Shown here one piece after another: positions 1 through 64,000 of a stretch of 64,000 nucleotides of DNA (position 1 is its first letter; every line of letters begins with the position of its first letter). Both the position numbers and the translations under genes were made by a program. The notes below the pieces were generated by a model. The model was not told the DNA's origin, ran no database searches, and saw only the letters and a list, made by a program, of their open reading frames with translations. This stretch comes from Entomortierella parvispora E1425 (Eukaryota; Fungi; Mortierellomycota): assembly GCA_020891255.1 (NCBI GenBank), contig BQFW01000002.1, forward strand, positions 1,922,001 through 1,986,000. Reading direction: 5' to 3'.

Positions 1-151
1 CGGGCCATGATGTGATGACACCGGTGGGTTGGGGGATGCTGTTGAAATAGGTGGGAGAGGCTTGAATGAGGTAGCTAGCAGTGGGGGTCGCAGCTTGAGC
101 GGTCGTTGCGACAAAAACAGCAGCCAATGCTACAGCTTTGAGGGCCATCAT
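1..151 (-). CDS. 5' end of a probable secreted protein (runs off window start)
   Basis: Minus strand reads MMALKAVALAAVFVATTAQAATPTASYLIQASPTYFNSIPQPTGVITSWP, open to position 1; signal-peptide-like hydrophobic core ending AQA-A. Confidence 0.6.
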   Translation of the reverse strand, partial: MMALKAVALAAVFVATTAQAATPTASYLIQASPTYFNSIPQPTGVITSWP

Positions 152-2958
152 TGAGGGGAGACTATGAGGGTAAAAGAGGTAGGGGAGGGGATGCACGAAC
201 TGAAGAGAATGAGGTGGACAAAGGAAAAAAAGAAAAAAAAATCAAAAAATCGAGGTGGGCGGCCCTGGGTTTTTGTTTGAAAAAAAAACAATCACCGAGA
301 GCGGCGGTTGTGCTCTTTTGTTGGTTGTGCCTGTCCAGCTGGACCTGACGAGATCTATTTTAATGTCTAGGGGGAAGCAACAACAGCTGGAAAGAGTTTC
401 GGCTAACGGGAGCAAGTGGGCACAGGTTTCCTTTTTTCCACTTTAGGTTTTTGGCTTGTATTATCCGAAGAATGATCCGCGTGTAAAAATGGAGAGTTTT
501 GCCCTACCCTTCATTTTTTTTTTGCTCGTGCGTGCATGCAATCACCGTACACGCACAATACACACGGTCCAGCGATCTGCTTCTGATTGCTTTGCGCCAC
601 AAACTGTTCTTGGTTTTCTTATTTTTGGCTTGCTTCTGGTGCGACCAAGCCCGGCGGGATCCTCTTTTAGTTTTGTCGTGTGACATGATGACTGCATTGG
701 GAAGCTGGGTCTACCTTGGCTCTCGCAATGGGAGCCCTAAGAATGCACTAACTTGCCTGTTCTCTTCCCATCAATCTCGGACGTAATGAGCATGACAACA
801 GGTATGAATAACAAACTGCAAACCCCTTCCTGTGAAAAGCACCTCTTCCGAATCAAAAGAGAGTCGGAGAAACCGTCAAGGAACCTAACTGTCTTCATAT
901 AGGGGCGGCGTTTCTAACCACCTATTTTCCTTTTGCTGATGAACGCCTATGTTTATTTTAAGGAGGCAGGTGGGAGAGAATCTGGAACCAAACCTTGAGG
1001 ATAGGGAGTACAGTAATCACCCTGTAGATGACGGATGAGAACATAACACAGCCAGGCGAACACGCCCATTAAATCCCAGTAGCGTGGTGAGTGTAACTCT
1101 CCGGGATGTACTACATAATACCGCATAGTTTTTCCGATACCAAGATCAGGCACGTTTTTTGCACTGTGGGGTCGGTACGCGGTACGCGACCTAGTCCTGC
1201 ATTTGAGCCCGAGCCCACTTTGATGGTACTGTATGTACGAACCCGATTTTGCATGGGATGCCGGGGGGGGGGGGGCCACCAAAAGGGGCAGGGCGGGTGG
1301 ACGGCATAGCCACAGTCGTCGCCAACATCAACAACCAAAAAAAAGGTCAGTTTTAGCGGACCAGCTCCTGAACCCGGCAGAACATTACAACTGTATTGCG
1401 CTCATCAGCAATTTTTTCGATCGTTGTACGACTTGATTGTATGTGCGCAGAAAAAAAACAAAAAAAAGTAGGAGACATCGACGTCCCTCCTCTTTTACCT
1501 GTCAACAAAAAATTATTTATGGATATTGTTCTCTGTTGAACCTGGCTCTCTGTTCTGGCCTTCCATCATCACTCTTTTCCCACCCCGTCTGGAGTTCCTT
1601 TGTAAGCGGGTATACCTCTGCTTTGTCAATTAGGAGAAGCAATGACAATGCAGTCCCAGCTCCAGGTGATTTCGTCACTCGCTGATATTCCTCCCTGTGG
1701 TGTAGAATGCAAAAATATCAAAGCCCAGGGCTCATTGCAGTGCCTCAGTCCTCCCCTGCTAAAGTCGCTATTCTTCCGCTGCGTTTTGAGGTGTGGTCTC
1801 TTTCTCTGTAACCTGTTGTCCGAGATTACCCTGAATTACCTTGAATTACCCGTGCCAGGGCATTCAAGCCCCCTGCGCCCTTCCCATGCATGTCTTTACT
1901 CTGATCCTTACCCCCACTCCCATCTCTCCCTTTGACCTGCATGCGCCCTGATTCAATGAGTCATGCTATGATATACCCTTTCTCGATACAGTAGTGTGAG
2001 ATCAACACTGCCATTGATCATGATCTGTAGGGCTATGTTGTGTGGTCGCTTTCTTTTTTCCTAGGAAAAACAATGTCTTCCGCGGGTCAATCTCGACATG
2101 ATGGTGTCAATTGCAGAGACAAAGAAGTAGAAGTCTTGTCGATAGCAAAGGACCCCAGCTCTCTTCGGCTGTTTATCCTCGAAGTAGTTGAGCTTGTGGT
2201 CACCTATGAGACCTAATTGTTTTTTCCGATTCACAGTGGGGGTGGTCATTCAGTTGTAGACACGGCGAATGCCCTCACATGAGATGATATTGTCCTGGTG
2301 TTGTAGGTGGATGGCTCACACAAAGCCACAGACATCTTGGCTCTACGCCGTTCTTTTTGAGCCACCTGTTTTTACCACGAGTCGTGTTCTCTTTCATTTC
2401 TCGTCAACGACCTCGTGTTTAGGAGGAGGGAGTAAATAAATCTAAGAATAAAACACTCTTCTACATAGAAAAAGCGTTGCGTTGGTGGTTGATTCCAATC
2501 TGCCAGGCACTTCCTTCAGCTGGTGATAATGTCTTTATGCCGCGCAATGCCGCGTCTATGCACCGCGACAGCCCAGTCGCAAGATGCAGCTGCACCCCAA
2601 AAAAAAGGGTTAAGCTACAAAAGTTACCACCGTGCAGGTGAAATACACAAACACGGATCGCCTGCCTCACCACCGAGTCTGGTGTGAATGGTCCCATGTC
2701 GATAAACACCTCTATGCTCATTCTCATTGTTGTCATGGGTACAGACTGACATGCATGTCCTCATGAGAAGAGACATGAATGCGACAACAGAGCCACCCAA
2801 CCAAGAGCCCCCAACCAACGCTCAACCCTTTACGCCACCAATTTCACTCGGTGACTGCGTGCACACACACGCGCACAACAGAGCGACAAACACGCGCACA
2901 AAACAAACGGGAATCTCCACTGCCCTCTTCCCACCCACCATAGCGCATCATCCCCAGG

Positions 2959-4746
2959 ATGGACTCTCGACCGACCGCCTCATTCCCCACTGTGCGGGTG
3001 TCTGCCTCGGATGCACAGCCAAGACGAACCCCATTCTCGCCTAATGGGCGCGAGGGCAGGACATTGAAAACGCAACATTACAGCACCACACCCAAGACTG
3101 CTCCCAATCGAGAGTACTTTGACTTCATCCGCAAGGGAGGAATCACCCTGTCAGACCTGGAATCAACTCCAACTCCAGGACCAGTCGATAGTTTGGCATC
3201 CAGGGGGCCAGACAATAGTCGCACTAAAAACATTTCAGTAGAGGACCTCTCCACGCTTGAAAACGATGATCAAGAGGTTCAAGAACAGGGCCTAGACGCT
3301 CCCACGGACGAGCTGGACCGGATCCCCGTAAGCTCCAACATTATGGCGTTTGCAAGGAAATCCATTATGCAGCACGCAACAACGCAACCGCGATCCATCT
3401 TCAGTCGACTGAATGAAAAGAAACTCCAGGGCGCCAAACCAGCCTCTCTCGCAACTGCACAGCCATCACCAGCTGCTACAAATGCCCCTTCTAGTTCTCG
3501 AACGTGCGGACTAGAGAGACCCACTCTAAAGTCGACCACATCGCCTTTTGTATCTCGTCCAAACACATCCCCCACAGTTTTGACCGCTACCACCGTAAGC
3601 AGTAGCACGCCTTCGACTTTGACGAGGCCTGTATTAACACCAGCAGCTGCGCCAAAGCCGCCAATACCCGGCAGGAGTGTCCTCGATTTTTCTGGAGCAT
3701 CAGGATCGGCACTACTGAAGAAGAAGCCAATCAGTTTTGAACCACCCACAAGCGCGATAGCACCTCCGCCATCTATTATGGAGTCGGCAGTGCGGCACTC
3801 TGTGCCCTCAACGCTGCCGCCTGCAGCTTCAGAAGACACCAAAATGGACGATAATCCATCAGAAAAGACCAAGGAACAGAGTCAGGCAAAAACGGAAAAG
3901 GATCCATCCAACCCAGTTGCGTTTGACCTCCGAGCTTTGCTTCGTCAGGTACAGTGGTGCATTGGTTGATGGGGGTCGGTGTACAAACCATATGGCGCGA
4001 CATAACGTGCTAATGTCCATTTCTCGTGTTAGGACTCTGCAAGAGTACAATATCGTTTACCAAATCTTGTTGCGTCGCTGTCTCCACCTACCAGTCCGAA
4101 AAGACCCTCACCCTATGATATCCCTTCCTTGAAGGAACGCGAGGCCCTAAGAGCTCGGAGAATGCCGCGTTTCAAGGCTAGACCGCTGAATCCCAAAGTT
4201 TTCACGAGCGCTGGCGATCTAGGCGTGCCTAGGATCCCTAAGCAACCTCTGACCGTCCCGAAATCTCCGGTATTTAGCCGGACGAGGGTGAGACGCGACA
4301 TGATTTCAACACCAGGGCAGCCTCCTGCGACCCCTCGCACCAGTACTGCCGCACGACTACAGAGTGTACTGAGGGAGGGTGTGAAGCGATCACGGATAGT
4401 GGAAACAGCGGATAAGGGAACAAACTCTGCACAGACGTCATCATCGACTTTTGCAGCAGAGAGGAATCACCCCACGCAGTCATCGACAACGGCATGGTCA
4501 GGTCAACTCTCTGTCCCGTCTGTTGATCAAGTGCGTCTTATTCCAAAAACCCCTGTCGCGCCATCAGTCTCTTCCGCAGTCCGAAATACCCCACGGTCTT
4601 TTCCTCCTTCGAACCTTCGACGGCCCAATTCAACCAGGCCGGCGTTAACAAACCCCAGACCTTTTAAATTTGCTACTACCGAGTTGCAACGGAAGCGCAT
4701 GAAGGCGGCCAACTCCAACGCTTTGACATTGGCAGACTTGGCCTGA
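2959..4746 (+). CDS. Ser/Pro/Thr-rich protein with TPX2-like microtubule-binding motifs (2 exons)
   Basis: Exons 2959-3948 and 4033-4746 join in frame across GT..AG intron 3949-4032. Motif RFKARPLNPKVF...PLTVPKSPVF and C-terminal LTNPRPFKFAT resemble TPX2-family repeats. Confidence 0.6.
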
Positions 4747-5777
4747 TATGGGAAAACCGTTTCCCGAACGGAAAAGAATAAACAAAGTGTATATATTTTT
4801 GTATTTTATAACGCTATGGAGTCCAGCGAGCAGGTGCAATTCCAATTGGAGTTACCATAACAGACATTCTTTATCTTCAAGGTCAAGGAAGACACGAATA
4901 GGAAATATGCCACCGCTGTCCAGCATTCTGAACAGCACCCGTCGTGAGAAGACCACAGTTCCAAAGCCATGAACGTGAAAATCAGGATTGGCCTCAACCA
5001 CCAAGCCAACGCTGACAACAATCAAAACAAAAACTTGTGTGTTCGAGCTCATCATGGACCCGAGTGTTCCCAGGCCAAAACTCGGCTTCGTGTAACGCAA
5101 CGATTAAAAATCATAAATAACGAGGACGCCGAGATAGTCTTACGCCCGCTCTTTTTCACTTGGAAAGAACCAAGAAGAAAAACACTCGGACACAAAACCT
5201 GCCACATAGAAAAACGCCCGCAGGTACACTCTTCGGAAAAACGGCATAGCATGCTGCTCGTGAAAAAAGAAAGGGAGAGAGTCACTGGCAAACGATGGCA
5301 CTAAAAGAGAAGAGAGCAGAGCAGAGCAGTGATGACGGCGCCCGAGACAGGGGACAACAAGTAGAGACACAACAAACAGGGGGTCATTCACCATTGGATT
5401 TGTGCGACAGGAACAACAAACAATGAAAGGGGACAGCCATGGCGATAAACAAGAGACTGGACACGGGTAATGGTCCCAATCCTGCCCAGATATGAAGCGG
5501 ATGGGCGACCTTGGGTCGATTGCTTGTCCCCCTTCTTTCGTGTGTTCCGTTCCGTTCTTTCCTCTTTTTGTTTTCCTTCCCTCTTTCCTTCCGCATCCCT
5601 CCTCTCCTCTCCTTCTTCATCTCTTACCCTTACCCCTTCCTCTCTGGTGCCCTTTCTTGGCTGCCAATTGAGCCCCAATCTACCCCCATCCTTTTCTGTT
5701 ACAACCTCAGGCTTTTAGCCAAAACCTCACTCACTTAGGGAATATCTTTTCTCAGAACATCCCTCTTCGTTTCAACC

Positions 5778-8476
5778 ATGCTGTTCGTTTGGTTGGCCAT
5801 TGTGCTGCCTCCCACGCTCGTCTTTGCGTATGTCGCGCTCTCGGGCCTCTTTCTCTTGCTTCGCTCGGGTCTCCAAAACCCGCAGTCGCGTCTTGGACCT
5901 CTGTTGGTGGTCTTGATCATTGTGTCGGGATATCTTCTCTCCTTCCACCAAGCCTCGCGCTTTATCTGGAAGGATATGGTGGGTCCCTTTGTCTCTCAGA
6001 TCCTGCATCAATTGGGCACCATTGTTCTCGGCGCTGGACCCTCAACCGCGCCCGTGCTGTCGCCGACAACCGTCTTGTCTGAACAAAAGAATGACTGGCT
6101 TGGACCGAGCACTGCGGTCCTGCTGCCCATCATTGAGAAGGAGGCGCACTTGTCGCATCTTGTCGCGTTGTTTTTGGGCCTTTTCATGTCGTCGTATGTC
6201 ACGACCATGACCGATTCGCTCAAGAAGAGACAGATTCCCCAGTACATGTAAGAGCAAATAGAGAATGAGATGACCTCGATGAGCATTATGCATCTCATGC
6301 TTAGTTCTGTGTTTCTTGCACCACCACTGGTACCACAGCACCAGTACTACTGTCGCCACCATTTGTGTTTTTTTTTTTTTTTTTTTTCGATCTGACATAT
6401 CCCCTTTCTTTTATTTTTCTTTTGTTTGTCTGTCCATTTGTCTGAAGGTACTCGTTCGCGGACACGTCCTTCCGTATCGTTCTCAGTCTCGAGTTCTATC
6501 TCGGCACGGTCCTCTGGTTCCGCTTCTGCCTGGCGCCTGTCCTGGCCCACCTGGGACTGACCGCGTCGCGTGAGAGCAACATCGCGTGGATGGGGACCTT
6601 GGTTCTCGGGTTCTCGCACACGACCGCGTTTGCGTTTGGCAACTTTTTGTACCAAGACTACTATCGACGGGGCTTTGACAAGAAGCCCGAGTACGCGTTC
6701 ATCAAGTACTATTCGATCTATGGATCCATCTTTGTTGCTGGCAGAATGGCCAGCCAAGTTCTCTGTCAGATAAAAAGTAAGTAGCATCCTAATCTTTTTG
6801 TCCAATGTTCCTGTGGGACTCTTGTTATTCTTGCCTCTTACCGTTCATTACCATTTGCCTATTATGTCCAGCTTGCACGCGCGACGGCGAGGCCTTGCTT
6901 ATGCTTGCCATCTACTTTTTGGCTTTTCTTCATGTCACGATCGAGAACGAGACCTTCCATGTAAGTCCTATTTGCTCTTGGCCTAGACCCAAAAGTGAAC
7001 AGACGCAACAACAACAACAAAACGCGACTGCACAGACCTGCATTGGTCTGTTGCAAAAGTGCAACCAAAAAAAACATCCATTGACTTTCCTTCCCCCTTA
7101 CTTTTTAGAACGTGATCTGGCCCTTGATGACAGTTGGAAGTTTCGCTGTCTTTTTCTTGGACGCCTACCTTAAGCCCATCTTTGCCAGTATGGCCTCGGC
7201 CTTGATGGTCCCTTTGACTACTACCCCACCTCTCCTGCTCGTTATTTTCTCCAGCATCTTGGGCGCCAGCGCTGTTCGCTTCATGCAGGCCAGCCCTAGA
7301 CCCGAGATGGCTCCTGTCTTTGAGCAAATCCATGACCAGAAACGTCGCGCCAATCAATTCCCTCCCCCTTTCCCCAATGGATGGTACAAGCTTGCTCGTT
7401 CCGCCGAATTGAAGCCAGGTCAGGTCATCAACGTCAATGGACTTGGCCGTTCGTTTGCTGTGTTCAGAGGCGAGGTGGACGAGGAGATTCATGTCTTGGA
7501 CGCTCTCTGCCCCCATCTCGGAGCCAACATGGCCATTGGAGGTGTTGTGGAGGGTGACGCGGTCAAGTGTCCCTTCCACGGATGGAAGTTTGATGGCAAG
7601 GGACATTGCATTGATATTCCGTATGCCAAGAGCATCCCCAGTCTTGCTCGTACGAAACGATGGACTCACAGAGAATACGCGGGTATTATTGTGATTTGGT
7701 ACGATGCTGAGGAGCGTGAACCCATGTACGAACCGGTTCCGTTCCCGTTGGCTGAAGGAACGTTCAGACGCATCGGACACCGTCGCGGAACATTGCCCAT
7801 GCACATTCAGGACTTTGCTGAAAATGCATCCGACTGGTAAAAATCTCTTTCAACGCGCTTGAAGATTTTTTGGATCATTTCTTCTTGGTCATCGCTTTGC
7901 TAACAGTTGGCGTTTACAAATTGTTTTCTGTCAAATAGGATGCACTTCAGTCTTTTGCACGACCGCTTGTCGATCCCGATCCTGGATCGATTCTTTTACA
8001 TCAAACACAAGACAAAGTGCGACTATGATCCAGAGACCAACCCTTTCAACTTCGTGTTCAATGACTACCCGACCGTGCACTCAATCTTTAGCGATGAGCC
8101 GATCCAGTCCGCCGAGGCGGTGGCGCGGGTGGAGTTTACGGGACCGGGTGGTCTTGTGTACTTCCGCTTCTTCACCCCCGCAGGTCAAGTTGTGGTCATA
8201 AAGTCGTTCTTGCCTGTGGGTGAAAAGGGACTGCAGCTGACGATGGAAGACGAGGCGTTTGCGGAGAAGAGTGTTCCCTGGCTCGCGGCCAAGCACATCA
8301 TCCGCGAGGCGAACAAGGCGTTTGACGACGACATCTTTGTGTGGCGCCACAAGACGTACAAGCACAAGCCGGTGTTTGTGAAGGAGGACGCGCCCGTGAA
8401 GCAGTTCCGCGACTATTACAAAAAGTTTTACTCGCCCAACAGCCGCACGTACGCCCATGATCAACTGGACTGGTAA
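5778..8476 (+). CDS. nvd: Rieske non-heme iron oxygenase, Neverland/DAF-36 (cholesterol 7-desaturase)-like, with polytopic N-terminal domain
   Basis: Five exons 5778-6247, 6448-6776, 6872-6960, 7109-7836, 7939-8476 splice in frame (2154 nt, 717 aa). Rieske CPHLGA...CPFHGW; PPPFPNGWY; mononuclear Fe motif ENASDWMHFSLLH spans the last intron; ends LDW. Confidence 0.85.
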
Positions 8477-9040
8477 GTCCGGGATGGTCCTCTCCTTCCT
8501 TTCGTGCTATGATTCTTTTTGTGGCATACATAGGCGATTCGATGGATGTCTCTTTTATTTGCTTGATGTGGACAGTGTTGAGTCGTGTCCCATGCTATCA
8601 TTCCTTCTTGACCCTTGTCTGCTCGTTGTGCTGGCCGGTCTGTCTTCTTCAAGGTCAGACGCTGTTATTGAATTCACAAGTAATAAAAGAACAAAAAAAA
8701 AAAAAAAAAAAAAAACGCGACATCCCCAACCGCCCATCCATCCAATCCAACCCTTTCAACAGTCACCGCTCTTTTTGTGCGCGTGTCTTAATACTCCATG
8801 TGACAAATAGGGACATGCATCATTATTCTTTTCCTCTTCTTCTTCTTCTTCTTTCATCACTACATCTTTCTTTTGTCGTCCATCCACACGACACGACTCA
8901 CTGCGCTCAGGGGACCATAGAGAGAGACTGACCCCTCTACTGACACTACCGACAGGGACCCACAGGAATCCCGCAGGAGCACAGTCAGAACTACCATCCC
9001 CGCGAGCTCTCATTCTCATTCTCAAGGAAGCCCATCGTCC

Positions 9041-12000
9041 ATGCAGAACCAGCCAAGGCGACAGCCGCCTCCTCAACAGCGGATGAACGTCCCGCCTCCA
9101 CCGGGACATGGACCTCCACCACCCCAGGGACAGTACATGCGCCAAGGACCACCTCCTCCTCGCCCAATGGGACCTGGCCCTGGCATGTATCCACCCAACA
9201 TGCAGCAAGGCATGAGCAACTACCCACCGCCCAATATGCCTCCCAACATGCGACCCCGTCCACCTTCCAACATGATGCCCATGGGCAGCCAGATGAACAT
9301 GAACGGACAGCGACATCAGATGAGCGGACCCATACCTCCTATGGGCGGCCAAATGCGTCCAATGGGCATGGGTGGTCCTCCACCCATGGGCCGACACGGC
9401 ACGGTAAACATGGGACCTCCCATGGGCCCCCCTCGACCCAACCATGTCATCTCTGGATTCAGGGCCCCGCCACCGCCAGGACAGGGACCAGGCATGGGAC
9501 CAGGATCCGGCTCCTCTGGCAGTTCGGCGCACTCGGCACCCTTGTCTATCTACGGAGGCATTGGCACGCCCACCAACGGCCCTGGATCCACACCCGCGTA
9601 CCCACCGGTGCCTGCGCCCATGGCCCCTGTCAACTACCAGCCAAAGACCTCACACGGCGCTTCGCCGGTCAGTCGCACCATCACCTCTTCTCCAAGCCCG
9701 ATACCAGGATCTGGACCCTCTCCTTCTGGACCCCCAGCTCCGATCCCGCCCAAGGCATTGCGTCGTGAAAATTCTTCTCCCCGCAAGGATTCGACTTCGA
9801 GCACAGGGCGCAAGGAAACGCCATCGCCACAGGTCAGGAATGAACAGCCTTCTTTGCCATCGCCTGTGATTCGAAAGGAAGTGCCAGGACCACCACCCCC
9901 TCAACCCTCTTCGACATCGACCCCTATCCCTCGACCTCCAATGAGGAGAGATACGTCGTCCTCCTTGAAGTCACAAAAGGATGCACCTCTGCCATCGCCT
10001 ACCTTGAAGAAGGAGGTCCCGGTTCCTCAACGCAAGGAAACGCCACCGCAGCCAATGAATCAACAACCTCTGCGAAAGAACCTCATCTCAGTGTCGTCCC
10101 CCTCTATGAGCTCTCCTCTTGTGTCAGGTCGGCCACCGGTCGTGGAAGTCGCCCAGTTTGGTCGGGAGGGATTTAACCATGAGGATTGTAAGACTATGAC
10201 TCGACAAAGAGCTGGAAGTCGACATGTTGATATTTTCATGAACAAGCGTACTAAACACCAAATTACCTCTTTTTTTTTTCCGACAGATTTGACTCAAAAT
10301 TTGGCCAACGCCAGCGAGGAAACCATCCGAGCATTCCTGCAGTCTCTAAAAGACTCCAAGTCGATGGCGGCTGGAGATCTTCAGGACAATGTCTTCAAGA
10401 ACTACAACGAATTCGTGACGATTTCAAAGGAGATTTCAAAGCTCGAGAGTGACATGCAGACATTACGAGGACTCTTGGATGATCTCAAAACGGCGAGTGA
10501 TAACCTTCAGGATGACGACGACGAGTTTTTGTTGACAGCTGGTAAGAGATATTGGAATTGAAAGGAACGAGCATCCGTGGTATGGACATTCTAACAAATG
10601 TTAGCCAATTAATTACTCATTTTTCCATTTTTTTTTTTTTTGTTATTTACGTAGGTATTGAGGATTCCGCGCCTGTGGTTCCTAAGCGTATGACCGTTAT
10701 GGTGTCCAGCATGTCGGATCTGACCTCAGTCTGGAAGGCACAAATGATGGCTCTGTGGGAGGGTATTGAAGGCGCACAGGTACTTATTCGAGAGATGCAC
10801 AGAGTACTACAAATGTTCAGTTGCGTTTTGATGAACTCACTCTTCCTGGTTTCCTTGCGTAGAAAATGTTGCCATATCACTCGAAACGCCACTTGATTCG
10901 AGAATCACCCAGTTTTGTAGAAGTGAACATGTCAACCAACAAGATCAAGCACCCTGTTCACATTGTGCTTATGAACGATACCCTTTTGGTGGCTACACGC
11001 AAGAAGAAGACTGCGGCCCATTCAAAATTCAAGCTGTTGGGAGACCGGTGTTGGCCGCTGACCGAAATTACGATCGAGGACATGAAGGATACCGCTGGTA
11101 CGTCTCCTGAGCAGATGTGTCCTTATGGGTCGATGATTCATTTGAGGCACCGTTTGACCAAAAACCTCTTTTTTTTATCTTGTCGGATATAGATATCAGA
11201 AACGCAATCAAGATCACACATGGCACAGAGGTGTTTGTGTACAAAACAGAGAAGGGCCAGGAGAAGCAGACAATGCTGGTGAATGCCAAGCGTTCGACGG
11301 AAGAAATGTTGGCCCGTACAAACGAGTCTCGCAACAAGGGAGGCATGTTTGGTTTTGCGCCTGCGATGCCTAATCGCGCTGGCATGCCTTTCAGAACCTC
11401 AGTCGGATCGAACCAGACCGATACCCGTTGGTTGGCAGAGTTCACAGATGAGCTGGACGTTCTAATTGCTCAACATGACTTCGATGGCGCTGTAACAGGG
11501 ATTGAAAAGGGTAAGGCAATGGTCGTCTGCCTCTTTGTTTGTTTTTCCATCAAGAATTGCTCAAGCCAATGCTTGATATTAATATGGACTGTATTTTCTA
11601 GCAACGGTGATGCTGTCGCAGATGACAACATTGCCCGCCACCAAAAAGGAAGAGACTCGTAAGCGACTGGATGAGCGTGTCTCTCGCTTGTCACGCGCCA
11701 TCCTTATGAACCTTGGACAGGCGCACATTACAAAGTTGGCAGTGCAACGAGATGTGGGCTGGCTTGAGCGACTCGGCTGCCTGGATCAGGCTAGAGATGT
11801 ATTCTTGGGTAACAGGACAAAGGTTATTCGCAGCAGAACAAGGTAATGATCAGATGGACGGAGACAGCCTTAGACAATATGGGGCCAGACTAACAAACTC
11901 GACATATCCTCTTCTTGCCAATATAGCCAAGTAAAGCCAAAGAGGGATCCTGCAGTCCATGTCGAAGAACTTGCAATGATTGTGTTTACATCAATCAAGA

Positions 12001-13017
12001 ACACATCAGAGTGGTATGAGCTGTCGTTCAAGGATCCAAAGATGTCTTCAGCCTTGGTCAAGTGGGCCAAGCAAGAGATCGAGGCCTTTGCAGACTTGTA
12101 CAAGGATATCGTGTTTGGAAACAGCCAGCAGGGAATGAACTTCCAGGTCATTGCCGATTGCTTCAAGATTACTCAGGATCAATGCAATAAGGTATGTACC
12201 CCTTTGGACACTTTGACAATTAGCGACCATGAAAGGATAATTTTGTTTAACCGATATGACTGATATTACTTTCAATTGAAATTAGCTGCGAGATGCGGGC
12301 TTGGATATGGTCTTTGTTCTGGAAACAGTGCTCCTGCCCTACTTGACCGAGACAATCGCTGAACATGAGCGTCGCTGCCTGGAGCGGATGGATGCCATTA
12401 TCGAGCATGATGACTTTGCGCCAATGTCTGGAGAGGACTTGGGTATGAACCTGTTGTCCTTCTTGATCGCCCACATGACGCGACAGTTGGCGGATCTAAT
12501 TTCTCTTTGACTAACATACTTTTTTGTAACCTCTATCAAAATCATCCTTAGGTTCGCCGACGCCATTGTCTGCGAGCATGGTTGCCTTCTACACTGTGAT
12601 GCTTCAATTTGTGAACAACATCTGCCTGATTGGATCCCTGACTCTGTATTCTCGCATTGTGGACTCGATCGCCATCTTGTTCAAGGCGTATTTGAACAGG
12701 ACAATCCAGGTCTATGAGGAGCGCGGCATGACGGATGAGCAGCGTGCGGTCGCCAACTCGAACTTCCAGTTCATCTCTGAGAGCTTTATCTCGAGGGTGA
12801 TTGTGCAGCTCCGTCATCAATTCGATCGTCCTATTCCAGAGCTTGATGTGGTCCGCGAGGAACTTGGAGGTAAAAAAAAAAAAAAAAAAAATCGAATCGA
12901 ATCGAATCGAATGTTTTCATTCCCGGCATTGCCTTCTATAATATGATGTTGTATTAGTCGTACTGACCCTCTCTTTTTGTGTCTCTCTATACAATCATAG
13001 GAGTCGAACTTTCTTAA
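9041..13017 (+). CDS. EXO84: Exocyst subunit Exo84 (multi-exon, long Pro/Met/Gly-rich N-terminus)
   Basis: Vps51/Exo84-N segment LQDNVFKNYNEFVTISKEISKLESDM; PH-like segment HIVLMNDTLLVA; Exo84-C segment ELDVLIAQHDFDGAV; GT-AG introns; last exon 13001-13017 ends VELS*. Confidence 0.9.
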
Positions 13018-13285
13018 GGACAGGCATGTTGGTCTTGGATGAAAAAAGTGACGTTAACACTCCACCTCTCCCTCCTAAAATCATAAAGCGAAAATAATCT
13101 TACAGTATGTGTCTGGGCGTGTTGTTTGTGTTGTGGAAGAAGGCAGTATCCCACCCGTGTTTAGGCAGGAACTTTTAAATATCCAAAGGTGCTCATTAGA
13201 CGATTCCACGGCTCGGCCCTATTCTGCCTAAAGACCCACGCACTTGAAGTAGAATGTGCTCAGAGTAAAAATCAAAGTTCAAATT

Positions 13286-15387
13286 TTATTTTCCAAGGCC
13301 ATCATTCAACTCCTGATCCTCGTCTTCCTCGTCTTCCTCGCCGTCCGACTCGTCATCATCTTCATCCTCATCTTCGGTCAAGTCCAGGTCTATCACTAGT
13401 GGTGTTCCCTCTTGTAGCTGGATGCGATCGGTCTTGATGTACCGCATCTCAGTAGCGATAGTTCTTTCGACAAGGCGTGGCCAAGTTGGCGCGGCTTTGT
13501 CCAGACCCTCCATGATCAAGTTGCGGACTGCTTCGAAGTTGCTACCATCATTCTCATAGAGAGCATGTCCTTTTATCACCCCCCACGCCTCCTCAATAGG
13601 GTTAAGGTCTGGGTGATAGGGTGGGAGCCAAAGAACATGGTAGCCATATCTGATATGAGAATATGAGATAATAGGTCAGTAAAAGAGAACGGTCAATTGC
13701 AAGAGAGAATGCAGTAGTACCTTGCAACGAGCTCCTCAACAGCAGCCGGGGGTTTGTTTTTTTTTGCCATCTCGTAGAGTTCGGGTTTCGTCAACTTCAT
13801 CAAGTCGTCCTTATTCAGGCTGCTGTTTTGCCAGACAAGGCGATCAGCGAGTTCTTCCTTCCGGTATTGAGAGAGTTTTTTTCTTGGTCTCTTCACTTGC
13901 TTCAGGATTCTGAACAGCTCGATGATGATACGCATTGTCCATACAGAATACAACCTTGGTGCGGCCCTCATTTTGGCAGTGATCGCAAAGCTTCTGCATA
14001 TAATCCTCGAAGATGTCAGCGCTCATGTTTGAATGATAATCGTCATTCCCACTCTTGGCCTCCCAGACAAGGGGGGTGCCAACCCATCCTTCGGCGCTTC
14101 CGGCATGGACAATGACATAGCGTCTTCCCCGGCCTAACTTGCCCTTACGATAAACGGTCATCCCAGGAATGTATCATGATTAGATTGAAACCTCATCGTG
14201 TTAACTCTCCAAACTGCTCGTCTCTAAAACCAAAGGGTATATGGATATAGAGTGCTTACCCTGTCAACGACATGGTACTGGTTGCAATACGACTCGTCCA
14301 GCCACACAAAAAAGGCGTCCTTGAACTCGTCTGAGTATCTCTTTTTTATATACGCGCACCTCTGATCTCGGATTGCCTGTGAGTCTTGGAAACTTTTAGT
14401 CAACCCTACATTTTTATAGGTGAACTTCATCCGGATCATAGTCCTGCGAATCGTTTCACGGCTCGGAATAGATCCACAGTCGGCATTCCATTCCCCCGTG
14501 ATGTATTTGTGCAGCCTGCTTAGAGTTACAGCCTTTCCTTGGGCGTTTAATGAAGTTGCTTTCCTTCGGAGGTCAGAAGCAACTAGACGTACGGTGCAAA
14601 AGCGTCTCCATCGACCCCTACGATCTTCTCTCACGCCAGTCTCTTCTGCTTGGCGGATGCTGTTTTGAGAGATTCCCAGATAGATCGCTGTCCTGAGATA
14701 TGGGTCTGCGGTGGAAACGCGAGATGCCAGGTCTCGTTCTGACCTACAGAGTTCTAAGCAGTGAAGTGCTGCCCGTCGTTCCTCTGCAGTCAGCATCTTT
14801 CCTTTTGGTCGTTTGTAAAGATCCTGACCAAGGCGAAGGAGTGTACCTTCTGGTGGCCGCTCAGACTGTAAGTTGCTAATTATCCGTTGCTGTTCAAAAA
14901 CCAACTCTTGTTGATTCTGAATTTGTTGTTGCTGATCACCGATTCTCTGTAGAAGGCCCTCGATCTGTAGCTTGAGGCTTGCTATTTGTTGATCTTGTTT
15001 CCACGCCTGTGTGTCCAATTCATTTAGCAATTGTCGCTGCTTTCCTATTACGGCGTTCGACTCTTTGCGTTTGCGTTTTATCCTTTCAACCTGATCCAGC
15101 GCCTCTTGTTCCTGCCACGACATCGTAGATGACGAAACAGAGGGCGCCGTGGAGACAGATCTTGAACGTCTACCCTCTGTTTCCATCGACCGAGAAAGAG
15201 TTAAGGCGAGCTGCAAGTCTGGATCATCTTCCAACTCCACTAAAGAGAGTGCCTCTTCCCATTGTGATAACTCCTGTTTGACAATTTGCTGGTCCTCTCG
15301 CTCTTCCCGAGCCTGCTCCTGCTCCCGCTTCCTACCTGAACAGAACATCAAAAACAAATCAACAGAAATTATTAATATTCTGTGCAA
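13286..15387 (-). mobile_element. Degenerate IS630-Tc1-mariner (DDE_3-type) transposase gene with spliceosomal introns
   Basis: WLDESY (D at 14296-14298), RRYVIVHAG, MDNAYHH (D at 13937-13939), LPPYHPDLNPIEEAWG (E at ~13592). Clean intron 13650-13720. Frameshift between MDNA and KKLSQYRKEEL; acceptor of the intron starting at 14259 appears broken. 5' end not resolved. Confidence 0.8.
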
Positions 15388-16450
15388 AGGCAGTCAGTAT
15401 TCAAAGCAAAGTTATGATCATGCTAATTTCGGCATTACTAATTCTTCTGATCATGCAGGAATGCAGTTTCTTGAAGTTCCACCGTGCTTCGGTCTCTCTA
15501 CTACCCAACTGAAAAGACTTCCCTAATCACTGCTCCGATAGCAGAAAGGCATATTAATAAGAAGGGCATCGAGAAACAGCACTCTCATTCAATTTCCATT
15601 GTGTGATGAGGATGGTGAATCTGCTCTGAAAGACATGCGATTGAACCTGGCCTAAGTAAAGGCATACCTGCGAACACAAAGGAAGTGGCATAGAGGAGGC
15701 AGAGTCAACGAATGTCGAGAAAAAGGGGATGAAAGTGCCAAAACCTAAAAAAAAAAAAAAAAAAGCCGAATTGATTCAAACGCAGCTCGAGGAGGAGGAG
15801 GTCGATGAGGATGCGGATTGCACAGACCCATGGAGAAAATCTTCACAATGCAGACATCTATCAGGAAGATACAGGCACCTTCTTGCCAAGGACTTCAAAT
15901 AAGCTTTTCTGGGACCTTTGTTAAAAGTTTTTGCTGACTCACGTTCTACCTCAAGTGTATGGGTCTGGAATCAGAGTGGAGAAAGGAAGTGGTGCTTATT
16001 CTGACTTATAGGCGTGGTCGCCGTGTTACTTCTTTGTTGTTGCGCCTATCCTAAACCTCCTTTCCTTTCCCTGACTTTCTAACCAACCCTTCAACTTGAG
16101 GTGTGGCGGCACGGCGTTACGCATGGGTTCGGGTTAATCTCAACCAGCGACTTCATGGACGCGTTCTTTGCAAATGAAAAGAGAATCAAGGTGAGGAAAG
16201 CGATCTGATCTCCAGAACCGACGTGAATGAACCCAGGGAACAGGAAATGAACAAATTTGCTCTTGTCGCACAAGCTGTCATAGAAGGCTGAATAAAAATG
16301 ACCCGCGCGGGGCTGTTCAACCCAGCCATTCTCCCAGGGCTCATTCCTAGATTGCCGCTCCCATTCATCTCATTCTGTTTTTGCTTCATCCACACAGTCG
16401 GCATTCGATTCGAATCAGCATCCAAGAAAAGTGAAAGGACGAAAAAAAAG

Positions 16451-17722
16451 ATGGCCTCGACCCATGGACTCAAGCGCTTTTGGAAGAAGGAACACACGTT
16501 AACTGTCGAAGAGGAGGGACAGTCGCGCTCGAAATCAGGCACAGCCACCCAAAAGGCGTCTTCCAAGGAGGATGTCCACCCTCACCCTCATCCTCTATCT
16601 GTACCTCGAGACCACGTCAAAAAAGAAAAGACCAAGAAAGCGGATCCAAGCGCTTATGAGAAGGAGCAGAATCGCAATATGGACATGGATGACGAGAACG
16701 ACAACGATGAGTCGTCTTCCGATCGTAAGGTGACCCGCAAAAGATCCATCCTTCTGAAACTCATGTTACCACCCGAGCCAGCCCCTGTCGACTCCCAGCT
16801 CTCCTTACCACCCATCGACATGTACAACCCCAACCCCAACCCCACCGCAATTGTCGTTCCATCCGCTCCATCATCGTCCTCGCGTTCAAGAGAGCCGAAA
16901 AAGGCCGTCAGCACCGCAACGAGTTCGTGGACAGCGACCAAAACCACGACCATGACGACAGAAGAAACAGAGTCGCGGACTGTTCACATGCCATGGTCTT
17001 GGTCTTGGTTCGGCCATGGTGCAAGGGAGAAGGGCGCAACCTCAAAACAAGACAAGGAACAGCGGCGAGTCAAGAACGGGGGCAAGGACACCAGCGAGCC
17101 CCTCATCCGGAGCTTGACAGTGACAGAGACGAAAACCGAGACCGTGTCAAGAACCGTCCAAGCCAAAGCCTGGATCTCAAAGCTAGGATGGAGCACTAAC
17201 GATAGCAGCGATGTACGACAAAGGCGGCGTCCCAATGGGATGAGCGGGGCTGCTGGAAGGGGTGAAGATTCAGAATTATCGGAAGGAATGCCCAGAGGGG
17301 CTATTGAGGTGGGACAACGAGAAATGGTCGGAGAGTTACCCCAAAAGTTGCAACATGAGCAACAGCAACAGTCGCAGACACTGCAGCAGGAGATTATCCA
17401 TCAAGAGATCCACAACAAGACGCGGACCGTTTCTTTGGTGAGCGTGAACGTTTCCGATATCTTTGGACTCGGCAAATGTCTCGAGGTCATTCTGGCTATG
17501 ATGAAGGCCCATGAACAGTTCCTTAGTCGTCAACCCCTTTGGCTTCAATGTGTGATCATGTCCTGGGAAGGACTGATGATGTTCCTGATCCTATGGGGCC
17601 TGTTACGCATCGTGGGCCTGGCTGAGATTGTGGTCTGGGGTGCAGATGATTTGGTTCGAGGAACCCTTTCGACAGTTCGGCGCGTAGGGCATGCAGTTCA
17701 GTTTTACTTTGCGTACCACTGA
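16451..17722 (+). CDS. Hypothetical protein, low-complexity N-terminus with C-terminal hydrophobic segments
   Basis: Uninterrupted ORF; likely start MASTHGLKRFWKK at 16451. C-terminal LWLQCVIMSWEGLMMFLILWGLLRIVGL is membrane-like. No recognised domain. Confidence 0.65.
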   Translation: MASTHGLKRFWKKEHTLTVEEEGQSRSKSGTATQKASSKEDVHPHPHPLSVPRDHVKKEKTKKADPSAYEKEQNRNMDMDDENDNDESSSDRKVTRKRSILLKLMLPPEPAPVDSQLSLPPIDMYNPNPNPTAIVVPSAPSSSSRSREPKKAVSTATSSWTATKTTTMTTEETESRTVHMPWSWSWFGHGAREKGATSKQDKEQRRVKNGGKDTSEPLIRSLTVTETKTETVSRTVQAKAWISKLGWSTNDSSDVRQRRRPNGMSGAAGRGEDSELSEGMPRGAIEVGQREMVGELPQKLQHEQQQQSQTLQQEIIHQEIHNKTRTVSLVSVNVSDIFGLGKCLEVILAMMKAHEQFLSRQPLWLQCVIMSWEGLMMFLILWGLLRIVGLAEIVVWGADDLVRGTLSTVRRVGHAVQFYFAYH

Positions 17723-17912
17723 TATTTATTCCGCCAGCAAATAAACCATAGAGTAGACGTAAGATAAGAAAATAACGGGAAAGGGACGTACGTCTTACTT
17801 CCTGTCTTCTCGTTTTTTTGATAACAACACGACAATGATCAAAAGGATGAGTGGTATTGTAGAATGATATATTTTTTTTTTGTGTAGACTTTCATCTTGT
17901 TCTTTGTAATAT

Positions 17913-19031
<1,119 letters not shown>

Positions 19032-19401
19032 TTTATGTTGCTGGAGAGGATGGATGGATGGAAAGGGAAAAAAAAGAGATGCGGAGAAGAAGGGCGAAAA
19101 CATGGGCAATGTGTGTTGCGTCTGCCGCGATGCATCGTGGTCACGTGCGGTGCCTAGAAAACGAGAAAACGAGCGAACCCTCACTGCCAGCATCTATCTG
19201 TCCTCCTAGGTCAGTGTCGGCAATGGGTGGCAGTAGGGATAGACACAGAGGAGAGAAGAAGAAGAGGGCCATGGACCTGCATCTACTGTCTATAGACTGG
19301 TGTACAAGCAGACAGACAGACAGACAGAGAAGAAGAAGGAAGGTGCGAAGCATCGCAGTGTCTGCCACAACGAACAACGAACAAAGAACGACGATCGATT
19401 G

Positions 19402-19408
19402 TGACTCA
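19402..19408. promoter_or_regulatory. Candidate Gcn4/CpcA element (TGACTCA) between divergent UBC13 and TRP1
   Basis: Exact TGACTCA 385 bp upstream of the TRP1 ATG. A 7-mer can occur by chance. Confidence 0.3.
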
Positions 19409-19786
19409 AAAAGAAATCAAAGCGGCGGACAGACGGGCTTCTGTGCCGTGTGAAACAACGCACATAATAATAAAACCCTTCTCCGCTGACCACTATTTTC
19501 CTTCTCTTTCATCAGCCCCTTCATCACTGCATCGACATCCTCCTCATCGTCCCTGTCCGACTGCATCCCTCTCTTTCCTTCTCTACCCTGTACGTCTGCG
19601 TCTATTCTGCTCTGCTACCCCTGCAATCGTTTAGCGCATCTCTCCATGTTCAAACGCTAATCTTGTTTTTATTATTGTTGTTGACCGTTGAAACTGTGTC
19701 CTGGAATCGCACAATAGACCCTTCCTCCTCTCTTCTCCTCTTCTCCCCTCTCAAACAAACAGTCGAGCCGACTTATTTTATCCACC

Positions 19787-22063
19787 ATGGCAGTTATTAT
19801 GATTGACAACTACGACAGCTTCACCTGGAACATCTACCAGTCGCTGTGCATCCTCGGTGCCGACGTGCGTGTCTACCGAAACGATGCGATCACAGTCGAA
19901 GAACTCGTCGCCCTCAACCCCACCCACCTCGTCATCTCCCCTGGACCCGGTCACCCCTCCGAGTCGGCCGGTGTCTCCAAGGCCGCTATTGAATACTTTG
20001 CTGGCAAGATTCCCGTCCTCGGTGTCTGTCTGGGCGAGCAGTGCATGTTTGAGATTTATGGAGGCACTGTCGGTTTCGCAGGCGAGATTGTGCATGGAAA
20101 GGTCAGCCCTATCAAGCATGACGGCAAGGGTCTTTACTTGAACATTCCTCAGGACATTGCCTGCACCCGTTACCATTCGCTCTCGGGTGTTATCTCGACT
20201 GTGCCCGAGGTGTTGGAAGTGACCTCGAGAACCGAGTCGGGCGTGATCATGGGTGTCCGTCACCGCACCCTCTGTGTCGAGGGTGTCCAATACCATCCCG
20301 AGAGTGTCCTCTCGGAGCATGGACAGACCCTGTTTAACAACTTTTTGCAGCTTCGTGGCGGTACCTGGAAGGAGAACCCTCAGTACGGCGTGGATTCGGA
20401 TGTCAAGCCCGCTGGATCGTCCGAGGCTGCCAAGGCTGGTGTGCCCAGCATCCTCAACAAGATTCTGGAACAGCGTCTTCAGGATATTGCTGCTGCCAAG
20501 GCCTTGCCCGGTCAGTCGGCGGCCGATCTTCAAAAGCTCATTGATCTTGGTTTGGCACCCAAGCAGATTGACTTTGTGGCTCGCATCCGTCAGAGTCAGC
20601 CTTTGCCTGCGGTCATGGGCGAGATCAAGCGTGCCAGCCCCAGCAAGGGCAACATTGATCTTCAGGCCAACGCAGCAGAGCAGTCACTCGCCTATGCCCG
20701 TGCAGGTGCCAGCGTGATCAGTGTCTTGACTGAGCCCAAGTGGTTCAAGGGCTCATTGAACGATATGCGTGTGGTCCGAGCCATGATCGACTCTCTCCCC
20801 AGTCGCCCTGCCGTCCTCCGCAAGGATTTCATTGTGGACACCTATCAGATTTTGGAGGCCCGTGTCTATGGTGCGGATACCATCTTGTTGATCGTGGCCA
20901 TGCTCTCTGTGGAGCAGCTGCATGCTCTTTACAAGTTTGCCGTTAAGCTCGGAATCGAGCCTTTGGTCGAGGTCAACAATGCTCAGGAAATGGAGGTGGC
21001 GATTGAGTTGGGAGCCAAGGTCATTGGAGTCAACAACCGCAACTTGCACAACTTTGAAGTCGATATGGAGACCACCACCAAGTTGGTCAACATGGTTCCT
21101 GAGGGCACTATTCTTGTCGCTTTGAGCGGTATCAAGGGCCGTGAGGATGTGGAGCGTTATGTCGAGCAGGGCGTCGGCGGTGTCTTGGTCGGAGAGGCCC
21201 TCATGCTCTCGGACGATAAGCGTGCTTTCATTCGTGGATTGTTGGGCTTGCCCATTGAGGAGGAGCCCTCCAAGGTTTTGGTCAAGATCTGTGGCGTTCA
21301 GACTGTGGATGCGGCATTGCAGGCAGCAGATTCCGGCGCGGATTTCATCGGCATGATCTTTGCAGAGGGCTCCAAACGTCAGGTCTCCATGAAGGTGGCG
21401 GCAGAAATTGTCGAGGCTGTCCGTGAATACGCCAACGCCACAGCAGCCTACGATGGAAGCTCGGATCAGGGTGCACTCCAGTCGACCTCGTCCTCGACCC
21501 CACAACAGGTCGCCAACCCCGATTGGTTCACAATGCATGCCCGGAGAGCGGAAAAGAACCCAAGGAAACCCATGATTGTGGGTGTATTTAGAGACCAGAC
21601 CTTGGAGGAGATGACCCGAGTTGTGGACACGTTGAAGATTGACTTGATTCAGTTCCATGGTGGCGAGAACCCCGAGATGGCCAAATTCCTGCCCGTACCC
21701 GTGATCAAGGCCTTCCATATCCGTGGCGACGAGTCCGCCAAGGATGTGGTCCAGACTCTTTCCGGTACCCGTGGATTGAACGCCTACTGTCTATTGGATG
21801 CGGCTGGCAAGGCGGGAGGATATGGTGGTGGAGAAGGTCAGGCCTTTGACTGGTCCATTGCCAAGGCTGTCGTTGAGAACTCTGCGGACAGTGGCGAACG
21901 ATTCCCTGTTTTGCTGGCTGGAGGACTCGATCCCGAGAACGTGGCCGAGGCCGTTCGTCAGGTCCGTCCTTGGGCCGTCGATGTCTCGAGTGGAGTCGAG
22001 ACCAATGGCGAGAAGGATGAGCAAAAGATCCGGGACTTTATCGAGCGCGCAAAGTCGGCCTAA
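19787..22063 (+). CDS. TRP1: Trifunctional tryptophan biosynthesis protein (anthranilate synthase GATase / IGPS / PRAI)
   Basis: Intronless 758 aa. IDNYDSFT, ISPGPG, GVCLG, GVQYHPES (GATase); EIKRASPSKG, LRKDF, GVNNRNL (IGPS); KICG, LAGGL, VDVSSGVE (PRAI). Confidence 0.97.
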   Translation: MAVIMIDNYDSFTWNIYQSLCILGADVRVYRNDAITVEELVALNPTHLVISPGPGHPSESAGVSKAAIEYFAGKIPVLGVCLGEQCMFEIYGGTVGFAGEIVHGKVSPIKHDGKGLYLNIPQDIACTRYHSLSGVISTVPEVLEVTSRTESGVIMGVRHRTLCVEGVQYHPESVLSEHGQTLFNNFLQLRGGTWKENPQYGVDSDVKPAGSSEAAKAGVPSILNKILEQRLQDIAAAKALPGQSAADLQKLIDLGLAPKQIDFVARIRQSQPLPAVMGEIKRASPSKGNIDLQANAAEQSLAYARAGASVISVLTEPKWFKGSLNDMRVVRAMIDSLPSRPAVLRKDFIVDTYQILEARVYGADTILLIVAMLSVEQLHALYKFAVKLGIEPLVEVNNAQEMEVAIELGAKVIGVNNRNLHNFEVDMETTTKLVNMVPEGTILVALSGIKGREDVERYVEQGVGGVLVGEALMLSDDKRAFIRGLLGLPIEEEPSKVLVKICGVQTVDAALQAADSGADFIGMIFAEGSKRQVSMKVAAEIVEAVREYANATAAYDGSSDQGALQSTSSSTPQQVANPDWFTMHARRAEKNPRKPMIVGVFRDQTLEEMTRVVDTLKIDLIQFHGGENPEMAKFLPVPVIKAFHIRGDESAKDVVQTLSGTRGLNAYCLLDAAGKAGGYGGGEGQAFDWSIAKAVVENSADSGERFPVLLAGGLDPENVAEAVRQVRPWAVDVSSGVETNGEKDEQKIRDFIERAKSA

Positions 22064-22639
22064 GTGAACAAGAGTTTTGGAACCATAGAATCTCATCTCT
22101 CACTCTCTCTTTCCTTGACTTTTTTCTTGAATACAAACTCCTCTTCAAGCTTCTTCATATATCAATTGTACCCTTGATTTTTCTGCAAAAATGAACATGA
22201 TGACTGACTGAGAATTAGAAAGAATATCTTTTTTTTTTATTTGCAGAAAAGAAATAGGAAAAAAAAGAGATCGACCTTCAAATAGGGGAGAGGGAGCGGG
22301 AAGAGAGGAAGTAGTAGTTTATGTACAGGGTGTGTTGAACAAGCGTCATAGGTATACAGGGCGAGGGTGAAGGAGAAAGAGCGCGTGCTTTGGAGGGCTT
22401 TGGCAGGGCAATATACAAGGTATTGTAAAAAACAAAAAGAATCGATAAAAAAACGAGAAGAGGCGGAAGGAAGGAATAGGTGGGGCGTCCTGTGTTGAAC
22501 AGGCAAATACAAAAAAGGTAGGAGGGGGTGAGATGAGGGTCGAATAATAAATAATAAGCGAGAAAAAAAAATGAAGCGAAAGAACGTTCAAAAAAAGACA
22601 TCAGCACGGAATAGAAGGGGGAGGAGGGGAACCCACTTC

Positions 22640-25600
22640 TTAAGCACTAACGACTTCCGCGACAACAGCGACAGTTTCCGCAGAGGGGATGGTCGCCTGC
22701 TTGTCTCCGGTCGAAAGTTGGACTTCCTGGACCTTGGAGGTGAGAAGATCAGCCGAGGCAGAGACACCATTCACGGGCGAAGCCGTCGCCGTTCTCTCGC
22801 CCTCCTGAGCATCAGCAGCCTCTTTGACCTGGGTGAGAATCGCGAGGTCCTCCTTGAAGATCTCAAAGATGCCGTTGGCCTCGTGGTAGTCATTATTGAC
22901 AATGTTGACCAGGTACCAGGTCTGCGCCATCTCCGATAACAGCTCACGGGGCTTGGACTGCTGAGGGTAGCATCTGGACCACTGTTCCCAGAGAGTGAAG
23001 GCCTCATCCTTCCAGGCATCAAAACTGGCGATGTCGACAATGGTGGGCTGGACAACCTCGCGGCCAGGGAAGACACCCCAGGTAACAGCATTGGGCTTGC
23101 AGGCGTTGGTGTTGGTCTGGAGATCACCGGCCTTGTTGATGGCGTTGTAGGTGAAGGTGGGGAACAGGCTCATTCGCTTCTGGAGCTTCTCCAGAGTCTC
23201 GGGAGAGACAAAGAACTCGAGATACGCCTTTTGGTAGACATAGCCTCCCTTGGGTCCCCATCCGAAGACCTTGTCGTCACTCTTGGCTCCATTCACAGCA
23301 GGCTGAGAGTTGATGGTCAAGTATCCGAGCGAATTCAACTCTACGAGTCGATCCTTGATCGTTCCGGATTCCAGAGCCAGTGCCTGGTCACTCCAGGGCA
23401 AGGTCAAGGTCTCTCCATGACAGTACTTGACAAACAGCTGACAGATGTCGCTCAACTCATTGGGAGTGCCCCAGTGTTGCACTGCCTCATCAGAAGTGTA
23501 CTTTAAGTAGACACCATATCTGTCCAAATCTCCAAAGGCGGGAGAACGGGAGTCACCCCAACGACCGTTAGGGAACTCGTCCCAGTTGTCTGTGCGACTG
23601 ATATAGGACTTTGCTCTGTTGGACCAGAAGATTGGACGAACGGATTCCTCCTTGCGCTTCTCGTCAAAGCTCGAGCGCCAAGGCATATTCTTCTTGATGT
23701 AGTCAGTCTTGTTGACCAAGCCAGCGCCCTCCAAGATCAAACGAGTGCTGCGCTCCAAGTTGAAGGTGTAGTAGTGAATGCCGCAAACGCCGCCCTCGAT
23801 CAACTCCTTGGTCATCTTGATGCCCACCTCAACACCGAAAGCACGAATAGCCTGATCGTCGTTCTAGAATCGATAAAGAAAATACAGAATTAGACTGAAA
23901 ACTCAAAAGGCCAGCTCCCTTGGATAGACAATCGATGACAAGAATAGGGATGGCTCTGTTTACCTTGATGGGTTCGATGCCGTCCAAGATCCACTGAGGA
24001 ATGCTCAATCCGACAATGTTCTTCTTGAAACTGGCGTATGCCTGAATGGGCATCACACCGGGAATGATGGGACAGTTGATGCCGACAGCACGACAAGCCT
24101 TGACCCAGTCCAAGAACATAGGAACGTCAAAGAAGAGCTGTGTCACAATAAAGTCAGCTCCGGCATCTACCTTCTCCTTCAAGAACATGAGATCCTCTTC
24201 CATGGTGGCAGATTCAGGGTGCTTCTCTGGATAACCAGCCACACCAATGCCAAAATAGTCGCCATGGGTCTTGCGAATGTAGCGAACGAGATCAGAAGCA
24301 TAGTTCAGTCCTCCCTCGCAGGCAGACCATTCCGACTGGCCATGAGGGGGATCGCCACGGAGAGCGAGAATATTTTGGTTGCCACAAGCGCGCGCCTCCT
24401 ATAAACAAAAATGTATTGCAGGTTGGATTAGCACATTGGAAATGACGTATCACAAATAGGGGGAAAGGGGTGAGGGTGGGGGAGTGGGGGAACAGGATCG
24501 AGCACGGACAGCGGTTGATTGCCCCAAGACCACTGTGTTTGCAAGAACCCACATGAAATCTGGAGCAACTGAAAAAAAGTCGTTGGGGTTGAACCACGTC
24601 GAGAGTAGAGAGAGAGTTTGGCACGATGCCCAGCCAGCAGGTTCAGTGCAGGTCCAAAAATGAGAGCACTCTTTTGGACTGCTAGCAGACAGTCTGGCGG
24701 GGTATCTCGAGTGTTTCCGACAAGTCGCGAGAGCGAATCAAATCCGCGGCTGCAGTCCATTTGCCCGTATCACATCATTTGGCGGCATTCCATCTCACAT
24801 GGCAATTTGCAGGCCACACACGGCTCAGCAAATGAAAAGCGTCCGATCTTCCCATCTTGCGATCACAACATCGAGGCAGGTGAAAGGGACTACTTTCTGA
24901 CCGTGCCCCTCTTCTTTGACGTTGGCAGGCCGTCGGTCGGAGATGAATCAACACACCAACCCTCCTACCCCATCGTCGTCGTAGGGCCGCAAGAATGATT
25001 CACACCTCACCCACTCACCCACTCACCCGCTCGCTCGCTGGCGTTGTTCACGGGCAAAAATAACAAAAAAAAGAGAGAGATAGGAAATCAAGGTTCTCTT
25101 CTCAGAAAGGCACCAGTAGCAAACTTACGCTGAGGGCCTTGTCAATCTTGTCGGTGGGGTTGTTGGTGCAGATCAAATGCATACACGTCTCCACACCGTA
25201 CACCTTTTGTGCATTCGAGACAACCTCCAGCGTCGCTGCTGGGCGGGAGCCACCAGCACCCCAGGTGATGTCAATGAACTCGGGTCCGAGGTAGCACATT
25301 CTCTCGATACGGTCATGAAGATTGACCATGCCCTAAAAGATAAAAGAAAAGGGATCAGCCTGGTTAGTTTCTCATTCCTCTTTCCACGCCTGTCATCGCA
25401 GACGTGGTCGTGTGGTGTGGGTGTGGGTGTGGGTGTGTGTTTTTGCATGCGAGGGATGGAATCAGATAGGCGGCAGAGGGTATTTCTGTCGCGTGAGGGG
25501 CCTGTGCCTCCTTTGTCCTGTCGATAACGACCAGCATTCCGTTGTGGAGAACAGGATGAACTGTGACAGGAGTGGACAGACAAGGCAGACAGTAAAGACG

Positions 25601-26069
25601 GACGAAACGATCTATCGATCGCTCATCGCGAATTAGACTGGCCCGATAGAGCTACAGGTTGGACCTGTCTGTTGGCATGCAACGGAGAAACAGTCGAGAG
25701 GTTGTCGTAGTTTGAGGCTCTTTGGTCGATGGCGAGCGCGGTGAGTCAGGGAGTGGGGAGGGGAGGTTCAACTGTAAAATGAGCTGACCCCAGGGTCAAA
25801 GGAAAAGGAACGACGCCCAGGGCCGAGCTGAGTCACAATTGGATAGTTCTGCAGATTTTGGTTTCCCTGATTTCCTGTTCAAGATGATATGGAAGCATCC
25901 GACGGAGCGGGGAGAGAGAGAGAGAGGGAGAGAGAGGACGAGGAAACCGAGCAAGAGAAGAGATGAGAGTGGAGAGGTGTACCTGGGCAGTCTTTGGCGA
26001 GAAGTACTCAAAGGAGAAGAGCGGGCGGCCTTCTTCCTGGCCCTTGATGATGCGGTCAATGATCTTCAT
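22640..26069 (-). CDS. MET13: Methylenetetrahydrofolate reductase (4 exons)
   Basis: Exons 26069-25983, 25332-25129, 24398-23964, 23863-22640. [49 protein letters not shown], and regulatory-domain [21 protein letters not shown]12 vs MET13 not resolved. Confidence 0.95.
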
Positions 26070-26329
26070 GGGGCTGATAGTAAAGTAGGGAAGGATAAAA
26101 AAAAGGGTGGAAGAAAGAAATAGAAAAAAAGAAGAGGGAGCAAGAGAGAAAGCGTTCCTAAGAGAAGGAATGAGGAATGGAAAGAAAAGAAAAAGGAGAA
26201 GAGAAAAGACCGAGATGGGATGGGAATGGGATGAGAGAAGAGAAGAGAAGAGAGAAGAGGACAGAAAGAGAACAGAAAGAGAAGAGAAAGGGAAGAGAAG
26301 GGAAGAGCGACTAAAGGACACGCTCGGGC

Positions 26330-26455
<126 letters not shown>

Positions 26456-26897
26456 CCCTTTCGCGCAGTAATGCAACCTGATAAGAAGAAGTGTTCTCAG
26501 AATGACTGATTGCACGCGCTTTTGTTGCTTTTGCGCACTCTCGCACTTTCGGGCTTCGGTGCTACGATATAGGCAGGCGGGCAGAGGTGGGAGAAGAGTC
26601 AAAAGTGGAGCGGACTGATTTGTCGCCTGGGCTTTTTTTTCTTGTCTGCCTGTCTGTCTGTCTGTCTGTCTGTCTGCCTGTCTGGTGTCCACTCTGTCTG
26701 ACACTGACACCGACACCGCCAGTCAGTCCACGAGAGAGGGCCCTGCATTCATCGCCCACAGGTCTCCCCTCTGTCCGTCAGTCTGTCCACCACCACCGTC
26801 TTCTTGCTCTTGGTCCCCCTCTTTTTTTCTCTTTCTTCTCCTCTCTTGTTCCCTGTTCATTCCTCATTCATTCCTTTGACCTTCAACTCTTTCTCCA

Positions 26898-28388
26898 ATG
26901 GCTCCTGTCATCTCAAAGATCTACATTTACCCCATCAAGTCCTGTAAGGCTCTCGAAATCTCCGAGTCGCAACTCTCCAAGTGTAACGATACAACTTCAC
27001 TTGGTTGAATTCTTTTCAGGCAAAAGTGGCCGTCAAGATCTATTTCATCCCTACTAACTGTCTTTATATCATGCAACACCACCACCGCACCTGTAATCAA
27101 CGTCAACCAGATGGTCTTGCAGTAAGTCGCTCGGTTATTCTTCCACCTAAATGCTTATTTTTTTTTTTCATATCCGTGGGTTGACAAGAAAACTAACTAC
27201 ACCTTACCCACACCCCATGTCATTAGTACGATCGTGTCTTTTTGGTCATTGACCCAGAGACCAACAAGTTAAGAACCATGCGCGAGCTGCCTCTGGTAAG
27301 GGATGTTTCCGCACAAGACAGTGCTTTTTTTTTACGCCCATGCTTCATGTTGCGCCCCGCCGCTTTTTTTTTTTCGGAGGAAACATTGACGACCCCCTTT
27401 AGAAATGCTCACCGTGACATGTTTGTTTTTCTTTGCTTCATTTTCTTCCCACAGATGACCCTGATTGATCAGCAAATTGTGGGAGACGAGTTGGTGATCA
27501 AGGCTGGTGAAAAAACACTCAAGGTCCCTCTTGAGCCCGAGTAAGAAAAATCTACGAACATCTCAGTTTACCGAGAAATGTGCCACTAACATGACTTGCT
27601 ACTCTAGTCACTCCAAATATGAACCCCGTGGAGTCACCGTCTGGAAGGAGCATCTCGAGGCGGCCGATATGGGAGACGAGTCGGCACAATTCTTTACCAA
27701 CTACCTTGGCGTTCCTTGCCGCTTCGTCCACAAGTCTCCAGACCATATCCGCCCCGTCATTGAACATGCTCCCGGTGTCTCCGAGATTGGTTTCACGCCA
27801 CAGGTACCTTGTCCTGTCGAAAAAAAGATACCGCCCCTTCCTGTTACGCCCTTTGGTGAAATACTGATGACTCAACCCCTCCCTTACCCACTTTTCTCCA
27901 CACTTTTTTCGATTTTCTAGACTGCCTTTGCTGACAATTACCCCATCCTGGCGCTGTCAGAGGAGTCTGTCCAGGACATCAATACGAAATTGGAGGAGCC
28001 TGTCTCCATTGTTCGTTTCCGCCCCAACCTTGTCATCTCAGGTGTTACCGCGCCATTTGAGGAAGATACCTGGTGCACAGTCGACATTAACGGAGTGACC
28101 TACTACTTCACTTGCCGCTGCACTCGCTGTGACATGCCCAACGTCGATCCAGAGACTGGTATCAAGGACAAGCTCCAGCCCCAAAAGACATTGCAGAGCA
28201 TTCGTCGTGTTGACAAGGGCAAGAAGGCAAAGTTCTATGCCTGTGTCGGAATCAACGTGGTTCCCAACTCCCTGACTGGCGTGATTCGTGTTGGCGATGT
28301 TTTGCACGTCAAGGAAGTCTTCCAAGGCGAGCGTATGCGAACGGGTGCTGCGGGATGGTCCACCAAGGCCGTTGAAGTTGGCGCGTAA
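26898..28388 (+). CDS. MOSC-domain (mARC-like) molybdenum cofactor protein, multi-exon
   Basis: MAPVISKIYIYPIKSC, YDRVFLVID, AFADNYPIL, RFRPNLVI, CTRCDMPNVDPETG. Confidence 0.9.
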
Positions 28389-28859
28389 AATCTTTGTCAG
28401 TGGTAGGCGAGACTATGTTCATCCAATAAAATGAGTTCAAATTGTTTTTATACGTGTTTTTTTTTGGGGGGGGGGAACTTGCTTGGCACGTAAAATGATC
28501 TCAGGAGCGGTTATCAATTGGGAATATGTTGAAGAATAATATCAGTGTCCTCCATGCACAGTAGGACACAATCAACGTGGACGTATTGGCTTCCTCGGTA
28601 AACGATCCAAATCGCGACGCAAGCCGAAAGGGTTTTGTGGGGTAGGTCCTACAAGGTGAACGCCGCCAACAATGCCTTTTTCCCACCAGCAACGCGGCAG
28701 TGCCTCTTTTCCCACCAGCAGTGCCATTTTTACCACCAGGCATCAATGGGTGCACGTCAAATGAAGAAGCCACCTTTGTTTCCCTCCGTTTCTCTTTTTT
28801 CGCTCACGTCTTTTCACAAACACTATTTTTTGCATTTCCAAACCTTCACCCCTTTGAAC

Positions 28860-31046
28860 ATGACTCAACGACAAATGGATCCACTGGACCTGCCAGCACA
28901 GCGGGTTGTACTCGGAACCACAGAACTTGTCGAGCTCATATCACTTCAGTTGACTCTGGCCGATCTCTCCAAGTGCCTCCAAGTCGACCGCCGTTGGAAC
29001 AATGTCTTTGCTCCCCTATTGTGGCACACCGTTGACGACAAGAAGCTGTTGAAATTCGATCAGAACGCTCCGAGGGCTGAAAGAACCAAAATCGTGGATG
29101 AGATCAGGACGAGATTCAAAAAGCATGGTCATCATATCCGCGTCCTTCAGGCACACTGGGACATTGTCATCGAAGCTGCATCCGTTTCCTGCAACCACCT
29201 CATAGCGCTCCACCTCATGCCGCGTTTCAATTGTAAACTCAACAAGCCAGACACCTGGGCTGCTCATCTTGGGGCATCCAAGGCGGCGGAGACCGCGAGG
29301 GCTAGGGCAGCCATGGACAAAGCCAAGGAGGAAGCAAGACGGGCGGCTGGTATAGAGGCGTACTGCGTCTCTAGGATTGCCGCAGCAACTACCCCAGAGG
29401 AGGCTGAAAGATTCTCGGCCCTCTTCTCAGATGAAGAAAGTCGCACTCAAGCAATGGCCTCGTTTGAGCATCGTTTCCAACTGCGCACCTTTCTGTCCAC
29501 CTTCACGTTTGATGACCAAAAAAACAAGGAAGCACCTGTGATCCGAGAGATCAGAAAACTCCCTGGCGATCTGGGCGTTCAAAATATCGACAATAACATG
29601 GAACGACTGGAATTGGATTGGATGTTGCTCCAAGACTGTTGGCGACTCATTGCCGTCAACCTGGGACTTCAAGTATTGAAATTGGAGCGGATGCCTGCCT
29701 TTCAGGAGAAAGAAGCTTCGAGAGAGTTTGTGCATGATGTTCTAGCGGGACTGAAGGATCTGCGAGAGCTCTCCGTGCCACCTTCCTTGATGGATTCTGT
29801 CGATTTTTGGAGCATCAACACGTTTGCCCCCAGGCTTGAGTCGCTCACGGTCCGTGCAGATTGCTTCGGACCATTGTCCAGCAGCGGTCCTCAGCAGGAA
29901 GGCACGATCTCCTCATCAGAAAAGACCGTCAGGGGGCTAAAGTCCTTGCAATTAAGCGTTGATGGCCCGAATGAAGTCGGAATAGACTTTCGGAAACAGA
30001 TAGAACTCACTACCATCCAACTGCTTCTCAAGCGACTTCCAGACCTCGAAAGCCTCTCGTTGAAAGGCGGAGTCGATAAAGCCTTGACGAACACCCCCGA
30101 TGCCTCTTTAGAGCAGACGCCCTCGACCCCTCAACATCACAACACAAGTGGTCTCCAAAAGCTTTATTTCCCAGGATCACCCAGTCAAATCGTCTCCCTC
30201 CTGCCACTCCTCCCGAACCTTGTTGAGCTTCAGATCAAGAACATGACAAAGGAGATCGTCGCAGCGCTTGTCAAACACTGCAAGAAAATCGAAGCCATTT
30301 CATACGCCAATGATCCATGGTTCATCGAGGACGCGAGCATGGGACGGGCGCCCTCTGCTGGCATCAGCAATCTACTCGTCCATTTGCCTGCTCTCAAGTC
30401 GTTGAACATGATCGAACAGTACCTTCATGTAAACGACTTGGAGCAAAAGCCCTGGGCATGTCTGGGTCTTGAAAACTTCAGGTGCAGGATCGTCGGAATA
30501 GAGCGGCTCAGCGGGCCCCAGCAAGAAGCATACAATCGGATCACCTCGCCAGGATACTCTGTTGATCTGACCGAAGACGAGTTGGAAGTGCTGGAGCAAT
30601 TCAACAGATGCCAAAGACAACAGAGATGTGTGTACGACCGGCTAGCCAGTCTCACAAAGTTGAAGGTGCTGGATCTCGGGTATGAATGGCGATACCCGTG
30701 GACACACAGGAATGGTGAGAGTTATGTAGTCGACGGAGAAGAATACTTGTGGTATGAGGATCCCATTCCTGACACCATGGAGTTCTCGCTGGCTTCTGGG
30801 CTCGACCGTTTGTCAGCACTGAAGGACTTGGAGATGTTTGGCTTTGAGGGGAACGACCATAGAATCGGAGAGAAGGAGCTGGATTGGATGGCAGAAAAGT
30901 GGCCAAAGCTGAAGCTGATGTATGGATTGGCTGAAGACAAATTGATGTCTATTGAATATGACCTTAAGAAGGCAGCACTGAGGAAGTACATGCAGCGTTT
31001 AAAGCCAGAAGTGGTGCATGACAGTCTTTTTTTAAATGACATCTAG
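28860..31046 (+). CDS. F-box/LRR-like protein, copy 1
   Basis: Start MTQRQMDP at 28860; F-box-like ELVELISLQLTLADLSKCLQVDRRWNNVFAPLLW; LRR-like repeats; C-terminal LDRLSALKDLEMFGFEG..HRIGEKELDWM...WPKL. Confidence 0.85.
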   Translation: MTQRQMDPLDLPAQRVVLGTTELVELISLQLTLADLSKCLQVDRRWNNVFAPLLWHTVDDKKLLKFDQNAPRAERTKIVDEIRTRFKKHGHHIRVLQAHWDIVIEAASVSCNHLIALHLMPRFNCKLNKPDTWAAHLGASKAAETARARAAMDKAKEEARRAAGIEAYCVSRIAAATTPEEAERFSALFSDEESRTQAMASFEHRFQLRTFLSTFTFDDQKNKEAPVIREIRKLPGDLGVQNIDNNMERLELDWMLLQDCWRLIAVNLGLQVLKLERMPAFQEKEASREFVHDVLAGLKDLRELSVPPSLMDSVDFWSINTFAPRLESLTVRADCFGPLSSSGPQQEGTISSSEKTVRGLKSLQLSVDGPNEVGIDFRKQIELTTIQLLLKRLPDLESLSLKGGVDKALTNTPDASLEQTPSTPQHHNTSGLQKLYFPGSPSQIVSLLPLLPNLVELQIKNMTKEIVAALVKHCKKIEAISYANDPWFIEDASMGRAPSAGISNLLVHLPALKSLNMIEQYLHVNDLEQKPWACLGLENFRCRIVGIERLSGPQQEAYNRITSPGYSVDLTEDELEVLEQFNRCQRQQRCVYDRLASLTKLKVLDLGYEWRYPWTHRNGESYVVDGEEYLWYEDPIPDTMEFSLASGLDRLSALKDLEMFGFEGNDHRIGEKELDWMAEKWPKLKLMYGLAEDKLMSIEYDLKKAALRKYMQRLKPEVVHDSLFLNDI

Positions 31047-31403
31047 TCCTCGGAGCCGAAATAAAGAACAAAAGACAACATCCTTCAACCTGTTCCGATC
31101 TTCCCACAGAGATCCGATCCGTACAAGCCCCTAATACCTCATTTCATGAGAAAGTTTGTGTGCGTGGACGAGAGATGGCCAAAGTTGCTCCATGAATATA
31201 CTCAAAGTCGGAGATAGATGTCAAATATGGCAATTGCAGGTCAAGTGAGGTGAAGAGAGCTGTGCTTCTGCTGGAGACAGTCATCAGCTCTGTTTGTTTT
31301 GCCACCGTTGTCCATGAGCCCATGTTTACAGATAAAGGCCTTTCCTCTCTTTGCCTCTTTATTCTCTTCCCAACCTCCCTTTCTCCACCTTTACCCGGCG
31401 ACA

Positions 31404-33362
31404 ATGAACCCACGGAACCTGTCAGCTCAGCAGGATGTGCTCGAAACTCCGGAACTCGTCGAGCTGCTTTCAGTCCACTTGAGTCTGGTGAATCTCGCCA
31501 CTTGTGTCCAGGTTAACCGCCACTGGAACGACGTCTTTGCTCCCCTACTGTGACACACCATGAATTTCGATCGGAACGCTCCGAGGCTCTACGAAATCAT
31601 GGATGAGATCAGGACGAGATTCAAAAGTATAGTCATCATATCCGCGTCCTTCATGCACAATGGGATATTGTCATCGAAGCCGTATCCTTCTCCTGTACCC
31701 GCCTGAAATCTCTTCACCTCGAGCTGAACGATTACTGTAAAATCGATGAACCTGGGCTGCCTATCCAGGAGCAACCAAGGCGGCCGAGGCGGCTATGGCC
31801 CTCATTGCCATTAACAAAGCTAGGGAGGAGGCAAGACGGGCAGCAGGTATTGGGGTGTACTATGCCTTTATCGCTGCTGCCGCTACCTCTGAGGAGGCTC
31901 AACTCTCGTTTCCACCGAAGGAGGTCGCACTCAATCACTAGCGGTTGAGGGGCATGGTTGGCAACTTGCATGTTTTCTGAACACCTTCACTGTCGATGAG
32001 CAAGAAAAAAGGCAGCACCTGTGGCCCGAGAGATTAAGCAGCTTCCTGGAGATTTGGGTGTCCTCTATATCCACAGGACCAAGATGCGGTTAGAACTGGA
32101 CTGGATAACACTGGGGACTGCTGACGACTCATATCTGCCAACCGTGGCCTCCAGAAACTACGGTTAGAACAAATGCCCGTCTTTCAAGAGAGGGAAGCCT
32201 CAAGAAGATTTGTGCACGCTGTTCTTACGGGATTGAAGGATCTGAAGGAGCTCGTTCTGCCGCCTTCGTTGATAGATCATGTTGATTTCTGGAGCTTGGA
32301 TGAGTTTGTACCCAAGATCTAGTCGCTTGGAGTGCGTAACGATTGCTGGTCTATGCTCGACAATGGTCCTCAGCAACGAGGCACGCTCTCCTTTCCGGAA
32401 AAGACCATCACAGGGCTAAAGTCAATTAGCCTACAAGTTTATGGTATGACTGAAGCGTGGTTAGACCAGTTGAAAGAGATCAAACTCACCAGCATCCAAC
32501 TGCACCTTGGGCGACTCCCAGGTCTCGAAACCCTTTTGGTACTTTGCAAAACTGTGGACGATTTGGAAAGCACCACTGGTATCTCTCTGGGACTGGTGCC
32601 TTCGACCCTTCAGCCTCACAAAACGTTTGCTCTTAGAAAGCTTCAGTTTCGACATTGTCCCGCGCCCCGTCCGCCTCAAATTTGGGAGCTCAATGGGTGG
32701 AAGACCTCGGGTCAGCCAGCCTCTCTCCTGTCACATCTCCCCAACCTCACGGAGCTTGAGATTTCTAGGATCCCCGAAGAAACCAGTCGATGCCCTCGTC
32801 GCTCACTGCAGGAAGTCGAAATCATCTCGCCAGCGATGAATCCGTGGTTCATTGACGACCTATTTATGAGACGGTCGCCCTCCGCCAGGATCAACAATCT
32901 ACCCGTCCATTTGCCTGCTCTCAGGATCTTGGACATGATCGAGAAGTATATTCTCGTGGACGAATTGGTGCAGGTGCCTTGGGATCGTTGGCTTGGGACG
33001 TCTGAGTTTGGATCTCGGTACGAATGGCGATACCCGTGGACATAAAAAAGAGATTCCTGGTGTGAAATCGGTAATAGAATACTTGAGATACGAGGATCCC
33101 ACTCCTGACAACCATGGAGCTCTCGCTGGCTTCTGGGCTCGACCGTTTATCGGCACTGAAAGACTTGGAGATATTTGGCTTTGAGGGGAACGACCATAGA
33201 ATCGGAGAGAGAGAGCTGGATTGGATGGCACAGAAGTGGCCAAAGCTGAAGCTGACGTGTGGATTGGCTGAAGACAAATTGATGTCTATTGAATATGACC
33301 ATAAGATAGCAGAATTGAGGCCAGAAGTAGTACACGATTGTTTATTTGAAGGTCGCATCTAG
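31404..33362 (+). pseudogene. F-box/LRR-like pseudogene, copy 2
   Basis: Same N- and C-terminal motifs as copies 1 and 3. TGA at 31551-31553 replaces the conserved W of APLLW, followed by further stops, frameshifts and a deletion before LDLGYEWRYPWT. Confidence 0.85.
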
Positions 33363-33845
33363 ACCCAATTCTCGGGCGATTTCAATAAAACTCATCAACC
33401 CTAAACCCCTACATCATGCCAAAAGCAATCCCTCTCGAAAATCATCAATATTCCTTTGATAACAAGTCCGCGCTTGTGTGTGCGCATGTAGCATTGGATC
33501 GAACGTCCTTATCAGCGTTCGCTACGTCGGCGATGCAAGTAAAGACGCCTTCCTGTCAGCGAACGATGATCGAGGTCGGCGCGTATGAACAGACAGCATG
33601 TACTAAAAGGCGTACAATGAAGTACCGTCTATGAAGTACCGTACGAGGGGCTGACAACAGCCATGTTGAACCTCTGGCGCTGTATTAATAGATCACGATC
33701 ACCGCTCTTTTTTTTTTGCCACCATCCTCCCAAAAGCCCTGTAAATAGCTCTCTCTCTCTCTCTCTCTCTCATCTTTTTCAAACACCTTTTCCTCTTTTA
33801 CCTTTCTCCTCTCCCTCGATCGTCGCCCAACGTTACCAAACAACG

Positions 33846-36017
33846 ATGAATTTGCAGAACCTACCTGCTCAGCAAGTTGTGCTCGAAACGCAAGAACTCG
33901 TCGAGCTCCTATCACTGCACTTGACCCCAGCGGATCTCTCCAATTGTGTCCAAGCCAACCGCCGTTGGAACGAAATTTTTATTCCTATATTGTGGCACAC
34001 CATTGACGATGAGAAGCTGTTGGATGAGACGGCTCTGGAGGCTCTGGAGGCTGAAAGGAACGAAATCATGGACGAGATCAGGACGAGATTCCAAAAATAT
34101 GGCCATCATATCCGTGTTCTTCGCGCACAATGGGATATCGTCATCGAGGCAGCATCCTTCTCCTGCACCCGCTTGAAATCACTTCACCTCAAGCCGAGCG
34201 AGTACTGTAAAATCGACGAACCAGAGACATGGGCTGCCTACCCAGAAGCAGCTGAGGCAGCAGAAGTGGCTAGGGCTTTGGTGGACACGAACAACGCCAG
34301 AGAAAAGGCAAGACGGGCAGCTGGCTCTGAGGCCTATGGCGCTGCCAGAATCGCTGGCGCTGTGACCCCTGAGGAGGCAGAGAGACTCTCGTCCCTTTTT
34401 TCAAACGAGGAAAGTCGCACTCGAACACTGTCCAGGTTTGAACATTGTTTCCGATTCATGGGCTTTCTGTCGAACTTCAGTGTCGGAGAACCAGAGAGCA
34501 AGGCAGCACCTGTGGCCCGAGAGATCAAGCAACTTCCTCGAGATTTGGGCATTCTTTCTGCCGACCGCACTTCAGTTATGGGTTGCTTTCCTCGCGACTA
34601 CACTACGACGCGATTGGAACTGGATTGGCTGTTACTCCAGGATTGTTGGCGTCTCATTGCCGCCAATCTTGGACTCCAGAAACTACGGATAGAACGAGTG
34701 CCTGTCTTTCGAGAGAGGGAAGCTTCAAGAAAATATGTGCACGGCGTTCTTGGGGAACTGAAGGATCTAAAGGAGCTCTACATGCCGTCGCACCTGATGG
34801 ATTCTGTAGACTTCTGGAGCATCAACGAGTTTGCGCCCAATGTTGAGTCTCTTGAAGTCCGTAGCGACTGCATCAAGTCAATCTTCAACAGCGATCCTCA
34901 TCAGCAAGACTTGCCAAGAAACACCGTCAGAGGGCTAAAGACGCTCACTCTGGACCTTGAGTATCAGATGGAACTCTTCCCTGGTGTCCCCTTCTTTCTC
35001 GAACGGCTCCCAGATCTCCAATCCTTCAAATTGCACTGCCGACACGTTGGCCACAGGATAAACATCACCGATACCTCTTTGGAGCACACACTCCCAAGTC
35101 AGCAGAGGCAGCAAGCAATTGGTCTCAAAAAGCTTCATTTCATCGGAGCTGCCAGTCACCTGGCCTCTCTTCTGCCTCACCTTCCTAATCTCAGAGAGAT
35201 CGAGGTCGAGGAAATGACACAGGAGACTGTTCTTGCTTTGACTAAGCATTGCCAGAAAATTGAGGTCGTCTCGCAACCCTACGACCCATGGTTTATCGAG
35301 GACGTGCACGCGGAACGAATCCCTTGTGTCGGCCTCAATGATCTACTCATTCATTTGCCCACCCTCAAGACGTTGAATACGATTGAAAAGTACATTCATG
35401 TGGACGATTTAATACGTATGCCTTGGGCCTGCCTGGGTCTCGAAAAATTCCGCTGTCGGATCGTTGGATTGGAGCGCCTCACGGAGTCCCAGGAAGAAGT
35501 CTACAGTCGGATTTCGGCGCCAGGATACTCTGTTGACCTGACCGAGGAAGAGTCGGCAGTGTTGCAGCAATTCCACCGATGCCGAGAGCAACAGGGTCAG
35601 GTGTACGATCAATTGGCCAGTCTAACAAAGCTGAAGGTGCTGGATCTCGGCTACGAATGGCGATACCCTTGGACTTACAAGAGCGATCCCAGTTACGAGG
35701 TGAACGGAAAGAAATACCTCATGTATGAGGAGCCCATTCCCGATACCATGGAGTTCTCGCTGGATTCTGGGCTGGATCGTCTATCGGCACTGAAGGACTT
35801 GGAGATGTTTGGCTTTGAAGGGAACAACCACAGGATCGGTGAGAAAGAGCTTGAGTGGATGGTGAAGAGGTGGCCCAGACTGAAGCTGATGTATGGATTG
35901 GCTGAGGACATATTGGAGTCTATTGAGTATGATCAAAAGAAGGCAGCACTGAGGGAGTACATGCAGCGATTGAAGCCAGGGGTAGTCCACGACAGTCTGT
36001 TTGTAAACAATATCTAA
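33846..36017 (+). CDS. F-box/LRR-like protein, copy 3
   Basis: Start MNLQNLP at 33846; colinear with copy 1 over its whole length, e.g. PWACLGLEKFRCRIVG and LDLGYEWRYPWT. Confidence 0.85.
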   Translation: MNLQNLPAQQVVLETQELVELLSLHLTPADLSNCVQANRRWNEIFIPILWHTIDDEKLLDETALEALEAERNEIMDEIRTRFQKYGHHIRVLRAQWDIVIEAASFSCTRLKSLHLKPSEYCKIDEPETWAAYPEAAEAAEVARALVDTNNAREKARRAAGSEAYGAARIAGAVTPEEAERLSSLFSNEESRTRTLSRFEHCFRFMGFLSNFSVGEPESKAAPVAREIKQLPRDLGILSADRTSVMGCFPRDYTTTRLELDWLLLQDCWRLIAANLGLQKLRIERVPVFREREASRKYVHGVLGELKDLKELYMPSHLMDSVDFWSINEFAPNVESLEVRSDCIKSIFNSDPHQQDLPRNTVRGLKTLTLDLEYQMELFPGVPFFLERLPDLQSFKLHCRHVGHRINITDTSLEHTLPSQQRQQAIGLKKLHFIGAASHLASLLPHLPNLREIEVEEMTQETVLALTKHCQKIEVVSQPYDPWFIEDVHAERIPCVGLNDLLIHLPTLKTLNTIEKYIHVDDLIRMPWACLGLEKFRCRIVGLERLTESQEEVYSRISAPGYSVDLTEEESAVLQQFHRCREQQGQVYDQLASLTKLKVLDLGYEWRYPWTYKSDPSYEVNGKKYLMYEEPIPDTMEFSLDSGLDRLSALKDLEMFGFEGNNHRIGEKELEWMVKRWPRLKLMYGLAEDILESIEYDQKKAALREYMQRLKPGVVHDSLFVNNI

Positions 36018-36493
36018 AACTCGCTTCTCCCAGACCCAGAAATAAAGATGCAGCAATACACACTTCCCCTCGTCCTGAATCGTGAGGCACGTCCAAAAAA
36101 AAAAAAAAAAAAAAAAAAAAGAAAGGTCCGTAGACGAGTGCTTTTCCCCTCTCGCGGATCATCCAGTGCCCTGTTGTTTTCACCCTTTTGTCCATTTAAA
36201 CAAGGCACTCATGATCATGCGTGCTGCATGTGTGAGCAACATGAGGTAAGGACAAAACACAGTACAGTACTGATAAAAGCAGAGCGATTTTTGAAAAAGG
36301 ACCTCCGCCGATTCGTGCAGGGTCCAAACGTCGCCAGGTGGAGGTTAGCACAGACTAAGCGCCAGCTCTTGACAAAAAAACTCCTCCGATGAGCGGGCCC
36401 GGCCGGTGTATCAGTTTAGTGTGCGATGCTCTTTGAAAATGTTGGCAAAGTTCAGCTTCCATGGAAATGGCAGAGTAAACGCCGCAAAAGTCG

Positions 36494-37342
36494 ATGGTGA
36501 AAGGCAAAGCAAACAACGCAGCTCAAGCAACCTCAGAGAACCCAGGAGAAAAATATATAAATGAACTTGTCGTTCAAGAAGAGCATCCTCCCAAAAAAAA
36601 ATTGTCACAACCCTCCTCTCCATTTCAACGTAAGTCCACTTTTTTTTTTTTTACAATGCCCCAATAATTGGAAACTACAGGCGCTGGATTCACTTCACAA
36701 AAACTTATCCAGTTTTATCCTGTTGGCCCACACAGAATGTGCAAACGCGGGAAAGAATAATGCCTCGTCGGTGACAAAAATTTCCTCGAGCTCCAAGTGG
36801 AGGCAAGCCTACGTGACAAATATCGCGTATCCTTCAAATTCACAAACACCACAGCAAATGCACAGCGCATCACCTTCAGGTACCAAACAGGACCAACCAC
36901 CTCCCACCTCCGTGAATTGAAGGAAATCGGCCTGGCATTCCATGGGAGTCGCACCTTCGACGAGCGGCTGAGCAAAGAAGAATTTTTTTCATTCCTCGGA
37001 AGTAACTTTCACTGCCAGTGCGAGGTGATTGAAAAAGACCCCAAAGTGACGCGGGCAAAGGTGGAAGCCAACAAAAGGTATCAGGAGATGGAGAAATCGT
37101 ACGCTAGGGCAGAGGCGAGGGCAAAGGCCGAAGGCATTGACCCTTGGATCGACCACAAAATTACAGAGTCCAACCGAAGGGATCTCGGTATCGTAGAATG
37201 TAACTTGGGGTGCCATACGGTGGGCTGTGTTTACGCCGCAATTTACGCTGAGGAACGCAAGGCTTCCAAAAAAAATGGATCCCAGGTCAGCAAAAAAAAG
37301 ACCAGAGGTGAACCCCCTGAGTGGTACAAAGGACCAGTTTGA
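36494..37342 (+). CDS. Hypothetical protein or pseudogene of unknown family
   Basis: Exon MVKGKANN...SSPFQ followed by a GTAAGT..CAG intron and a protein-like ORF at 36797-37342. The simplest splice hits a stop, so the model is unresolved. Confidence 0.3.
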
Positions 37343-38166
37343 GGAATGAGATATCATTGGACCATAACTTTTCTCACTCGCTCTCCGCTTCAACCCTTTT
37401 TATGAGATAGTCTGCGATAAGGTGATTTTGGACGATCCTTTCATGAATAAAGGCCGAGGATTTTTTTGCTCTTGGAGCTTCTGGTATGTAATATGTGGTC
37501 AGGGAATTAAATCGAAGGACTGGCAGAAAGACCCCAGAATTCTACAGAAAAGAATTTGAAGTTTCTCTTTTTTTTTGCTTCATGTTTTCCCAAGACCACC
37601 ACACCTTTGGCAGGCTTCTAGAACTGGTGTCCTAGGTCAAACTCAAGAGTTTGAAAAGTAAAGATAAAGCTTACCCCATAGACCGACTCCGAAATCGCAC
37701 TCAACGACTGGTCACTGACTGTGCAACGGCTGCCACTGCTACTGCCACTGCTACTGCCACTGTTGCCATTTAGCAAGGCTCCAGAGTATCGGTAGAAACT
37801 GTGAGGATGTGTGATCCACGTACTTTAGATTGGGACGTGCCAGATATGGACACACCAGGCCGTAGAATCATTCTCCTCAAAGCTAGAACGTGCTGAACTT
37901 GTCTGGGAGCTGGTACCTGTCCTGGATAACCGTTGTACTTCGTATTTTTGTCGCTGCGAAAGCATTGTTTGGTCACCCCTGAAAAATTTCTGTGGCAAAG
38001 CAATCAAGCCGCTTCGCCTTTGGCGAGGGAGGAGAAAAACAACCACTTTTCCATTCTTACCGTCTTTCTCACCTATGCTCATGCTGATGCCAAGCCTTTC
38101 CTTCCTGAACACTAGTATTACTAATCGACCCTTCACTACTGGCGATACAACCATCCAAATACATCA

Positions 38167-41100
38167 ATGGAAGAGACTCTATCGTTTGGCACGCTTGCCA
38201 TTCCGACAAGAGTCGAAATTGTCTGCTGCAATGGCATCAATGACCAGAACCCTGCGATTATGACTGAGCAGGATGTCATCAGTTTGATACTTGAGTTTAG
38301 TGGAGCCAGGTAACAACACCAAGCTCAAAAAAACTCAAACAGCGACCATGTTCTGATGGATTAGACTCTTTTTTTTTTCTAACTTGTCGATCTATATCAT
38401 GAATTGGCTACATAGCTTGCAGGCCCTAGCTAAACAAAACCCAACTGCTCGTGCCTACCTGAGAAGCGCCTCGGCTCAAAACAGCATCGGTATTATGTAC
38501 CGTGACGGAAAGGGCGTTCGACAGAGCTACTCCAATGCCAAAGAATGGTTTTTCAGGGCCGCTGACCAAGGACATGACGATGCTCAGTGCAACTTGGGGA
38601 AAATATATCGCTTGGAGAAGAATCACTCTAAGGCCATGGAGTGGTTTATGGAGGCTGCTAGTCAAGGATACGCAGCTGCTCAATTCGCTGTCGGCACGAT
38701 GTATTATGAGGGCAACGGGGTCCCGCAGGACCTCACTACAGCCATGGAATGGTATTTGAAAGCATCCATCCAAGGATACGCAATTGCCCAGTTCAGTATG
38801 GGTCTAATGTACGATATTGGAGAGGGAATTGACCAGGACTACGAGAACGCTGCGGTGTGGTATTGGATGGCGGCCAATCAAAGATACGCTCTAGCCCAGT
38901 ATAACCTGGGTATATTATACCAATACGGCAAAGGCATCCCACTGAATCACTCCTGGGCTGTGATGATGTATATGGATGCAGCGGCCCAAGGACTGGCCCA
39001 GGCACAGCACTATCTTGGAAAACTCTATTTTGTTGGCGACATTGTTATACAGGACAAACTCAAGGCAATGACTTGGTACTCGAGGGCTGCTCAGCAAGGA
39101 GATCCCGATGCTCAGTTCAAACTAGGCTCTATGTATGACGATGGAGACGGCATTCAACAGGACTATCAAAAAGCTGCAGAGTGGTATTCAAGAGCGGCCG
39201 ATCTAGGACAAGTCGATGCTCAATTCAGCTTGGGCTTCCTATACCAATATCGTCGGGTCGCCTTGGCAGATGACATCAGCGCCCTGGAGCTGTACCTGAA
39301 GGCCGCAGCGCAAGGGAATGTCAATGCCCAATTCCAACTTGGCATCCTGTACTATCATGGCAAGGAGGCTCCACAGGATTATACCAAGGCGTTGGATTTT
39401 TACCTCCAAGCCGCTAAGCAAGGCCACGCTGCTGCCCAAAATTACGCTGGCAACATGTTCCGCCATGGTCAAGGAACCTCCCAGAACTATAACATCGCCA
39501 TCGAATGGTATCTCAAGTCAGCCGATCAAAGATTTGCTTCAGCACAGAAGAACTTGGGTGACCTGTACCTGAGCGGCAAGGGTTTCGCCTTGAACTACAG
39601 GGAAGCCATGATGTGGTAGAGTTTGGCCGCCAATCAAGGAAACGCCGTTGCTCAGCTCAATATTGGTCTGATGTACAATGATGGCAGGGGTGTCCAACGG
39701 AACTATAACGAGGCTATGTGGTGGTTTGTTAAAGCCGCCAACCTCGGATATGCTGGCGCTCAGTTTAATATAGGCCTGATGTACCGCCATGGAAAGGGTG
39801 TTCCGAAGAGCTCTTCCGAGTCTAAAAAATGGTTTCTCATGGCTGCCCACAAAGGATACTCCGATGCCCAACATGCCATAGGCGCAATGTATCACCACGG
39901 CAAAGGCGTACCACAGGATTACCAAAAGGCAGTTGGATGGTACACTATGGCCGCCGATCAAGGGAAAACCGTTTCTCAGCACATCTTGGGTACAATGTAC
40001 CACAATGGCGAAGGAACTCCCCAGAATTACCGAGAGGCCATGAAGCGGTTCTCAGAGGCAGCTGACCAAGGACATGCTGATGCCCAGTGCCGTATAGGTG
40101 ATATGTACCGTCATGGCGAAGGTGTCTCTCAGAACTACCAGCAAGCTATGAAATGGTATATGAAGGCAGCCGATCAAGAGGTGGCCAACGCTCAGACCAA
40201 CATTGGCGCGATGTTCCATGATGGCGAAGGTGTTTTGAAGGACTACCAGAAAGCCATGGAATGGTATTTAAAGGCTGCTAATCAAGAATACGCCAGTGCC
40301 CAGTGCGTCATTGGCGAAATGTATCGGGATGGCGAGGGCGTTCCACAGAGCCATTCCATTGCCAAGGAGTGGTTTTTCAAGGCCGCCAGCAAAGGACATA
40401 CCGCAACCCTATGCAACTTGGGTATGATGTATCGCCAAGAAAACGATCATTTCAAGGCTATAGCGTGGTTTGTGGAGGCCGCAAATCAACAGCACGCTGA
40501 AGCTCAATTCTATGTTGGCACGATGTATTACGAGGGTAAAGGTGTTTCGCAAGATTTATCTATGGCAATGGAATGGTATATGAAGGCCGCCCGCCAGGGT
40601 CACGTGATTGCTCAGTTCTGCGTTGGCGCGATGTATGATGACGACAAAGGCGATACCCACAACAATGATTTGGCTGCAAGATGGTACTCAATGGCGGCCA
40701 ATCAAGGATATCCCATTGCCCAGTTTAACTTGGGCATTTTGTACCAACAGGGTAGAGGTGTTCTGCAAGACAAGTTCAAGGCTATGGAGTGGTATATGAA
40801 GGCAGCGAAGCAAGGACTCGCCTGTGCCCAGTACCATATTGGGCTAATGTACCATGTTGGTGACATCGTCTGGCAAGACAAACATAGGGCCTTGACATGG
40901 TATATGAAAGCCGCGGAGCAAGGGGATGTCGATGCTCAATTCAGCATTGGAGCCATGTACGACGAAGGTGATGGCGTTTCTCAGGATTATCAAATTGCAG
41001 CAGAGTGGTATTCAAGGGCGGACAATCAAGGACATGCCGGCGCCCAATATAACCTGGGCTTTCTATGCCAACATTGCGGAGTCACCTCTCCGAACAACTC

Positions 41101-42739
41101 CAGACCTCTGGACCTATACACGAAAGCAGCGTCTCAAGGAAACGCCAATGCTCAGTTCTGCTTAGCTATCATGTATTATCATGGCAACGACACCTTACGC
41201 AACTATACCAGGGCATTGGAGCTCTACCTTGAAGCTGCCGAACAAGGACATGCTGCTGCCCAGAATTACGCTGGTGAGATGCTCTACTATGGCCGTGGAA
41301 GCTCCCAGAACCTTTCCGGAGCCATGAGGTGGTATCTTAAGGCAGCTGCTCAAGGATTTGCTTCCGCACAGAGAAATATAGGCCGCATGTATCAGAGCGG
41401 CACTGGTGCTCCTCTGAACTATAAGAAGGCCATGGAGTGGTATTTGGAGGCGGCTGATCAAGGAGACGCCGGTGCTCAATACATTGTAGGCACGATGTAC
41501 AACAATAAGGAGGGATTTCCCCAGGACCATCGCAAAATATTGGGATGGTATTTGAAAGCTGCTAAGCAAGGATACCTTAGTGCCATGAGCAGCCTAGGTA
41601 CAATGTACCGGGATGGCAGGGGTGTTCCCCGGAGCTACCAGAAGGCTTTGAAATGGTACTTGAAGGCTGCCCAACAAGGAGACTCCTGTGCTATGAGCAA
41701 CCTAGGTGGACTGTACTGGGACGGCAGGGGCGTTCCCAAGGACCACCGAAGGGCCAGGGAGTGGTACTTGAAAGCCGCTGATCAAGGAGATGCCGAGGCT
41801 CAGTACATTATAGGAGTTATGTACCGCGACGGAGAAGCTTCCAACCAGGACTATTCGACAGCCATGCAGTTCTGTATGAAGGCCGCCGAACAAGGATACG
41901 CTAGAGCCCAACATACTGTGGGTGCGATGTACCACGAAGGCAAGGGTGTTTTGCAAGACTATCAAAAGGCCAAGGAGTGGTATACGAAGGCGGCACAACA
42001 AGAAAACTCCAATGCCCAGTTCATGCTTGGTATAATGTACGAGGACGGCGAGGGTGTTCCTGAGAACCGTCAGGAAGCTTTAAAGTGGTATATAAAGGCC
42101 GCCGATCAAGGGCATGCCGATGCCCAGGTCTACATGGGCGTTGCGTTTCACGATGGGAGAGGAGTTTGCAGGAACTACCAGAAAGCAATGGAGTGGTACT
42201 TGAAGGCTGCCGATCAAGGGGTCACCAGTGCTCTGATTACCATAGGTGCGATGTATCATGATGGCAATGAGGTTCCCCAGAATTATCAGAGAGCGTTGGA
42301 ATGTTATTCTAAGGCTGCTGAGCAAGGAGAAGCCACTGCTCAGTGCATCATGGGCACAATGTATTACAATGGCCAGGCCGTTTCCACAGACTACGGCATG
42401 GCCATTAAGTGGTATAGGATGGCTGCAGACCAAGGAGACGCGATCGCTCAACGTAACCTAGGAGTCATGTACCACAATGGTGAAGGGGCTCCCCAGGACT
42501 ACCAGAAAGCCATGACATGGTACTTGAAGGCTGCCAAGCAAGACGACACTGATGCCTTGTGTCTCATAGGAAGGATGTACCAGAATGGAGAAGGAATCCC
42601 CAAAGACCACCAAATGGCCGTGGACTGGTATATGAAGGCGGCCCATAAAGGAGACACCTCTGCTCGGAATCAAATAGCCGCAATATACTATGACGCCAAA
42701 GGTTCTTCTCATTGTAACCATGTAGCCAGAGAGCAGTAA
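38167..42739 (+). CDS. Giant Sel1-like repeat protein (~39-40 repeats) interrupted by one in-frame TAG
   Basis: 36-aa repeats AQxxLGxMYxxGxGVxQDYxKAMEWYxKAAxQG. ORFs 38384 and 39623 are in the same frame, separated by TAG 39617-39619. Intron 38310-38415 links an upstream exon; true start uncertain. Confidence 0.85.
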
Positions 42740-43277
42740 CTGAAAGTCGCCAACCAAAAAGAGTACATCATCGACTTCCCGCACCATTGTAGACAACCTT
42801 TGTTCATCGATACAAGGTAATCGAACTTTGCTGGTGATGGCTATAGCCCCGGATATATCCCCAAGGAATTACGCGAATTTTTCTCCGTATATTTACTATC
42901 GCTTGTGCACCTAGATGGACGCCATCTCGATTTGAACTGGACCCAAGAGACCAAGAGAATCCACTTTTGTTTGGAAAAAAAATACCCAAGGGGGCATGGC
43001 AACGATGGTCCACTATTTACAACGGAATAGCCTTGGCCTCTGACACCTCATGTTGGATCTCTAAAAAAAAATAGACTAATCGGTCGGTACTTGGTCATGG
43101 AATTTGTTCAAATGAACAGATCAATGACCTCTTCAGACAGATCTCAATGGCACTCCTTCATTACCTATCTTGGACTGACAATGATCGAGACTTTTCTCAC
43201 CAAGTTCAATCTTATAGAGCTCTGTGTTTATTTAATGTACATTTTTAGAAAATATTTTTCCTTAGAGATTGTTTTTT

Positions 43278-44162
43278 TTAGGCGGCAATGGACGACTTCC
43301 AGTTTCTAGCACGCTCGAAACCGTTCTGGCCGTACTGATAATCGACAAACGTGTTGTAGATCTCCTCCTTGGTGTTCATGACAAAGGGGCCGTGTTGGAC
43401 AATGGGCTCCTTCAATGGCTCTCCAGCAATGACCACAAAGTGTGCGTCCTCGTCCCTGGTTTCGATCTTGATCGTCTCCGCGCCATCCTCCGAGAATGTC
43501 AAGGTGTGATGAGCCAAGCCCTCAAAGGCCTTGTCGCCGATGTAGGCCTTGCCCTTCAACATGTAGATGAAGCCAGTGTAGCTGGCAGGGATCGACTGGA
43601 CAACAGACTTGTTCTTGTCCATCTTGTAATCCAAGTACATGGTGGGTGTCCGAGTGTAGACCTGGCTCTGGACTCCATGGGATTCTCCTGCAATGACCTT
43701 AACCTCAACGCCCTCCTGAGGGTTAGCTCTCTTGATCTCCTTATCGAGCAACTCCTGGTACTGAGGTTCGCACATCTTGTGCTCCTTTGGCAAGTTGATC
43801 CAGAGCTGAAGACCGTGAGCCCTGGTCTGGGACTTGACGGGCATCTCTGAATGAACAATTCCTCGGCCAGCGGTCATCCACTGGAGATCTCCGGGGCCAA
43901 TAGTGCCCTTGTGTCCTGCAAAGTCCTCGTGTTGGAACTGACCCTCAAGCATGTACGTCACGGTCTCGAAGCCGCGATGAGGGTGATCTGGGAAGCCGCC
44001 GTTCTTGTCCACGTTGAACTCGTCCAACATAAGGAAAGGGTCGTGGTTCCGGAGCTCGGGTCGGCCAATGGAGCGACGAACTCTGGCGCCGACACCTTCA
44101 GCCTGTTCCTTGGAGAGGACGGCCTTGACAATGGATCTTGAAGCTCTTGCGATGGTCGACAT
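43278..44162 (-). CDS. Pirin (bicupin)
   Basis: Intronless 294 aa; EGVGARVRRSIG, DPFLMLDEF, GFPDHPHRGFETVTY, WMTAGRGIVHSEMP, GPFVMNT. Confidence 0.95.
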   Translation of the reverse strand: MSTIARASRSIVKAVLSKEQAEGVGARVRRSIGRPELRNHDPFLMLDEFNVDKNGGFPDHPHRGFETVTYMLEGQFQHEDFAGHKGTIGPGDLQWMTAGRGIVHSEMPVKSQTRAHGLQLWINLPKEHKMCEPQYQELLDKEIKRANPQEGVEVKVIAGESHGVQSQVYTRTPTMYLDYKMDKNKSVVQSIPASYTGFIYMLKGKAYIGDKAFEGLAHHTLTFSEDGAETIKIETRDEDAHFVVIAGEPLKEPIVQHGPFVMNTKEEIYNTFVDYQYGQNGFERARNWKSSIAA

Positions 44163-44609
44163 GTCTTTTGTACGTGTCCTGTGAAGGGGTAATATAGCTG
44201 GGGAAAGAAAGGTCGTGTTGCTGTTGAAGTGGGTTAAAGATGCTGAGAGTGAGGGTAATGTAGCTGTTGTTGTTGTTTGTTGCTGGGTTCCTGTGGATTG
44301 CTGTAGTGTTCTGAAAATTGAAGAAAGACGAAAAAACCAAAGCCCCCACGACTCATTTATAGCATTTTTTTTTTTTTTTTTTGAATTTCATCGAATGATT
44401 AATACGCTGTCAGCATGTCTAAGCCACCCGCGGCTCAGCTCCGAGCTTAGATTGTCTCCCTAAAAAGGAAAGCGATCGATTGGTAAGACTGGCAAGATCT
44501 GCGACCGTGTGGTGCCCGACAGAACGTTCCAGGGTTCTTCTCACTTCTCACTCTATAGAAAACCTTGTCATCTGTTTGTTTGTTTTATTCCTTACAAAGC
44601 ACTGTTTCT

Positions 44610-46096
44610 TCATCCATCCACTTTGCTTTTGTGCATCATGAATGCGGGAGTCACCCAGGTCCCGCAAGAGCACTGATCGCCCGACCAATTGAAAGTACCC
44701 AGCTTAGAGTCGCACTTTGGGCAAGAGATCTTTCCTTCGAGTCCGTAAAGCTCCTGAATCCACTCCACAGGTTCAATGAAATAAGACTGGCACACAGTAG
44801 CGTGGACAGGGTTGATCTTGGAAATATCTGTTTGAATAGCCTAGAAAAATTCAGCGAGGGACATAAAGAATCGAGTCGGTAAGATGAGAGATAGCCCACG
44901 AAAAAACATCAATCAAGAAAGAGAGAAAACACGATCGCTTACTTCAGTGATGTGGAGAGTGGCATCTCTCTTTCTGTACTGGAATGAACTTTGTCCTTGT
45001 CCTGGGGTATGAGAAACAACACTGTCACGACCAACCAAAGCGCGACGGCACTTCTTGCATTTGAGAGGTCTTTGAGAAATCCCTGGCATAGCCGCTCCTG
45101 CTGTTCCTGCGTTCTGAGGATCTGCTGCCAAAGTCATATCCTCGATATAACCGTACACTAATAAAACAATCGATAAGCTTCAATGCCTTTGACATTCTAG
45201 TGCTGAGATCATGTCCGTATTGTGGTAGGATCAGGTCATACTCTCGCGATGGGCCGCCATGTTGGCAATCAGGAAACGACGGTACTCTGTCCTATTTACG
45301 TTCACGTCAAAGCTGATATCGCCGTAGAGGCTCAGCTGCGTCATGAATCCATCGTTGGGTCTAAACGGAGTATGAATATAAAAATCGTTCATGGTGAATA
45401 CCGCTTGTCGCAGACTAAGTATCATCAGAAAAGGGCAGAAGTCAATCCAGATTCTCTTACCCTGCAATCTGTCTCAACTTCTTAACAGTCGAGAGCGCTT
45501 CATCTGCGGTCATGCCTTTTGTCTTCATCAAGTATGCGCAAACAATGGTGACGCTCCTTGATGCTCCCGCCATGCTACATCGGGTTTAAAAAAATCGCAT
45601 GAGTAAAAAAAATTCAGGCCCCTTGATCCTTCGAGGCGCAGTCGCTCAAGACATTCCGTCCACAAGAATGGTCCAACAACAAGCGACCTCCTACCAATGA
45701 ACCAAGACTCTTCCTCCCTTCTCCAATGCCTGGTTGATAAACGTGTAGGTATCTGGAAAGTGCTTGATCAGGTTGGTTTCGTCCATGTCTGGTACTGTAA
45801 TAATCTTGTACATGAAGTGTCCAGGGAAGCGAGGCGTAGGGACATCAGTCACTTGGACAATATGTGTAATGCCAGTTTCCTGAAGGTACTCTAGTGACTC
45901 TGCTGGTCCAGCCCTATATGAAAATGGAATGGTCCCCCAAAAATCGCGTTAGAAACGAGGCTCCGCGTATAAACGGAAAATAGACACCATGTTCCGAATG
46001 AGGTAGTCCAGTTCATTACCCGCTAACAAATAATCCTGGAAGAACTTCCTGCATCTTGCGAATGACACTTCCGTCAAAAATGGGCTCTTTCTCCAT
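44610..46096 (-). CDS. YVH1: Dual-specificity phosphatase Yvh1/DUSP12 (multi-exon)
   Basis: LLVHC|MAGASRSVTIVCAYLM, PNDGFMTQL, CKKCRRAL, and zinc domain CPKCDSKLGTFNWSGDQCSCGTWVTPAF. Confidence 0.9.
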
Positions 46097-46669
46097 GGTG
46101 ATGTATGAATGGATGTTGTCGGATTGAATGTGTGTGTGAAAAGAAAAGAATAGTGGGGGCTTTGCTATTGGTCAAGGGTGGCTTAGATTAGTTTTCACGA
46201 CGATTCACAAAAATCACAATTTCACATGCGACCTTTGCAAAAAAAAAAAAAAAATAGCGACCTACCCGGAGCAAAACCTGAAGAGACGAAGAGAGAGGTG
46301 ATCAACGTGTTAGAAAGACTTGTAGCATGTCGCTTGCCTTTGCCTTTTGAACAAGACCTTTTTCTTACCCCATTCTACTAATAGGTAGATTACGCGAGTT
46401 TGTTAGTATCGCTGAGGGGTGAGGATGCTGATCCTGCTGTTGGATCTATTGTGATGATTGCGAAAAGTAGTCAACCATGGTGACAGTGAGTCTCAAGTGC
46501 GTTGGATGACTCGAGGCGGTTGTTGTATTTACCTTGCTGCTGCTGCTGCTGTCGCCTGGGTGCAGAAGAAGATGACAATGAGGCTGAGGCTGATGTAGCG
46601 GCCGGCGATGGGGTAGAGGGCGATGCCGAGAAGGCCAAGCCTACAAGGGAGGATGAATATACATCCATG

Positions 46670-49600
46670 TTAGAAAGCGGTCTCGCTTTTTGAACGCTCC
46701 CATGGACTTGCCTGTGTGCTGCCCTGCTTGCGGGTGAATGGACTGGCCACGGCGAATGGGACCTGTTGCGATGGACAGTCAAAGAAATGGTCGGCGCCTG
46801 TGTTAGATAACGAATGGATATAATTGTGGAGCAACTGGGCGATTCACTCACCTCCTGTGGATGATCCTGCTTCGGCTTGCCTTCCTCGCACTGACTCTGC
46901 GTAGGACCACAACCGCATGGGTGGTCTCTGTGCCCCGGTCTGTGGCTGACTCTGCGGCTGACTCTGTGTCTGCTGTCGTGTTTGGGGTTGCATCCGTGGA
47001 CGAGCTTGCGAACTTGACGCCGATGCTGGTCCTTGCCGTGCCTGTGCCTTTGCCACTCCCACTGCTGCAATGGCTGCATAGCTTTGTTTTTGTGATGACT
47101 GAGTGGGTGAAAGAAGCGACCTTTGCTCTGGTGTCCATGATGCCTGGGCCTGTGTCTGGGCCTGAGCCTGACTGTGCGTTTGCGAACCCAGAGCTGAACC
47201 TGTCCATGATCCTTGCGGTATCTGTGCCAGCGTCTGCGGTGCCGTCCTCTTTGCAGCAGGACGAGTGCGTCGCTTCTTTGGTGGAGGGCCTTCCGCCTGC
47301 ACTTGCGTAGAGCTTGACCCTGCGGCTGACCCTGAGCCAAGCTGGGCTAGAGTCCGTGCTTGCCTCTGCTTTTGGGCATCCTTTCGGCTCAACTTTGGCG
47401 TCTGCGGAGTGCCTGAGAAAATACAATGTGAAATGTGGTCAAGAGGACGTCAAGAGGACATTCAGCAGCACATGGTCTATAAACCTATAAAAGCACGAGC
47501 AGCAGAGTTGTCTTACCTGGCGGCGACGGTGGTGGTGGAGGTGGTGGTGGTGCGCTTGAACTGCTCGAACTGGCAATGTCTGGCTGATCACCAGATTCAC
47601 CACGGCGAATGATTTTGTTGGCTGGCACACCCGGTGGAAGGTTGGGTCCATACCTTTGGTCAAAGACAAATTTCTCGTCCTTTGTGATTGGCAAAAGGTA
47701 GGCAGGGCGCGAGAGGTGGTCCAGGTAGTACCTGGTCGCCACGACCATGTTGGAAGCAGCAAGCAGATCCCGGTGGAACCATGTCCCGCAGCGGACACAA
47801 TGGGCACGGCGTATTCCTATATAGCCCACAAAGTCCTGCTCGGAGATGCCGCTGCTCTGACACTTTGGGCAACGGCGGGAGGTATAATACTCTGGCAAAC
47901 CAACAATGATGTAGCCAAGTCTTCGGGCCTAGTTTCAGCGGTTGTAAACATGAATCGTGGAACAACTGTTAGTCTCTTGTTCTTGTTGACTGGACCTTGA
48001 CAGATCAAAAAAAAAAAAAAAAAAAAAAAAGTGAAAGAAAAAAAATTACCCGTGGCACAAAGTGGTCCAGAAACGTGTTGTGCTTGGACATTTCGTAGCC
48101 CTTTGACACTGACGAGAACCCATGCTTCCCGTCCTGCCCGATGGAAATTACTCCCCTCGGTCTGGGCTGACCATCCTCTTGCACGCGCAGATGTGTCCCC
48201 ATGGCTGTTAAGATATGGTTGGTCAGAATGTCTAGCTCTGCCGTTGTCGCACGCTTCGTTTGTGCCTCACTCTTTTGATGTCGATGGCCTTTGTTGTAGA
48301 ACGAAGATAGTAAATGGTACTCTGGGGTCAACTTTTCCTGGATCCGTCCCTTTGGGTTGTTGTCCATCGACTCTAGTCTTGTTTCATACATTGCTATGGC
48401 CTGACCAGTCGTGGTCATTCCTGGAGTGAACTTGCGTGGTGGGATCAACTTGGCGCTCTCTCCAACCGGGACGTCAATGATGGTGTTGTTCTTCAATCTA
48501 TTGACTTCGCTCCGACGTCGATTGGACGGTTGGTACACTGCCCTTGTCTTTGCACTGATCGTATAGATAAAGTCGTCACTGTCATAGCGCCTGCAGGCAA
48601 ATCCGACCATAAACTCCTTGCCAAGGTCAATCGCGCCAATGTCCACCCTGGTTGTGTCTGGAAACATTGCCGTCAGTGATTCCTGGCTAGGAACGGCTGT
48701 TGACAAGTTTGGTAGCAACTTTCGATTATCAGGGGAGAGGACATGTCTCCTGCGGAACCCTCCCCCCTCTTCGAATATCTCTGTGATAAATCGTTGTTGC
48801 TTCCGAATCCGGAGATCGACAGTTGAGAGGTAGGCGTGGGACCCATTGGTGACGATCGATCCTCTGTGTAGATACGACGGCAAAGAGTTTTTTGGTTGTC
48901 CGCGCACCAGGTTGGTAGCATCTGGTATCCTCCGCTGTGCCATCAAGAACTCGCTCGAGCTAACACTCTTGTCCGAGGCATCATTTACCAGGTATGCTCT
49001 CAGATCAGACATCTCTTGTATCGTGGCAGTGGTGACATTGTCTTTGTCTCCCTTGCCGAGGGGTGTCACCAGCTTTGTGAGGAGCCAACCGGGACGCAAC
49101 TCGTTGAGTTCTAGCTTGAAGTTCTGTTGAGTGGATGCAGGAAGGCCTTGGAGGGTCTTTTCGGCGTTCCGTATAACCATGATAAAGTTGAATATATCCC
49201 AAACCCACTGGATATGGTTCCAAAGGTCCAGCTCGCTTAGCCTGATGTAGCCGTTCCTTATGGGGGACTGAGGAAGACTTGTCGCAATGCCGGCCGCCTG
49301 GTCAATAAAATACCTCCGCAACTGACATGCTAAACGGATGCCCAGTTGAGCCACAATACTGCTTTCCAGGTACACATTTTTCGACCCTTTGGCTTGAATC
49401 CCAGTCAAGACGAGGAGCGTGGACTCGTCAAAGTTGGTATTAACTTTGGAGTATAACGAGCGAATATCTTCAATGAGGTGGCGGTTGGTGTTTCCCTGAC
49501 CAATTTCAAATTGGTGTCGAAAATACCTGAGCAGAGATGCCACGAAGCTGCCATTGTCCCCCTTCATTCCCGATTCATCCTCAGTGTCTCCCTCGTCGTC

Positions 49601-52372
49601 ATCACCGTCCCCAGTGCCGTCTTCGTCAGGTGCATCGTCGTCCTCCTCGAGTTCATCCTCCTCACCATCCACGTTGACCTCATCATCAGAGTCCATGTCC
49701 TCCTTGGGACTCGAGACAGGAGCGGGAACAGGCGAGTCAATGTTCATGTCCATAGGGCCAAGGCTGGACATGTCAATATCCATATCGGAAAGACCAACAG
49801 CAAGCGCGTCAACGTCCATTCCGGTTGGACCGGACCCGGGAGTGTCAGCACTTTTCGTCTTGCTGCCCCTGCGACGACGTAAGCCCTTTTTCTTTTCGAT
49901 GTTCGCTAGTCTCTTCTTGCCTGCATTGTTGATAATGATATCGACGTCGGCATTGGCAATCGCAGTAGCGGCGGCGGCGTCGGCGGCTGCCAAAGCAGTG
50001 GCGACAACAGTGTTGCTAGGATCAGCTTCGGCAGCAGTGCGAGCAGTACTGACTGCGGCTTTGGCAGCTTCAGCGGCGTCCCTCAATTTCTTTGGCAGAA
50101 ACAAAGCTTCCTTCAAGGGCCGCAAATCCTTGGTGTCGGTGATGAACAACCCAACGGCATCCTGCCCATGGCGCAACAGCTCGTTGGCGACCCGTGCAAT
50201 GCGCCGCATGGTCTTGACAACTGCCAGTCTGACGTCGTTTTGGGTCAACTTCCTTAAGGTGTTGTACTTTGTTTGGTTTGAGTGCTCAGCCAACCACGAT
50301 GCGCCGATCGCCTTGTCAATATTGCTTCCCAGCTGGCCCATGTTCAGTGTTTTGCATGCGTGACGACCAGTCAGACTTTTGACAAAGAACGATTTTCTCA
50401 AGGCGCGGTTGCTGGGTGGAGTGGCCGGCTTGGGTGCCTTTGGAGTCTTTGGGGTCTGCCCAGACTTTCTTGTCGTCTTCTTTTGGCTCTGCTTGGGCTT
50501 GGTCTCGGGCTTGGTCCTTGCCTCGGGGTTCTTGGGGTCTTTGTTTTTTTTTGCCATAGTCTGGATCGAATGGCTTGAATGGCTTGAATTCCAGATCCTT
50601 TGGCGGATCCCCCAAGGTCGCATTGACCTGCGTGCCTGCGCCTCCGACACAGTGAACTTTGATGGCAAACTGTTTGGAGGGCATCTTGTGAAATCCTTTG
50701 CTCTTGTACTCGGCCTTGCAGCGCCCAGCACGAATGGCCATGTTGTCATCACGTATCAATCGGCGTGCATTGACACTTTGGCGATGGAGATGTTGACGTG
50801 CTTGACGCTCTTGACGTGCTGGATCGGGTGTCGCACTGTCATCCGGCCTGGGAGAATAACCTGGGTGTGACGGGTCATCGAGGCGCGGGCACTGAACAGT
50901 CTTGAAGCGGTTGTACCTCTTTCTCTTGTACTTTTCTACGCTTGTTCTATTTGCGATCAAAGGTGTCAATGTAAAAAGAAGTGTCAGCAAGATGAAGTTT
51001 TCAATCGTGGCTCTGTCTGTATTTGTTCTGACATGATGACTTACTGCTGTGTCGACTTTTCCTTTCGGCTTTTGAGTACCTGGCGGCGAATCTTGCCGGC
51101 CGCAAGCATGCGCTTCTTCAGGTCGATGACTTTATCTCGCGTCTGATTCTCCAAGGTTGCTCTTGTGAGCTTTACGTCGTCACTGAGTGGAGTCTCTACG
51201 CCATCGATGAATATCCTCTTGGAAGACGCTCGTTGGTTTTCCTTCATCTCGACGTCCGAGGGATCGATTTTTTCAATGGCCTCCTTGACATCCTTGTGTT
51301 CGTAGTAATTGTCCAAGATCTTGAGCGCTGCATCCTTCACAGGAACGCCGTCCACAGTGATGTCTAACAGAAGATTGCACGGAGCGTGATTAGTTATTTT
51401 GCTTGATGTGAACTCTAGCATGATGTTTGGCAGAACAAAAAAAAAAGGCCTTGGCTTACTTACCTTTTGAGCAAGACTTGATGATACGCGAATTGGTGAC
51501 AATACCAAACCCAGCAAGGTTCGCGTTATAGTCCGTTTTGGACACACAGCCCAGCACCGTGAACTGAGCCCGTGTCCGCTCCGACTTTGCCAAAAGTTCA
51601 TCGACATTGTACTGGATATACTTCTTGCCAGAGGGCCGCAGAAGGATCGGAATCGACGGATGGATGGCATAGTCACAGTCGTTGCCGACTACAACAAACT
51701 TTGCCTTTGCAATAACCAGCTCCTTGGCTCGACGAACAATTGCGAGGTCGGCCTCACCGTCGACCAGCTTGACGCACTTCTGGGCGGCGGTATCGAAATG
51801 CTGCTTCAGCTGGTGATCGTTCAGAGTTTCTAAACCAAGTTAACCTCATGTGTGATGCGTCGTCTCGCCTGCACATGGCGCGGAGATTGTTCAAAAGTCC
51901 GTCCAAGCTGATAGTCATTCATGAAACGATCCGCTAATTGTGATGCCATCTGCTTGCTAAGCTTGTCCTTAAAGTCGTAGGTGAGGGATGTGCAAGACCT
52001 TAATAGCTTTGTGCAGGTCCTGTAGTCGGTCTTGTTGGTACTCTTTCCGACGGCAGCTCTATCCTCCATCTCTTTAACAATGGATTCCGCACTGTCTAGA
52101 TCGGCCTGGTTGTCACGTCGCGCCATGCTTGTTGCATGCTTCTCTTTGTTGCCATGGCCGTCGATAAAGAACTCGACATTGGGAACATTGAACTTGTTCA
52201 GGATCCAAATGGCGGCGAATTCTTCTGGCTTGCCCATCTTGCTGTTGTAGACCGAGCGAACGAGAAATGGGTAAAATGATCCGACATCGACGAGGATCTT
52301 GCAGTCTGGCAGATCGACTTTGGGGAGCTCCTTTGCTGTACCAACGACCGCCAAAAGGCCAGGGCCGCCCAT
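46670..52372 (-). CDS. XPG/FEN1-like PIN nuclease fused to Fanzor/TnpB-like RuvC-zinc-ribbon nuclease (probable mobile-element gene, ~7 exons)
   Basis: N-terminal MGGPGL, ILVD, FIDG..KEK..T..RR, GEAD, GNDCD, VSKTDY..GFG; C-terminal GAIDLG, GYIIVGLPEYYTSRRCPKC, CVRC..HRDLLAASNM. GT-AG introns 51364-51463, 50947-51044, 47929-48049, 47413-47516, 46798-46851 all preserve frame. Needs one frame change at A9 (50544-50552) and one unresolved junction at ~51805-51865. Confidence 0.75.
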
Positions 52373-53470
52373 TTTAGAAGAGCGACGCTGTGGTATAAAA
52401 AAAAGGAAAGAAAAGGCTTTTCTGGTTAGATTCTTGAACCCTTGATATGAACAACGTCAAAGGGTCTTGCTTCACAGTACCTGGTGTTGGCAGCAAACGA
52501 GGGTGGTAGCTTGGAGTAGACTTTTTCAAAGGGTCGAGGGGGGGCAGGGAGATGGCAGAGAGGTGCTATGACAGAAACCGTGTGAGTGTATTGCTCGCTC
52601 ACTCCGGATTGAAGCAGGCAAACAGCGCGAGTAAAGCCTACCTTTGCACGACGTCAAGACAATATCTTTGATGAATAGCAGGTAGGTAGGGAGATACGTG
52701 AGGGGAGAGTCTTGGGGGAAGGGGCGTGGATGGTTGTGGATGGGGATGCGTTGGAAGGGTGTGTCAAGAGTGCACGTCGAAGAGAGAGTAGGAATGAGAA
52801 AGGGAAAAAAAAAAGAGGCAAAATAATAACCAAGGTGGGGTACGATGATGGATGATGATGCATGTTGATATCCGCGTAGTCATCAGTAAAAGTGGACCAC
52901 ACCCCGCAGGCCAACCAGTCATCGTTTCTTTAAGGGCATGTTGGCCAGACAGAAAACACAGCAGACATACGCTGCGCCAGCACCACCGATATCGTGTATG
53001 AGGGTCGCTCCCAGCTGGATATTGACAAGGGGCCCCCCTTCACTCAGATAAACCAAACCGGGTGCAACAAAGGATGCATTCACTCAACGCTGTGAAATGA
53101 TTCACAGGTGTTCAATATTTTCAAAACAGTGACTGTAGATTATCCTGGGCAAATAAATACACCCGAATAGTGGCAAACTATCACGTGATTCTATCTCAAT
53201 CGAAGACACGTCACCGAAACCGAAATCATCGCACGAGACGCGTGGTAGTAGGCCTCTTTGTCACCTCCGCCAGAGCGTGCGTACATATCGACACGCAATT
53301 GCACGTCTCGTCCCTCGACTCGAGACAGGGCGCATTGTTGCAACTGGCATTCATTCATTCATTCTTTCATTCCTCTCTCTCTCTCTTTCAGTCGACCCAT
53401 TGCTACATCCCCTTCTCTTTATCTCTCTTTCTTTCCTTCGTCTCTTACCCCGTACCTTTCACATCTCATC

Positions 53471-54887
53471 ATGGCTGGCTCTTATGATCGCGCCCTGACC
53501 GTCTTCTCGCCCGATGGTCATTTGTTCCAGGTCGATTACGCTCTCGAGGCTGTCCGCAAAGGAAGCTGTGCCGTAAGTCAGCGCTTTTTATTGTCTATTA
53601 TAATTGGCCTCCGCATCTTCTTTTTATTACACAGGACGCAGCCTATGCCCACGGAACGTGGATTGTTGCGGCTCAAGGAAGACAGGAAACTGTAGTCGCT
53701 TGGAACACTTGACGCGTCTGAAGGAGGCAGATATGAACGGAAGGCAGGACATTCAAATACAGACGCGAAGAACAGACAGGATGGATGTGTCTTTATGGAC
53801 TTGCTACCCCCTCATAAAGCACATTGGTCGTGGGTGGTCCTTATTTTGAAAATAGAAGTTGTCTTTAATGTCTTCAGCCATTTCTCAATTGTTGTCTCTA
53901 GGTTGGCGTTCGTGGCAAGGATTATGTTGTTCTTGGAGTTGAAAAAAAGTCGGTCTTGAAGTTGCAGGATGATCGTACTGTCAAGAAGATTTGCATGTTG
54001 GACGAGCATGTCTGCCTGGCCTTTGCAGGTAAATATTGCTGGATCGAAACAACCGAAAACAGGGATCGAATTTGGAGGCTTTCTCTATTTGGGAACAACG
54101 ACCCCGATTTAACTCCTCGGTCACTTTTTGCATTTATGGACCCAACCATTCCATAGGTCTTTCCGCGGATGCTCGTGTTCTTGTGAACAAGGCCAGGATA
54201 GAATGCCAGAGTCACAGACTCACAGTGGAGGACTCCGTCTCGATCGAATACATTACCCGCTACATTGCAGGAGTACAGCAGGTAAGGATGAAAGAGAACA
54301 ACAACTTTCTTTCTTTTTCACAAAGGCCCCTGATTACGTTTGAATTGACAGACTGACTTATCTTTGTTGTTTCCCGAATCAGAAATACACTCAGAGTGGA
54401 GGAGTGCGTCCCTTCGGAATCTCGACATTGATCATGGGCTTTGACTCGGACAAGGTCCCCAAGTTATATCAGACGGATCCCTCGGGCGTTTACTCTGCAT
54501 GGAAGGCCAACGCTATCGGTCGCTCCTCAAAAACCGTCCGTGAATTTCTGGAGAAGAACTACAAGGAGGACATGACAAAGGAGGATACCATCAAGCTCGC
54601 CATCAAGTCATTGCTCGAGGTTGTTCAAACCGGTGCCAAGAACATTGAGATTGCGCTGATGGGACCCGATGCTGTTATTCAGGTATGAATTGCCCCGACC
54701 TCTTCGTGCTTTTTTTTTTGCTTTTCACTTTTGTTGATCCCCTGTAATTAACTTTGAATGTGCGTTATGACCTCTTCCTTATTTTTAGCGATTGGAATTG
54801 TCAGAAGTCGAAAAGGTTGTAGCAGAGATTGAGGCAGAGAACGAGAAGGAGAAGGAGAAGGCCAAGCCTGCCTCAGCACAGCAGTAA
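53471..54887 (+). CDS. PRE6: 20S proteasome subunit alpha-4 (PSMA7 orthologue, multi-exon)
   Basis: [31 protein letters not shown]; [26 protein letters not shown]; [11 protein letters not shown]; [19 protein letters not shown]. Confidence 0.95.
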
Positions 54888-55089
54888 AACAATATCAAAC
54901 GAGATTGGCCTCAGGAGAACCGTAAACTTGAAGGATAGACTGGTCCCTCAATAAAAGAAAAAGAAACACAGAAGATACCGCGTTAAGGATCGCGTACGGA
55001 TTCCTGTTTATGATACATGTTTTGCGGGTCATTTTGAGAATGAGAGAATAATGTACACAGAATGAGAGTGATATAGGAAAACGAGGAGC

Positions 55090-57540
55090 TCAATGAAACT
55101 TGAACATCGTCACCAAGGACAAGTGGTCAGATCCAATTTCAGCGGTAGGTAAACCGCTGCTATTATCAAGCTGCTTGCATGGCAATTCCAAGTTTGCCAC
55201 AACCTCCAGGCGCGTTGGATTTTTGATGGGTGTGCTCTTGAGCTGTCCAAAAAACATAAAGTCGCACATCAATTTCGCACGCCCATGATAGGTAGTCCAC
55301 TGATTGCCATGGTACGCCCGGGTGTTGCCTTTCTTCCCGTGCGATGAAAACTTGTAGGAGCTTCTCAGAGTGAACGGTTGGGTGATGAGAACGGACTCCT
55401 GTGAAGTGGAATCATCCATCAGCATTGAAACGTCCACTTGTTCCCTCTCCTGCTCCTGCTCTTGTCCTTGTTTTTGCTCTTGCTCCTGGGGTTTGATACT
55501 TTCTTGCGCCTGCGACTTTAATCTGGCAAAGACACTGACTGCAGAAGCCTTGCTCTGCGCGACATGTGCAGCCAGCGCTGCTATTAGATCTGACTCCTCC
55601 ATAATCTCAATTTTTTTCGTTGTTGACGTTGCCACTCCCGATGCTGATGATGCTGTGGTAGTAGTAGTGGTGGTGGCGGTGGTGGCAGTAGCAGTAAAGA
55701 CGGTAGATTCTGCACCATTATTGCTGTTGTCTCCGAAGCTTGCAAGGAATTCCTTGACAGGGTTATAGAAATCTTGTTGTCTGGGTAGTGGCCGGTTTTG
55801 TCCCGACATTAAAGCCTCAGGTATAGAGGTGAGGTCCACGTTTTCTAGAGTGGGGTAAAGAAGTTGTAGAATTTGTCAGTACAAAACATTATCAAGAAAA
55901 CGGGCAAATGAAGAAGGCGCTCACCATCTGTCAGGTAACGAATGACAAGACTGTGAGGTAAAGCATTCAAGTCCCCACAAAGGACTATTTTTATCAAATG
56001 GAATTAGGATTAGCAACCATTCAGAGGTAGAGAGGTGTAATACTACAATGACTTTTCGACAGTATCAGGTGCTTACCCAAGGGTATATCTCCTCCAAAAC
56101 CGGTGATCAGCCTCTCGCTCATCTCTAGTAGCATCCTGATCTGCGCCAGCTTTATCATACCACGCCTCGGATTGTACAGAACATGGGTCGTCGCAATACA
56201 CACTCTCTTTGACTGAGAAGCTGTAGAAATAAGAAGAAAATTAATATCCGTCAAATAGAAGAGAAAAGCCCTGTCTAAACATTACAAAATGCAGTCATTA
56301 CTTTGAAATACGTCGAAGATCCCGACGATACCGACATTGTCTTGCGTGACAAAGTCATTTTCCAGATAGTCCACCCCCACAATCGTTACGGCTTGTACCC
56401 TGCATTGAAAAACAAGAATGTCACATATAATAATAAATGTTAATAATTACTTGAGCAATGAGAAGGTAACAAACAGAGCTAGTCGTTGGCAATCCCTACG
56501 TTGAGTTGCGATAGAACAACGCACAGCCGTCCGGCTTGGTTCCATTTCGTTTCTTGTAAAATCCCGTATAGCCCCTGTATGTGAATGCTGGTAGAAACAA
56601 ATGTACATAATCATATTCGTCCAATTCCTGCAGGCAATAAAAGTCCAGGTCGCTCGCTAATATAAAAGCTTTGTATGAGCAACAGAAAAGAAATGTAGCA
56701 CACCATCATACCGCTTTTTGCGTCCTCCTTACATGCAAGCTCGGCCAAAAGTGCTCGACTTCGATTTTCCCAAAGAAGGACCCGCGGTTTGCAGTGTTGA
56801 TACAGATCGAGATGTTCTGCAGCCAGCTCTTTGGACAGAAGATTGTAGGTCATGACTGTGAACCTCAACTCAAGTGGATTGTCCTCCGCCTGACGGTCCC
56901 ATTTACGTGCCTGAAGTTTCTTATTCGAATGCTTTCCATGACCAGAACGGCCAGTATGACCCAAGTCTGGTTCCTGATGAGAACCGAGGGGTGCCTGCTG
57001 CTGATGCCTCTGCTGTGGGCGATAAGGATGAGCATGGTGGGGTCGCGGATGTGACTGCTGCTGGTGCCTTTGCTGTTGATATTGCTGCTGATGATGCTGC
57101 TGATGATGATGCTGTTGCTGATGATGCTGTTGCTGATATTGCTGTTGCTGACATTGCTGTTGCGGATAATGTTGCTGATGATGGTGCTGCTGCAGATGCT
57201 GTTGCGGACTGTGCTGTTGCTGATACTGCTGATGTTGACTCTGCTGATGCTGGCTAGGCCGTTGAGCATGCTGATGAGACCGGCCGTGCTGCTGTGGTTG
57301 GTTGTGCTGTGAGGTGGAAGATGATCCGACCCCATGCTGCGCTTGTGGCACCCAAGGGTCGTTACTATTCGGTCTCGCCCCCGGAACTGCTGCCGTCCCC
57401 GTTTCTGCGGTGACTATGGCAGCTTGGTCTGACCGATTACGCCCAGCATTGCTCTGGGCTCCCTTGGAGGGACCATGCGCCTTACTTGGCTTGGCCGGTA
57501 GTTGGTGTCTCCGCTGTCGATCCTTGGATGTGTCGCCCAT
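55090..57540 (-). CDS. CCR4/Angel(NGL)-family EEP phosphatase/nuclease with Gln/His-rich N-terminus (multi-exon)
   Basis: Likely start MGDTSKDRQ at 57540; FTVMTYNLL, FYCLQELD, IATTHVLYNPRRGMIKLAQ, CGDLN, CDFMF, GSDHLSL. Confidence 0.85.
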
Positions 57541-57669
57541 GAAAGTCTGGTATGAAGAACGAATGCTTGCTTCGCATGGCAAGGCAAGGGATCTACAAAA
57601 AAGCTCACAGAATGAAATGATCACGTGATGTGGACGCGTCCATTTTTTTTTTTTTTTTTTGTTGGTCCA

Positions 57670-58433
57670 TCTTGCGCATAGACAAGGGTCGCGATCTTTG
57701 CTGACGTGGCCAGTCCGAGTTGCCAACAAGCACCCACTATCAGAACCACCGCAAACCACAGGTGTTTGTGGGGTGGTCTGCACTGCAGCCATGCAAAACC
57801 CATGTAGATAAGGCGGATACTCCAAAACTGGTGCTCCGTCCATGGTCATGTTCTGACTGTTGAATTCCATGAACGTCGAGATCCCGGTGGCAAAGATAGA
57901 GTTGGTGTAGCCATCCGGCCACACTGCGGCGGCCATCCCTTTTTGATTCAAAAGATTCGCCATAGAAACGGATGGTTTAAGAGTTGGCGGGGTGGCACTC
58001 CAGGTAGCGCTGGTAATGTCATAGACAGCAAATCCGACTGCGTTACCAAACAAAACCACTTTGCCATCCCGGTTGACCGCACAGGAGAATCCAGGGTAGG
58101 AGTCTACAGAGGGCATAATCTACCATGGAGGATTTGGAAGAGACGACCAATTGTCGTCTCCATTCGAGAAAGGATAGGGCATGCTTTGGAATATGGTTCC
58201 ATTGGCAAGCTATAAAACGATGAGAGGATTAATGAAAAGAAAAGGAGTACTCGGGCTATTAATTGATAAAATGACAGGCAGGTGCCTACCGTGCCTGTGC
58301 CGCCAAGAACATAGCAGACGTTGTTATATCCAAAAGTACAGCTGTTGGATCTGGCCCCTGGGCCTTGCGAGGCTTCAACGGATACCCAAATGAACGAAAG
58401 AATGAGGGCTAGAATGGAAACAAGGATAGTCAT
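57670..58433 (-). pseudogene. Truncated paralogue of the adjacent kelch-like membrane protein
   Basis: Signal peptide, GPGARSNSCTFGYNN and the same first intron as the 60505 gene. TAG at 58120-58122 where the paralogue has Gln (PPWQ). Homology ends after PVVCGGS. Confidence 0.75.
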
Positions 58434-58953
58434 TAGGCGGGAATAGAGTGCAATAGAGGATGGTGAGGGGCATTAACATGAGGGGAAAGTGACAAAGACA
58501 GAGGAAGTAGGGGCTGACCGCTCGGCGGCGTCTTGTTTTTCTTTGACATTTTACGTCCTGAACCTTTACTTTGCCTTGGACGCTTTCGCCCTCGAATTTT
58601 GGCACCCCAGCCCACTCGGATCAAGTTGGAAAGTCCACATCTGACAACCAACTGTCGACTCTGCATCTACCTCTGCCTTTACTTTTCTCTTTCTCTTTTC
58701 CATATATCCCACTTAGCTACTTGATCGTGAGTTTTCATCCAAGCTGGAATCAAGAGATGGAGCTCATTCGACAATGTTGGACCATTCCGCTTCAAGAAAG
58801 ACAAGACTTTAGAGCAAGGGAGTGAGGTTTTATTACATTAGTGATGGAGAAGAGGAAGTTTATAATAGTACAGAGACGATCCGACCTGCAGTCAAGGACA
58901 TAAACTATCAAGCGAGAAGGTCGAACGGAAAGACGTGATGTCCTCAGAGACAC

Positions 58954-60505
58954 TCATGCTTGCTCTGATTGCTGTTGAGCATACCATTCGCCGTATGGAA
59001 CCTGAGGACTCCTATAGACCTTTGGATCTATCGTCTGCGGGGCACGTGGTCCACTTGACTTGGAGGCACTCTATAAGACCGAAAAGACCAAAAACATTCT
59101 AGGGTTAGCGAACATTTGCCTGTCAAAATGTTCTACCATCATCATCATTTGAAAAAAATAAAAAAATAAAAAAAACACTTGCGTCTTCCTCGTCCCCTTC
59201 TGTAGGCACAGCAGCATGCGATTTCTGCCTCCTCCTATAAATGACGAATCCAGCAACAACTATGACAATGACGGCCAATCCTCCAACAGCACCACCCACA
59301 ATCGCTCCAACGTGTGACTTTTTTTGGGGCGGGCCTGATTCGCTTGTGCCAGGCGGGGGGCCCAAGTTCGGGCTCGGGAAGGGTGTGACCCAAAGATTGG
59401 TGGAGAGATTGAATTGGTAAATGACGCTACTGTAGGAGGTCGAGAAGATGTCCTGACCACCAAACAAGACCGCCGTGCTGGTGTTGGGCATGACTGTCGC
59501 GCCAATGTAGTCGTAGATGGGCAGATAGGCGCTTCCTTGCACATTGGGGATTGTGCCCCAGCCATTGCTCCTATTATTCATGTCGAATATGTACATGTCC
59601 GGATTGATGGGCTTTGGTGGAAATCCGGCCGAGTAATACGTCGAGAGGAAGCCTGGCCAGACCACAAAGTGCGTCTCAAATGCAATCAGCGAGCATGCAT
59701 CCTGGGCTTCTGGCAAGGCCGCGAATGGCGTCGAAAGATTGCCCAGTCCGAGTTGCCAGCAAGTGTCGCTATAACCCATAGAAGTAGACCCTCCGCAAAC
59801 TACAGGCAAAGGGGGTGTCGTTTTCACAACATCCATGCAGAATGAACCGTAGTCCTCCTTGAATCCCGGCACTGATACGCCGTCCATGGTCATGTTCTGA
59901 CTGTCCAGCTCCAAATACATCTGGGGTCCTGATACAAAGATAGAGATGGTGTATCCGTCTGGCCAAACCGCCGAAGCCACTCCTGACTGATTCATCAGAT
60001 TTGACATAGAAACGGATGGCTTGAAGGTCGGCTGGGTGGTGCTCCAGGCGTTACTGGCGGGATCATAGTAAGCAAACCCGACAGCATTGCCGAACAAGAA
60101 CACCTTGCCATCACGGTTGTTAGAGCACGAGAATGTCGGCTGAGAATTCACCCAGGGTATGGTCTGCCATGGAGGATCGGGTAGTGAAGTCCAATTAAGA
60201 GACTCTTCTGCACCAGTGAATGGATATGGGGTCTTCATGAAAATAGTTCCATTGGCGAGCTATTCAAGGGCAGGAAAGGGAAGGATGAAATTTAGTTCTG
60301 TTGGACTGTATATATGATATTGAGTGAAATGACCATGCATCTTGTTCCCCTGCATGCGTACCGTGCCCACCCCGCCGAGGACATAAAAGTCGTTGTTGTA
60401 ACCGAACACACAACTGTGGGCTCTAGCGCCTGGTCCCGGAACAGCATCTGCAAGCGCAGCAACAAGGGCCAGAAGAATGGCCAGCAAGCTGGCAAAGAGT
60501 GCCAT
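58954..60505 (-). CDS. Kelch/galactose-oxidase-like beta-propeller type I membrane protein (3 exons)
   Basis: Signal peptide MALFASLLAILLALVAALADA; intron 60260-60361; YVLGG/VCGG/LFGG repeats; TM GAIVGGAVGGLAVIVIVVAGFVIYRRR; short spliced tail ending QSEQA*. Confidence 0.8.
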
Positions 60506-61127
60506 AGAGGCGGTAAAAAAACAGAGAAAAGGCGGTGGGAAGTCGGGGAGCAATGGAAGAAAGGAATAATAAGAGAGAAGCAAAAAGTAAACAGAAACAG
60601 GGCTTGGACATGGAAAGAGCGATGGATAAATGGGTCACCTGCCAGAAAAGCAACGAACGGGGTGCAGGGGTTGGATGTGCCAGCTGGGTTGTTGTGCGTG
60701 CTCATTTTGAGTTTTTTTTTTCTAGAAACGAGAGCGCTGATGGGTTTTTTCCCTCATTCTGGACTCTTAAAAGAATCAGCAGCAGAAGAGTTTGGGTGGC
60801 ACCGTCGATTATTGGTGCATCGTACCTTCTTTAAGTACGTGTTCAAGGTCGGAACATGTGTCGGCCAACAGAAAACATTGTTTGCACCGCCCAACCATGC
60901 GTGCACAGCTTCATAAAACACAGGCAGCACCGTGCACGGTAATTTCCAACAGCGTTGAGAACACGTTTTTACAGGATTCTTTTACGGCTGCAAGAGGGGC
61001 TCGTTGCGGGCAAGTGAATTAAGTGGGTAACTGAGTCGTGCCATCCGTAGGATTGACTCTCCTTTGGGACAACCATTGTTATTCATGGGATGCAACATGG
61101 CAGATGTAGCTTTTATTTTTTTTATTG

Positions 61128-64000
61128 CTAATATTCTGTCCAAGAAATATCCAAAAGACTACGAGGAAGCGATACTTTCCACAAGATAACTTTGCAGTTT
61201 GGCATCTGCTTCGTCATTATTGCCAGAAGCGCGGCCTGAAACGGCTCGCCCAGGTACGCCTTGTACAAGTTCAACTCTTGCAAGATAGCATCTGCAGGAA
61301 AGATCTCGACCGGGAGCCTCCTTTGTTCCAAGCCGATCATGGCCTTTGGGAATTCCAGGATCTTGACACGACTGTAATCGAGGCAACCCAAGACCTGTCT
61401 CCACTGCTCCGTCTTCATCTTCATATCAGACAGACGAAGAGACTCCAAGTTCGGACAGAGCTTCAAGATCTGAACCAGATTCTCGAGGGTCATATCCTTG
61501 AGGGTGTTATACGCGCCCGAGTACCTAAAACATCGGATCAACGACGGTCCCTTGAGGTGTACACTATGGTGGAGCTGGTTGATCACATCGTTCATGAAAG
61601 GGGAATTCAGTTCGAAACAGACGACGTATGGGAACACGTCCGAGGCCAACCTTCTGTGTTTCCCTTGAGGATATTTTATCCGAAGGGAGATCTCGCACAG
61701 CTGAGCAGGCCTACTTGGTGGTTGAGGAGACGACACCTCAGAAAAAGAAACGAGTGATCTCACAGGCGCGACCGTCGCCTCTTTTTCATCACGTTGCCCT
61801 GGAAGAGTGTCAGTCCGAGACATGGACGGTGCTTTCAATCCAAGGGGGTATTGAGACAGGACCCTGACCACTTTCAAAAGCTTGGACTGACCGGTGTCTG
61901 AGGTCATATCCGTCTTCAGGGCCACCAAGTTGCGGGCGATAATGAACTGTCGTAACTTTGTCGTGTGTTTTGGCAGCAACTCGGCCACTGCATTGATCTC
62001 TTCGTCACAAAAATCGTCGTCCAAGATGATGGTCTCCAAATCCAGCCAGTACCTCTCCAGGATCATGGTCTGGGCTCGAAGTCCGGAAAGCGGCGGTAAG
62101 GGGCGATCCAGGAGAAGGGATCCAGGCTCGGCACGATCAAAGGTTGCTTTAAAGGATGGACAGGTGACGTTCAGATACTGGAAATATTTGTGATTAAGGA
62201 GAAGCTCTTTGACGAGTTCGATTGTCTCGATGAACCGATACCCTTTGGGGCAAGCGAGGGAGAGCGTTTTGAGTTGGGGGCATTGATTGAAGAGCACAGT
62301 CAGCTTTTCAGAGTGCGCTCTTGGATCAAATAGAGAGTCAATATGGATCTCTTGTAGCCGTGTCTGCCTGTCTTGCCTAAAAGGCAACGACTTTGAGAAG
62401 AAATCGTCGATCTCCTTGAACTGAACCACCTCAAGTTCCGGACTGGTCAATAGGATGTGCACCAAATAGTTTGTACTCTTGCCACGACCAAACAATCCAC
62501 CCGTCGATCGACTGAGGTTTTTGAGATTGATCGTGATCTTATGGAGAGTCATCAGAGCAATGATGTTGCCCAGATGGTCCAACTCGACCACTGTTGGATC
62601 ACAATCTATCATCAAATCCAGCTCGCGAGCATTCTTGCACCCGCCAATCAGGTAGCTATAATTACGAAAGGACGTCGTCTTGTCCATCTTCAGGACCAAT
62701 TTCAGCCTGCGGTTCTCGTATTGATAAAAGCCTCGGTGCCAGTTGACCGAGACACGGAGTTCCTTGGCTGCCTTGGTGTCGAAAATGACATCATAGTGTG
62801 GATGACAAAGCCAGACCTCTCTGCTGTCGTCCTCTTCCATATTTCCTCGCAACAGATGGCCCAGATGCTGATCTTCATTCTTCTCGGATGCATGCAGGTC
62901 CTTGAAGTAGGATCGAATGCCGCTTAGGTCTGTTGTCTCGGCCATGGAATCAAAACTATATGTTCGAACGTGTTCCTCAAAAGACTTTTCATGGCCCTTC
63001 TTCTTCGTTTGGAGATACGAGATCATCTGGAAAATGCTGTGCTCAAGATCCTCGCGCACCGGTCGCATGTACTCAATGCCGCCTCGACCCTCTCTGGAGG
63101 TCCTACGGTAGTCCAATTCATTGAGCGAGGGGACAGTCTTTCCTTGGATTGGGAGCCCATGTTGCAACATTTGCAGCATGTTAAGAATGTAAGACCCATA
63201 TTGGTCAAAGAACTCAATCGGACGCTCTAGCTCATAGCCTGGATGCCCGCAAAGGTGCACGTGGCCCGGTATAGCGTTGAATTGGTGGGTACAGGGGACT
63301 TTCACCTTCATCGCCTCACCTCCGTAGCACAAAAAGTGCACTGTGAACTTGTTCTTGTCTGGGGCGATTTCGTCCAATGGATGACCATCCATAGGGAGAA
63401 CCAGAAAGAATCTCGGGCAACGCAGTCGTAGTAAAGGATTCGCGCAACCCTCTGGCGATATAGGATGTAACTGAGTCTGCTGTGAGGAAGAGCTCGGGTT
63501 TGGATCAGATGCATAGCCTATCATGCTAAGTGCTACTGGTGACGGTGCAACCCACACTCGCTTTTCCTCGACAGGAACTGTAACTGCGACTGTGTTGGGC
63601 GGGCACGAAGCTGAATACTTTGGTGGTAAACCATCTAAGCCATCGTTCTCGTTTCCTATCGTCGGTGGTGATGTGAGGGATTGAGCCAAGGATACCTGAA
63701 GAATGACTCCGGGGTAGCGTTTAAGTCGTTTTGGCTGATATCTACACTCTCCCATTCCCGTACGGGGTTAATTTGTTGTGTCCTTCATGATGTTGCTTCC
63801 CCCATATCTGAAGTCTTTAGATAAATGATTACCTGTGCCCATCCTTGTCTCGCATGTAGGCGACCATGATATTGTCTCGGCGCACATGTTGTAGTCCAGG
63901 GAAAAAAGTCTCAATGTCCTCCCAAAAAATGAACTTTTCGTCTGTTGTGGGATCCGTTGCAACCTCGATATTAATAATCTGGGATGAAGTGTCTGATCCT
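61128..64000 (-). CDS. Large LRR/RNI-like protein with N-terminal 'FWEDI..FPG..V..MRD' domain (5' end beyond window)
   Basis: Frame open from 64000: GSDTSSQIINIEVATDPTTDEKFIFWEDIETFFPGLQHVRRDNIVVAYMRDKDGHR. Intron 63742-63832 joins YQPKRLKRYPGVILQV of ORF 61128-63755. Also HPGYELERPIEFFDQYGSYILNML and LxxLxL repeats. Confidence 0.75.

Follow-up and report, generated by a model that had tools for sequence, protein, structure and literature searches.

A long-form Neverland-like Rieske oxygenase with a conserved N-terminal membrane domain in a Mortierellaceae fungus

The window, a 64,000-nucleotide stretch of the genome of a Mortierellaceae fungus, carries on its forward strand at 5778-8476 what comparison with related sequences identifies as an intact five-exon gene under purifying selection, encoding a predicted protein of 717 residues. 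The predicted product is a Neverland-like paralogue, not a Neverland orthologue, and an integral membrane protein in which a polytopic domain of ~380 residues with ~9-10 predicted helices is fused ahead of the Rieske and KshA_C domains. Phylogenetic analysis places it in a sister subfamily of Neverland, here called clade X, with predicted members in chytrids, Mortierellaceae and several protist groups. The public-database label of the gene is "hypothetical protein", and a literature search found no description of the fungal long form. The Rieske sterol C7-desaturase was stated in 2016 to be without orthologues in fungi (PMC4967820), and it goes unmentioned in recent genomic reviews that treat the lipid and sterol genes of Mucoromycota and of early-diverging fungi (PMC10629195, PMC9457484).

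Gene structure and coding conservation

The splicing model draws on comparative evidence from a related contig (L001) and from annotated Mortierellaceae proteins; a look-up of sequencing runs for 5600-8800 showed none of RNA. The sequence-only reading had given 7109-8476 as the extent of the gene; position 7109 turned out to be an internal exon start, and this interval comprises only the last two of the five exons. Because three more coding exons sit upstream of 7109, the predicted protein has 717 residues instead of ~420. Together the five exons provide 717 codons and a stop codon, and the splice sites are all canonical GT-AG. L001 keeps the exon borders and phases while similarity collapses within the introns, and dN/dS ranges from 0.02 to 0.09 across the five exons.

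Exon 1 (5778-6247, +) starts with ATG 5778, which coincides with the onset of coding conservation against L001, similarity being lost upstream; it carries the beginning of the polytopic N-terminal domain, ends in phase 2 at the donor AT/GTAAGA (the slash marks the exon border) and has a dN/dS of 0.076. The best-conserved part of this domain is encoded by exon 2 (6448-6776, +; 84% identity, dN/dS 0.070), whose acceptor AG/G and donor A/GTAAGT are both kept in L001; an in-frame stop found in the window directly past this donor is not conserved there. Exon 3 (6872-6960, +) is 89 nt long and contributes a transmembrane segment together with the motif FLHVTIENETFH. It displays 100% amino-acid identity to L001 over 29-32 residues, its flanking introns are unalignable, and the Thr codon split at the exon 2/3 junction is common to the window species and the L001 species. 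Exon 4 (7109-7836, +), whose acceptor TTTTTAG/ is likewise kept in L001, covers the Rieske (PF00355) region. Intron 4 (7837-7938, +; GTAAAA...AATAG, 102 nt, GT-AG) splits the codon of Trp539 within the mononuclear-iron motif, and conservation in L001 stops at 7840 and resumes at 7937, with none across the intron. Exon 5 (7939-8476, +) encodes the catalytic KshA_C domain, the C-terminal LDW and the stop TAA (8474-8476), with 89% amino-acid identity to L001 and a dN/dS of 0.060.

The exon pieces tile the 710-736-residue annotated proteins of ~25 Mortierellaceae genomes, with one-residue gaps at the split codons. This set of orthologues also supports a Mortierella-type fungus as the host. On P0200, the annotated Mortierella antarctica orthologue (71-89% identical per exon to the window gene), the tiling runs, exon by exon, over residues 1-163, 165-273, 275-303, 304-546 and 548-725; P0200 was also used as the full-length stand-in for structure prediction and the PDB search. 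Gene predictions made independently in relatives likewise take in exons 1-3. Starts at ATG 6805 or ATG 7127 were rejected because coding conservation and splice phases run on upstream to ATG 5778, and because Met 7127 is replaced by Ile in L001. A 273-residue antisense open reading frame at 6983-7804 is taken as a shadow of the coding strand because conservation and family matches are those of the forward strand.

The N-terminal membrane domain

This domain was absent from the description given in the sequence-only reading. Within it, the segment LSHLVALFLG (S126-H127; 6150-6179, +) contains a histidine, H127, that is near-invariant across the fungal and protist long forms; this pair, S133-H134 in P0200 numbering, is conserved at a level of at least 90% in alignments A4 and A5. 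A second SH motif, LxxSHxxAFxxGxF..D...R (6605-6670, +), likewise falls in conserved columns of both alignments. Exon 2 encodes the motifs FYLGTVLWFRF and LGFSHTTAFAFGNFLYQDYYRR, with an invariant H214 and conserved residues at F218, G221, D227 and R231.

By BLASTP and HMM comparison the domain is conserved across Mortierellaceae, chytrids, Diphylleia and further protists. In particular, an HMM of the fungal N-termini matches the protist long forms P0062/P0195, P0143, P0222, P0055, P0051 and P0059, and a homologous domain with both SH motifs occurs in chytrids, Diphylleia, the GILK/GILJ transcripts and some metagenome proteins. Other members of clade X, namely Leptophrys, P0076, P0081 and P0160, have long N-termini with no detectable likeness to the fungal one. 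In a profile word search the domain was met only as a fusion to a Rieske/KshA_C oxygenase, and no stand-alone copy was found.

Known families offered no counterpart. Pfam searches with the exon pieces, nine full-length long forms and all 28 aligned N-termini returned no N-terminal family, NCBIfam returned nothing useful for the domain, and the ESM Atlas feature search gave no usable match. At the structural level, Foldseek against the PDB yielded no match with E < 0.3 and the Atlas shape search none above a TM of 0.23. In a wide structure search (VIA) the top match was a single lobe of MATE/MurJ transporters, at a Z of 8.3 that does not reach the noise level stated for helical bundles. The model of the domain is of moderate quality (pLDDT 68) and resembles no known fold above noise.

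Catalytic domains and relationship to Neverland

Both catalytic domains are recovered by Pfam, the Rieske domain (PF00355) in 7109-7837 with an E of 3.2e-22 and KshA_C (PF19298) in 7940-8473 with an E of 3.2e-11 and 44 bits against a cut-off of 23.3. The Rieske CPH..CPFH, PPPFPNGWY, the mononuclear-iron motif and the terminal LDW, all four of which the sequence-only reading had listed, were found on the forward strand. PPPFPNGWY lies at 7361-7387, and the ligands of the Rieske cluster, C430, H432, C450 and H453 (7508-7579, +; C-P-H-X17-C-P-F-H), are invariant in the long-form alignment A5. The ENASDW/MHFSLLH motif, also pointed out in that reading, is present, but becomes contiguous only once the 102-nt intron is removed: ENASD (7820-7834) is then followed by W and MHFSLLH, giving the Fe(II) motif E534-N-A-S-D538-W-M-H541-F-S-L-L-H546, the residues of which are invariant in A5. 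Asp670 in FDDDIFVW (8321-8344) occupies the position of the third iron ligand and aligns on FEQD(I/V)EIW of KshA, and the protein terminates in QLDW (8462-8473). The set of metal ligands is complete, with the four Rieske ligands, H541, H546 and D670, plus E534 and D538 of the motif. Both published Neverland motifs, C-X-H-X16-17-C-X2-H and E/D-X3-D-X2-H-X4-H (PMC7609953), are present in the window protein.

Among named relatives, animal "cholesterol 7-desaturase nvd" proteins come closest, with 42-45% identity. The nearest ESM Atlas cluster bears the same name, and 'cholesterol 7-desaturase' is the automatic UniRef name of the proteins from Podila and Boothiomyces. Outside animals, Neverland-type enzymes have been reported from Salpingoeca, Capsaspora and Tetrahymena (Des7p). 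Neverland/DAF-36 is the animal cholesterol 7-desaturase, and sterol C7 desaturation is the sole eukaryotic activity of the family in the cited literature, which covers animals and Tetrahymena (PMC4967820, PMC9485055). The fungal protein shares with Neverland/DAF-36 the Rieske and Fe(II) motifs, KshA_C, the HIQ(D/E)..EN signature, the C-terminal Trp and an N-terminal membrane anchor, with 30-45% identity over the catalytic core. It differs in overall architecture and in position in the tree. Instead of the single N-terminal helix of Neverland, a family with typical lengths of ~400-490 residues, it carries the conserved polytopic domain, which the proteins of the Nvd clade, with lengths of 353-490 residues among the rows aligned, do not possess; it falls into a separate clade, and the residues surrounding the iron site are MHIQDFAEN..D..HF in clade X against HIQE[VI]PENGAD.AHL in Nvd.

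The closest entry in the PDB is KshA (4qdc, 2zyl), both by sequence (E 1e-34) and by fold (E 1.5e-19, TM ~0.7 by target) with P0200 as the query stand-in, and exon 4 of the window gene matches KshA with an E of 4.5e-27. SxtT/GxtA and guaiacol demethylase follow as the next-best structural matches. Fold, all metal ligands and the Asp in F(E/D)xD(I/V)xxW are shared with KshA; identity, however, is only ~23%, and KshA is a soluble bacterial enzyme of ~390 residues that hydroxylates 3-ketosteroids together with the reductase KshB, whereas the fungal protein is eukaryotic and predicted to be membrane-bound.

In the maximum-likelihood trees the window gene was represented by two separate rows, exon 4 and exon 5; on the bacterial side the taxon set had KshA-like rows but no KshA itself, and it was likewise without Tetrahymena Des7p, Capsaspora CAOG_04775 and the Naegleria enzyme. 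In the careful tree the fungi (Mortierellaceae plus chytrids) form a group (97/92) within clade X (93/99), a eukaryote-wide assemblage of long forms that is sister to the Nvd clade (96/92), outside which the fungal proteins fall. The bacterial KshA-like rows are set off from the eukaryotic clades, which form one group (87/75). Members of clade X, among them Phlyctochytrium KAJ3095791.1, Boothiomyces KAJ3253517.1 and transcripts of Diphylleia rotans and Sphaerothecum destruens, share with the window protein a length of 560-870 residues and the Rieske and KshA_C domains at the C-terminus; the protist long forms are transcriptome open reading frames marked complete. Of two ichthyosporeans, Sphaerothecum belongs to clade X and Abeoforma to the Nvd clade, and their presence on both sides suggests paralogy. 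An AU test rejected a single clade of fungi and the holozoan Nvd core, a group picked after inspection of the tree, with a log-likelihood difference of 98 (p 9e-5). Assignment to the Neverland family, as made in the sequence-only reading, holds in the broad sense, with Nvd proteins as the nearest named relatives and the Nvd motifs intact; orthology does not, the protein belonging to a sister clade together with protist long forms.

Possible functions and implications for fungal sterols

Our best guess is that the enzyme acts as a C7(8) desaturase of Delta5 sterols, a reading to which we give somewhat less than an even chance. By analogy with KshA and with Rieske oxygenases in general, the [2Fe-2S] cluster would be reduced by an external reductase and would hand its electron on to the mononuclear iron in a neighbouring subunit, where O2 would be activated and abstract hydrogen from the bound sterol. 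In Mortierellales ergosterol is missing and Delta5 sterols of the desmosterol type build up (PMC2878339); of the sterol genes, ERG2, ERG4 and ERG5 have been lost and DHCR7 is retained (PMC10629195). The substrates in Mortierellaceae may be desmosterol or 24-methylene-cholesterol, which would be converted into 5,7-dienes. Such C7(8) desaturation would be the reverse of the DHCR7 step used by Mortierella-type fungi, and a 7-desaturase alongside DHCR7 would seem pointless without regulation or a compartment of its own; the enzyme may serve a small or regulated pool of sterols, or sterols imported from the surroundings. Most plausibly, the membrane domain would be an ER anchor that hands membrane sterol to the enzyme; alternatively, its H127 and H214 may bind a cofactor. 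Since orthology with animal Nvd is rejected by the AU test, the putative sterol C7 function is carried over an old split at 30-45% identity. An alternative sterol-remodelling route, as envisaged in the sequence-only reading, is a reasonable hypothesis.

A sterol or steroid oxygenase with another outcome, be it hydroxylation of the nucleus (at C9-alpha in KshA) or oxidation of a methyl group or the side chain, in the service of catabolism, signalling or detoxification, is unlikely in our judgement, though far from negligible. It would fit the position of KshA as closest solved structure in sequence and fold, the Phe after the first His ligand, a residue found in KshA and in the bacterial rows but not in animal Nvd, and the placement outside the Nvd clade, the only labelled clade with proven desaturases. 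The best NCBIfam match of the Rieske part, a bacterial 4-beta-methylsterol monooxygenase model, points in the same direction, but at 57 bits against a cut-off of 600. Against it stand the separation of the eukaryotic clades from the bacterial KshA-like rows, the HIQ(D/E)..EN signature and C-terminal Trp common to the former and absent in the latter, and the lack of steroid-catabolic genes among the neighbours, which are TPX2-like and Exo84; the same neighbours rule out a sterol gene cluster. Rather improbable is a Rieske oxygenase of a non-sterol membrane lipid or an aromatic compound, whose N-terminal domain would bind or transport the substrate. Rieske oxygenases are chemically diverse, SxtT/GxtA and guaiacol demethylase come next after KshA as structural matches, and some arthropod Neverland paralogues may act on non-sterols (2025 preprint, 10.1101/2025.04.14.648839). 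The weak likeness of the N-terminal core to a MATE/MurJ lobe would suit a transport role, but it lies within helical-bundle noise; moreover, the characterised KshA_C relatives that we encountered all act on steroids, and the fungi that bear the gene are those with cholesterol-type sterols.

The remaining alternatives concern the origin of the gene. That it is a true Neverland/DAF-36 orthologue inherited from an opisthokont ancestor, with the tree misled by rate differences, is very unlikely: the best named BLAST and HMMER matches and the UniRef auto-names agree with it, but forcing the clade carries the likelihood cost given above (for a group chosen post hoc), Sphaerothecum and Abeoforma fall on opposite sides, and the Nvd-clade proteins have no such N-terminal domain. 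In the gene tree, Mortierellaceae sit next to Chytridiales-type chytrids and not outside all chytrids (100/99), and there is therefore room for an old transfer. That the locus is no working fungal gene at all, but a contaminant, a recent transfer, a decaying pseudogene or a composite with exons 1-3 of another gene, is scarcely credible in view of its fungal-type introns, its location between TPX2-like and Exo84 (the TPX2 neighbour being common to L001), same-length orthologues in ~25 Mortierellaceae genomes, strong purifying selection in all five exons, the inclusion of exons 1-3 in the independent predictions of relatives, and the complete open reading frames of the protist long forms.

A more far-reaching scenario, which we regard as speculative and improbable in its entirety, concerns clade X as a whole. 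This subfamily would be an ancient eukaryotic paralogue of Neverland, and its 380-residue domain, with two near-invariant His and no relative in our Pfam, PDB and ESM Atlas searches, a new sterol-handling or electron-delivering module; the fusion would make up a sterol desaturase of the membrane that is complete in itself. The fungi that kept it would be only those with cholesterol-type sterols, the chytrids and Mortierellaceae, where it would reverse the DHCR7 step on demand, yielding provitamin-D-type 5,7-dienes or precursors of steroid signals.

Neverland-like oxygenases do occur in two early-diverging fungal groups, as part of an undescribed, eukaryote-wide subfamily of long forms. If desaturation of Delta5 sterols is indeed the activity of the window enzyme, it would extend by one step the known sterol pathways of Mortierella, which is used industrially to produce lipids, open a microbial route to 7-dehydro-sterols, that is, compounds of the provitamin D3 type, and provide a first handle on an orphan membrane domain that travels always with the oxygenase.

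Gene structure and catalytic half

The gene under study lies on the + strand in five predicted exons (5778-6247, 6448-6776, 6872-6960, 7109-7836 and 7939-8476), each matching a coding block conserved in L001, a Logan contig of a related species. The window and L001 have these five blocks in common, with 73-100% amino-acid identity per exon and unalignable stretches between them. Canonical GT-AG sites flank every intron, and together the exons give 717 codons plus the stop. L001 keeps the splice sites and phases, and a Thr codon split at the exon 2/3 junction is present in both species. The exon 2 donor is likewise kept in L001, and the stop codon that follows it in the window is not. The sequence-only reading had placed the start at 7109, which is the first base past an acceptor site and not the gene start; Met 7127 is ruled out as start codon because L001 has Ile at this position. 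Values of dN/dS between window and L001 are 0.02-0.09 in all exons, with synonymous sites close to saturation. A look-up of RNA sequencing runs covering the gene returned none. The five exon pieces tile annotated proteins of 710-736 residues from many Mortierellaceae, leaving gaps of one residue per split codon, and the Mortierella antarctica orthologue P0200 was used as full-length stand-in for the window protein.

The 29-residue exon 3 is conserved well above the remainder of the protein (100% identical between window and L001, 82-100% across Mortierellaceae); BLASTP returned no chytrid match for it. Long homopolymer runs of A and T occur at 8690-8716 in the 3' flank and at 6365-6395 in intron 1.

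The four motifs quoted in the earlier reading are all found on the + strand of the window: PPPFPNGWY (7361-7387), the Rieske motif C-P-H-X17-C-P-F-H (7508-7579), the iron motif ENASD (7820-7834) followed by W and MHFSLLH, and QLDW (8462-8473) directly 5' of the stop codon TAA. The iron motif is unbroken only once a 102-nt GT-AG intron (7837-7938), which splits the Trp codon, is removed. Pfam recognizes a Rieske domain (PF00355, E 3e-22) in 7109-7837 and, above cut-off, the C-terminal domain of 3-ketosteroid 9-alpha-hydroxylase (PF19298 KshA_C, E 3e-11) in 7940-8473. Among solved structures the top match is KshA, both in sequence (E 1e-34) and, for the orthologue model, in fold (Foldseek E 1.5e-19; target-based TM about 0.7). 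At the third iron ligand, too, the two can be aligned (FDDDIFVW in the window, FEQD(I/V)EIW in KshA). Insect and lizard Neverland ("cholesterol 7-desaturase nvd") come closest among named proteins, with 42-45% identity over the Rieske part and about 30% across the whole catalytic core, and the window protein carries both Neverland-defining motifs of PMC7609953. The eukaryotic proteins have in common the HIQ(D/E)..EN signature and a Trp at the C-terminus (92 of 117 tree rows, predominantly eukaryotic ones), and all four ORFs from bacterial genomes are without this Trp. These sequence data show that the predicted gene product joins a new N-terminal domain to a Rieske non-haem-iron oxygenase of Neverland/KshA type, and that the protein is intact, conserved and membrane-bound.

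The N-terminal half

The first 380 residues or so comprise about 9-10 predicted helices, modelled by AlphaFold with a mean pLDDT of 68 (75-89 in the core, residues 120-260). Searches by family, fold and atlas left this domain unplaced. Its best fold match, one lobe of a MATE/MurJ transporter (Z 8.3), falls inside the noise range for helical bundles. An HMM built from fungal N-termini detected the domain in chytrids, Diphylleia rotans, two transcriptome proteins (GILK/GILJ) and several metagenome proteins, and a profile word search saw it only fused to this oxygenase. Near-invariant residues include P11, S126-H127, W180, S213-H214, F218, G221, D227 and R231 (window numbering).

Four further long proteins of 683-745 residues from Leptophrys vorax and metagenomes (P0056, P0076, P0081, P0160), which belong with the fungal ones to clade X of the tree below, carry N-terminal extensions of about 330-380 residues, in which similarity to the fungal domain was not detectable; these could be a strongly diverged form of it or could have arisen independently as a second extension.

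Distribution and phylogeny

Among 1.84 billion representatives searched exhaustively with HMMER, 217 proteins scored E <= 1e-30. The closest named matches are Mortierellaceae (Mortierella, Podila, Linnemannia, Entomortierella, Actinomortierella, Dissophora, Gamsiella, Haplosporangium), all "hypothetical protein" at NCBI, followed by chytrids (Phlyctochytrium, Blyttiomyces, Dinochytrium, Chytridium lagenaria, Terramyces, Boothiomyces); two of the fungal proteins bear the automatic UniRef name "cholesterol 7-desaturase". Dikarya, Mucorales and Glomeromycotina do not occur among the named matches, a set not exhaustive for absence. Several Mortierellaceae gene models at NCBI (P0047, P0196, P0197, P0211, P0213, P0218) are N-terminally truncated or lack part of exon 4, and such errors mask the long-form architecture. 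Haplosporangium sp. Z 767 has two distinct copies, P0198 and P0201 (715 and 725 residues; 73% and 67% identical to P0047), and therefore at least one Mortierellaceae genome carries a duplicate.

The careful maximum likelihood tree (66 rows, 356 columns, LG+C20, rooted on three proteobacterial rows; Tetrahymena Des7p, Capsaspora CAOG_04775 and the Naegleria enzyme not included) recovers Mortierellaceae (100/100), Mortierellaceae with Chytridiales-type chytrids (100/99) and all fungi (97/92). The fungi join the protist long forms of Diphylleia, Sphaerothecum, Prymnesium and Leptophrys in clade X (93/99), in which Ectocarpus is also grouped in a 125-row tree. Animal Nvd, Salpingoeca, Abeoforma, Gocevia and Rhodelphis form the Nvd clade (96/92), and both eukaryotic clades are joined at 87/75. 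When fungi and the holozoan Nvd core are constrained to a single clade, a grouping picked post hoc from the tree, the log-likelihood falls by 98 units (AU p 9e-5). Two ichthyosporeans are split, Sphaerothecum grouping in clade X and Abeoforma with animal Nvd, which suggests an old duplication. Of the proposed Neverland/DAF-36-like identity the likeness thus holds and the orthology does not.

The pairing of Mortierellaceae with Chytridiales-type chytrids, leaving Rhizophydiales (Boothiomyces, Terramyces) outside (P0193/P0050 versus P0049/P0219/P0221), is at odds with accepted species relationships and could stem from old paralogy, from a rate artefact or from ancient transfer of the gene from chytrids to Mortierellaceae.

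Sterol context and probable function

Ergosterol is lacking in Mortierellales, in which desmosterol and related Delta5 sterols build up (PMC2878339). These fungi have lost ERG2, ERG4 and ERG5 and kept DHCR7 (PMC10629195). In the literature searched, no paper ties a Rieske enzyme to sterols in Mortierella; for Chytridiomycota, these terms come together only in one unrelated paper and in PMC4967820, according to which the Rieske C7-desaturase is "absent in fungi". PMC9457484 covers DHCR7 and makes no mention of the present enzyme. The neighbouring genes, a TPX2-importin-like gene upstream (4129-4746; upstream in L001 too) and, downstream (9041-11662), a multi-exon gene for Exo84 whose N-terminus is long and rich in proline, indicate that there is no sterol gene cluster here.

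By analogy, we tentatively favour an action on the sterol nucleus, most likely C7(8) desaturation of Delta5 sterols. Such a desaturase would run opposite to the DHCR7 step, and its substrates would be either sterols imported from outside or a sterol pool that is minor or regulated. A different sterol oxidation by the fungal enzyme is possible and rather doubtful, and a non-sterol substrate is unlikely. Less likely than any of these are simple Neverland orthology, which is improbable, and a non-working gene, which is scarcely credible.

The gene sequence is already in public databases. The finding is of moderate interest because a Neverland-like oxygenase in fungi contradicts the published statement of absence and because an undescribed long-form subfamily is brought to light.
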